From a virus (taxonomy: Duplodnaviria; Heunggongvirae; Uroviricota; Caudoviricetes), in IMG/VR virus record IMGVR_UViG_2778261458_000007: DNA of 39,379 bases; one strand, 5' to 3'. A model generated the notes under the pieces. The model did no database searches and was not told the origin of the DNA. It was given only the letters and a program-made list of their open reading frames with translations. The translations under genes were made by a program, and so were the position numbers. The number at the start of each line of letters is the position of its first letter. Positions within the stretch are counted from its first letter, which is position 1. Below, piece after piece: positions 1-39,379 of this stretch.

Positions 1-1251
1 GTGCTTACCGATACAAAATTAAAAAACCTCAAGCCGCAGGACAAACTGTACAAGGTCTCCGATCGTGACGGGCTGTATGTAGCTGTGCTTACGTCAGGCA
101 CGGTCTCGTTTCGCTATGACTACCGTATCAACGGTCGCCGCGAAACACTGGTAATCGGGCAGTATGGGCGTGACGGTATCAGCCTGGCAGAAGCGCGAGA
201 AGAACTGATTGCTGCAAAGAAGCTGCTTAAAGCAGGCCAGTCACCGGCTGCGGCTAAACGTGACGGTATCAAAAAGATTCGTGGTGCCGAGACGTTTGCT
301 GTACATACCGACAGTTATATGAAACACGTCATCCTGGCTGACAGTACCCGCGCAATGAAACAGGCGGTGATCGACCGTGACATACTTCCGGTTCTTGGCA
401 ATAAAATGATGGCTGAAATTACCACATCGATGGTTCGTGATTTGTGTGACCGGATTGTCGAACGCGGTGGCCGGGCAACAGCAGTGCAGGCCAGGGAGAT
501 CATCAGTAGCGTATACCGTCACGCCAATGACCGTGGTCATGGTTTGTTTAATCCTGCGGCTGACATTAAACCTTCGTCTATCGCCATATTTAAACCAAGA
601 GAGCGAACACTGACACCAGAAGAAATTGGCCTGTTCTTCCGCACGCTGGATGCCATTGGTGCTATGGGCACTATGAAAATGGCTTTAAAGCTGGTGCTTA
701 TCACTATGGTTCGTAAAGGCGAATTCACCAACGCAACGTGGGATGAAATAGATTTTAAAAAATGGACATGGACCATTCCTTCAGACCGCATGAAGGGAAG
801 CCGGGCTCACGTTATTTACCTGCCTAAACAGGCTCAGGATATATTGGTCGGATTGCAGATGTGCGCTGGTGGAAGTGAATATCTGGTTCCTGGTCGTTAC
901 AATTTCCGGAAGCCATTATCTAATGCCGCGCTGAACTCTCTGATCGACAGAACGGTGAAAATAATAAATGAAGATGGTGAGCATATTCAGGGCTTCACCG
1001 TACACGATATGCGCCGTACAGCCAGTACATTGTTGCATGAGGCTAGTTATCCTTCAGACTGGATTGAAAAGGCTCTGGCACATGAGCAGAAAGGTGTGCG
1101 CGCCGTATATAACAAAGCGGAATACGCCAGACAGCGCGCCTACATGTTGCAGCAGTGGGCCGATATGATTGATTCCTGGATTGACGGGGAGCATACGGAT
1201 CTGATTCCGTTCTCCCCGTCGAAGTTTGAGAAGTGGATGGCGGGGGAATAA
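1..1251 (+). CDS. int: Tyrosine-type site-specific integrase (P4-like family)
   Basis: 416-aa ORF with GTG start at window edge; catalytic motifs HDMRRT (H-x-x-R) and VRAVYNKAEY (Tyr); N-terminal arm-binding-like region. Confidence 0.85.
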   Translation: MLTDTKLKNLKPQDKLYKVSDRDGLYVAVLTSGTVSFRYDYRINGRRETLVIGQYGRDGISLAEAREELIAAKKLLKAGQSPAAAKRDGIKKIRGAETFAVHTDSYMKHVILADSTRAMKQAVIDRDILPVLGNKMMAEITTSMVRDLCDRIVERGGRATAVQAREIISSVYRHANDRGHGLFNPAADIKPSSIAIFKPRERTLTPEEIGLFFRTLDAIGAMGTMKMALKLVLITMVRKGEFTNATWDEIDFKKWTWTIPSDRMKGSRAHVIYLPKQAQDILVGLQMCAGGSEYLVPGRYNFRKPLSNAALNSLIDRTVKIINEDGEHIQGFTVHDMRRTASTLLHEASYPSDWIEKALAHEQKGVRAVYNKAEYARQRAYMLQQWADMIDSWIDGEHTDLIPFSPSKFEKWMAGE

Positions 1252-1254
1252 CGT

Positions 1255-1449
1255 TTAATTATTCTGCTGATTTTCTTCCATCTCGGCTTCTGCTGCCAGT
1301 GATTCAATTTTATCTGTGAATATTGCTGACAGTGTTGCAAATTCAGCATCAGTGACAGCGGGAATTGGAACAAACCTGATCCCGCTGTGTGCAAGCATGT
1401 TTGCAGTTTCAAGGCATTTCCTTAAATCTGCTGGTGATGCCCTGTTCAT
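1255..1449 (-). CDS. Small hypothetical protein (64 aa)
   Basis: ATG at 1449-1447 overlaps the TGA stop of the upstream methylase (ATGA coupling); last gene of leftward early operon; convergent with int, 3 bp apart. Confidence 0.4.
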   Translation of the reverse strand: MNRASPADLRKCLETANMLAHSGIRFVPIPAVTDAEFATLSAIFTDKIESLAAEAEMEENQQNN

Positions 1450-2096
1450 GCTGCACGCTCCCGCCCCTGGTTGTCTGTTGGTGACAGCGGAGCATTGCTG
1501 AATGCATTTGTTAATCCGGCAATATACAACGCGTATCCAGGGTGTAGTTGCACTGCTGGGTCTTCGCACTGATTACCCCAAACATCGAAGCCATGAGCCG
1601 TTTGGCGGGCGAACAGTTCAATGCGAGAAACATCGCCTAACAATTGCACAAGTTTTTCACGAACGACATCTGGTTTTCTTGAATGCTCAAGCCGCGGTGC
1701 GGTAAATGACTGAACGATCCCTGCATTAATGCGCGGAGGTAGTTTTCCCTTAACTGCAAACAGGCAATCTTCACTATTGGCGCGAGTCATGTGTCCCATA
1801 CCCATAACCAGTTTATCTGGTTGTCGACTACCACATTTTATCCACGTGAAGCCCTTCATGGTCATCAGACGGAACCCCCAGGCTTCAACAACTTTTAGTG
1901 CTTCGAGTGGTTGTGTTGGCACCCACCACATGGCCAACAGACAGTTTTCATCGGCCAAATCCCACACAGGAAGGCGGCAGATATCCATCACACTCATAAC
2001 CGGATATTTAAAACCGGCACCGCGATTACCATCTGCGGCTTTGTCCCGGTATACCCAGGGTGGATCTGCATAGATTAGTGTGTATTTCTTAGTCAT
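1446..2096 (-). CDS. MT-A70 family DNA N6-adenine methyltransferase
   Basis: 216-aa ORF with DPPW catalytic motif (YADPPWVY) near N-terminus, typical of MT-A70/phage adenine methylases. Confidence 0.75.
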   Translation of the reverse strand: MTKKYTLIYADPPWVYRDKAADGNRGAGFKYPVMSVMDICRLPVWDLADENCLLAMWWVPTQPLEALKVVEAWGFRLMTMKGFTWIKCGSRQPDKLVMGMGHMTRANSEDCLFAVKGKLPPRINAGIVQSFTAPRLEHSRKPDVVREKLVQLLGDVSRIELFARQTAHGFDVWGNQCEDPAVQLHPGYALYIAGLTNAFSNAPLSPTDNQGRERAA

Positions 2097-2388
2097 AAAC
2101 CACCCCGCAACATCCTATACCGCTATAGTCTCCACGGCGAAGGCCGTTACCTTTTGTGATACATTGGTACCTGCGAACCGCGATCCTTGCACGCTCAACA
2201 TCACCAGAAGCAACATCCATACACTGAAGCCAAAGGTGAGCGGCAATGCGGAACTGCCCTTTTTTCTCTCTTTCAATCGCGCGTTTTTCGATCTCTATCG
2301 CCGCAGGAGTAACGGCGACAATCTTTGACGGACTGCGCATTGAAACCTTGTTCATGTGATATTTTTCAAGTCGGCTTAACTTTTTCAC
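2089..2388 (-). CDS. Hypothetical protein (99 aa)
   Basis: ORF with GTG start preceded by GAGGG; stop 2 bp before methylase start; no recognisable motif. Confidence 0.45.
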   Translation of the reverse strand: MKKLSRLEKYHMNKVSMRSPSKIVAVTPAAIEIEKRAIEREKKGQFRIAAHLWLQCMDVASGDVERARIAVRRYQCITKGNGLRRGDYSGIGCCGVVYD

Positions 2389-2497
2389 TTAATCCAACCC
2401 TCTCTGAAAATTAATGCCAGCAGATAAAGCCATGCTGAAACAGAGGCCAGGAATAAGTACCATCCTGACCATTTGCTCCAGTGCCTTAGCAGCACAC

Positions 2498-2746
2498 TCA
2501 TGCAGCGTTGCTCACAGGACGATATACACGTTGCTGAACAGGAGGCTTTTTACCCTGGAACTCTGCCGGGCTTGCTGCCTGACGTTCATCAAGCCAACGC
2601 TCAACTTCATCACGGTTCCATGCGCAGCGTTTGTCAGTGATATACCAGCGTTTAGGAAATTCCCCTGCGCGCTCCATGCGGTCGATAGTGCTCCATGACA
2701 GTGGCACCACCGCCAGGAGTTCCTTCTTACCTAATGCACCTTTCAT
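2498..2746 (-). CDS. AlpA-family helix-turn-helix regulator / excisionase-like protein
   Basis: 82-aa ORF; segment LAVVPLSWSTIDRMERAGEFPKR resembles AlpA/Xis-type HTH; RBS GAGAGGT upstream. Confidence 0.6.
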   Translation of the reverse strand: MKGALGKKELLAVVPLSWSTIDRMERAGEFPKRWYITDKRCAWNRDEVERWLDERQAASPAEFQGKKPPVQQRVYRPVSNAA

Positions 2747-2795
2747 AAATACCTCTCTTGGTTGCAGTGCGGCGCGCGTGGCGCCGCGGTGGTGG

Positions 2796-3737
2796 TTACA
2801 TAGATGTTTCGTTTAATTCTTCCCGACGAACGCTGTAAACGTCGGTGGCTTTTGCCAGCAGTTCGTCATCATCTGAAAGTTTTTGTGCAATGTATTTGTA
2901 AGCCTTATCCAGTTCGGAGACAGTGCTGTAATTCATCGCTGCGCTGGTAAAGGCCATCAGCATTTCTTCTGGATCACGGCTATCCGATTTACGCGTTTGC
3001 TCATCAGGCTTTTTCGCTGGTTTAGCGTTGATCAGACTGTTCATTCCCGCAGCAGTGGTCGTTTGCGGAGTAATGTCTCGCTCAACGCGCGGTGCCGTTT
3101 CCTGTAATTCGTCTGGGGTGTAGACGCCCATGATTACGTCAGGACAGTGCAGGCGAGACCAGCGTTTTGTCGCAAGGTATGCGAGTTGTTGTTTCGGATC
3201 ACTGGCCCAAAGTGTGGAGTTTCTTACCTGTGCTTGAGACAGCATTAACTCAAGCACTCGAGGTTGATCCTCGCCCTTCATGGTTGCCCATACGCGAACA
3301 CCGCAGCCTTCTTCGTCTTTTAGAGTCCAGCCTGGTGCGATATATGGATTGCCGTTTTTGGATGTTTTCTCAACAAACTTACCGATCACGCGTTCCCACG
3401 GCCCGAACCACTCGTAGTTGATGCGATCTTTTGTTGGCGACATCGTTGAGATAACTGCGTTTACTAATTGGGCTTCATAACCTAGCGTGCCGTTCACAAC
3501 ATGGGTTTTCTGAGCCACGGCAAACGGGTTCATTCCCCACTGCGCAGCCTGCATTGCCACGGCCATGCAATCAGCTGGTTTCCCGGCGAGGTGCGCCGGT
3601 ACCGTTACGCGGCTTTGCGCCATTACCTCGGCGAATTTCATCAGTTGGTTCAAGCCGTCTGGGCTGAAAATAGTTGCAGCAGTTCCAGCGATTGCTGTGT
3701 CTACTGGTGCGTTGATGTTTGCGATGTCGTTGCTCAT
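2796..3737 (-). CDS. recT: RecT-family single-strand annealing protein
   Basis: Sequence resembles RecT family; ATG at 3737 overlaps stop of upstream exonuclease gene (ATGA); the longer ORF start at 3764 is less likely. Confidence 0.8.
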   Translation of the reverse strand: MSNDIANINAPVDTAIAGTAATIFSPDGLNQLMKFAEVMAQSRVTVPAHLAGKPADCMAVAMQAAQWGMNPFAVAQKTHVVNGTLGYEAQLVNAVISTMSPTKDRINYEWFGPWERVIGKFVEKTSKNGNPYIAPGWTLKDEEGCGVRVWATMKGEDQPRVLELMLSQAQVRNSTLWASDPKQQLAYLATKRWSRLHCPDVIMGVYTPDELQETAPRVERDITPQTTTAAGMNSLINAKPAKKPDEQTRKSDSRDPEEMLMAFTSAAMNYSTVSELDKAYKYIAQKLSDDDELLAKATDVYSVRREELNETSM

Positions 3738-4555
3738 ATGTACATATCCTGTTTGCGTGCCCACTCAGGGCGTTTAATGATTTCCACACCGCCCCATTCA
3801 TCATTGATGCGGCATTCGTGATAGGTATTCAGATCCCGGCGGAACAGAGCGTGCCCGGCATCGACATCCTGCGCATCCAGCTCGAACACGCGTACCGGAT
3901 ACCGACCACAATCAATGCTTTCGCTCACGGCAAGAAAGAAAAAACCATGCGGCTGACCAGTAACCCTCATTGCGCCTTCGCGGTACATTGCGTCCTGCAC
4001 GTGGTAGCGGAATTCCTCGATGTGGCGTGCAAAACGGTCCATATCTGCAACCTTTTTCACGTCGACGATCACGTTGTGCTCGTTCAGCCATTTGTCTGGA
4101 CGAATTCGGCACAACTCACCCGTCTCTTCATCGTTCCAGTACATTGATGCTTCGCAGTAACCAGGTGCTTCCAACATCCAGCGTGCCGCCGGGTGAGCCA
4201 TTGCGCTATCACGCATCAGCTCCAGTTTCCGCCACTGCTCGGCATCAAGTACCGTAATCCCCATATCCGCCACATCACGAAGAAATGCCTCTTCGTCAGC
4301 TTTACCTTGTTTTGTCCGACGATCGAATTTCGGTGAAACGATGAAGCGTTTGTCAAACTCTCCAGGTTCCAGAAGCAGACAGTGCAGAGCAGTACCCATG
4401 TCCAGTGCAGACTTCTTCTCTTCGTCTTCCGGAGCAGCCTTCACCCATTTCAGAAGGGCAGGGTTCTTAGCCACCATATCTAGCTGCGACTTACTCACGC
4501 CGTCACCGGCGTGGTAGTCCTCGTTGCTGATATCGAAATAAACTCCCGGATTCAT
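3734..4555 (-). CDS. RecE-like PD-(D/E)XK exonuclease
   Basis: 273-aa ORF immediately upstream of and coupled to recT; acidic/Lys pattern (DVKKV, E..D) consistent with PD-(D/E)XK nuclease partner of RecT. Confidence 0.65.
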   Translation of the reverse strand: MNPGVYFDISNEDYHAGDGVSKSQLDMVAKNPALLKWVKAAPEDEEKKSALDMGTALHCLLLEPGEFDKRFIVSPKFDRRTKQGKADEEAFLRDVADMGITVLDAEQWRKLELMRDSAMAHPAARWMLEAPGYCEASMYWNDEETGELCRIRPDKWLNEHNVIVDVKKVADMDRFARHIEEFRYHVQDAMYREGAMRVTGQPHGFFFLAVSESIDCGRYPVRVFELDAQDVDAGHALFRRDLNTYHECRINDEWGGVEIIKRPEWARKQDMYI

Positions 4556-4851
4556 GCCGCGTCCCTCTGCCCATCAAGCTGATCAGCCAGATCCCAGCGG
4601 GCGATAATTGCCATTGCCTCGCGCCGGTAGGCATCCATTAGTTCTTCGAACTCAGGGCTGTCTTTAGCGGCCTCCAGTACTTCCTGGCGAACGCCTTTAA
4701 CTGTTACAACGTCGAAAGTTGATGCCAGTTGATGAAGCCGGATACTCTCAATCAGTTCAACTTGTCGGTCATATAGCTGTTCTGACAGACGGTAGTCCTT
4801 GTCGAATGCCAGCATGATTTTTTGAAGATTTTTCTGCTGATTAACGTTCAT
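4552..4851 (-). CDS. Hypothetical early protein (100 aa)
   Basis: ORF starting at ATG 4851 (MNVNQQ), 2 bp after stop of preceding small gene; overlaps exonuclease start. Confidence 0.45.
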   Translation of the reverse strand: MNVNQQKNLQKIMLAFDKDYRLSEQLYDRQVELIESIRLHQLASTFDVVTVKGVRQEVLEAAKDSPEFEELMDAYRREAMAIIARWDLADQLDGQRDAA

Positions 4852-4853
4852 TA

Positions 4854-5006
4854 TCAGCCCTCCCATATCTCGTTATCGTTGGCCACATCGCGAGCTTCTT
4901 TGCTGACGAAAGCCCACTTAATGCCTTCCTGTAAGGTGCGGAACTTCCAGCTCATGAATCCGCATGCAGTAACGCAGTACCAACCGTTGATGATTTTCCA
5001 CTGCAT
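4854..5006 (-). CDS. Small hypothetical protein (50 aa), first gene of leftward early operon
   Basis: Not in ORF track (below 60 aa); ATG at 5006 with GAGGT 9 nt upstream; translation MQWKIINGWYCVTACGF...; directly downstream of leftward promoter. Confidence 0.35.
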   Translation of the reverse strand: MQWKIINGWYCVTACGFMSWKFRTLQEGIKWAFVSKEARDVANDNEIWEG

Positions 5007-5024
5007 AACTTGTTACCTCGGTCT

Positions 5025-5041
5025 GTTACCGTTGAGGTAAT
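5025..5041. promoter_or_regulatory. Operator site 1 (OL-proximal): GTTACCGTTGAGGTAAT
   Basis: 17-bp palindrome NTTACC-N5-GGTAAN overlapping -10 and +1 of leftward early promoter. Confidence 0.6.
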
Positions 5042-5068
5042 AATTATGCGTATATGGTTTGATGTCAA
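5040..5068 (-). promoter_or_regulatory. Leftward early promoter (PL-like)
   Basis: On minus strand -35 TTGACA (5068-5063), 17-bp spacer, -10 AATTAT (5045-5040); flanked by operator sites 1 and 2. Confidence 0.5.
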
Positions 5069-5086
5069 TAGATATGAGTTAAAAAA

Positions 5087-5103
5087 ATTACCCGTTAGGT
5101 AAT
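5087..5103. promoter_or_regulatory. Operator site 2 (OL-distal): ATTACCCGTTAGGTAAT
   Basis: Perfect half-sites ATTACC/GGTAAT, between repressor terminator and leftward promoter -35. Confidence 0.6.
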
Positions 5104-5114
5104 CGAATAGGCAA

Positions 5115-5137
5115 TAAAAAAGCCGCCATAAGGCGGC
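5115..5137 (-). terminator. Intrinsic terminator after repressor gene
   Basis: Hairpin GCCGCC-ATAA-GGCGGC followed on minus strand by a T-run (plus-strand A-run 5115-5121). Confidence 0.6.
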
Positions 5138-5159
5138 TTACTTACTGAAAAATATGGTT

Positions 5160-5744
5160 TTATTGTTTGTTTTTTTCGTTCTGGTTGATGACAAATTCAA
5201 TGTAACTTTCGATCTTTGCTTTCTCGGTTTCGGGTAACAATGCGTAGCGCGAGCGATCATAGTTGATGGTCGCAGGGTCGTGCGGGTGAATCAGTAATTC
5301 ATAGCCGTGACGCCCGAATGCGGATGCAACATTCTCCAGGGTGGAAATGGAAACGCTGACCTCATTGTTTAACAGGCGGCTGATTGTCACCTGGGCTACG
5401 CCGGATGCGCGGTGAAGTTTTCCCTGTGTTGAAAGGTCGCGGCTTTCGCTCATCCAGCGTTCCAGGTTGTGAGCCGCCAGCTGGCCAATGTCGCTTGGGC
5501 CGACAGGCTGAAAACCTTCCTGAGAAAGCGAGCGATCGATATCAAGCCAGTTACGGGGTTTATTGGCGGCAGCTTCAATTTTTCGTGCAACCTGGTCGCC
5601 GATAACCTTCTTGCCAAGAGCCCAGCGGTTTACCAGATTTGCCTGAGTTCCAAGTTTTTCAGCCATCCGCGTCTGAACACCATTGAATTCACGGTCGATC
5701 AAGTCGTTGAGATTTTGCCTGCGGACGTCCTGGATACTTTTCAT
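5160..5744 (-). CDS. CI-like prophage repressor (tandem HTH, no recognisable S24 peptidase domain)
   Basis: 194-aa ORF divergent from cro-like gene across an operator cluster; two HTH-like segments (QTRMAEKLGTQANLVNRW and GVAQVTISRLLNNE); no Ala-Gly/Ser-Lys cleavage motifs seen. Confidence 0.7.
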   Translation of the reverse strand: MKSIQDVRRQNLNDLIDREFNGVQTRMAEKLGTQANLVNRWALGKKVIGDQVARKIEAAANKPRNWLDIDRSLSQEGFQPVGPSDIGQLAAHNLERWMSESRDLSTQGKLHRASGVAQVTISRLLNNEVSVSISTLENVASAFGRHGYELLIHPHDPATINYDRSRYALLPETEKAKIESYIEFVINQNEKNKQ

Positions 5745-5798
5745 TTTCTGGAAAATCGCCTCATATCTGAATCAGAAGATGATTCAATTTAAAGCAAT

Positions 5799-5815
5799 AT
5801 TACCCAACAGGTAAA
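5799..5815. promoter_or_regulatory. Operator site 3 (OR cluster): ATTACCCAACAGGTAAA
   Basis: In divergent repressor/cro intergenic region. Confidence 0.6.
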
Positions 5816-5832
5816 TGCACCTCATGGGTAAC
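5816..5832. promoter_or_regulatory. Operator site 4 (OR cluster, degenerate): TGCACCTCATGGGTAAC
   Basis: Abuts site 3; right half conserved, left half degenerate; spacer TCATG identical to site 8. Confidence 0.4.
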
Positions 5833-5844
5833 TATCCTTGATTT

Positions 5845-5873
5845 TTGTTACCTTATAGGTGAATATTTATTAT
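5845..5873 (+). promoter_or_regulatory. Rightward early promoter (PR-like)
   Basis: -35 TTGTTA (5845-5850), 17-bp spacer containing operator site 5, -10 TATTAT (5868-5873); cro-like ATG at 5899. Confidence 0.5.
5847..5863. promoter_or_regulatory. Operator site 5 (OR cluster): GTTACCTTATAGGTGAA
   Basis: Lies in the spacer between -35 TTGTTA and -10 TATTAT of the rightward cro promoter. Confidence 0.55.
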
Positions 5874-5898
5874 CTGAAATAAATATCAGGCAATAGCT

Positions 5899-6129
5899 AT
5901 GAGCGATAACGGACATTTCGATTTCAAAAAGCACTGGCTTGCACTTACTCCGGATGAGCGTGAAGCCTTCGCACAGGAAGCCGGAACGACGAGTCACTAT
6001 ATCCAGACTCACTTAACAGGTAAGCGCAAAATGCCAGGTAAGGTATTGATGGATGGGCTTTTTAAAGCCTGTAAATCAAGACAATGGCTGCGCTCAAAAG
6101 CAGAACTGGCATACTTCTTCTACTCATGA
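5899..6129 (+). CDS. Cro-like DNA-binding protein
   Basis: 76-aa ORF divergent from repressor; first gene of rightward early operon; followed by intrinsic terminator. Confidence 0.55.
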   Translation: MSDNGHFDFKKHWLALTPDEREAFAQEAGTTSHYIQTHLTGKRKMPGKVLMDGLFKACKSRQWLRSKAELAYFFYS

Positions 6130-6151
6130 TATCCAGCCACAACCCTCTGTA

Positions 6152-6173
6152 GACCGCCATCCGGCGGTCTTTT
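6152..6173 (+). terminator. Intrinsic terminator after cro-like gene
   Basis: Hairpin GACCGCC-ATCC-GGCGGTC followed by TTTT. Confidence 0.65.
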
Positions 6174-6183
6174 CATATCTATT

Positions 6184-6200
6184 CGTACCTCAAAGGTAAT
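6184..6200. promoter_or_regulatory. Operator site 6: CGTACCTCAAAGGTAAT
   Basis: Immediately after cro terminator, upstream of gene at 6280. Confidence 0.5.
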
Positions 6201-6279
6201 AAAAAACCAAATATGGTTGATCTTTTTTTTGTGTCAGCACAAAATAACCGTAATCCCAATACTAATAACAGGGCTTACC

Positions 6280-6480
6280 ATGGAAATCATTACACGTATT
6301 GATGCCGCAAAGCGCGGACTTAAACGCTACTACACCGGAAAACCATGTAAGCACGGACATGACAGTGAACGCTGGGTTTACAACGGACACTGTGTTGAGT
6401 GCACCATGGAGTCAAACCGTCGCATCAGGGCAGAGATTAAGCAGATCATGATTAATTCCTCCCCACAACACTCAAGCTGA
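6280..6480 (+). CDS. Small Cys/His-rich protein (cII-equivalent position)
   Basis: Start at ATG 6280 (MEIITRIDAAKRG); C-x-H-G-H ... C-V-E-C pattern suggests zinc binding; the ORF-track start at 6217 is a TTG. Confidence 0.45.
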   Translation: MEIITRIDAAKRGLKRYYTGKPCKHGHDSERWVYNGHCVECTMESNRRIRAEIKQIMINSSPQHSS

Positions 6481-6495
6481 TAGCGGAGATTAATC

Positions 6496-7311
6496 ATGAG
6501 CAGACATGCAACAGATTGGGCCTGGGAGACAGATCCAGGTAGCTCATCATTAAAGCTCATACTGCTCTCGATGGCTGACAGAGCCGATGAATATAACCTC
6601 TGCTACCCAAGCATAGAACGCCTCGTTAAAGACACTTGCCTGAATAAAAAAACCGTGCAGGCCGGGCTTATATCGCTCATGAAAATGGGGCTTATTTCAG
6701 ATACCGGAGAGAGAAAGGGAGCGACGAAAAGAGTGCGGGTTTTCTCTCTTAATATAACAAAAAACGGGAACATTAAAGGTAACCGGGAAGGGTGTAATGA
6801 ACCCGAAAACGGTAATGTTACCGAAAACGGGAATATACCCAAAAACGGGATGTTGAATGATCCCAAAAACGGGATGTTGAATGATCCCAAAAACGGGATC
6901 CAGAACCAGTCATATAACCAGTCATTTAACCAAGAGAGGGAGAGCAGGACAAAAAACGGGGATTCTGTGCATCATGACCCCGGCGCAAACAACGCCGTGA
7001 TGAATAACTTTGTTCCTCCTGGTGGGCCAGGGCAATTAGGAAAATTTGTCATGCATGAACAATGGCAGCCATCAGATGACTTTCTTCGGAAAAGCTCATT
7101 GCAGGGGATCTACCTGGACAGTCTGCCAACGGCACAGGAACTTGCAGAGTTCAGAATTTACTGGATGGCTGAGGGTAAGGCATACCATCAGGCACAGTGG
7201 GAGCAGAAGCTGGCAAGGCGGCTGCAGATTAGCAGACAGAAGCAATCAACATTACCTGATAACAACGTTCCGCACTGGAACAGCCCTGAAGCATGGGAGG
7301 ATTTCTTGTGA
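6496..7311 (+). CDS. Replication initiation protein (lambda O-like, iterons embedded)
   Basis: 271-aa ORF with RBS GGAG; N-terminal HTH-like domain; internal AAAACGGGA iteron array coding KNG repeats; followed by coupled P-like gene. Confidence 0.7.
   Translation: MSRHATDWAWETDPGSSSLKLILLSMADRADEYNLCYPSIERLVKDTCLNKKTVQAGLISLMKMGLISDTGERKGATKRVRVFSLNITKNGNIKGNREGCNEPENGNVTENGNIPKNGMLNDPKNGMLNDPKNGIQNQSYNQSFNQERESRTKNGDSVHHDPGANNAVMNNFVPPGGPGQLGKFVMHEQWQPSDDFLRKSSLQGIYLDSLPTAQELAEFRIYWMAEGKAYHQAQWEQKLARRLQISRQKQSTLPDNNVPHWNSPEAWEDFL
6759..6961. repeat. Iteron array (AAAACGG[G/T]A, about 7 copies) within O-like gene, putative replication origin
   Basis: Cores at 6761, 6806, 6824, 6842, 6866, 6890, 6953; three copies are exact 24-bp tandem units CCCAAAAACGGGATGTTGAATGAT (6838-6861, 6862-6885, partial 6886-6903). 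Confidence 0.6.
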
Positions 7312-8093
7312 ACAACGTTTTTACCGCGATACAAAACCGTGACGGAGAAGCCCTTTCTCGCATGTCAGGTTATGAGCATCAGTACACCAACAATGACAAC
7401 GTGGTGAACATGTCAGCAGAGAGGCTTGTTGATGCCCTTTTCAAACAGCTGAAACAACTGTTTCCGGCGGCAGTGGTAACCAACCTGAAGACGCCAGAGC
7501 AGGAAGTTGCTGCAAAACAGCAGTGGATTGCTGCGTTTGCCGAAGGGGGGATCCGAACCCGTGAGCAGGTTTCTGCTGGTATGCGCCACGCCCGCGCCAG
7601 TGAATCTCCGTTCTGGCCGTCGCCTGGGCAATTCATCAAGTGGTGTAAAGACAGCAAGATGGTTCTTGGCGTCACCATTGACGATGTGATGGCGGAGTTT
7701 CACCGGTACAGCAAGGAAAAAAGTTTATATCCTGGTGGTCCCGAAAGATTCCCGTGGCGGCATCCGGTTATGTACTGGGTCGTATGCGATACCCGCCGTG
7801 CAATGTATCAGCGCCAGCTTAGCGAGATTGAGGTTGAGAAACACGCGCGCAGGCTGCTCGATGATTGGGCGAAAAAGGTGGCTTCCGGACAGCAGATACC
7901 CGATCCTGTGATCAGCATACAGGCAAAGCCAGAACCCATGAGTACGCCTCCGGACACAGGGAGAGACGTTTACCACCCGCCAGGGCGAAGTTTCGGGTGC
8001 ATGCCTAACGCCGCCACCCTTGGGGGAATAACACCGGCGCAGTGGCTGATGGAGGAATACAGGCGGGGAAAGGCGGCAGGATTTATCAAGTAA
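7308..8093 (+). CDS. Lambda P-like replication protein (helicase loader)
   Basis: Segment QQWIAAFAEGGIRTREQVSAGMRHARASESPFWPSPGQFIKWCK closely parallels lambda P; GTG start at 7308 with GGGAGGA upstream, overlapping O stop. Confidence 0.8.
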   Translation: MNNVFTAIQNRDGEALSRMSGYEHQYTNNDNVVNMSAERLVDALFKQLKQLFPAAVVTNLKTPEQEVAAKQQWIAAFAEGGIRTREQVSAGMRHARASESPFWPSPGQFIKWCKDSKMVLGVTIDDVMAEFHRYSKEKSLYPGGPERFPWRHPVMYWVVCDTRRAMYQRQLSEIEVEKHARRLLDDWAKKVASGQQIPDPVISIQAKPEPMSTPPDTGRDVYHPPGRSFGCMPNAATLGGITPAQWLMEEYRRGKAAGFIK

Positions 8094-8098
8094 TACCA

Positions 8099-8118
8099 GC
8101 GCGATAGCGCATTTTTTT
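8099..8118 (+). terminator. Weak intrinsic terminator after P-like gene
   Basis: Short GC hairpin GCGC-GATA-GCGC followed by seven T. Confidence 0.4.
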
Positions 8119-8129
8119 ACGTCTAAATG

Positions 8130-8146
8130 GTTACCTGTTAGGTAAT
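8130..8146. promoter_or_regulatory. Operator site 7: GTTACCTGTTAGGTAAT
   Basis: After P-gene terminator, upstream of -35 TTGATT. Confidence 0.55.
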
Positions 8147-8191
8147 AAAATATTCTAAAATCTATTGATTTCGTGTCTTATGTGGTTTTTA

Positions 8192-8208
8192 ATTACCTCA
8201 TGGGTAAA
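8192..8208. promoter_or_regulatory. Operator site 8: ATTACCTCATGGGTAAA
   Basis: Overlaps -10 TTTAAT and ends 2 bp before start codon at 8211. Confidence 0.55.
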
Positions 8209-8210
8209 TC

Positions 8211-8555
8211 ATGAGAAAACAGATACAGGCTCTTGGTCGACTCAAAACAGGCCAGATGAACAAAACAGAATCTGCGTATTGCCAGCACCTTGAGCAGCGT
8301 AAACGTGCAGGGGAAATCGCCTGGTATCGATTCGAGGGTATCAAGCTGCGGTTAGCTGACAACACGTTCTATACGCCAGATTTCGCTGTGATGCTCGCCA
8401 CCGGAGAGATGGAACTGCACGAAGTGAAAGGTTTCTGGACCGACGACGCCAGGGTGAAAACCAAAGTCGCCGCAGATCAGTATCCGTTCCGAATCATCGG
8501 GGTAACGGTTAAGCCAAAGAAAGCAGGTGGTGGCTGGAACATCGAAGAGTTCTGA
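8211..8555 (+). CDS. DUF1064-like protein (putative nuclease)
   Basis: 114-aa ORF; motif pattern resembles DUF1064 phage proteins; start sits immediately after operator site 8. Confidence 0.55.
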   Translation: MRKQIQALGRLKTGQMNKTESAYCQHLEQRKRAGEIAWYRFEGIKLRLADNTFYTPDFAVMLATGEMELHEVKGFWTDDARVKTKVAADQYPFRIIGVTVKPKKAGGGWNIEEF

Positions 8556-8616
8556 ATCGACGATCTTTTTAGTTATCAATGTAATCAATAAGTTATGTGG
8601 ATAAGCGAGGGTAAAG

Positions 8617-9066
8617 ATGGAAAGTAATATCAAAGGGTTAGTTTCCGCCGGGCATGAGATGGTTTCGGAACTGAAAGCAGAATGTGGTGCCGTTGATATG
8701 CGCAGTGTGGCAAAGCTGATCAGCGATTTGGCAACGCAACTGGAAGTGCAACTGGTGCGTGCTAATGCGCTGGCGGCGGAGAATGTGGGGCTAAAGGCGA
8801 TATGTGATGACCGTCGCAGGTTCATCATGAATGGGGTGCAGATGGGTTATATCAAGGTGCCAGCAGCGGAAACAGATCCAGACCTTGAGACAATTCGCAT
8901 TGCTATATCACCACAAAAGCCCATTCCAGCCACTGATGCTTTCCTGTCTGAAGTGCGGGCGCAGGGGGTAGAGATGATGCGCGAACATCCATCAATCAAA
9001 CTTTGCTCTTTGACGCACATATGTGACGAGTTAGCCGCTCAGCTTCGCAAAGGAGGCCACCAGTGA
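8617..9066 (+). CDS. Hypothetical protein (149 aa)
   Basis: ORF with RBS GAGGG 5 nt upstream. Confidence 0.45.
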   Translation: MESNIKGLVSAGHEMVSELKAECGAVDMRSVAKLISDLATQLEVQLVRANALAAENVGLKAICDDRRRFIMNGVQMGYIKVPAAETDPDLETIRIAISPQKPIPATDAFLSEVRAQGVEMMREHPSIKLCSLTHICDELAAQLRKGGHQ

Positions 9067-9362
9067 CTGTATGTCTTATTGATAAACGTCGACGTGAGCA
9101 ACAAATACCATCTGTTGAAATGCCGAATCACACATGGTTTTGCGTACTTGATATCGATGGTATGGATGCGTTGGTTGACACTCGTCATTACTGCGATACC
9201 GCAACAGCTACTCCGGCGAAAGCAAAGAAAATGGCTGCTCTGATAGAAAACTGGACTCCACCTGATGGTTGGTGCAATGGGAATGATCGAGATTGGCATG
9301 AAAAAATGAAGGGCTATATCTGCGATTTCTTACGTAAATGCAACGGCTTCAGGGTGATGTGA
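9063..9362 (+). CDS. Hypothetical protein (99 aa)
   Basis: GTG start with AGGAGG 6 nt upstream; overlaps previous stop. Confidence 0.45.
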   Translation: MTVCLIDKRRREQQIPSVEMPNHTWFCVLDIDGMDALVDTRHYCDTATATPAKAKKMAALIENWTPPDGWCNGNDRDWHEKMKGYICDFLRKCNGFRVM

Positions 9363-9363
9363 T

Positions 9364-9933
9364 ATGACCACTATGAACAGAGAAGAACAAAAGCAAGTTC
9401 TCATAGATACAGCTAATCACGTAATCAACCGTGATAATACTTCACCATATAGCGAAAATCTTAAAGAACTGGCACGAATTGCGCTGGCATCGCTGGAAGC
9501 AGAGCCTGTAACCCAAACTTACAACTTGCCAGAATTAATCGAAGGCATGGAAGTTTCTATTGATGTAAGCACTTGTGATGCTGATTTAGGTAATCGCTAT
9601 TTCGGCACCGTCACCGAGGCGTTAGAACTTGATACAGCCAAGAATGGTTACATCCTCCTGGTTCAGGACGCAGAGCCAAACTTCGATGTAAATGGCAACT
9701 CTCCGGTAACTCCGGATGGTTGGATAAGCTGTAGTGAGCGAATGCCGGAAGACACCAAAATGTTACTGGCATTTAGTCAAGGTCGAATAGTGGCAGCATA
9801 TTGGAACTGGGTAATGAATCCAATTGATTACAAAAAATACAGAGCTTTCACATATTTATCAGGAAATATCTTGGATGACGTAACCCACTGGATGCCTCTA
9901 CCTGAACCGCCTCAGGAGGTTAACCGTGGCTAA
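9364..9933 (+). CDS. DUF551-like protein
   Basis: 189-aa ORF; C-terminal WISCSERMPED...HWMPLPEPP resembles DUF551 proteins of lambdoid nin/ea regions. Confidence 0.5.
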   Translation: MTTMNREEQKQVLIDTANHVINRDNTSPYSENLKELARIALASLEAEPVTQTYNLPELIEGMEVSIDVSTCDADLGNRYFGTVTEALELDTAKNGYILLVQDAEPNFDVNGNSPVTPDGWISCSERMPEDTKMLLAFSQGRIVAAYWNWVMNPIDYKKYRAFTYLSGNILDDVTHWMPLPEPPQEVNRG

Positions 9934-10207
9934 CCTGCAACTTGCCGTCAAAGGTGAATACTTCGATGCCATGATTCGAGGAGAGAAAACGGAAGAGTAT
10001 CGACTGTGTAATGACTACTGGAATAAGCGAATTATGTTCCGGGAGTATGACCGCCTGATTATCACAAAGGGATATCCGAAGCGCGACGATTCCAGCCGAA
10101 GAATTGATGTTCCGTATGACGGATATGAAATCAAGACAATCACACATCCCCACTTCGGCGATAAACCGGTTAAGGTGTTCGCGATAAAGGTGAATATTGA
10201 TGTCTAA
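9926..10207 (+). CDS. ASCH/PUA-like small protein
   Basis: 93-aa ORF; GTG start with AGGAGG upstream; pattern resembles ASCH/DUF3850 proteins. Confidence 0.45.
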   Translation: MANLQLAVKGEYFDAMIRGEKTEEYRLCNDYWNKRIMFREYDRLIITKGYPKRDDSSRRIDVPYDGYEIKTITHPHFGDKPVKVFAIKVNIDV

Positions 10208-10538
10208 ATCAGCAGCAGAGCGCAAAGCCGCTCAGAGAGCCAGACAAGCTGAATCCGGTGTACGTAAGCTGGAGATTGTGCTTGATGCTCAGGAAATTGA
10301 AATGCTGGAGCGTAACTGTGCCACGCGTCGCCCCGGGCGTGCGCCTTACGAATTTGGTGAGTATATAGCGTTACTGATCCGCCAGGATGATGCACGCGTG
10401 CGCGGGCGTATAAAATCGATCAGCAGAAAACGTTGCGGTAAGTGCGGCGAGAGAGTTCCTGTGAATTCATGCCCGTGTAATGGTGACTCGCAATGCTGGG
10501 TGACCAAAGGCTGGCATGAAACGAAATTAATAGTGTGA
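10200..10538 (+). CDS. Hypothetical protein (Cys-rich C-terminus)
   Basis: ATG 10200 with AAGGTG upstream; C-terminal CGKCGERVPVNSCPCNGDSQC; stop lies inside palindrome GTGACATGTCAC. Confidence 0.45.
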   Translation: MSKSAAERKAAQRARQAESGVRKLEIVLDAQEIEMLERNCATRRPGRAPYEFGEYIALLIRQDDARVRGRIKSISRKRCGKCGERVPVNSCPCNGDSQCWVTKGWHETKLIV

Positions 10539-10546
10539 CATGTCAC
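10535..10546. repeat. Palindrome GTGACATGTCAC (copy 1)
   Basis: Perfect 12-bp palindrome overlapping stop of gene ending 10538. Confidence 0.6.
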
Positions 10547-10555
10547 GAAGGTGTT

Positions 10556-10768
10556 ATGCCAAAAATACGCTACGACCTTGAAGATATGAGAGATAACTCA
10601 GCAAATTTTCCGAAAGAGGTTAAATTTCTCATGCATAAGTATGGTTGCGCCAGGAGGGATATAGTTATCGACAGTCAGCACCCTTGCGGCGAGGATGTAA
10701 TTTTCATTCGCGGTAAATGGGAAGGGTATCTTGACGAGAGTTTTTACGATGAATTTGATGGACTTTGA
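10556..10768 (+). CDS. Hypothetical protein (70 aa)
   Basis: ATG 10556 with GAAGG upstream; followed by strong intrinsic terminator. Confidence 0.4.
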   Translation: MPKIRYDLEDMRDNSANFPKEVKFLMHKYGCARRDIVIDSQHPCGEDVIFIRGKWEGYLDESFYDEFDGL

Positions 10769-10773
10769 ATACT

Positions 10774-10799
10774 GCCGCCAACTATGGCGGCTTTATTTT
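10774..10799 (+). terminator. Intrinsic terminator separating early genes from terminase operon
   Basis: Hairpin GCCGCC-AACTAT-GGCGGC followed by TTTATTTT. Confidence 0.65.
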
Positions 10800-10809
10800 G
10801 CATGGTACT

Positions 10810-10826
10810 ATTACCACAACGGTAAC
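10810..10826. promoter_or_regulatory. Operator site 9 (terminase promoter): ATTACCACAACGGTAAC
   Basis: Between strong terminator and terS start; left half overlaps extended -10 TGGTACTAT. Confidence 0.55.
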
Positions 10827-10845
10827 TATTACCACGGTGGTTATG

Positions 10846-11439
10846 ATGCCTGCTGAACCTAAAACCTATAAACGCAAATCAACGCAATTTAAGCCGCTCA
10901 CAGCAATGCAGGAGGCTTATTGCCAGTCATACATCAAAACGCCTGAAAACCAGACTCAGGCAGCGATTAACGCAGGATTCTCCCCAAATACAGCGGCAGT
11001 TAAAGCCAGTGTCATGATGCGCGATGAACGCATTCAAAAACGGATTGCCGAGTTGATGGAGGAGCGCAACAAACGAATGCGCGTCAGTGCTGATTACGTT
11101 CTCATGCGCCTGGTGGAGATCGACCAGATGGACGTGATCGATATCCTCAACGACGATGGGAGCCTTAAACCAATCCGTGAGTGGCCGAAAATCTGGCGCA
11201 CTACGCTTAGTGGCTTTGATCTGTCATCGACCATCATGAACATGAACGAGGATTCGATAGAGACAATCCTCAAAAAAATTAAATGGCCTGACAAGGTGAA
11301 GAACCTTGAGCTGATTGGTAAGCATGTTGATGTCAACGCGTTCAAAGAACGTCTGGATGTTAATGTGAATGTGACAATTGCTGATCGCATAGCAGCAGCC
11401 AGGAAGCGACTCAAAGAACGTCAGGATGGTAATCAGTGA
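10846..11439 (+). CDS. Terminase small subunit
   Basis: Conserved region LTAMQEAYCQSYIKTPENQTQAAINAGFSPNTAAV typical of Terminase_2-type small subunits; immediately upstream of terL; start chosen at second ATG for RBS spacing. Confidence 0.7.
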   Translation: MPAEPKTYKRKSTQFKPLTAMQEAYCQSYIKTPENQTQAAINAGFSPNTAAVKASVMMRDERIQKRIAELMEERNKRMRVSADYVLMRLVEIDQMDVIDILNDDGSLKPIREWPKIWRTTLSGFDLSSTIMNMNEDSIETILKKIKWPDKVKNLELIGKHVDVNAFKERLDVNVNVTIADRIAAARKRLKERQDGNQ

Positions 11440-12911
11440 CAGATACAGCGTTATCTCCTGAAGAGCAGTTGATCGAGGATATTGCAGGGTTCACTCACGA
11501 TCCGCTTGGCTATGCCCTCTATGCGTTCCCGTGGGGGGAAGAGGGGACTGAACTGGCACATGCCACCGGCCCACGTCAGTGGCAGGCTGATGCGTTCCGA
11601 GAGATACGTGATCACCTGCAGAATCCAGAGACGCGCTATCAGCCGCTTATGCTGGCACGCGCTTCTGGTCACGGTATTGGTAAATCCGCATTCATCTCAA
11701 TGCTGATCAACTGGGGCATGTCCACTTGCGAGGATTGTAAGGTCGTGGTGACCGCCAACACCGACAACCAGCTACGAACGAAGACCTGGCCGGAAATTAT
11801 CAAGTGGTCGAACCTTGCTATCACGAAAGACTGGTTTACCTGTACCGCTACCGCGATGTACAGCAATGATCCTGGGCACGACAAGCGGTGGCGAGCTGAC
11901 GCAATCCCCTGGTCTGAGCACAACACTGAGGCATTCGCCGGACTACACAACGAGCGCAAACGCATCATCGTGGTATTCGATGAAGCGTCGAACATTGCCG
12001 ATCTGGTGTGGGAGGTAGCAGAGGGTGCGCTGACGGACGAAGACACCGAAATCATCTGGGTGGCGTTCGGGAACCCGACGCGTAACACCGGGCGTTTCCG
12101 TGAATGTTTCCGCAAGTACAAACACCGCTGGAAGTGTGCGCAGATTGACAGCCGGACGGTGGAAGGCACTAACAAACAGCAGTTGCAGAAATGGGTTGAT
12201 GACTACGGGGAAGACAGCGACTTCGTTAAAATCCGTGTGCGCGGCATATTCCCTGATGCATCTGAATTGCAGTTTATCCCTACCGGTCTTACTGATGAGG
12301 CAATGAAACGGGTGGTAACCGCTGCGCAGGTTGCACATGCTCCGGTGATAATCGGCGTTGACCCGGCATACTCAGGCGTTGATGACGCGGTGATATACCT
12401 GCGGCAGGGGCTGCACAGTAAGGTGCTATGGACTGGTAACAAGACCACCGACGATCTGATTATGGCGAAGCGTATCGCTGACTTTGAAGACCAGTACCAG
12501 GCTGACGCGGTGTTCATCGACTTCGGTTACGGAACCGGTCTGAAGTCAATCGGTGACGGATGGGGTCGTACATGGCAACTTGTTCCGTTCGGTGGCGCGT
12601 CTACTGACCCGCAGATGCTCAACAAGCGTGGGGAGATGTTCAATTCATGCAAGACATGGCTGAGGCTGGGCGGCATGCTGGATGACCAGGAAACAGCAGA
12701 CGACCTGTCGGCGGCTGAGTACAAAGTTCGTGTGGACGGTAAAATCGTTATCGAACCGAAGGAAGATATCAAAGAGCGTCTTGGGCGTTCGCCGGGTAAA
12801 GGCGATGCGCTACTGCTGACGTTTGCGTTCCCTGTGTCGAAGCGTCTGCGAATTCCTGGGCAGCAGAACCAGCAAGGCAAGGCCATCACAGATTATGACC
12901 CGTATGCTTAA
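11436..12911 (+). CDS. Terminase large subunit
   Basis: 491-aa ORF; Walker A-like GHGIGKS; acidic nuclease-type C-terminal region; coupled to terS. Confidence 0.85.
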   Translation: MTDTALSPEEQLIEDIAGFTHDPLGYALYAFPWGEEGTELAHATGPRQWQADAFREIRDHLQNPETRYQPLMLARASGHGIGKSAFISMLINWGMSTCEDCKVVVTANTDNQLRTKTWPEIIKWSNLAITKDWFTCTATAMYSNDPGHDKRWRADAIPWSEHNTEAFAGLHNERKRIIVVFDEASNIADLVWEVAEGALTDEDTEIIWVAFGNPTRNTGRFRECFRKYKHRWKCAQIDSRTVEGTNKQQLQKWVDDYGEDSDFVKIRVRGIFPDASELQFIPTGLTDEAMKRVVTAAQVAHAPVIIGVDPAYSGVDDAVIYLRQGLHSKVLWTGNKTTDDLIMAKRIADFEDQYQADAVFIDFGYGTGLKSIGDGWGRTWQLVPFGGASTDPQMLNKRGEMFNSCKTWLRLGGMLDDQETADDLSAAEYKVRVDGKIVIEPKEDIKERLGRSPGKGDALLLTFAFPVSKRLRIPGQQNQQGKAITDYDPYA

Positions 12912-12962
12912 TCCGCTGGTGGGGATAATGTCGTTGATATCCTCTGATGAGGATAAAACAAA

Positions 12963-12985
12963 GCCAGCTCATCGGCTGGCTGTTT
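12963..12985. terminator. Bidirectional hairpin/terminator between terL and gp49-like gene
   Basis: Hairpin GCCAGC-TCATCG-GCTGGC with T-rich tracts on both strands. Confidence 0.5.
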
Positions 12986-12997
12986 GTGACATGTCAC
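12986..12997. repeat. Palindrome GTGACATGTCAC (copy 2)
   Basis: Perfect 12-bp palindrome next to bidirectional hairpin, 5 bp from stop of gp49-like gene. Confidence 0.6.
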
Positions 12998-13001
12998 GGT
13001 G

Positions 13002-13379
13002 TTATTGCTCGCTTAGCTTCTGCTTCAGCAAGTAACCTTCGAGCATCCAGATTTTGTTTACAGCATTCTGCCGGGCAATCTTCCGACCAATTTCTGCATC
13101 AAAGTTTTCATGGCTTGCACAGGCGCTTTCTCCGGTTACAGTAAATCCGTTGCGCAGCACCAGAACGCAGAAGGTCAGAAGTGACTCAGCAGGGTGCGCT
13201 TCCTGGTAATAGTCAATTGGGCTTTCATGCGGTTTTAAAAGCTCATTAGCGCCATGAACCCCTTCTGCAGCCGTGAAATAGTGCTCACTAATAATCACGT
13301 CTTCGATGTGCTGCGGGGTGATTCGCGGTGCCGTTTTGCCTTTCTCAGTGATTTCTTTTTCGATTTGCTGGTCGTTCAT
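13002..13379 (-). CDS. Phage gp49/gp66-family protein (unknown function)
   Basis: 125-aa ORF on opposite strand between terminase and head genes; RBS AAGGTGAG; family assignment is from memory and tentative. Confidence 0.5.
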   Translation of the reverse strand: MNDQQIEKEITEKGKTAPRITPQHIEDVIISEHYFTAAEGVHGANELLKPHESPIDYYQEAHPAESLLTFCVLVLRNGFTVTGESACASHENFDAEIGRKIARQNAVNKIWMLEGYLLKQKLSEQ

Positions 13380-13390
13380 AATCTCACCTT

Positions 13391-13414
13391 AAAAAAATGC
13401 CCGGCGAACCGGGC
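13391..13414 (-). terminator. Intrinsic terminator upstream of gp49-like gene
   Basis: Hairpin GCCCGG-CGAA-CCGGGC followed on minus strand by seven T. Confidence 0.55.
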
Positions 13415-13492
13415 GAACTGGAAGCAATGAGTTATGCCTTCCGTGGCTGTACTGGTTTACAGCATGAAGTCATCGCAATGGCGTCCTGCTGT

Positions 13493-13534
13493 AAAAAGGG
13501 CGGTGATAGTCCTTCAAGGGAAACCATCACCGCC
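13493..13534 (-). terminator. Terminator of tRNA-Arg transcript
   Basis: 9-bp stem GGCGGTGAT/ATCACCGCC with structured 18-nt loop, followed on minus strand by CTTTTT; about 44 nt downstream of tRNA 3' end. Confidence 0.55.
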
Positions 13535-13577
13535 AAGCCCCTGGAACTTCTGGCATCACGGTCCTTAGGCGTGATTC

Positions 13578-13654
13578 TGGCGTGGCATGCAGGATTCGAA
13601 CCTGCGACCAACCGCTTAGAAGGCGGTTGCTCTGTCCAACTGAGCTAATGCCAC
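13578..13654 (-). tRNA. tRNA-Arg (anticodon UCU)
   Basis: 77-nt cloverleaf on minus strand: acceptor GTGGCAT/ATGCCAC, D-arm GCTC...GAGC, anticodon stem ACCGC/GCGGT with loop CTTCTAA, T-arm GCAGG-TTCGAAT-CCTGC, encoded CCA; own terminator downstream. Confidence 0.85.
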
Positions 13655-13976
13655 AACGCTGAGAGCACTTAGCCTGTTAAGTGCGCCACACTTTGTCGCA
13701 GCTCCATAAATGCTCTCATCGTTGTACCCTCGTCTCTTCCGAGGCGTCACACCGAATCGCCGGGATGGTGAATCCCCGTGCGCGGAATAAAACCGCTCGA
13801 CTTGCACATTCCAGCTACCTGGTTCGTTTGCCCGAGCAAGGGAGGGTGCCCCTTAAACGTATCCAGACCGCTATCGGCGCATGTGCCATACGCCGTACTG
13901 CTCAAAATAAAAGCTCACTCCACCTGTTCAATTTAACGACAAGCCAGTCAGGTTAATAACCGGAATGAACCCTTTA

Positions 13977-13993
13977 CTTACCTGAAAGGTAAT
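13977..13993. promoter_or_regulatory. Operator site 10 (head operon / tRNA divergent region): CTTACCTGAAAGGTAAT
   Basis: In noncoding region upstream of head genes and of minus-strand tRNA. Confidence 0.55.
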
Positions 13994-14082
13994 AATTCGT
14001 GCGTTAAATGTCAACTACCTACGATAAATAAATCATATGTGGTTAAATTGGTAATAATTTAATTGCGTACGGAGTCATTGAT

Positions 14083-14289
14083 ATGTGCATGGGTAGCTCA
14101 CCATCAGTGCCTGCAACACCAGAAGTTCAGGCAGCACCACAGGAGCAGGATGCCGCCGTTGTTGATGCCCGCGACGAAGAAACACGTCGCCGTCGCGCTG
14201 CTGCTGGTCGTAGTTCTACGCTGCTTACCGGTTCTCAGGGCGACACATCAACCGCTAATACCAGCGGTAAAACGCTGCTTGGTCAGTAA
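14083..14289 (+). CDS. Small hypothetical protein preceding portal (68 aa)
   Basis: ATG with GGAG RBS; shares 12-nt initiation region CGGAGTCATTGA with portal gene. Confidence 0.4.
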   Translation: MCMGSSPSVPATPEVQAAPQEQDAAVVDARDEETRRRRAAAGRSSTLLTGSQGDTSTANTSGKTLLGQ

Positions 14290-14303
14290 CCGGAGTCATT
14301 GAA

Positions 14304-15983
14304 ATGGCGGAAACAACTAAAGAGCGATTGAACAAACAGTTCGCACAACTTGAAAGCGAGCGTCAGTCGTTTGAGCCGCACTGGCGCGAGTTGAGTGATT
14401 ACATCAACCCGCGTGGTTCCCGCTTTCTGACTTCTGAGGTCAACCGTAACGATCGACGCAATACACGCATTATTGATTCGACCGGGACTATGGCGGCGCG
14501 CACTCTCGCCAGCGGCATGATGTCAGGCATCACAAGCCCCGCGCGTCCGTGGTTTCGCCTGGCTACGCCAGATCCTGAAATGATGGATTATGGCCCTGTT
14601 AAGTTGTGGCTTGAGGCGGTGCAGAACCGCATGAACGATATGTTCAATAAGTCGAATCTCTACCAGTCTCTTCCGCAGTTATACGGAAGCCTCGGCACAT
14701 ACAGCACTGGTGCAATGGCGGTGCTGGAGGATGACGAGGACATAATTCGCACAATGCCATTCCCGATAGGTAGTTACTACCTGGCTAACTCACCTCGTGG
14801 CAGTGTGGACACATGTTTTCGTAAGTTCTCTATGACTGTTCGTCAGCTTGTTCAGGAGTTCGGGCTAAATAACGTCAGCGAATCCGTAAAAAGCATGTGG
14901 GAAAGCGGTACCTACGAGAAGTGGATTGAAGTGATGCATTCGGTTTACCCGAACATTGACCGCGATACATCGAAGCTGGATAGCAAGAACAAGCCATTCA
15001 AATCGGTTTATTACGAGGTTGGTGGCGATAACGACAAGTTGTTGCGTGAGTCCGGATTCGATGAGTTTCCAATTATGGCTCCGCGCTGGGAAGTTAACGG
15101 CGAAGATGTTTATGGATCATCATGCCCGGGTATGCTGGCGCTTGGACCTGTTAAGGCATTGCAGCTTCTCCAGAAGCGCAAGTCGCAGTTGATTGATAAA
15201 GCCACCAATCCGCCGATGGTTGCTCCGACTTCCCTCAAGAATCAGCGCGCCTCCCTTCTTCCTGGCGACATCACGTATATCGATCAGATTACTGGTCAGG
15301 ATGGCTTCAGGCCTGCTTATCTGGTTAACCCCAGTACAGCAGATTTGGTGGCAGACATTCAGGACACTCGTCAAATCATTAACAGCGCCTACTTTGTCGA
15401 TCTGTTCATGATGTTGCAGAACATCAATACCCGCTCGATGCCTGTTGAAGCGGTGATCGAAATGAAAGAAGAAAAACTTCTGATGTTGGGGCCGGTTCTG
15501 GAGCGTCTGAACGACGAATGTCTTAATCCTCTCATTGACCGCGCTTTCTCGATGATGGTGCGTAAAAACATGCTGCCGCCACCGCCTGACGCGATGGAAG
15601 GTATGCCCCTGAAGGTCGAATACATTTCCGTCATGGCTCAGGCGCAGAAGTCTATCGGCCTGTCCAGTCTGGCGTCTACGGTCAACTTCATTGGTCAACT
15701 TGCGCAAGCGAAACCAGAAGCTCTCGACAAACTCAACGTTGATCAGGCGATCGATGCATTCGCTGATATGTCCGGAGTGTCTCCAACCGTCATTGTTCCG
15801 CAGGAACAGGTTGAGCAGGCTCGCCAGCAACGGGCACAGCAACAACAGCAGCAACAAATGATGGAGATGGGGATGGCGGCGGCACAGGGTGCCAAGACGC
15901 TAAGCGAAGCTAAAACTTCGGATCCGAGTGTTTTGTCAGCTATGGCGAATGCAGTTAGTGGTCAGGGTGGGCAATCACAATGA
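14304..15983 (+). CDS. Portal (head-to-tail connector, T7 gp8-like)
   Basis: 559-aa ORF directly after terminase module; Gln-rich C-terminus (QARQQRAQQQQQQQMMEMGMAAAQG) parallels T7-type connector C-terminus. Confidence 0.7.
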   Translation: MAETTKERLNKQFAQLESERQSFEPHWRELSDYINPRGSRFLTSEVNRNDRRNTRIIDSTGTMAARTLASGMMSGITSPARPWFRLATPDPEMMDYGPVKLWLEAVQNRMNDMFNKSNLYQSLPQLYGSLGTYSTGAMAVLEDDEDIIRTMPFPIGSYYLANSPRGSVDTCFRKFSMTVRQLVQEFGLNNVSESVKSMWESGTYEKWIEVMHSVYPNIDRDTSKLDSKNKPFKSVYYEVGGDNDKLLRESGFDEFPIMAPRWEVNGEDVYGSSCPGMLALGPVKALQLLQKRKSQLIDKATNPPMVAPTSLKNQRASLLPGDITYIDQITGQDGFRPAYLVNPSTADLVADIQDTRQIINSAYFVDLFMMLQNINTRSMPVEAVIEMKEEKLLMLGPVLERLNDECLNPLIDRAFSMMVRKNMLPPPPDAMEGMPLKVEYISVMAQAQKSIGLSSLASTVNFIGQLAQAKPEALDKLNVDQAIDAFADMSGVSPTVIVPQEQVEQARQQRAQQQQQQQMMEMGMAAAQGAKTLSEAKTSDPSVLSAMANAVSGQGGQSQ

Positions 15984-16276
15984 CAGATTACGAAGACGAT
16001 CAACTGAAAGAAGAAAACGCCCGTAAGCAACGTGACATGGCACAGCGTGAAATTGATGACATTCGCTTTGTCATGAGCAGTGAACAGGGGCGTCGCGTTG
16101 TCTGGTCTGTGCTGGAGAAAGGCCGGGTGTTTTCCGCTATCTCTCCGATGGATGCTATGGCAATGGCATTTAATGAGGGGCAACGCAATCTGGCGCTGGA
16201 ACTGTTTCAGCGCGTTATGGCGCATTGCCCTGAACAGTATTTGAAGATGGCCAAAGAGGCCAGTGAACAGGAGTGA
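15980..16276 (+). CDS. Hypothetical head-assembly protein (98 aa)
   Basis: Coupled between portal and scaffold genes. Confidence 0.45.
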   Translation: MTDYEDDQLKEENARKQRDMAQREIDDIRFVMSSEQGRRVVWSVLEKGRVFSAISPMDAMAMAFNEGQRNLALELFQRVMAHCPEQYLKMAKEASEQE

Positions 16277-16278
16277 TC

Positions 16279-16974
16279 ATGAATTTATTTGAGCGTTTGC
16301 TGTATCGCCGTCTTTGCAATGAGCAACCAGTCGATGGTGGAGCAGCTCCGGCTGCGTCAGAACCGTCAGCGCCTGCAGGTGATAACCCTGCTCCAGTTGG
16401 TGATCCATCACAACCGGAAGGTGATAAGCCACAACCTGTTGCTGATGGCGATAAACCTGCTGATGACAAAAAGCCTGAAAACGATAAGCAGGATGAAAAA
16501 AAGGACGGCGATAAACCAGAGGGTGCGCCTGAGAAGTACGAGTTTCAGGCTGCCGAAGGCGTAGAGCTGGATACAGAAGCGTTGAAGGAATTCGAGCCGG
16601 TGGCGCGAGAACTTAACCTGACCAACGAGCAAGCGCAAAAGCTGGTTGATGCTTATCCGAAGATTCTGGCAGGTGTTCAGCAGCGCCAGGCAGAAGCCTG
16701 GCAGAAAACAACCGAGCAGTGGGCTGCGGATGTAAAAGCTGACAAAGAAATCGGTGGCGACAAGTTGATTTCTAACCTTAGCGCCGCACAGCGTGCGCTT
16801 GACCAGTTCGGGACACCTGAACTCAAAGAATATCTGAACACCACCGGGCTGGGTAATCACCCTGATCTGGTCAAAACGTTCGTGAAAATCGGAAAGGCGA
16901 TGTCTGAAGATGGCATGGTCACCGGTGGTAATGAAGGCCAGCGTAGTGCGGCCGAAGTGCTCTATGGCAAATAA
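16279..16974 (+). CDS. Putative scaffolding protein
   Basis: Acidic, Pro/Asp/Lys-rich low-complexity N-terminal half then helical region; located between portal and capsid; AGGAG RBS. Confidence 0.5.
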   Translation: MNLFERLLYRRLCNEQPVDGGAAPAASEPSAPAGDNPAPVGDPSQPEGDKPQPVADGDKPADDKKPENDKQDEKKDGDKPEGAPEKYEFQAAEGVELDTEALKEFEPVARELNLTNEQAQKLVDAYPKILAGVQQRQAEAWQKTTEQWAADVKADKEIGGDKLISNLSAAQRALDQFGTPELKEYLNTTGLGNHPDLVKTFVKIGKAMSEDGMVTGGNEGQRSAAEVLYGK

Positions 16975-16988
16975 GAGAGGAAATGACA

Positions 16989-17975
16989 ATGGCTGTTAAA
17001 GGCTTAACTGCGCTAACGCTGGCTGACTGGGGTAAGCGCGTCGATTCAAACGGGAAAGTCGATAAGATTATCGAGCTTCTCGGTCAAACTAACCCGATCC
17101 TTCAGGATATGCCTTTTGTCGAAGGGAACCTTCCTACCGGACACCGAACCACCATTCGTTCTGGTTTACCTTCAGCTACCTGGCGTTTGCTGAACTATGG
17201 CGTACAGCCAAGCAAATCAACCACAGTGCAGGTAACCGATTCCGTTGGCATGCTGGAAACCTATGCGGAAGTCGATAAGTCACTGGCTGATCTGAACGGC
17301 AATACCGCCGAATTCCGCCTGTCTGAAGACCGCGCATTTATTGAAGCGATGAATCAGCAGATGGCGCAGACGCTGTTTTATGGTGATTCCAGCGTTAACC
17401 CTCAGCAGTTTATGGGACTGTCCTCCCGCTATTCCAGCCTGTCTGCGGGTAATGCTCAGAACATCATTGATGCTGGTGGCACGGGTACAGATAACACCTC
17501 AATCTGGTTAGTGGTGTGGGGCGAAAACACCGTGCATGGCATCTTCCCGAAAGGGCAGAAGGCTGGCATCCAGATGGAAGATAAAGGCCAGGTGACACTG
17601 GAAGATGCTAATGGCGGCAAGTACGAAGGCTATCGCACCCATTACAAATGGGATAACGGACTTGCTCTGCGTGACTGGCGTTATGTTGTTCGCATTGCAA
17701 ACATCGATGTCAGCAATCTTTCAGAACCTTCCTCTGCCGCAAATATTGCGAAGTTGATGGTTAAAGCACTGCATCGCATTCCAAACCGTGGCATGGGCCG
17801 CCCGGTGTTCTACATGAACCGCACTGTAGGCCAGGCTCTTGATCTGCAGTCTCTGGAGAAAACATCTCTGGCGATTAGCGTAAAAGAGACTGAAGGCGAG
17901 TGGTGGACGTCATTCCGTGGTGTACCAATCCGTGAAACTGATGCGCTTCTGGAAACAGAAGCCCGCGTGGTGTAA
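16989..17975 (+). CDS. Major capsid protein
   Basis: About 330-aa ORF after scaffold with strong RBS GAGAGG; followed by hairpin and terminator as usual after capsid genes. Confidence 0.7.
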   Translation: MAVKGLTALTLADWGKRVDSNGKVDKIIELLGQTNPILQDMPFVEGNLPTGHRTTIRSGLPSATWRLLNYGVQPSKSTTVQVTDSVGMLETYAEVDKSLADLNGNTAEFRLSEDRAFIEAMNQQMAQTLFYGDSSVNPQQFMGLSSRYSSLSAGNAQNIIDAGGTGTDNTSIWLVVWGENTVHGIFPKGQKAGIQMEDKGQVTLEDANGGKYEGYRTHYKWDNGLALRDWRYVVRIANIDVSNLSEPSSAANIAKLMVKALHRIPNRGMGRPVFYMNRTVGQALDLQSLEKTSLAISVKETEGEWWTSFRGVPIRETDALLETEARVV

Positions 17976-18026
17976 CGCCTGTTATTAACCTGTGGGTCGT
18001 AACAGACCCACTAATGGAGAAAGAAG

Positions 18027-18464
18027 ATGATCACCGACAAACTGTTGATGTTCTCCGAAGCACAGGCGGTAACTGATACCGCGGCTTCTACTGACGTAAT
18101 CGATCTCGGTCCAATTGATGGGATCCGTCGCGATATCGGCGTGGGTTATCCGCTTGAGTTTTGGGCGCTGGTTAACGAAGCCGCCACGGCAAGTGGTGAG
18201 GCAACTGTAAACATCCAGTTGCAGACGAGTGAGAATAACAGCTCATGGTCCACTATTTATGATAGTGGCGCACTGGCAAAGGCCACCCTGACAGCAGGTA
18301 AGCGAGTTGTTTCTGCAAAGGTGCCAGCCGGTGTTCAGCGATATCTGCGTGTTAACTACTCCGTCGCAACTGGCCCACTAACGGCTGGCAAATTCACTGC
18401 TGGTATCAATCTTGATGTTGATGCCAATACGCCGTATCCGATCCGCTCAAAAGTAACTGGTTAA
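18027..18464 (+). CDS. Putative capsid decoration or virion protein
   Basis: 145-aa ORF directly after capsid gene; RBS GGAGAAAG. Confidence 0.45.
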   Translation: MITDKLLMFSEAQAVTDTAASTDVIDLGPIDGIRRDIGVGYPLEFWALVNEAATASGEATVNIQLQTSENNSSWSTIYDSGALAKATLTAGKRVVSAKVPAGVQRYLRVNYSVATGPLTAGKFTAGINLDVDANTPYPIRSKVTG

Positions 18465-18474
18465 GGTGATATTG

Positions 18475-18810
18475 ATGTCAGGTGAGAAACCAAGATACCG
18501 CGTTCTGCGCCTCTCTCATATCCATAACACTCTGTGGCCGGAGGGGGCAGAAATCGAATACGAAGGTGAGCCTGGTAGCGCACTGGAACCTGTTAACGAT
18601 GCAGCCAGACAGGCAAAAGCAAAAGTTGCAGGAAAGGTGTCAATGGCAGCAACCAGCACCAAAATCATCAACGATGTGTCAGATGATGGTGAACTGGATA
18701 AGCTCCGTGAAGAGTACGAATTGCTCTTTAACGAGAGGCCACACCATAACGCCAAAGCAGAAACGCTCCGCGAGAAGATCGCAGATAAGCGTAAAGAACT
18801 GGGCGTGTAA
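18475..18810 (+). CDS. Hypothetical protein
   Basis: ATG 18475 with AAGGTGA upstream; followed by intrinsic terminator. Confidence 0.4.
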   Translation: MSGEKPRYRVLRLSHIHNTLWPEGAEIEYEGEPGSALEPVNDAARQAKAKVAGKVSMAATSTKIINDVSDDGELDKLREEYELLFNERPHHNAKAETLREKIADKRKELGV

Positions 18811-18826
18811 GCCTCGCGAATCAGAC

Positions 18827-18850
18827 AAGGGGCTTCGGCCCCTTTATTGC
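18827..18850 (+). terminator. Intrinsic terminator within structural region
   Basis: Hairpin AAGGGGC-TTCG-GCCCCTT followed by TATT. Confidence 0.6.
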
Positions 18851-18860
18851 AGGAGTGTAT

Positions 18861-19184
18861 ATGGAACTCGTAAACCTCAAAACCGGCACTGACAGCTACC
18901 AGGATGAGAGCGGAGAAACCAGAACTCGCGATGAATACCCGTGGGGGCTGTGCATCACGCTGAATAACGACACATTGAATAAGCTGAAGGCGCAACCTCA
19001 GGGCGTCGGAACAGAAGTGATGATAACTGCGAAGGCTGTTATTCGAGGCCTGTCTGCCAGAGAAACTGACGATGGTGTTAATCGCAGCGCCGATCTGCAG
19101 ATCACTGATATGGCAATCGCTCCTGTTTCCGGTGATGTAGAAAAATCAGCGGCTGAAACCCTCTACGGTAACGGGGGTGAGTGA
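18861..19184 (+). CDS. Hypothetical virion-associated protein
   Basis: ATG 18861 with AGGAG upstream. Confidence 0.4.
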   Translation: MELVNLKTGTDSYQDESGETRTRDEYPWGLCITLNNDTLNKLKAQPQGVGTEVMITAKAVIRGLSARETDDGVNRSADLQITDMAIAPVSGDVEKSAAETLYGNGGE

Positions 19185-19789
19185 TGGCCTCTGTAGTAGA
19201 GATCTGTAATCGTGCGCTGTCCAATATTGGCAACAGCCGCAGCATTAACAGCCTGACGGAAGCCAGCAAGGAAGCGGGGGAATGTTCGCTGCATTTTGAG
19301 GCCTGTCGTGATGCTGTGCTTTCTGATTTTGACTGGAACTTTGCTACAAAACGCGTGGCGCTTGCAGATACGAGCAATCCACCGCCTGACTGGGAATATG
19401 CGTACCAGTACCCTTCCGATTGTCTGCGCATTACTGAAATTATGCTTCCTGGTGTACGCAATCCAACAGCAGCAATGCGTGTTCAGTACGAAGTTGGTGC
19501 AGACACCAACGGAACAGGAAAATTGATCTACACAGACCAGCCGCAGGCATGGCTTAAGTATGTCTCTCGCGTTACAGATGTGAACATGTTTGATGCCATT
19601 TTTATGGAGGCGCTGGCCTGGCGTCTTGCGGCAGCTATTAACATGGCGCTGACTGGGAATGCAGACCTCGGTACGTTTGCCCTCAATATGTACAATCGCG
19701 TGATTCTTAGTGCTGGCTCGCATAGCCAGAATGAATCACAGGAACCACAGCCACCGGTTGATGAGTTTACCATTGCGAGGTTGTCCTGA
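19184..19789 (+). CDS. Tail tubular protein A-like (adaptor)
   Basis: N-terminal pattern and size resemble T7 gp11-type proteins; directly precedes large nozzle-like gene. Confidence 0.5.
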   Translation: MASVVEICNRALSNIGNSRSINSLTEASKEAGECSLHFEACRDAVLSDFDWNFATKRVALADTSNPPPDWEYAYQYPSDCLRITEIMLPGVRNPTAAMRVQYEVGADTNGTGKLIYTDQPQAWLKYVSRVTDVNMFDAIFMEALAWRLAAAINMALTGNADLGTFALNMYNRVILSAGSHSQNESQEPQPPVDEFTIARLS

Positions 19790-22260
19790 TGGCTATCAGT
19801 TGGATCCAGCCCAGCTTTGCCGGTGGTGAGATTGGACCGTCGTTGTACGGTCGTATCGACATGGCGAAGTACCAGGTGGCATTGCGCAAGTGCGATAACT
19901 TTATCGTGCGGCAGTATGGCGGCGTTGAGAATCGACCTGGTACGCGTTTTGTCGGTGCCGCCAAATACCCAAATCGGAAATGCCGCCTGATCCCGTTCCA
20001 GTTCTCGACGGTTCAGACCTATGCTCTGGAGTTCGGGCACCAGTACATGCGCGTTATCAAAGATGGTGCGTTGGTGCTGAACAGCAGCAATGTTATTTAT
20101 GAAATTGCCACGCCATATACTGAAGCCGATCTGTTCCGAATTAAATTTACGCAAAGCGCCGACGTGCTTACGCTGGTTCACCCGGCATACCCGCCGAAAG
20201 AGTTGCGCCGCTATGCGCATGACAACTGGCAACTGGTTGATGTGGTAACGAAGAACGGGCCATTTGAAGATATCAATATTGACGAGTCAGTGACGGTTTA
20301 TGCCAGCGCCAGCACCGGGACAATTACGTTAACGGCAAGCGCCTCTATTTTTGGCGCGGAGCAGGTAGGCAAATTGTTCTATCTGGAACAGCCTGCAGTG
20401 GATTCAGTGCCGGTATGGGAAACCAGTAAGAGTACGTCGATTGGCGATATTCGCCGTGCAGACAGTAACTACTATCGCGCCGTTACAGCAGGCAAAACAG
20501 GCACTTTGCGCCCTTCGCATACAGAAGGCACATCATGGGATGGCTGGGGCGGATCCGGTGATGATGATACTGGCATTGAGTGGGAGTATCTGCACAGTGG
20601 TTTTGGCATTGCCCGTATCACTGCTGTAAACGGCACTACTGCAACTGCCGAGGTGATTTCCTATATCCCTTCGCAGGTCGTTGGCGAGGATAATGCCAGC
20701 TATAAATGGGCTAAATATGCCTGGAACAGTGTTAATGGTTATCCTGGCACTGTTGTTTATTATCAACAACGTCTTTACTTCGCCGCATCGACTGCGTTCC
20801 CTCAGACTATCTGGGCCAGCCGTACCGGGGATTATAAGGATTTTGGCAAAAGCAATCCTACGCAGGATGACGACAGAATTATCTACACCTATGCCGGGCG
20901 TCAGGTTAATGAGATCCGCCACCTGATTGATGTCGGTTCGCTGGTGGCACTGACTTCCGGAGGTGAGTACGTCATCACCGGCGACCAGAACAAAGTGTTA
21001 ACCCCATCATCATTTGCATTCAGCTCTCAGGGATCAAATGGCTCAAGCAACGTCCCACCAATTGCTGTGGCGAATATTGCTCTGTTTGTCCAGGAGAAAG
21101 GCAGCGTTGTCCGTGATCTGGCCTACTCATTCGATGTTGACGGCTATCAGGGGAACGACCTGACCATCCTTGCCAATCATCTTTTTCAGAAGCACAGCAT
21201 TGTTGACTGGTGCTTCTCGATAGTCCCTTACTCCAGCGCCTTCTGCATCCGTGATGACGGTAAATTACTGGTGATGACCTATTTGCGTGATCAACAGGTT
21301 TTTGCATGGGCACCACAGTCCAGTACCGGAAAATATGAAAGCACATGCAGTATCAGCGAAGGCAATGAAGATGCGGTGTATTTCGTCGTTAACCGAACCG
21401 TTAACGGGCAAACAGTGAGATACATCGAGAGACTGTCTAGCCGTTTATTTACCAGCGATGAAGATGCTTTCTTTGTTGATTCTGGCCTTAGCTATGATGG
21501 AAGAAATACGTCTGACAGAACGATGACCATCACTGGTGGTTCTGGCGAATGGGATTATCGCGCGGAATATACAATCAGTGTTTCTGGTGGTGCGTACTTC
21601 ACCAGTAGTGATGTCGGCGCGCAACTACAGTTCCCTTATGTCGGAACTGATCCTGATACTGGCGATGAAGTGTCAAAAGAATTACGTTGCGACATTATTT
21701 CTGTAACCAGCAATACCGCTGTAGTGGTTCGTGCTAACAGGAACGTCCCGCCATCCCTCAGGAATGTGGCCACCACGAACTGGCAGATGGCGCGCCGGAC
21801 ATTTGGAGGCCTGTCTCATCTTGAAGGCCAGACCGTAAACATTCTCTCTGATGCGAACGTGGAGCCACAGAAAGTGGTTTCCGGAGGTGCCGTCACGCTG
21901 GAATCTCCGGGGGCTGTAGTGCACATCGGCCTGCCAATAACTGCTGAATTCGAAACACTGGATATCAACATTAACGGACAGGAAACGCTGCTGGACAAAA
22001 AACAGGTGATCCCGTCCGTTACTCTGGTTGTGAATGCCAGCCGCGGCATCTGGGCGACTACGCCCGGCGGTAAATGGTACGAATATCCACAGCGTGAATT
22101 CGAGTTCTACGATGATCCTGTTGATGACGCTACCGGAAAAGTAGAAGTGAAACTGGACAGTAACTGGGGCAAAAACGGACGTGTAAGAATCCGTCAGCTT
22201 GACCCGTTGCCGCTGTCTGTTCTTGCCGTTATTCCTCGCCTTACTGTTGGGGGATTCTGA
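19789..22260 (+). CDS. Tail tubular protein B-like (nozzle)
   Basis: 823-aa ORF following gp11-like gene in T7-like order. Confidence 0.5.
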   Translation: MAISWIQPSFAGGEIGPSLYGRIDMAKYQVALRKCDNFIVRQYGGVENRPGTRFVGAAKYPNRKCRLIPFQFSTVQTYALEFGHQYMRVIKDGALVLNSSNVIYEIATPYTEADLFRIKFTQSADVLTLVHPAYPPKELRRYAHDNWQLVDVVTKNGPFEDINIDESVTVYASASTGTITLTASASIFGAEQVGKLFYLEQPAVDSVPVWETSKSTSIGDIRRADSNYYRAVTAGKTGTLRPSHTEGTSWDGWGGSGDDDTGIEWEYLHSGFGIARITAVNGTTATAEVISYIPSQVVGEDNASYKWAKYAWNSVNGYPGTVVYYQQRLYFAASTAFPQTIWASRTGDYKDFGKSNPTQDDDRIIYTYAGRQVNEIRHLIDVGSLVALTSGGEYVITGDQNKVLTPSSFAFSSQGSNGSSNVPPIAVANIALFVQEKGSVVRDLAYSFDVDGYQGNDLTILANHLFQKHSIVDWCFSIVPYSSAFCIRDDGKLLVMTYLRDQQVFAWAPQSSTGKYESTCSISEGNEDAVYFVVNRTVNGQTVRYIERLSSRLFTSDEDAFFVDSGLSYDGRNTSDRTMTITGGSGEWDYRAEYTISVSGGAYFTSSDVGAQLQFPYVGTDPDTGDEVSKELRCDIISVTSNTAVVVRANRNVPPSLRNVATTNWQMARRTFGGLSHLEGQTVNILSDANVEPQKVVSGGAVTLESPGAVVHIGLPITAEFETLDININGQETLLDKKQVIPSVTLVVNASRGIWATTPGGKWYEYPQREFEFYDDPVDDATGKVEVKLDSNWGKNGRVRIRQLDPLPLSVLAVIPRLTVGGF

Positions 22261-22724
22261 TGATAGACGTTCAAATTATTCCCGCTACCGAAGAGCATCT
22301 TCAGATGATTTTGCCGGATGTTCGTCAAGCTGATATTGACGAACTGTATGCGGTATCACTGATGACTACCGAAGATGCGCTGCGTGTTGGTCTTCGCACT
22401 GCGACTATGGCCTGGTCAGGGTTCGCGAACGGAGAACTGGTAACCATGTTTGGTGTATCTCCGGCGTCAATGATCGGTGGCAATGGTACGCCCTGGCTGG
22501 TAGGAACCAGCCGTATTGAAAAATATCAGAAGACATTTCTTCGCCACTGCCGCCCTGTATTGCAGCAGATGCTGGCAGTTTATCCGCGCCTGGAAAACTA
22601 CGTCGACGAGCGAAACCATGTTGCCAAAGCATGGCTGCACTGGCTTGGATTCAGGCTTGAAGAAGCCGCGCCTTATGGTGCTCTTGGTCTTAATTTCCAC
22701 AGATTTCACATGGAGAGAAAATAA
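22260..22724 (+). CDS. Hypothetical internal virion protein
   Basis: 154-aa ORF coupled to nozzle gene stop. Confidence 0.4.
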   Translation: MIDVQIIPATEEHLQMILPDVRQADIDELYAVSLMTTEDALRVGLRTATMAWSGFANGELVTMFGVSPASMIGGNGTPWLVGTSRIEKYQKTFLRHCRPVLQQMLAVYPRLENYVDERNHVAKAWLHWLGFRLEEAAPYGALGLNFHRFHMERK

Positions 22725-23263
22725 TGTGTAACCCAGCCATCGCTTTGGTTGCCGTCACAGTGGCATCCACAGCCGCGTCAATGTACAGCCAGAGCAAGCA
22801 GGCAAAATACCAGTCAGCCATAGCTGATCGGAATGCTGAAATTGCTGAAGCTCAGGCACAGGATTCAATCAATCGTGGGAATATTGAAGCGGATCAGCGT
22901 CGTCGTGAAATGCGTCAACGCTCAGGTACTGCGGCGGCCACTATGGGTGCTACCGGTGCGGAATTAAGTAGCGGAACAGCTCTTGACGTTTTTGCGGATA
23001 ATGCTCAGTTCGGCACTCTTGATGCGTTAACGACAGTGAATAATGCTCAGCGTGAGGCATATGGGTATCAGGTTCAGGGAATGAATGCTCAGGCACAGGG
23101 GGCTGCTGCTCAGTCGGCTGCTAAATCATCGATGACCAGCACTTTGTTAACGGCACCACTAAAAGCATACGGTGCATACCAGATGGGCGGCGGAACGTGG
23201 AGCCCGTTCTCTCAGAAGGCTGCGCCGATTTCTGCTGCTGTTGGCACTCCAACCGGTCGATAA
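22724..23263 (+). CDS. Internal virion protein with N-terminal hydrophobic segment
   Basis: 179-aa ORF, Ala/Gln-rich, N-terminal hydrophobic stretch; position equivalent to T7 gp14. Confidence 0.4.
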   Translation: MCNPAIALVAVTVASTAASMYSQSKQAKYQSAIADRNAEIAEAQAQDSINRGNIEADQRRREMRQRSGTAAATMGATGAELSSGTALDVFADNAQFGTLDALTTVNNAQREAYGYQVQGMNAQAQGAAAQSAAKSSMTSTLLTAPLKAYGAYQMGGGTWSPFSQKAAPISAAVGTPTGR

Positions 23264-23275
23264 GGGGATAATAAG

Positions 23276-25789
23276 ATGCCAGTTGTACCAACAACATCGG
23301 GCCGTCAGGTTCAGAGCAGAGGGATTTCGACGCAGGGATTCTCATCGTTTCAGACTCCAAATGTCGGTGATGTACTTGGCGATGTTGCAGAGCAATATGC
23401 AGGTATTATTGCGCAGGCAAAACAGCGTGCGAATGTTGCTATGGCTCAGGATGCTTCTCTTAGCTTAAGCCAGATAAGCAGCGATCTGCTGAATAACCCT
23501 GAAACAGGTTTGCTTAACCTGAAAGGGAAAAATGCTATTGGAAAAGGTCAGGAGTATACGCAGCAGTTTGATGCTCAGGTCGAACAACTGGCTATGTCGC
23601 TGCCTGATGAACAGGCTCGTAATGCTTTCATGCAGCAGGCGCAGCAGCAGCGCATTCAGTTCACTACGCAGGCCGGGCGGCACGAGATAGGGCAAATTAA
23701 TGCCTACGAAGAAGGTCAGTTTCAGGCGACGCTGCTGAACAATGGTAAAAATGCCGCAGCATTGTATGGCGACAACACCGCATACGTATTGGCTAATAAG
23801 CAAACTTTCCAGCAAATTGAGGAGTACGGTGTTGCACATGGCTGGAGCGACGAGCAAATACAGGCCAAGAAAATCGAGTTTAAAGAGAAGGTTGCTGATG
23901 CCGCATTGTCCCAGTGGTCGGCAAACAATGCGACCGCATTCATCCAAAGTAATGGCGAGTTAAGTGATACTGCTGCTGGAGCTCGCCGTGCTGTAGCAGA
24001 TAGTGACTCTTCCGAGCATGCCCGTGGCATACGCAACAATAACCCAGGAAATCTCGAATACAGCAAAACTAATCCGTGGGTAGGCCAGACCGGTGATGAT
24101 GGTCGATTTGCTAAATTCGAAACACCTGAACACGGGATTCGTGCATTAGGGCGGAACCTGATGTCGTATCAGAGGCAGGGTATTGATACCGTCAGTGAGA
24201 TAATTAATCGCTGGGCACCGCCTACTGATAAAAATGACACTATGTCGTATATCAAAGCAGTGTGCGAACAACTTGGCGTTTCTGCTGATGAGCCTCTCGA
24301 TGCATCAAATCCTGATACCCTGAAGGCGCTTTGTGCAGCCATTATCCATCATGAGAACGGTAGCCAGCCATACAGTGATCAGCAGTTAACTGCTGGTGTC
24401 AGTGCAGCACTTGGTTTATCAACAATTCCAACCAACACCAAACGCTATACCGGTAATGCAGCATTCGATGCGGCATCTCCTGAGGCTCAGGCAAGTTTTA
24501 TGCGACAGGCGGATCAACTGCGTCGGCAGCAGCAGGCTGAATATAAAACGATGCTCGACAGCCGGGTTCGCGATGCGACGGCTGCGTATATGCGTGGCGT
24601 TGAATTTCCTAACCCACCAGGTGAGGATGATTTTATTGCAGCTTATGGCGTCAGAGAAGGAAACCTGCGATATACCGAGTTCAGAAATACGCAGATCGCC
24701 GGACAGTATATAGGCTCTTTCCGCAACATGCCGACAAGCAGCATTACAGCATATGTTGAGCAATTGCGCCCAGATACTGGTGAGACAGGGGAGGGTTATG
24801 CGGCACGAGTCGCTCTTTATGACAACGTTGTGTCGGCTGCAAATCAGGTGATAAAGCAGCGGCAGTCGGATCCTGTGCAGTTCTCTCTTGCCTCCGGACA
24901 GGCAAAGCCTATCGACATGAGCAATAAGGATAACTTTGGACAGAGCGTTGCCTTGCGTGCCGCTCAGGTCAGTGACCTTGCTAAGTCATATGGCACTCCA
25001 CTGACGTTCTTTTCCAAAGACGAGGCCAATCAGATCGGTGTTTTCTTTCGTGATGCGCCCGTTTCCCAACAGGCAGCATATCTCGATACCATCAGGCAGA
25101 GCACTGGTGGTGGGAAGGTGTATATGTCAGCACTACAGCAGATTAGTGCCAACGCGCCATCTGCTGCCGTTGCCGGGATACTGATGGATAAGCCTGGTGG
25201 TATTTTGGCAGAAAAAAACTGGTTTAATCCGGATGTTTCCGTGTCTCCTGAAACCGCTGCGCAGACAATTCTTGCTGGCGCGGCGGCTCGTAAAGGTACT
25301 GATGATGCGAAAGGTATTCCGATGCCTAAAGATGCTGATCTTCGCCTTGAGTTTTCTGACATGGTGAAGGATGCATTTGCTGGTGACGCTCAGGGGGCAT
25401 CAATGGCATACGAGATCGCAAAGGACTATTACGCTGGTGTGATGGCGAAAAAAGGCGTGGTATCAGGCGAAATTGACAATGATGTCTGGAAACAGGCTGT
25501 TAACGTAGCTACAGGTGGCGTGCATGACTATAACGGAATGGGGAATGTCCTTTTGCCGTGGGGAATGTCTGCAGAGCAATTCGATAAGCAGGTTAATCAG
25601 GCTTGGAATGAACAAGTTGTCGGCACCGGGATAAAAACACCGCCTGGTCAGTATGGTTTGCAAAGTTACGGCGATAGTCAGTACCTGGTGAAACTTGGTA
25701 CTGGTTATCTGCTGAAAGATGATGGTTCTCCTGTTGTTCTTGATCTGACACAGAAGCGTCAGAGATTCTCCGGAGATATTCCGCAATGA
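23276..25789 (+). CDS. Internal virion / DNA-ejection protein (837 aa)
   Basis: Large ORF in core-protein position with RBS AAGGGG; contains a conserved-looking segment IRNNNPGNLEY...RWAPP. Confidence 0.45.
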   Translation: MPVVPTTSGRQVQSRGISTQGFSSFQTPNVGDVLGDVAEQYAGIIAQAKQRANVAMAQDASLSLSQISSDLLNNPETGLLNLKGKNAIGKGQEYTQQFDAQVEQLAMSLPDEQARNAFMQQAQQQRIQFTTQAGRHEIGQINAYEEGQFQATLLNNGKNAAALYGDNTAYVLANKQTFQQIEEYGVAHGWSDEQIQAKKIEFKEKVADAALSQWSANNATAFIQSNGELSDTAAGARRAVADSDSSEHARGIRNNNPGNLEYSKTNPWVGQTGDDGRFAKFETPEHGIRALGRNLMSYQRQGIDTVSEIINRWAPPTDKNDTMSYIKAVCEQLGVSADEPLDASNPDTLKALCAAIIHHENGSQPYSDQQLTAGVSAALGLSTIPTNTKRYTGNAAFDAASPEAQASFMRQADQLRRQQQAEYKTMLDSRVRDATAAYMRGVEFPNPPGEDDFIAAYGVREGNLRYTEFRNTQIAGQYIGSFRNMPTSSITAYVEQLRPDTGETGEGYAARVALYDNVVSAANQVIKQRQSDPVQFSLASGQAKPIDMSNKDNFGQSVALRAAQVSDLAKSYGTPLTFFSKDEANQIGVFFRDAPVSQQAAYLDTIRQSTGGGKVYMSALQQISANAPSAAVAGILMDKPGGILAEKNWFNPDVSVSPETAAQTILAGAAARKGTDDAKGIPMPKDADLRLEFSDMVKDAFAGDAQGASMAYEIAKDYYAGVMAKKGVVSGEIDNDVWKQAVNVATGGVHDYNGMGNVLLPWGMSAEQFDKQVNQAWNEQVVGTGIKTPPGQYGLQSYGDSQYLVKLGTGYLLKDDGSPVVLDLTQKRQRFSGDIPQ

Positions 25790-27588
25790 GTTACTTTGGC
25801 CTTAATCCAGTAAACCAGAATCAGCAACTTGACGAAGCAGCATCAAATCCAGCGGGCTTTAACAGCGATGTTGGTTTTTTCGACAATGCTGTAGGAGCGG
25901 CATTGTCTGGTTTGTACTCCGGGCTGGTGGCAAAGCCAGATCAGTTGCTATGGGCAGGGATGGATAAAATCGTATCCCCGATTGCTCAGTTTATTAACGA
26001 AAACACCTCGCTCAATGATACTTCAGTTTCATACATTGCCGAGCAGAGAAAACTAGCAGAGCAGCAGGTTAAGCGGCTGACGCCTGATGCCGCGACAACC
26101 GGAACCGCCGGGCAGGTTCTTTATGGGTTGTTCGATATGGGCGGGCAGGCTGTTGTCGGTACAACGCTCGGTGGTCCTGTCGGAGGTGCAGCGGCGGTAA
26201 CTTCGCTACAGGGTTTTTCTGAGTTTGAACGGCTGACAGCACAGGGTGTTGATTTCAGGACGGCGCAGGAAGCGGGATTAGTGCAGGGCATTACTGCTGG
26301 TGCCGGAACACTGATCCCTATGAGCCTCGGGTTACGTGCTGGTGGTGCGCTGGCGGAAGGTGTGGCGGCTCAGCTTGCGCGGACGGGTGAGAGTTCAGTG
26401 CGACGCGCCGCAGCAACAGCAGTACGTGCAACGCCAGATATTGCCTATGCCGCAGGTACAAATATTGCGTTCGGTATGGCACAGCGTGGGCTTACTGCAA
26501 AAACGCTTCGTGATGGTGGCTATAGCGAAATGGCTAACCAGTATGATGTGTTGGATCGACAGGCAATTGCTATTGATGCTGTTCTTGGGGTGGCGTTTGG
26601 TGGTGTCGGCAGATTTATTAACTCTCGCGGCGAGTCTACAAACGCACCAAATTTTTCACCAGTTGATATCGATGCTGCACTGGCGGCGAATGCCGCTCAT
26701 CATGCTGAAATTGATATTGCGCCCGGCGTGCCGATCAACGTGCTTTCGCGCAATTCTCACATTCAGGCTCTGCGAAAAGCTATGTCTGATGTTAGCCAGG
26801 GGAGACCTGTAGACGTTACCAGCATTGTTGAGTCTGCATCTTTCAGTGAAATTCCTGGGCGCAAGAGTCTGCTGTCTCAGGCAGTTAATGAGGCTCTGTC
26901 ATCTGTAGATGATGGAGTAACGGCGCGCGCTATAGAAAATCGGTTGCTTGAAGAACAGGCCGCACAGCTTTTGCCGCGTGGAGATAGACAGGTTTACCAG
27001 TCTGAAATCGCTAATAGCCAACGAATTATTGAAAATCTCACTGAACAGCGTGCACAAATTCTTGCAGAAGAGCCAACCGGTAGCGGTAAAGCTTTGTCTC
27101 GTGCTCGATCAGATAAACAGGCCAGACTTCGCGATATTGATCAACGAATCCGGCAGGCACAAGAACGCCTGGAATTTTCCCGTAACGCGTTGGCACCGCA
27201 CGAGCCTGGCGGTCAGTTTTTTGAAGCTCGAGCAGAACTGGCTCGGAGACTGCAGGCAGAAAGTGAACTTAATGCTCAGGCTGTTTCATTCTATAAAACA
27301 GCAGAGGTCAGAACGCCAGACGAAGTAGCTCCTTTTGAGCCTGATAAAATATTGCAACAGGCAGAACAAAAAATGATGTCAGATCAGGCAGGAGATATTG
27401 ATCTGCGCATAGCTGCAGACTCGCTGCTTGAATCACCTGACATGATAATCACCGTGCTGGATGATGATGGTAATCCACAATCGCGCAGTGCGCGTGAAGT
27501 ACTGGATGAAGCGAACAGGGAAAGTGAGCAGGCAATACAGGATTCCAGCCTGTTTGATGTCGCTGTGGCGTGTTTCTTGAGAGGTTAA
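25786..27588 (+). CDS. Internal virion / DNA-ejection protein (600 aa)
   Basis: Gly/Ala-rich N-terminal half, coiled-coil-like C-terminal half; coupled to neighbours. Confidence 0.45.
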   Translation: MSYFGLNPVNQNQQLDEAASNPAGFNSDVGFFDNAVGAALSGLYSGLVAKPDQLLWAGMDKIVSPIAQFINENTSLNDTSVSYIAEQRKLAEQQVKRLTPDAATTGTAGQVLYGLFDMGGQAVVGTTLGGPVGGAAAVTSLQGFSEFERLTAQGVDFRTAQEAGLVQGITAGAGTLIPMSLGLRAGGALAEGVAAQLARTGESSVRRAAATAVRATPDIAYAAGTNIAFGMAQRGLTAKTLRDGGYSEMANQYDVLDRQAIAIDAVLGVAFGGVGRFINSRGESTNAPNFSPVDIDAALAANAAHHAEIDIAPGVPINVLSRNSHIQALRKAMSDVSQGRPVDVTSIVESASFSEIPGRKSLLSQAVNEALSSVDDGVTARAIENRLLEEQAAQLLPRGDRQVYQSEIANSQRIIENLTEQRAQILAEEPTGSGKALSRARSDKQARLRDIDQRIRQAQERLEFSRNALAPHEPGGQFFEARAELARRLQAESELNAQAVSFYKTAEVRTPDEVAPFEPDKILQQAEQKMMSDQAGDIDLRIAADSLLESPDMIITVLDDDGNPQSRSAREVLDEANRESEQAIQDSSLFDVAVACFLRG

Positions 27589-27593
27589 ATTAA

Positions 27594-30068
27594 ATGAGAC
27601 AGGAATGTATACAAGCGGTTCAGCAGGCGGCGCAGCGCATGTTAACGGCGCGAGAAATACAGAACATTGAAGACCGCATTTATCGAAATATGCGCTCCAT
27701 TGCTCGTGATGACCCGATGTCGTGGCGACAACTTTCCGAATCAGAGCGGCTATATCGAGCAGCACAATTGGCATCTGAAGAATTACAGCGAGAAGCGGCA
27801 TTAAAGAAACGTCGTGTGGCTCTCACTATAGCCGCGCGTCAGAGATTGGATAAATTTATCAATAGCTATCAAGGGGCTGATGGGAAACTTGGCGCTCTTA
27901 ACCGTACTATAGCTTTTAATGCAGACGGTAAATCTAATTTCCTCTCTGTTGAATCCAGAACAAAAGCCACTCGTGATTATGCATTGAGTCAATTGCAGGA
28001 GGCATTCGAAGCAGTTGATCCTCGCTTTTTTGGCCTGTTTGAAGATGAAGCGGGCGTGCGTGACCTGGTATATGAAATGCGAGGGCAAAATACTGGCAAT
28101 GCTAAAGCAAGAAAAGGTGCTAAGGCGTGGAGAGAAGTGACAGAGCTACTGCGCCGCCGGTTTAATGATGCTGGTGGGGACATTGGCTATCTCGAAAACT
28201 GGGGGATCCCTCAACATCATTCTATGGAAAAGGTTGGGGCGGTATCAAAAGATAAATGGGTTAGCGATGTTATAGGTAAGCTGGATCGCAAATATTATAC
28301 CCGAGCCGATGGACAACTGATGAACGATGTCGAGTTGTCTGCATTTCTTGGAGAGGCTTATAACACGATCGCTACTGGTGGGCTGAATAAGCTTACTGAT
28401 ACCGGAATGCGAATTTCCGGCGCACGTGCTAACCGTGGTAATGCATCACGACAGATACATTTCAAAGATGCAGATTCCTATCTGCAATATCAGCAACTTT
28501 ATGGCGATCGCTCTCTATGGGAAATCATGGTCGGTCACCTGGAAGGGATCAGTAAAGATATTGCTTTGGTGGAAACATATGGTCCAAACCCCGATCATGT
28601 TTTCCGTTCCCTTCTTGATCAGGTGAAGGCAGAAACGGCAACAGCTAACCCGAGTAAAACCGGTAGCGTCGAGCGGCTGGCGAACAAAACAGAGAACCTG
28701 TACAACTTTATTTCCGGAAAGACACAGCCTGTTGCGAATCCTCACATCGCGCGCTGGTCTGACAATATCAGAAACTGGCTGGTTGCCAGCAGGCTCGGAT
28801 CCGCGTTGCTGTCATCGTTCTCTGATCTTGGAACCATGTATCTGTCTGCGAAGGTTACCAACCTTCCAATGAACCAGTTATTCCGCAACCAGCTTGAAGC
28901 TATGGACCCAACGAACCGTACTGAGCTTGCGCGGGCGCGCCGCGCTGGTCTGGCGATGGAATCTCTACTTGGCAGCGTTAACCGCTGGGCGATGGATAAT
29001 ATGGGGCCGTCTGTGTCTCGTTGGGCTGCAACGGCGGTAATGCGTGCCAGTGGGCTTACAGCATGGTCAGATGCGCACAAGCGCGCTTATGGCGTAACCA
29101 TGATGGGAAGCCTGGGTGAAGTAGTGTCACGGACACCAGACCTTCGTAGCCTCGATGACTCTGATTTTCGTATCCTGAAAAGCAAAGGGATTACTGACAC
29201 AGACTGGAGCGTATGGAAGCTGGCGCAACAGGAGGACTGGGGGAACGGTAATAATACGATGCTGACACCGGAAAGCATTATGCGTATCCCTGATTCAGCA
29301 GTTAAACATCTTGGTGAGCCTGAACGTGTGAAATTTGAGGCAATGCGTAAACTGCTCGGTGCCGTAACTGAAGAAGTTGATATGGCTGTTATTACACCGG
29401 GCGCACGTGAACAGATGTTCGTAGGGTCTGGTCTTCAGCGTGGAACATGGAAAGGTGAATTAACGAGAAGTGTTTTCCTGTTTAAATCGTTCCCTATCTC
29501 GGTAGTTATGCGTCACTGGCATAGAGCTATGGGGATGCCGTCTGCTGGTGGGCGTGCGGCATATATAGCAACGTTTTTAGCAAGCACAACCATGCTTGGT
29601 GCTCTTTCCATGCAGATTACTGATCTTATTAATGGGAGAAATCCAAAAGAAATGACCGGTGACAACATGGTTAAATTCTGGATAAATGCATTTTTAAAAG
29701 GTGGTGGGGCAGGGTTGTATGGTGATTTTCTTTTCTCTGACCACACCAGGTACGGGAGCGGCGCACTAGCGTCGATGCTTGGCCCGGTAGCTGGTCTGGT
29801 TGATGACGTAGTGAAGATTGCTCAGGGCATACCATTAAATGCTGTGGAAGGGAAGAATGAGCAGACTGGTGGTGATCTGGTTAAGCTTGGGAAAGGTTTG
29901 ATGCCTGGTGCGAATCTCTGGTACTTGAAGGCGGCTCTCGATCACATGATCTTTAACCAGATGCAGGAGTATTTTTCACCAGGTTATTTGCGTAAAATGG
30001 AGCAACGTTCGAAGAAAGAGTTTAACCAGACATACTGGTGGCGACCTCAGGATGTCACTCCGCAATAA
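27594..30068 (+). CDS. Internal virion / DNA-ejection protein (824 aa)
   Basis: Large ORF with hydrophobic segments near C-terminus; T7 gp16-equivalent position. Confidence 0.45.
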   Translation: MRQECIQAVQQAAQRMLTAREIQNIEDRIYRNMRSIARDDPMSWRQLSESERLYRAAQLASEELQREAALKKRRVALTIAARQRLDKFINSYQGADGKLGALNRTIAFNADGKSNFLSVESRTKATRDYALSQLQEAFEAVDPRFFGLFEDEAGVRDLVYEMRGQNTGNAKARKGAKAWREVTELLRRRFNDAGGDIGYLENWGIPQHHSMEKVGAVSKDKWVSDVIGKLDRKYYTRADGQLMNDVELSAFLGEAYNTIATGGLNKLTDTGMRISGARANRGNASRQIHFKDADSYLQYQQLYGDRSLWEIMVGHLEGISKDIALVETYGPNPDHVFRSLLDQVKAETATANPSKTGSVERLANKTENLYNFISGKTQPVANPHIARWSDNIRNWLVASRLGSALLSSFSDLGTMYLSAKVTNLPMNQLFRNQLEAMDPTNRTELARARRAGLAMESLLGSVNRWAMDNMGPSVSRWAATAVMRASGLTAWSDAHKRAYGVTMMGSLGEVVSRTPDLRSLDDSDFRILKSKGITDTDWSVWKLAQQEDWGNGNNTMLTPESIMRIPDSAVKHLGEPERVKFEAMRKLLGAVTEEVDMAVITPGAREQMFVGSGLQRGTWKGELTRSVFLFKSFPISVVMRHWHRAMGMPSAGGRAAYIATFLASTTMLGALSMQITDLINGRNPKEMTGDNMVKFWINAFLKGGGAGLYGDFLFSDHTRYGSGALASMLGPVAGLVDDVVKIAQGIPLNAVEGKNEQTGGDLVKLGKGLMPGANLWYLKAALDHMIFNQMQEYFSPGYLRKMEQRSKKEFNQTYWWRPQDVTPQ

Positions 30069-30077
30069 GGAACAACA

Positions 30078-30491
30078 ATGAAGGAATTATTGCTGTTATC
30101 GGTATTTTTGATATCCGCTTGCTCGACATCCTATGATGTTTATGACGGTGTTGATAAGGCATATTGCGACAAAGTTAAAATGGATTTTTCTCTTGCCAAG
30201 ACGGCGAAGGATAGTTGTATTGATCACTACGTCAAGACTTATACCAAGCCAGCCTCATCGGCATCTGATATTGCTGAAGGTGCTGTGTTTGAGTGTAACA
30301 AGGTGATATCCATCGCAGCGAGTTCTTCATACGATGCTGCTGTATGTGCAATGGCTGAAAGAAACGGCATGTCAGTGCAAAAAATTAATAGCATGATAAG
30401 CAGTAATGACGAAGCCAAAATAAGAACTGATATCAGCTCGGTGAAAAAAGATGCCATGAACAGAGTTGTAAAATATCAGTCATCTTTATAA
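30078..30491 (+). CDS. Lipoprotein (137 aa), last gene of late operon
   Basis: Signal peptide with lipobox LISAC; RBS AAGGAA; GC visibly lower than structural genes; followed by palindrome and terminator. Confidence 0.55.
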   Translation: MKELLLLSVFLISACSTSYDVYDGVDKAYCDKVKMDFSLAKTAKDSCIDHYVKTYTKPASSASDIAEGAVFECNKVISIAASSSYDAAVCAMAERNGMSVQKINSMISSNDEAKIRTDISSVKKDAMNRVVKYQSSL

Positions 30492-30494
30492 GTC

Positions 30495-30506
30495 GTGACA
30501 TGTCAC
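30495..30506. repeat. Palindrome GTGACATGTCAC (copy 3)
   Basis: Perfect 12-bp palindrome between lipoprotein stop and late-operon terminator. Confidence 0.6.
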
Positions 30507-30507
30507 A

Positions 30508-30531
30508 GGCCGCTTTCGCGGCCTTGTTTTT
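30508..30531 (+). terminator. Intrinsic terminator ending the late structural operon
   Basis: Hairpin GGCCGC-TTTC-GCGGCC followed by TTGTTTTT. Confidence 0.65.
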
Positions 30532-30608
30532 AACGAATGCCACCGCCACCCGGGCGGGAATCCGCAGAACGCCCACCGCTGCGGGAGCCGTCAGCAGCAG
30601 TATCGCTG

Positions 30609-31112
30609 TTATACTATTGAGTTTAATGATATCTTGTCCTTAATATCATTAAGTTTGCCATATATCTTTTTTGCATAAAAATCAGCATCCTCAATAAACC
30701 TCGACTTCTCATTATCAGGCATATTTTTGAAGGTATGTGCACATGTATATTGAGAGTAGTATTTGTGAAATTCTTGATACGCATTATTGAGTTCTTGTAA
30801 GTCTTTTTTATACTCAGGAAGGTATATGTTTATTAGCATTTCCATCGTTTGCAACGGATTCGCTCTTGATACGTCAAATTTACTATCAGAGTGGTATCTG
30901 GCATTTTTTACGAAATTGAGAATGGTAATTGTGCTTGAATCTATGACTTTTTTAGTAAGTATACAATTTATAAATAATTGCTCGCATTTATCCCTTAATA
31001 TTTTTTGTCGCTCTAATCTTATGCTGTTTTTGTATCCTTGTCTTGCATTTATATAAGTGGAAACTATAGCAATAACTGCACCTATCAATGCGCCTAAGAT
31101 AGTATTATCCAT
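30609..31112 (-). CDS. Membrane-anchored protein of unknown function
   Basis: Start ATG 31112 with AGGTGG upstream; one N-terminal TM segment (ILGALIGAVIAIVSTYI); AT-rich coding sequence. Confidence 0.5.
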   Translation of the reverse strand: MDNTILGALIGAVIAIVSTYINARQGYKNSIRLERQKILRDKCEQLFINCILTKKVIDSSTITILNFVKNARYHSDSKFDVSRANPLQTMEMLINIYLPEYKKDLQELNNAYQEFHKYYSQYTCAHTFKNMPDNEKSRFIEDADFYAKKIYGKLNDIKDKISLNSIV

Positions 31113-31137
31113 ATAAGCCACCTAAACTGCGTAAAAT

Positions 31138-32001
31138 TTATTTCCTGCCACTTCTGTAGTATATGTTGCGACCATTTTTGGTCACATTAACAACATGACC
31201 CTTTGTTTCTACTTTGTTATTTGTTGCCTTATATACTTCAAAGTCAAACCATGATATATGACTTATTTCGTCTATAGATACCATAATTTCTAGACCTTGA
31301 ACTTTCTTTTTGCTTATCCCTTTTATCGCAGCACTGCGCTTAATTTGGATTTCACCTGGGTAAGCGTTTGTAAATGTAACAGATAAATTTTCTTTGTTTC
31401 TGTACCCTGACATTAAAGGAACAAAAGATATGTGTTGGTGTGGCCCTTGATTTTCCGTTGGCTCACCAGAACCATTTATTATTCCAACGTATACTTTATT
31501 TGATGATAAAGTAATTAACATTGGTTTCTTAGGATCTGATTCGATTGCATCAAGCAATAGCAAATCTAAAGAACCCTGGGAGTACGTTTTTCGCAATACC
31601 CTAGCTTTCATTGCCTCTGATATTTTGTCATAAATATCACGTTTATAAAAACAACCTAAAAGAAGATCTTTTAGCCAAACAAAAGATACATAACACAAAG
31701 AGAAGCAAATTGATGTGACTGACAGAAGAAGTAGCCACATGTAAATTCTATCTGTTTCTGGTTTTGACGTTACATTAAAAGTTTCCACCATATCGTGAAC
31801 TAGGTGAAAATCAGGATATTTATATTTTATAAATGAGGCAATTATTACCGAAGCAACAAGGCAATATGTACCTAATGCAGCTACTTTCATATAAAGAAGC
31901 TGGCCTTCATGTCGGTATAAACGGAAATAATGATACTGGTTAGCGGTTATCATAATATAACCACTAACCAGAATGGGGATAATTAGAAGAGCTAACAACA
32001 C
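31138..32001 (-). CDS. Membrane protein of unknown function (three N-terminal TM segments plus soluble domain)
   Basis: 287-aa ORF; GTG start overlapping stop of upstream 69-aa gene, RBS AAGGA; hydrophobic stretches at roughly residues 1-20, 40-60, 85-105; AT-rich. Confidence 0.5.
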   Translation of the reverse strand: MLLALLIIPILVSGYIMITANQYHYFRLYRHEGQLLYMKVAALGTYCLVASVIIASFIKYKYPDFHLVHDMVETFNVTSKPETDRIYMWLLLLSVTSICFSLCYVSFVWLKDLLLGCFYKRDIYDKISEAMKARVLRKTYSQGSLDLLLLDAIESDPKKPMLITLSSNKVYVGIINGSGEPTENQGPHQHISFVPLMSGYRNKENLSVTFTNAYPGEIQIKRSAAIKGISKKKVQGLEIMVSIDEISHISWFDFEVYKATNNKVETKGHVVNVTKNGRNIYYRSGRK

Positions 32002-32210
32002 TATTTCCTTACAGTGGCAAGATCCTGTTTAACGATTGCAGCAGCGAGACGACGCATCTCCTTAACCTCAGGAAGCTCAGAAATTTGCTGTGATGAGATA
32101 TACACTCCACCACGCTTGTTAACCTGCGCTGACGCCGGAACTTCTGCATTTTTTGCCTGAGGGCTGGGTGCATTATCCCTCGTTTTTGTACGAGCGAACC
32201 AAAATCCCAT
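32001..32210 (-). CDS. Small basic protein (69 aa), first gene of accessory operon
   Basis: Strong RBS AGGAGGAGAT; directly downstream of operator-overlapped promoter. Confidence 0.45.
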   Translation of the reverse strand: MGFWFARTKTRDNAPSPQAKNAEVPASAQVNKRGGVYISSQQISELPEVKEMRRLAAAIVKQDLATVRK

Positions 32211-32235
32211 ATCTCCTCCTCATGTAAACACATGG

Positions 32236-32252
32236 TTTACCTTTAAGGTAAT
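32236..32252. promoter_or_regulatory. Operator site 11 (accessory operon promoter): TTTACCTTTAAGGTAAT
   Basis: Overlaps -10 and +1 of leftward promoter TTGCAG-17-TACTAT. Confidence 0.55.
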
Positions 32253-32279
32253 AGTACGCTATTCACCCCCGGTCTGCAA
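32251..32279 (-). promoter_or_regulatory. Promoter of accessory membrane-protein operon
   Basis: On minus strand -35 TTGCAG (32279-32274), 17-bp spacer, -10 TACTAT (32256-32251) overlapping operator site 11. Confidence 0.45.
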
Positions 32280-32290
32280 TCTGTACAGAA

Positions 32291-32315
32291 TTATTTAAAG
32301 GCACATCCCTGTGCC
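32291..32315 (-). terminator. Hairpin terminator after Bro-N gene
   Basis: Hairpin GGCACA-GGGA-TGTGCC followed on minus strand by TTTAAATAA. Confidence 0.45.
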
Positions 32316-32323
32316 GCCGCCCG

Positions 32324-33034
32324 TCAGAAGAACCCTGCCTTGTCGTTGATGTACTCCGCGTGTGTCTGGATATCACGCAGGCATTTGCTCACACCGACGA
32401 TGTAGCAGAACATGGTGGTCAGCTCCGCCGCTGCGCCCGATACGTCGTGCCCGTCGTCCTGTAACTGGTTCAGCAGATTCATCAGCAGTGAGTTCTCTGT
32501 CAGGCCGAGAACACCAGACGGCGAATGAATCAGGCTGCGGTAGCCGGGCTTCAGTGGGGCGCTGTAGGTTTTGTTCTCTACCTTCATTGCCTGCATCACT
32601 GCTGACGCCGTGGCGTTGGCTACCTGGTCGGCAACCATCTTTATGCGTTCTTCCTGCGGGAGCGAGTTTTTAATGTAGCGTCCGGTGCGGCGGATCTGAG
32701 GAAGAACCTCACCTGTAACCCATTTACGAAAGCGGTAGGGTATAGTGCCTGGTGTCACTGCGTCGCGGCAGCGTAGGATCAGTGTGTAGAGGCCTGACTC
32801 GGAGATGATGTTGATCTCTTTTACTCGGCTGTCAAAAATTGCACGATGTTCATGCCCTATGTTGAACATAGACCTTTCATCATCATCCAGTTTTTCAAGT
32901 GCTTGGGTGACGTTTTGGATACGCAGCGCACTACAAACGTCTTGGGCTACAAACCATGGTTGGCCATCGATAATGATGGAACGGATAGGGTTAACAGATT
33001 CAAATTTGAAGATGGCAGTTTGAGCATTAGCCAT
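32324..33034 (-). CDS. Bro-N domain antirepressor-like protein
   Basis: N-terminal region FVAQDVCSALRIQN...ISESGLYTLILRCRD...FRKWVTGEVLPQIRRTG matches Bro-N-type antirepressors; start ATG 33034 with GGAG upstream. Confidence 0.65.
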   Translation of the reverse strand: MANAQTAIFKFESVNPIRSIIIDGQPWFVAQDVCSALRIQNVTQALEKLDDDERSMFNIGHEHRAIFDSRVKEINIISESGLYTLILRCRDAVTPGTIPYRFRKWVTGEVLPQIRRTGRYIKNSLPQEERIKMVADQVANATASAVMQAMKVENKTYSAPLKPGYRSLIHSPSGVLGLTENSLLMNLLNQLQDDGHDVSGAAAELTTMFCYIVGVSKCLRDIQTHAEYINDKAGFF

Positions 33035-33190
33035 GGTGGTTATCTCCACTTAGTGATTTTAATCACCACCGCAACGCCAATTACTGGTGGTGAACTGGAC
33101 AAGGTTGGCGTACCGGCCTAAGTGGTACCGGCGTCCTTTCGGACCCCTGCCCAGCCCACCATAATTCGGATATAGCTGTGCTTAACGCAT

Positions 33191-33213
33191 AAAAAAACCA
33201 CGTCTGGCGTGGT
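33191..33213 (-). terminator. Intrinsic terminator inside leader upstream of Bro-N gene
   Basis: Hairpin ACCACG-CCAGA-CGTGGT followed on minus strand by T-run. Confidence 0.55.
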
Positions 33214-33302
33214 ATGCGCCACTTAGTAACCCGGGACGCCAATCCCGGCACTGGATTTTGCCAGTGCCTGATTACTATGGCACAAGAGGAGTGCGATGTA
33301 AA

Positions 33303-33319
33303 TTTACCTCAAAGGTAAA
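33303..33319. promoter_or_regulatory. Operator site 12 (antirepressor leader promoter): TTTACCTCAAAGGTAAA
   Basis: Overlaps -10 of leftward promoter TTGCAA-17-TATATT. Confidence 0.55.
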
Positions 33320-33346
33320 TATAAGCACTCCACTTGGTAATTGCAA
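33318..33346 (-). promoter_or_regulatory. Promoter of structured leader/sRNA upstream of Bro-N gene
   Basis: On minus strand -35 TTGCAA (33346-33341), 17-bp spacer, -10 TATATT (33323-33318) overlapping operator site 12. Confidence 0.45.
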
Positions 33347-33349
33347 ACC

Positions 33350-33607
33350 TTATCTGGTTTGTTTTCGTAATTGTTCGGCACAATAGTCGAGATGTGTTTG
33401 CAGCTCCTGCATAGACATCTGTGAGCTGGTGACGTAGTTAATCAGTGCAGTCAGTTCGGCAAGTGGGCCATCGACATTAAATCCATCCTTATCGAGATCC
33501 CGGAGTAATTTCATCAAGTGCGATCCCTCCACCAGTGATCTGACGCCTCCCGGCGTGTGAATCCTTTCGGTAAATCCGTCTTCCAGTGGATAGTGATACT
33601 GCTGCAT
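33350..33607 (-). CDS. Small antirepressor-like protein (homolog of Bro-N protein C-terminal domain), LexA-box associated
   Basis: About 45 percent identity by eye to residues about 150-215 of the Bro-N protein (shared LAELT, QTH..Y); start at second ATG 33607 with GGAG RBS; LexA box 23 bp upstream. Confidence 0.5.
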   Translation of the reverse strand: MQQYHYPLEDGFTERIHTPGGVRSLVEGSHLMKLLRDLDKDGFNVDGPLAELTALINYVTSSQMSMQELQTHLDYCAEQLRKQTR

Positions 33608-33629
33608 CTTAATCTTCTCCATGCAATAA

Positions 33630-33645
33630 CTGTATATTTATACAG
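33630..33645. promoter_or_regulatory. LexA (SOS) box CTGTATATTTATACAG
   Basis: CTGT-N8-ACAG with AT-rich centre; extended match AACTGTATATTTATACAGTA to consensus TACTGTATATATATACAGTA; 23 bp upstream of small antirepressor-like gene. Confidence 0.75.
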
Positions 33646-33683
33646 TAGCAAATAATTTGTTTGCTATCCAGCACGTTTTGCAA

Positions 33684-33700
33684 ATTACCTGAAAGGTAAT
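33684..33700. promoter_or_regulatory. Operator site 13: ATTACCTGAAAGGTAAT (perfect palindrome)
   Basis: In divergent region between LexA-boxed small gene and tailspike gene; preceded by TTGCAA. Confidence 0.6.
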
Positions 33701-33803
33701 ATCTATTCATATTCACAGTCTTTCTATCCATATGTGGTTTTTCAGGTAATAGAATAACCAGATATGCGGCGCAACGGGTGCTGCGACTATCTGGAGATTT
33801 AAC

Positions 33804-36077
33804 ATGACGGTCTCAACCGAAGTTGACCACAACGAATACACCGGTAACGGCGCTACGACATCATTTCCGTATACCTTCCGTATTTTCAAAAAATCCGACC
33901 TGGTTGTTCAGGTGTCTGACCTGAACGGGAACGTAACAGAATTGGTTCTGGATACCGGTTATGCGGTAACTGGGGCGGGCACTTATAGTGGCGGTTCTGT
34001 TGTTCTGCCGTCTCCGCTTGCTGCTGGCTGGCGAATTACGATAGATCGTGTGCTTGATGTAGTGCAGGAGACAGATCTTCGCAATCAGGGAAAATTTTTC
34101 CCCGAAGTGCATGAAGATGCTTTTGACTACCTGACGATGCTGATCCAGCAATGTTTTGGGTGGTTCAGACGTGCATTGATGAAACCATCTTTGCTTGCAA
34201 AATATTACGATGCAAAGCAAAACAGAATTTCTAACCTTGCAGATCCATCACTTGAGCAGGACGCTGTAAATAATCGCTCAATGCGTAATTATGTCGATGC
34301 TGCAATCGCCGGGGTTGTTGGTGGTTTTGGTTGGTTTATTCAGTATGGTTCTGGGGCAGTATACAGAACGTTCCAGGATAAAATGCGTGACATATACAGT
34401 GTCAAGGATTTTGGTGCTATAGGTGACGGTGTGATCAATGATACTGCTGCGATCGCATATGCGTCTGTGAATCAGATGATAGATCTTGGGCGCGGGATTT
34501 ACAAAGTGGACTCCTTGTCACTTGCCCTTGGGGCAATATCGTCTGGAGCTACAATAACCCTTAGCGGACGTCACGAAAATATTATCTCTCCTCTTTTTGC
34601 TGGTGAGTTAATAGGTAATCTTACCATACAGGGGGACTCGCCTGTGACATTAAGTGTCATATCCGCCAGTATTTCATTCTCTAGCACCTTCCAGGTAGAA
34701 TATTATGCAGATGATTTTCGCTCAGCTAAGTACCAGCTTGTAGACGTTCTGTTAAGTGGGGCAGTACAGGTCGGCAATATGCTGCTAATAAGGGCTGACC
34801 AACCAGAGTTGTCAGGCTGTTTCGAAGTGGTTGGTGTTCCTGCTGAAAATACTGCTCGGGTATTGATGCTTGCGCAAGGTTCGCTAGATATAAGTAGTTT
34901 TACCGGAACTGCTAAGGTTCTTACAACAGTTCTTCAGTTTTCCAATATTACCCCGATTGATGTGTCTGGTGGTAATCTGAAACTGGTTAATATCGGCATT
35001 CTTGGTGCTTGTTATCCAGTCAAAAATGGTTCACGTTCAAATGTGTACGATCCTCGTGGAAGCAATGGTGTATCGGGTATTGTTGCGAGAAATGGCGGTA
35101 TTGTGCTCGGCGTAGATTCTGGAATATCAGGAGTTTCAGGGACTCAGCTTGTCGGCGTCGATAGTGGGGAAATTGACTGGACAGGGTGTTTCGTATCTTG
35201 CGGTGGTCGAAATGGAATATCCGCATCATTAGGTAAACTAACCTTCGCAAGTGGCGTAGCCACGCAAAACTTGCTGGACAATGTGATAACGCAGGATCAG
35301 AGTTTCGGTTTTGCAACATCATCAATTTCTGCACATGCAGGCAGGAACGGTTATATCTCTTCAACTAACTCCACCTGCAATTTGTCAGGCAGCAACTCTC
35401 AACAAAACGGATTTATGGATCCTACCAATGGTAATGGTGCCAGTGCTTCCAGTGGAAATCTAACAGTCATTGGATGTCAAATAAAAAACAATGCTAATGC
35501 TGGCATAATAGGGATTGGAAGTTCTGACATTCGTGGGACAGGAATAAATGTCCAATGGAATTCATATGGAGTATTAATGGACACTGCTTCTCATGCATTG
35601 GTTACAGGGATAGTTAATAACAATTCTGTCACCGATTTACTGGCACGTAACCGGGGTAAAATAGAAGCTATTAATGTAACGCACACGACGTCAAAACCAC
35701 AAGTTAACCTTACAGACGGAACTGGAGCATTGGTTCAGAATACATCCGGAATTGATGATTTTCGTACCTCTGGCGGGCTGGAAGTTGCCGGAGGTGGAGT
35801 TATAAAAAAGGTTATCCGAATGCGAGTTACAGGTGTCGATTTTCCAACTGTTCCTGCTGGTAGCCAGCAATCGGTATCGGTATCAGTGCCTGGCGTCATA
35901 TCGTCTTATGAAAACGTAGTAATAGTGCAGAGAGACTCTACTAATAACAGGTCTGGATTGATGTATGAAGCAATTGTATCTTCAGATAATACTGTGCTTA
36001 TAACTTGTAATAACTTCTCTACATCAGAGATAGACCCTCCTGCTGAAAACTTCAATCTGGTTGTTTTTTCTTTCTAA
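33804..36077 (+). CDS. Tailspike protein (N-terminal particle-binding domain plus beta-helix receptor-binding domain)
   Basis: 757-aa ORF; N-terminus MTVSTEVDHNEYTGNGATTSFPYTF typical of podovirus tailspikes; VKDFGAIGDGVINDTAAI motif typical of pectate-lyase-like beta-helix. Confidence 0.8.
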   Translation: MTVSTEVDHNEYTGNGATTSFPYTFRIFKKSDLVVQVSDLNGNVTELVLDTGYAVTGAGTYSGGSVVLPSPLAAGWRITIDRVLDVVQETDLRNQGKFFPEVHEDAFDYLTMLIQQCFGWFRRALMKPSLLAKYYDAKQNRISNLADPSLEQDAVNNRSMRNYVDAAIAGVVGGFGWFIQYGSGAVYRTFQDKMRDIYSVKDFGAIGDGVINDTAAIAYASVNQMIDLGRGIYKVDSLSLALGAISSGATITLSGRHENIISPLFAGELIGNLTIQGDSPVTLSVISASISFSSTFQVEYYADDFRSAKYQLVDVLLSGAVQVGNMLLIRADQPELSGCFEVVGVPAENTARVLMLAQGSLDISSFTGTAKVLTTVLQFSNITPIDVSGGNLKLVNIGILGACYPVKNGSRSNVYDPRGSNGVSGIVARNGGIVLGVDSGISGVSGTQLVGVDSGEIDWTGCFVSCGGRNGISASLGKLTFASGVATQNLLDNVITQDQSFGFATSSISAHAGRNGYISSTNSTCNLSGSNSQQNGFMDPTNGNGASASSGNLTVIGCQIKNNANAGIIGIGSSDIRGTGINVQWNSYGVLMDTASHALVTGIVNNNSVTDLLARNRGKIEAINVTHTTSKPQVNLTDGTGALVQNTSGIDDFRTSGGLEVAGGGVIKKVIRMRVTGVDFPTVPAGSQQSVSVSVPGVISSYENVVIVQRDSTNNRSGLMYEAIVSSDNTVLITCNNFSTSEIDPPAENFNLVVFSF

Positions 36078-36289
36078 TGGTATCGCTGAAATTCGTTTCC
36101 AGTCATGTAAAGTTGAATGCTAAGAAATGTTGGTTTCATGAACAATCATCCGCTGAGTATCTATTATGCGATTTATTAATCGCAATGATACGCAATCACA
36201 ATAAATGGTAACGATTATTCATAAATGGTTTGTTGTGTATAATGACTCTCATCTTTCAGCCGAGGCATCATGCACAACAAACGGTGTTT

Positions 36290-36697
36290 ATGATGAATAC
36301 AACGTTTACGACAGATTCTATAAATCAAGGTTTAAGCCTTAGTGCACTGGCGTCAGTATTGGTTGGTGTTCCGACAGAGGTGGCGCTCGGTGCTTTGTCA
36401 GGAGCGGTAATTTTTGTTACCTCTGCTGTTGAGTATCCCATTCATCGCCGGATTCTCCTATCTATGCTCAGCTTCCTCTGCGGCCTTCTCTTTTACAAAC
36501 CTACAGCATCCATCCTTATCGGTGTAGCCAGCCTGATCCCTACCATCACGCAGGACTCTTTCGAGAAAGGGATCGTCTTCTCTGCTGGCGCATTTGTGTC
36601 ATCAATTGTCGCCGTGCGAATTGGTATATGGCTTTATCACCGTTCCGATAATCCACGAGAGTTAATTCCGGGGAGAAAAGACGATGGCAACGCATGA
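36290..36697 (+). CDS. Holin-like membrane protein
   Basis: Adjacent Met codons (MMNTTF) then three to four hydrophobic segments; first gene of lysis cassette; the ORF-track start at 36230 is TTG and unlikely. Confidence 0.5.
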   Translation: MMNTTFTTDSINQGLSLSALASVLVGVPTEVALGALSGAVIFVTSAVEYPIHRRILLSMLSFLCGLLFYKPTASILIGVASLIPTITQDSFEKGIVFSAGAFVSSIVAVRIGIWLYHRSDNPRELIPGRKDDGNA

Positions 36698-36992
36698 GCT
36701 TTTTTTGCTTATCACCAATGCAGTTATTTGTACTGGCATAGCAATTCGTGTTGTCACATTCCGGCGTAACGGATCTCAACACCGAAGATGGGGAGGTTGG
36801 CTTGCTTATTTTCTGATTGTTGCTGCGGCCAGTATTCCAGTTCGTGCTGTCTATGCAATCTGGCTACGCACGCCAATGGCTGTGGATTTATCTGAGATCA
36901 TTATCAACGCTGTCATGCTTGCTGCGGTTCTTAAAACTCGCGGTAACGTCGTTCAGATTTTCAAAATAACGAGGTCTAAACATGGAGATTAA
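36684..36992 (+). CDS. Second holin-like membrane protein
   Basis: 102-aa ORF with three hydrophobic segments, overlapping neighbours in lysis cassette. Confidence 0.5.
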
Positions 36993-37611
36993 ACAATTCC
37001 AGCGAGCTGCTGGTATTAGCGAGGCGCTGGCCGCTCGCTGGTTCTCGCATATAACTTCTGCGATGAAAGAGTTTGGTATCAGCAAAGCAGAAGATCAGGC
37101 AATGTTTATTGCTCAAGTCGGGCATGAGTCTGTGGGCTTCACCAGGTTGCAGGAGAATTTCAACTACAGTGTCAGCGGACTGGCTAACTTCGTTCGGGCT
37201 GGGCGTCTCACTCAGTGGCAGGCTAATGCACTTGGTCGCCGTGCTGGTGAACCACCATTGCCACTCGAGCGCCAGCGCGCGATCGCAAATCTGGTGTACA
37301 GCAAACGCATGGGGAACAATGCCCCTGGTGATGGCTGGAATTACCGAGGGCGCGGACTTATCCAGATTACCGGTTTGAATAACTATCGTGATTGCGGAAA
37401 CGGTCTGAAGGTTGACCTGCTGGAGAGTCCTGAACTGCTGGCGCAGGACGAATATGCGGCCCGTAGCGCGGCGTGGTTCTTCGTTAGCAAAGGATGCATG
37501 AAGTATACCGGCGATATTGCACGTGTAACTCTGATTATCAATGGTGGCCGGAACGGCATCGACGACCGGCGCGCGCGGTACATCACTGCCAGTAAGGTGC
37601 TGGCGGTATGA
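36982..37611 (+). CDS. Endolysin, glycoside hydrolase family 19-like
   Basis: Motifs FIAQVGHES and GRGLIQITG typical of GH19 phage endolysins; RBS GAGGT. Confidence 0.75.
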
Positions 37612-38090
37612 TCTGGGCATTCGTAAAAGCATACTGGAAACAGTTGCTTATCGTGGCGGTGCCTGCTGTTCTGGTCATATCAGGAGTTGTTGCCTGGAAT
37701 GTACACGGTAGCCGTCAGTACGACGCCGGGTATGCGCAGGCGAAAGAAGACCGCAAAGCCGAAGAAGAAAAAGTTCGTCAGTACTACGAACAGGAGAAAG
37801 CGACCAATGAACGTGAAGCTCAGCAGAGGATCGACCAGGCGCGCAATGATGCTCTTGATGCTGCCGCTCGCGCTGGCCGGTTGCAGCAACAACTCTTTGC
37901 CATCCGTGAGCAGCTCAGGCAGTATAACGCCATTGTCGGCGCTGGGACGTCAGCCGCAGACACCGGAGTTTTGCTTGCCGACGTGCTCAGCAAATCTCTC
38001 GAGAGAAACAGACAACTGGCAGAGTATGCTGACCGGGCAGCCGAAGCCGGAAGAGTCTGCGAAAAACAGTACGACACACTGACCAGATAG
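37608..38090 (+). CDS. i-spanin (Rz-like)
   Basis: N-terminal TM segment then charged coiled-coil region; start overlaps endolysin stop (ATGA). Confidence 0.6.
37807..38082 (+). CDS. o-spanin (Rz1-like lipoprotein) embedded in +1 frame of i-spanin gene
   Basis: ATG 37807 with AGGAGAAAG RBS; signal peptide with lipobox LAGC; Pro/Ser-rich mature part; entirely within Rz-like gene. Confidence 0.55.
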   Translation: MNVKLSRGSTRRAMMLLMLPLALAGCSNNSLPSVSSSGSITPLSALGRQPQTPEFCLPTCSANLSRETDNWQSMLTGQPKPEESAKNSTTH

Positions 38091-38171
38091 CATGGCATTT
38101 TTCATGGTACTGATTTCCGGTGACGGTATATAAAACGGTACAGTGAAAATCACGTTTCGGAAAGTTGTTAT

Positions 38172-38208
38172 CACTCAATTATTTATGCATGCCGTAAATA
38201 ATTGAGTG
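38172..38208. other. 37-bp near-perfect palindrome (14-bp arms CACTCAATTATTTA / TAAATAATTGAGTG)
   Basis: Inverted repeat with 9-nt loop TGCATGCCG between spanin stop and bidirectional terminator, near expected prophage-host junction. Confidence 0.5.
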
Positions 38209-38240
38209 GAATGATTTTGATCCCTGCACTATGAATGAAC

Positions 38241-38270
38241 AAAACCCTCTGTTACTACAGAGGGTTTTTT
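38241..38270. terminator. Bidirectional intrinsic terminator at prophage right end
   Basis: Hairpin CCCTCTGT-TACT-ACAGAGGG flanked by AAAA upstream and TTTTTT downstream. Confidence 0.7.
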
Positions 38271-38308
38271 ATACTCACGAATCATAGGCTTGAAGTTACT
38301 GACATCGC

Positions 38309-38848
38309 TTAGTTAAACCAGCTGTCCGATTTGTTCTCTTCTGCTTTGCCCACGCTTTTCATCAGATCTCGACCGCCCTCAGTCATATTCCTGTTTGCGT
38401 CAGCTTCAGATTGCACCACATCGGTTTGCGCAGCTTTGTGCTTCAGTTCCTGATCGATAGATTCGTTTTCTCGCTTAACGCGGGCTTCTTCTTTCGCCAG
38501 CGCCAGTTTTTGTTTCTGAATCTCTAAGCTGCGTAGCTCATCTTCATAACTTTGATCGCGTTTTTTGTCCGCAGAGGCTTCGGCGTCCAGTTTATCCTGA
38601 CGAGCTTTCTTATTTGCCGCTGCCGTTGCCGCTCTTTTGTTAGCGGCGGCCTGGGCGTTTGCGCGACGTTGCTTCTCTTGCTGGATTTCCCTGTTGCGCT
38701 CCGCGACCCATTCGTCATGCTGCCTTTGCTCTTCATTTTTACCTTGCTGTTCCGCTTCTGCGACAGCAGAGAGTTGATCCTGCAATGATGAGGCGATAGC
38801 CGGATAGCTTAAGGAGGCTAAGATGGCGCAAAGAAAAACTTTCTTCAT
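38309..38848 (-). CDS. Secreted coiled-coil protein (host-like)
   Basis: Signal peptide MKKVFLCAILASLSYPAIA then Gln/Lys/Glu-rich sequence; lies beyond phage lysis cassette and bidirectional terminator. Confidence 0.45.
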   Translation of the reverse strand: MKKVFLCAILASLSYPAIASSLQDQLSAVAEAEQQGKNEEQRQHDEWVAERNREIQQEKQRRANAQAAANKRAATAAANKKARQDKLDAEASADKKRDQSYEDELRSLEIQKQKLALAKEEARVKRENESIDQELKHKAAQTDVVQSEADANRNMTEGGRDLMKSVGKAEENKSDSWFN

Positions 38849-38863
38849 GACTCCTCCTGATCA

Positions 38864-39379
38864 TTAGCTCTTTTCAGGACATTTGGTATTTGGCTGAATA
38901 CGCGTTTCGTTATACGTCGTGGTAATAACAACGGCTAAACCTGTCGTAAACTGGCACTCTTTACCCACCTGGGTGGAGGTATACACTTTGGTGCCTTCCT
39001 TATACGTTAGAGAAACACCTTCCACTAAGGTTTTATCATTCACCATAGAACCCGCTGCCGCGCCAACAGCTCCGCCGCCAACTGCACCTGCCGTCGTTCC
39101 GGAATTGCTGCCAGACCCGACGTTGTGGCCAATAACACCGCCAGCGACTGCACCAATAAGCGCGCCGAAGGCTTGTGCGTTTCGTTTATTTTGGGAGTTG
39201 TCTACGGCAACTTTTGCGGGAAGAATGGAAATAATATTAACGGTTTTAGTTTCTTGTTTGGTATTCAGTTGATCGGTTTGATAAACATCGGCGGCATGAT
39301 CATCAGCATTTGACTGGCATCCTGCCAGAGTGAATGACGCTAACATTGCCACAGGCAGAAGACATTTTTTAAATTTCAT
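38864..39379 (-). CDS. Glycine-zipper outer-membrane lipoprotein (YcfJ-like)
   Basis: Lipobox LAGC; Gly-zipper GALIGAVAGGVIGHNVGSGS...GAVGGGAVGAAAG; start at window edge. Confidence 0.55.
   Translation of the reverse strand: MKFKKCLLPVAMLASFTLAGCQSNADDHAADVYQTDQLNTKQETKTVNIISILPAKVAVDNSQNKRNAQAFGALIGAVAGGVIGHNVGSGSNSGTTAGAVGGGAVGAAAGSMVNDKTLVEGVSLTYKEGTKVYTSTQVGKECQFTTGLAVVITTTYNETRIQPNTKCPEKS

What the first reader, a model, noticed from the sequence alone, without database searches (positions are those of the whole stretch)
38091..38308. Candidate prophage-host junction with a 37-bp palindrome and a bidirectional terminator
Phage genes end with the spanin stop at 38090. The next 220 bp hold a 14-bp-arm inverted repeat (38172-38208) and a strong bidirectional terminator (38241-38270) before host-like genes on the opposite strand. 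Because the integrase is P4-type, attR may carry a short duplicated 3' segment of a tRNA-like target, but attL lies outside the window so the direct repeat cannot be identified here.
Basis: inference. Interest (0 to 1): 0.4.

Follow-up and report, generated by a model that had tools for sequence, protein, structure and literature searches.

The report
Prophage right junction at guaA end
This stretch is the right-hand attachment site of a phiV10/epsilon15-type prophage inserted at the very end of the E. coli guaA gene, a junction already described in the literature, so the finding is correct in outline but ordinary.

Summary
A perfect inverted repeat with 14-bp arms lies at 38172-38208 and a strong two-way terminator hairpin at 38241-38268, between the spanin stop (38090) and the host gene yfgI (38309).

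The interval is attR of a Uetakevirus (phiV10/epsilon15-like) prophage. Similarity to free phage genomes runs up to 38216, and similarity to the empty site in E. coli K-12 starts at 38201. The shared core is ATTGAGTGGGAATGATT, the last four codons and stop of guaA plus TT. It is published as the attP/attB core of phiV10, epsilon15 and vB_EcoP_ZX5.

- **Target:** it is a protein gene end, not a tRNA. No tRNA or tmRNA similarity was found.
- **Terminator:** it is host DNA, the guaA/yfgI convergent terminator present at the empty site.
- **Palindrome:** it is phage P-arm DNA whose right arm runs 8 bp into the core. Comparison of 116 relatives fits an IHF-type bending site 28 bp before the core, not a selected hairpin.
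- **Small extras:** this attR core lacks one G (GGG to GG). About 6% of sampled attR cores carry some lesion, and two others have the same deletion. The phage also carries its own near-copy of the guaA terminator.

Novelty: already known. Interest: low.

The parts
1..1251 (+). P4-type tyrosine integrase of the prophage, at the far (attL) end. Its 5' part carries three exact copies of the arm-type motif TGACGGTAT (171-179 +, 261-269 +, 513-521 -).
   Evidence: Pfam PF13356, PF22022 and PF00589. 100% identical over the window's first 4251 bases (int and the adjoining genes) to loci where guaA lies just upstream. Motif positions.
37608..38090 (+). Rz-like i-spanin (DUF2514), the last phage gene. 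The embedded Rz1 o-spanin is at 37807-38082.
   Evidence: Pfam PF10721, E 3e-43. Same layout as annotated in phiV10 and epsilon15. A lipobox LALAGC is visible in the +2 frame ORF.
38091..38200 (.). P arm of attR: non-coding phage DNA between the spanin stop and the core.
   Evidence: Free phage genomes (phiV10, ZX5, epsilon15 and others) align up to window position 38216 and no further (alignment). Positions 38091-38140 are 50/50 identical to epsilon15, against 88% in the adjacent Rz gene.
38121..38129 (+). Candidate arm-type integrase binding motif TGACGGTAT, 80 bp before the core. A degenerate second copy AAACGGTAC lies at 38133-38141 (-68).
   Evidence: The exact 9-mer is at -80 in the window, phiV10, epsilon15 and in L130, an element with a different P arm that has copies at -80 and -68. 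Further copies lie at +142 and +171(-) in the P' arm. The window has 21 matches at up to 1 mismatch against 6.8 expected. The 10-bp sites at the same places are annotated as integrase binding in the epsilon15 record.
38172..38208 (.). 37-bp palindrome (14-bp arms, 9-bp spacer). The left arm lies in the P arm. The right arm spans the last 6 bp of the P arm and the first 8 bp of the core.
   Evidence: Comparative behaviour in 116 relatives.
38173..38185 (+). IHF-like site ACTCAATTATTTA (12 of 13 to WATCAANNNNTTR), 28 bp before the core. A mirror match lies at 38195-38207 on the - strand.
   Evidence: the same -28 offset in phiV10 and epsilon15, and a perfect consensus at -28 in L130. There are 4 matches in 220 bp against 0.48 expected. 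The epsilon15 GenBank record annotates IHF sites over both arms.
38201..38216 (.). att core ATTGAGTGG-AATGATT. This is 16 bp here; the canonical core is 17 bp, ATTGAGTGGGAATGATT. One G of the central GGG run is missing.
   Evidence: The four-way attL/attP/attR/attB alignment, the core listing and the published core (PMC9782041). The missing G is the single gapped position in 4.7 kb against three of four near-identical lysogens, and in 3.2 kb against the fourth, L013; the core listing places it in the GGG run.
38217..38308 (.). B' arm: host guaA-yfgI intergenic DNA, in the TTGATCCC allele.
   Evidence: It aligns with the K-12 empty site from the core onward. A synthetic empty-site sequence carrying this allele matches many E. 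coli genomes at 100%.
38241..38268 (.). Host bidirectional intrinsic terminator of the convergent genes guaA and yfgI. In the lysogen it follows the phage lysis genes on one strand and yfgI on the other.
   Evidence: Folding on both strands. It is present and nearly invariant at the empty site in K-12 and in all lysogens.
38309..39379 (-). Host genes yfgI (38309-38848) and yfgH (38864-39379).
   Evidence: Matched in 5422 of 5426 complete E. coli genomes (best place of each at 95% identity or more), annotated yfgI and yfgH. Pfam DUF5384 and glycine zipper. K-12 gene order is yfgH-yfgI-guaA.

Best explanation
The interval is attR, the right junction of a phiV10/epsilon15-type (Uetakevirus) prophage. 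The prophage integrated by tyrosine-recombinase site-specific recombination into the 3' end of the host gene guaA.

Shown: the phage attP and the bacterial attB share a 17-bp core, ATTGAGTGGGAATGATT. It comprises guaA codons Ile-Glu-Trp-Glu, the stop codon and TT. After integration this core flanks the prophage as a direct repeat. At attL, outside the window, it completes guaA, so the gene stays intact. guaA is then followed by a phage-borne hairpin that is 25/27 identical to its own terminator. At attR, in this window, 110 bp of phage P arm are joined through the core (38201-38216) to the host guaA-yfgI spacer. The host's two-way terminator (38241-38268) therefore now lies after the phage lysis genes and still after yfgI.

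Inferred: the P arm is the protein-binding scaffold of the recombination complex. It has an invariant block with an arm-type integrase motif (TGACGGTAT at -80, with a degenerate copy at -68). It also has an IHF-type bending site at -28, which forms the left arm of the palindrome. The palindrome arises because this IHF-like site (..TCAATT..) is the mirror image of the start of the core (AATTGA..). It is not a hairpin under selection.

Also inferred: the missing G in the core lies in the central GAGTGGGA segment, so it probably reduces excision of this particular prophage, provided it is not a sequencing error.
For: (1) Boundaries. Free phage genomes align to the window up to 38216. K-12, which has no prophage, aligns from 38201 onward. 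The overlap is the core.
(2) The four-way alignment of attL (BEN5202), attP (phiV10, epsilon15), attR (window) and attB (K-12) shows the classical pattern of exchanged arms.
(3) guaA ends ...PATIEWE* in K-12 and ends inside the core in lysogens.
(4) Loci 100% identical to the window's left 4.25 kb have guaA followed by the canonical core 207 bp before int.
(5) The same 17-bp core and the guaA 3' end site were determined experimentally for vB_EcoP_ZX5 by PCR and Sanger sequencing of attB, attL and attR. The paper reports the same core for phiV10 and epsilon15 (PMC9782041). TL-2011b is also reported as inserted in guaA (PMC3293862).
(6) Frequency. 554 of 5426 complete E. coli genomes carry this integrase. 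536 carry the P arm joined to this flank. 4570 have an uninterrupted attB.
(7) IHF reading. In 116 P arms the left arm varies at three of the consensus N positions (arm positions 9-11), at the one non-consensus position, and at arm position 1, which lies outside the 13-nt site. The right arm is unchanged in every sequence, though its inner bases were fixed by the search pattern, so the changes reduce pairing (10-14 of 14, most often 12). The site sits at -28 in all, including L130, whose P-arm sequence is unrelated and whose site is a perfect consensus. The epsilon15 record annotates IHF sites there.
(8) Arm-type motif positions are conserved. The block 38091-38140 is 50/50 identical to epsilon15, against 88% in Rz.
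(9) The terminator is host DNA and folds strongly on both strands.
Against: attL of the actual source genome is not in the window, so the direct repeat is shown only in near-identical relatives. The core here is 16 bp, not 17 bp. No binding or recombination experiment exists for this exact prophage. The IHF and arm-type site assignments rest on consensus matches, conserved position and conservation pattern, not on footprints. The IHF-like site has one mismatch to the consensus. The perfect 14-bp palindrome followed by AATGATTTTG also fits a weak terminator pattern, so an RNA-level role in this lineage is not excluded.
Confidence: 0.92

Rival explanations
1. The palindrome is an RNA hairpin that acts as an intrinsic terminator or stabiliser at the 3' end of the phage lysis transcript, and is selected for its pairing.
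For: The predicted hairpin is -19.5 kcal/mol, z -5.1. The terminator-like scan flags 38171-38209 followed by AATGATTTTG. It lies about 80 nt after the last late gene.
Against: The stem is A/U-rich, with 4 G-C pairs of 17. In free phage attP the sequence after the hairpin is GGAATGATTAAC, with no U run. In 111 of 116 relatives the arms are imperfect, and the right arm never changes to compensate for left-arm changes. A much stronger terminator follows within 60 nt in both the phage and prophage forms. L130 keeps the -28 site but not the palindrome.
Confidence: 0.12
2. The two palindrome arms are the inverted core-type integrase binding sites, and strand exchange takes place in the 9-bp spacer between them.
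For: Lambda-type cores consist of inverted core-type sites around a short overlap region (established knowledge). The palindrome overlaps the core.
Against: The spacer and left arm (38172-38194) have no counterpart in attB. K-12 reads GACATCAGCGGCAAGCCGCCAGCTACC there. Strand exchange needs identity in the overlap region, and that identity exists only at 38201-38216. The spacer is the most variable part of the P arm in relatives.
Confidence: 0.03
3. One reading: the P4-type integrase targets a tRNA or tmRNA-like gene, and attR carries a duplicated tRNA 3' segment.
For: P4-type integrases commonly target tRNA genes (established knowledge). The integrase is P4-type.
Against: There is no tRNA or tmRNA in or near the interval and no Rfam match near any threshold. 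The empty site shows that the duplicated segment is the end of guaA. The published site is the guaA 3' end.
Confidence: 0.01
4. The one-base difference in the core (GG instead of GGG) is a homopolymer sequencing or assembly error, and the prophage has a normal attR.
For: It is a single-base indel in a homopolymer. Four of the seven variant cores among 116 IMG/VR attR sites are single-base indels in the GGG or AA run (GG x2, GGGG, AA to A); three are substitutions. That pattern fits both slippage and sequencing error.
Against: It is the single gapped position in 4.7 kb against three of four near-identical lysogens, and in 3.2 kb against the fourth, so the assembly is not generally indel-prone. 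The same deletion occurs on two other backgrounds with different P arms or flanks (L061, L172). attR is non-coding in the host, so such a mutation is free to persist.
Confidence: 0.4

Closest known systems
attP/attB of Uetakevirus phages phiV10, epsilon15 and vB_EcoP_ZX5 (core attgagtgggaatgatt at the 3' end of guaA)
   Same: The core is the same and so is the position after the lysis cassette and before int. The P arm matches (50/50 identical in the distal block) and the host site between guaA and yfgI is the same.
   Different: One G is missing from the core in this attR. The proximal P arm is a lineage variant that makes the palindrome perfect (14/14 against the usual 12/14). The tailspike and other cargo differ from phiV10.
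Bacteriophage lambda attP architecture (arm-type Int sites, IHF sites H1/H2/H', short core with overlap region)
   Same: It has a tyrosine integrase with an N-terminal arm-binding domain, repeated arm motifs in both arms, an IHF-like site next to the core on the P side (like H2), and a short identity core (lambda layout from established knowledge).
   Different: The integrase clade differs (P4-type). The core lies inside the end of a coding gene rather than in an intergenic region. No binding data exist for this system.
GIsul2 genomic island att site at guaA (core GAGTGGGA)
   Same: It uses the same host target, the last codons of guaA. Its proposed core GAGTGGGA is contained in this phage's core at positions 4-11 (PMC9376610).
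   Different: It is a genomic island, not a phage. Its att sites are reported as 19 bp. Relatedness of the integrases was not tested here.
tRNA-gene integration by P4-like integrases
   Same: The logic is the same. The target is the 3' end of a highly conserved gene, the element carries a copy of that end so the gene is restored, and attP sits next to int.
   Different: The target is a protein-coding gene. Only 15 coding bases are duplicated, and no RNA gene is involved.

Membership tests
Uetakevirus (phiV10/epsilon15-type) attR at guaA | The 17-bp core ATTGAGTGGGAATGATT lies at the junction. | tested here: met
   38201-38216 reads ATTGAGTGGAATGATT, which is 16 of 17 with one G of the GGG run missing. 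The canonical core is present in near-identical lysogens L010-L013.
Uetakevirus (phiV10/epsilon15-type) attR at guaA | The sequence left of the core is homologous to free-phage attP (the P arm after the Rz gene). | tested here: met
   Free phage genomes (phiV10, ZX5, phiv142-3, epsilon15, SPN1S and others) align up to 38215-38217 (38216 for most) and stop there; records that run further (TL-2011b, the Klebsiella prophage records) also contain host flank or the P' arm (alignment; identity).
Uetakevirus (phiV10/epsilon15-type) attR at guaA | The sequence right of the core is homologous to the unoccupied host site (guaA-yfgI spacer). | tested here: met
   K-12 alignment from the core onward. 100% matches to an empty-site sequence with this window's flank allele.
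Uetakevirus (phiV10/epsilon15-type) attR at guaA | A second copy of the core at the other prophage end completes guaA (attL), next to a P4-type integrase. | not testable with these tools
   attL lies about 207 bp before window position 1. It is met in loci 100% identical to the window's first 4251 bp (L007, L008). The integrase domains are confirmed.
Uetakevirus (phiV10/epsilon15-type) attR at guaA | Int-dependent integration and excision take place at this core. | not testable with these tools
   Shown experimentally for ZX5 by PCR and Sanger sequencing of attB, attL and attR (PMC9782041). Not shown for this prophage.
tRNA/tmRNA-targeting P4-like att site | A tRNA or tmRNA gene, or its 3' fragment, lies at the junction. 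| tested here: not met
   ARAGORN finds none near 38091-38308. In the Rfam E-value search, the best hits are unrelated families far below their gathering scores. The target is guaA.
Bidirectional intrinsic (Rho-independent) terminator | A G+C-rich hairpin is flanked by an A run upstream and a T run downstream, so each strand reads as hairpin plus U tract. | tested here: met
   -18.1 and -20.8 kcal/mol, z about -5.8 on both strands. The tails are UUUUUUAU and UUUUGUU.
Bidirectional intrinsic (Rho-independent) terminator | It lies between convergent genes. | tested here: met
   In K-12 it sits in the 92-bp spacer between guaA and yfgI, which converge.
Bidirectional intrinsic (Rho-independent) terminator | Transcripts end there in vivo. 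| not testable with these tools
   No transcript data are available here.
IHF binding site of an attP arm | It matches the consensus WATCAANNNNTTR. | tested here: inconclusive
   12 of 13 at 38173-38185 (+) and 38195-38207 (-). There are 4 sites at up to 1 mismatch in 220 bp against 0.48 expected, reached by 0.2% of shuffles.
IHF binding site of an attP arm | It keeps a fixed position relative to the core, and conservation is confined to the specified consensus positions. | tested here: met
   Offset -28 in the window, phiV10, epsilon15 and L130, where the consensus is perfect and the P arm unrelated. In 116 P arms the variation within the 13-nt site is at three of the four N positions and the one non-consensus position.
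IHF binding site of an attP arm | IHF binds the site and is required for recombination. | not testable with these tools
   Only a predicted annotation exists, in the epsilon15 record.

The most novel reading that the evidence does not exclude
Two small readings are not excluded.

(a) The one-base deletion in the centre of the attR core is real and leaves this prophage unable to excise cleanly. It would belong to a recurrent class: 7 of 116 sampled attR cores at this site are damaged, 4 of them in the same G run. That would mean a measurable fraction of guaA-site prophages are grounded by core lesions.

(b) The phage's own terminator in the P' arm is 25/27 identical to the E. coli guaA terminator, even in the Salmonella phage epsilon15. 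This would be a relic of a much longer captured guaA 3' region, so attP of this phage group would have originated from an Escherichia-type chromosome.
Probability: 0.3. Interest if true: 0.3.

Novelty: already known. Interest (0 to 1): 0.12.

Why it matters
It matters little beyond correct annotation. The result fixes the prophage's right boundary to the base: the core is at 38201-38216, phage DNA ends at 38200 or 38216 depending on convention, and the prophage is about 38.4 kb from core to core. It assigns the palindrome to the phage and the terminator to the host. It corrects the expectation that a P4-type integrase implies a tRNA target.

It also shows why guaA is a good target. The last codons (TIEWE-stop) are identical at the nucleotide level in genomes from many phyla, much like a tRNA 3' end, and other elements such as GIsul2 use the same spot. 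The core lesion could be of practical interest if this prophage's inducibility matters.

Tried and rejected
- **tRNA/tmRNA target:** ARAGORN and an Rfam E-value search found nothing, so it was rejected.
- **Direct repeat inside the window:** the search of the local region 37900-38500 and an alignment of the left end with the right end gave only chance matches, because attL is outside the window.
- **Species-representative genomes:** a scan for the P-arm-plus-core pattern found no match. That collection holds one genome per species and was the wrong tool for a within-species prophage. IMG/VR gave more than 100 sites instead.
- **Simple terminator scan:** it missed the real host terminator and flagged the palindrome. 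Folding resolved this.
- **TTGATCCC flank as phage-derived extended core:** rejected, because the same allele occurs at empty sites in many E. coli genomes.
- **Palindrome arms as core-type sites around the crossover:** rejected, because attB has no homology to the spacer or left arm.
- **A mutational hot spot at the G run:** the first IMG/VR pattern allowed variation only there, so it could not show this. The unbiased pattern gives 4 of 7 lesions in the G run, too few to be conclusive.
- **Source genome:** no complete E. coli genome in the collection carries this exact attR (best full-length match 93.4%), so the source genome's attL could not be read.

Full report
**1. Observation**

The features are real and at the stated coordinates.
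- The last phage ORF is 37608-38090, a DUF2514 Rz-like spanin. An embedded Rz1 lies at 37807-38082. The ORF ends with TAG at 38088-38090.
- A perfect inverted repeat, CACTCAATTATTTA / TAAATAATTGAGTG, occupies 38172-38185 and 38195-38208 with a 9-nt spacer. It is the longest perfect short-range inverted repeat in the window.
- A hairpin pairs 38241-38252 with 38257-38268. It folds at -18.1 kcal/mol on the + strand and -20.8 on the - strand, with z about -5.8. No shuffle in 200 folds as well, and U tracts follow on both strands.
- From 38309 the genes run on the opposite strand. They are yfgI and yfgH, matched in 5422 of 5426 complete E. coli genomes with every best match at 95% identity or more.

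**2. What it is**

In E. coli K-12 the gene order is yfgH, yfgI, then guaA on the converging strand, with a 92-bp spacer and no prophage. I aligned the window with K-12, with lysogens, with free phage genomes and with an attL region. This gives the classical four-site picture.
- attB (K-12): ...CCAGCTACC ATTGAGTGGGAATGATT TGACCCTGCACTATG...
- attP (phiV10): ...GCCGTAAATA ATTGAGTGGGAATGATT AACAGCTAACTCATAGC...
- attL (BEN5202): guaA side, then core, then phage P' side.
- attR (window): phage P side, then core, then host side.

Free phage genomes (phiV10, vB_EcoP_ZX5, phiv142-3, epsilon15, SPN1S and others) match the window up to 38215-38217, most of them to 38216, and stop there. The records that run further (TL-2011b, Klebsiella prophage records) also carry host flank or the P' arm. 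K-12 matches from 38201 onward. The overlap, 38201-38216, is the core.

guaA ends ...PATIEWE*. The core is therefore the last four codons, the stop codon and TT. In lysogens the annotated guaA CDS ends inside the attL core.

The prophage is a Uetakevirus-type podovirus. Its integrase (1-1251) has Arm-DNA-bind_3, Phage_int_M and Phage_integrase domains. The window begins exactly at the int start codon. The attL core lies 207 bp upstream of int in relatives, two of which are 100% identical to the window's first 4251 bp.

**3. Already known**

[quoted passage not shown] The paper reports the same core for phiV10 and epsilon15 (PMC9782041). TL-2011b is also reported as inserted in guaA (PMC3293862). 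About one in ten complete E. coli genomes carries such a prophage here:
- 554 of 5426 genomes carry this integrase.
- 536 carry the P arm joined to this flank.
- 4570 have an uninterrupted attB.

**4. The two structures belong to different partners**

The terminator is host DNA. It is present at the empty site, where it serves the convergent genes guaA and yfgI. It is essentially invariant in all E. coli flanks sampled. In the lysogen it lies after the phage lysis genes on one strand and after yfgI on the other.

The palindrome is phage DNA. Its left arm and spacer lie in the P arm. Its right arm is the last 6 bp of the P arm plus the first 8 bp of the core.

**5. What the palindrome does (inference)**

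Several observations fit an IHF-type bending site better than a hairpin under selection.
- In 116 related P arms the left arm always sits in the same place.
- It varies at arm positions 1, 3, 9, 10 and 11. Position 1 lies outside the 13-nt site. Against the IHF consensus WATCAANNNNTTR, the others are three of the four N positions and the single non-consensus position. TCAA, TT and R never change.
- The right arm never changes in this sample, though its inner bases were fixed by the search pattern. The left-arm changes therefore only lower complementarity, to 10-14 of 14, most often 12. The perfect palindrome is confined to this window and four close relatives.
- The IHF-like site lies 28 bp before the core in the window, phiV10 and epsilon15.
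- L130 is an element with an unrelated P-arm sequence but the same core. It has a perfect IHF consensus at the same -28 offset and no palindrome.
- The epsilon15 GenBank record carries predicted IHF sites over both arms.

The palindromic look arises because TCAATT of the site mirrors AATTGA at the start of the core.

Further out, the block 38091-38140 is 50/50 identical to epsilon15. The neighbouring Rz gene is 88% identical and the proximal arm 70%. This block holds TGACGGTAT at -80 and a degenerate copy at -68. The same motif is at -80 in all relatives, at -80 and -68 in L130, and at +142 and +171(-) in the P' arm. Three more copies lie in the 5' part of int. These match the sites annotated as integrase binding in epsilon15. 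I read them as arm-type sites. The layout parallels lambda attP, but no binding data exist.

**6. Rivals**
- A terminator role for the palindrome is weakly possible. It is disfavoured by the A/U-rich stem, the lack of a U tract in attP, the absence of compensatory change, and a strong terminator 60 nt further on.
- Core-type sites around a crossover in the spacer are excluded, because attB has no homology there.
- A tRNA-like target is excluded.

**7. Small peculiarities**

(a) The core here reads ATTGAGTGG-AATGATT, with one G missing.
- It is the single gapped position in 4.7 kb against three of four near-identical lysogens, and in 3.2 kb against the fourth; the core listing places it in the GGG run.
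- The flank allele TTGATCCC that follows is a normal host polymorphism found at empty sites.
- In an unbiased sample of 116 attR sites from IMG/VR, 109 cores are canonical and 7 are altered. The alterations are GG twice (on other backgrounds), GGGG, GGA, AA to A, and two substitutions.
- The G run lies in GAGTGGGA, the segment proposed as the recombination core of GIsul2 at the same host site.
- If the deletion is real it would create heterology with attL and probably impair excision. It could equally be a homopolymer error.

(b) The phage carries its own hairpin, AACCCTCTGTTTTTACAGAGGGTTTTT, in the P' arm.
- It is 25/27 identical to the host guaA terminator (score 44 against a shuffle mean of 14.4; 0 of 1000 shuffles reach it).
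- guaA is therefore followed by a near-identical copy of its own terminator hairpin after integration.

(c) The 17-mer preceded by ACN was found at guaA ends (...KPPxTIEWE*) in at least 120 species representatives. They span Proteobacteria, Firmicutes, Cyanobacteria, Actinobacteria and an archaeon. This explains why the site behaves like a tRNA end as an integration target.

**8. Verdict**

The system is already known, so interest is low.

Noticed in passing
window 38209-38210 (core 38201-38216): The attR core has GG where the canonical core has GGG. In 116 IMG/VR attR sites, 7 cores are altered, and 2 of them have the same deletion on other backgrounds (L061, L172).
   Followed up: partly
L005 3360-3383 (phiV10 P' arm); L007 2855-2878 (attL); compare window 38243-38266: The phage carries its own terminator hairpin, 25/27 identical to the E. 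coli guaA terminator. After integration it sits behind guaA. It is present even in the Salmonella phage epsilon15, with one change.
   Followed up: partly
window 171-179, 261-269, 513-521(-), 24186-24194(-): Exact copies of the arm-type motif TGACGGTAT lie inside the 5' part of the integrase gene, and one lies far away in a structural gene. The first two coincide with sites annotated as integrase binding in the epsilon15 record.
   Followed up: partly
L130 around 11842-12050 (IMG/VR contig): A different element has an unrelated P-arm sequence but uses the same 17-bp core. It has two TGACGGTAT copies at -80 and -68 and a perfect IHF consensus at -28. Its right flank begins TCGCGTCTGGCAACAGCC.
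   Followed up: partly
L173-L292 (species-representative genomes): The guaA end ACN ATT GAG TGG GAA TGA TT is identical in genomes from many phyla. Several unrelated genera share near-identical sequence right after it (for example CCGCGTCTGGCACAGCCAGGCACCTGATGGCA, and TCGCGTCTGGCAACAGCCTGCACGTAAAAGCA). This suggests other integrated elements, possibly GIsul2-like, at the same site.
   Followed up: no
window 13578-13654 (-): A tRNA-Arg (anticodon TCT) gene lies inside the prophage.
   Followed up: no
window 30609-32001 (-) and 33804-36077 (+): Two ORFs of 170 and 287 aa lie on the opposite strand, where phiV10 and epsilon15 carry O-antigen-modifying genes. They have no Pfam match. The 757-aa tailspike also has no Pfam match and differs from that of phiV10.
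   Followed up: no
E. coli genomes H24-H30: In several E. coli genomes an IS200C copy interrupts the region matching window 38091-39379 (yfgI/yfgH and spacer).
   Followed up: no
window 1 and 39379: The window starts exactly at the integrase start codon (GTG) and ends exactly at the yfgH start codon. It was therefore cut on gene boundaries, and attL is missed by about 200 bp.
   Followed up: yes
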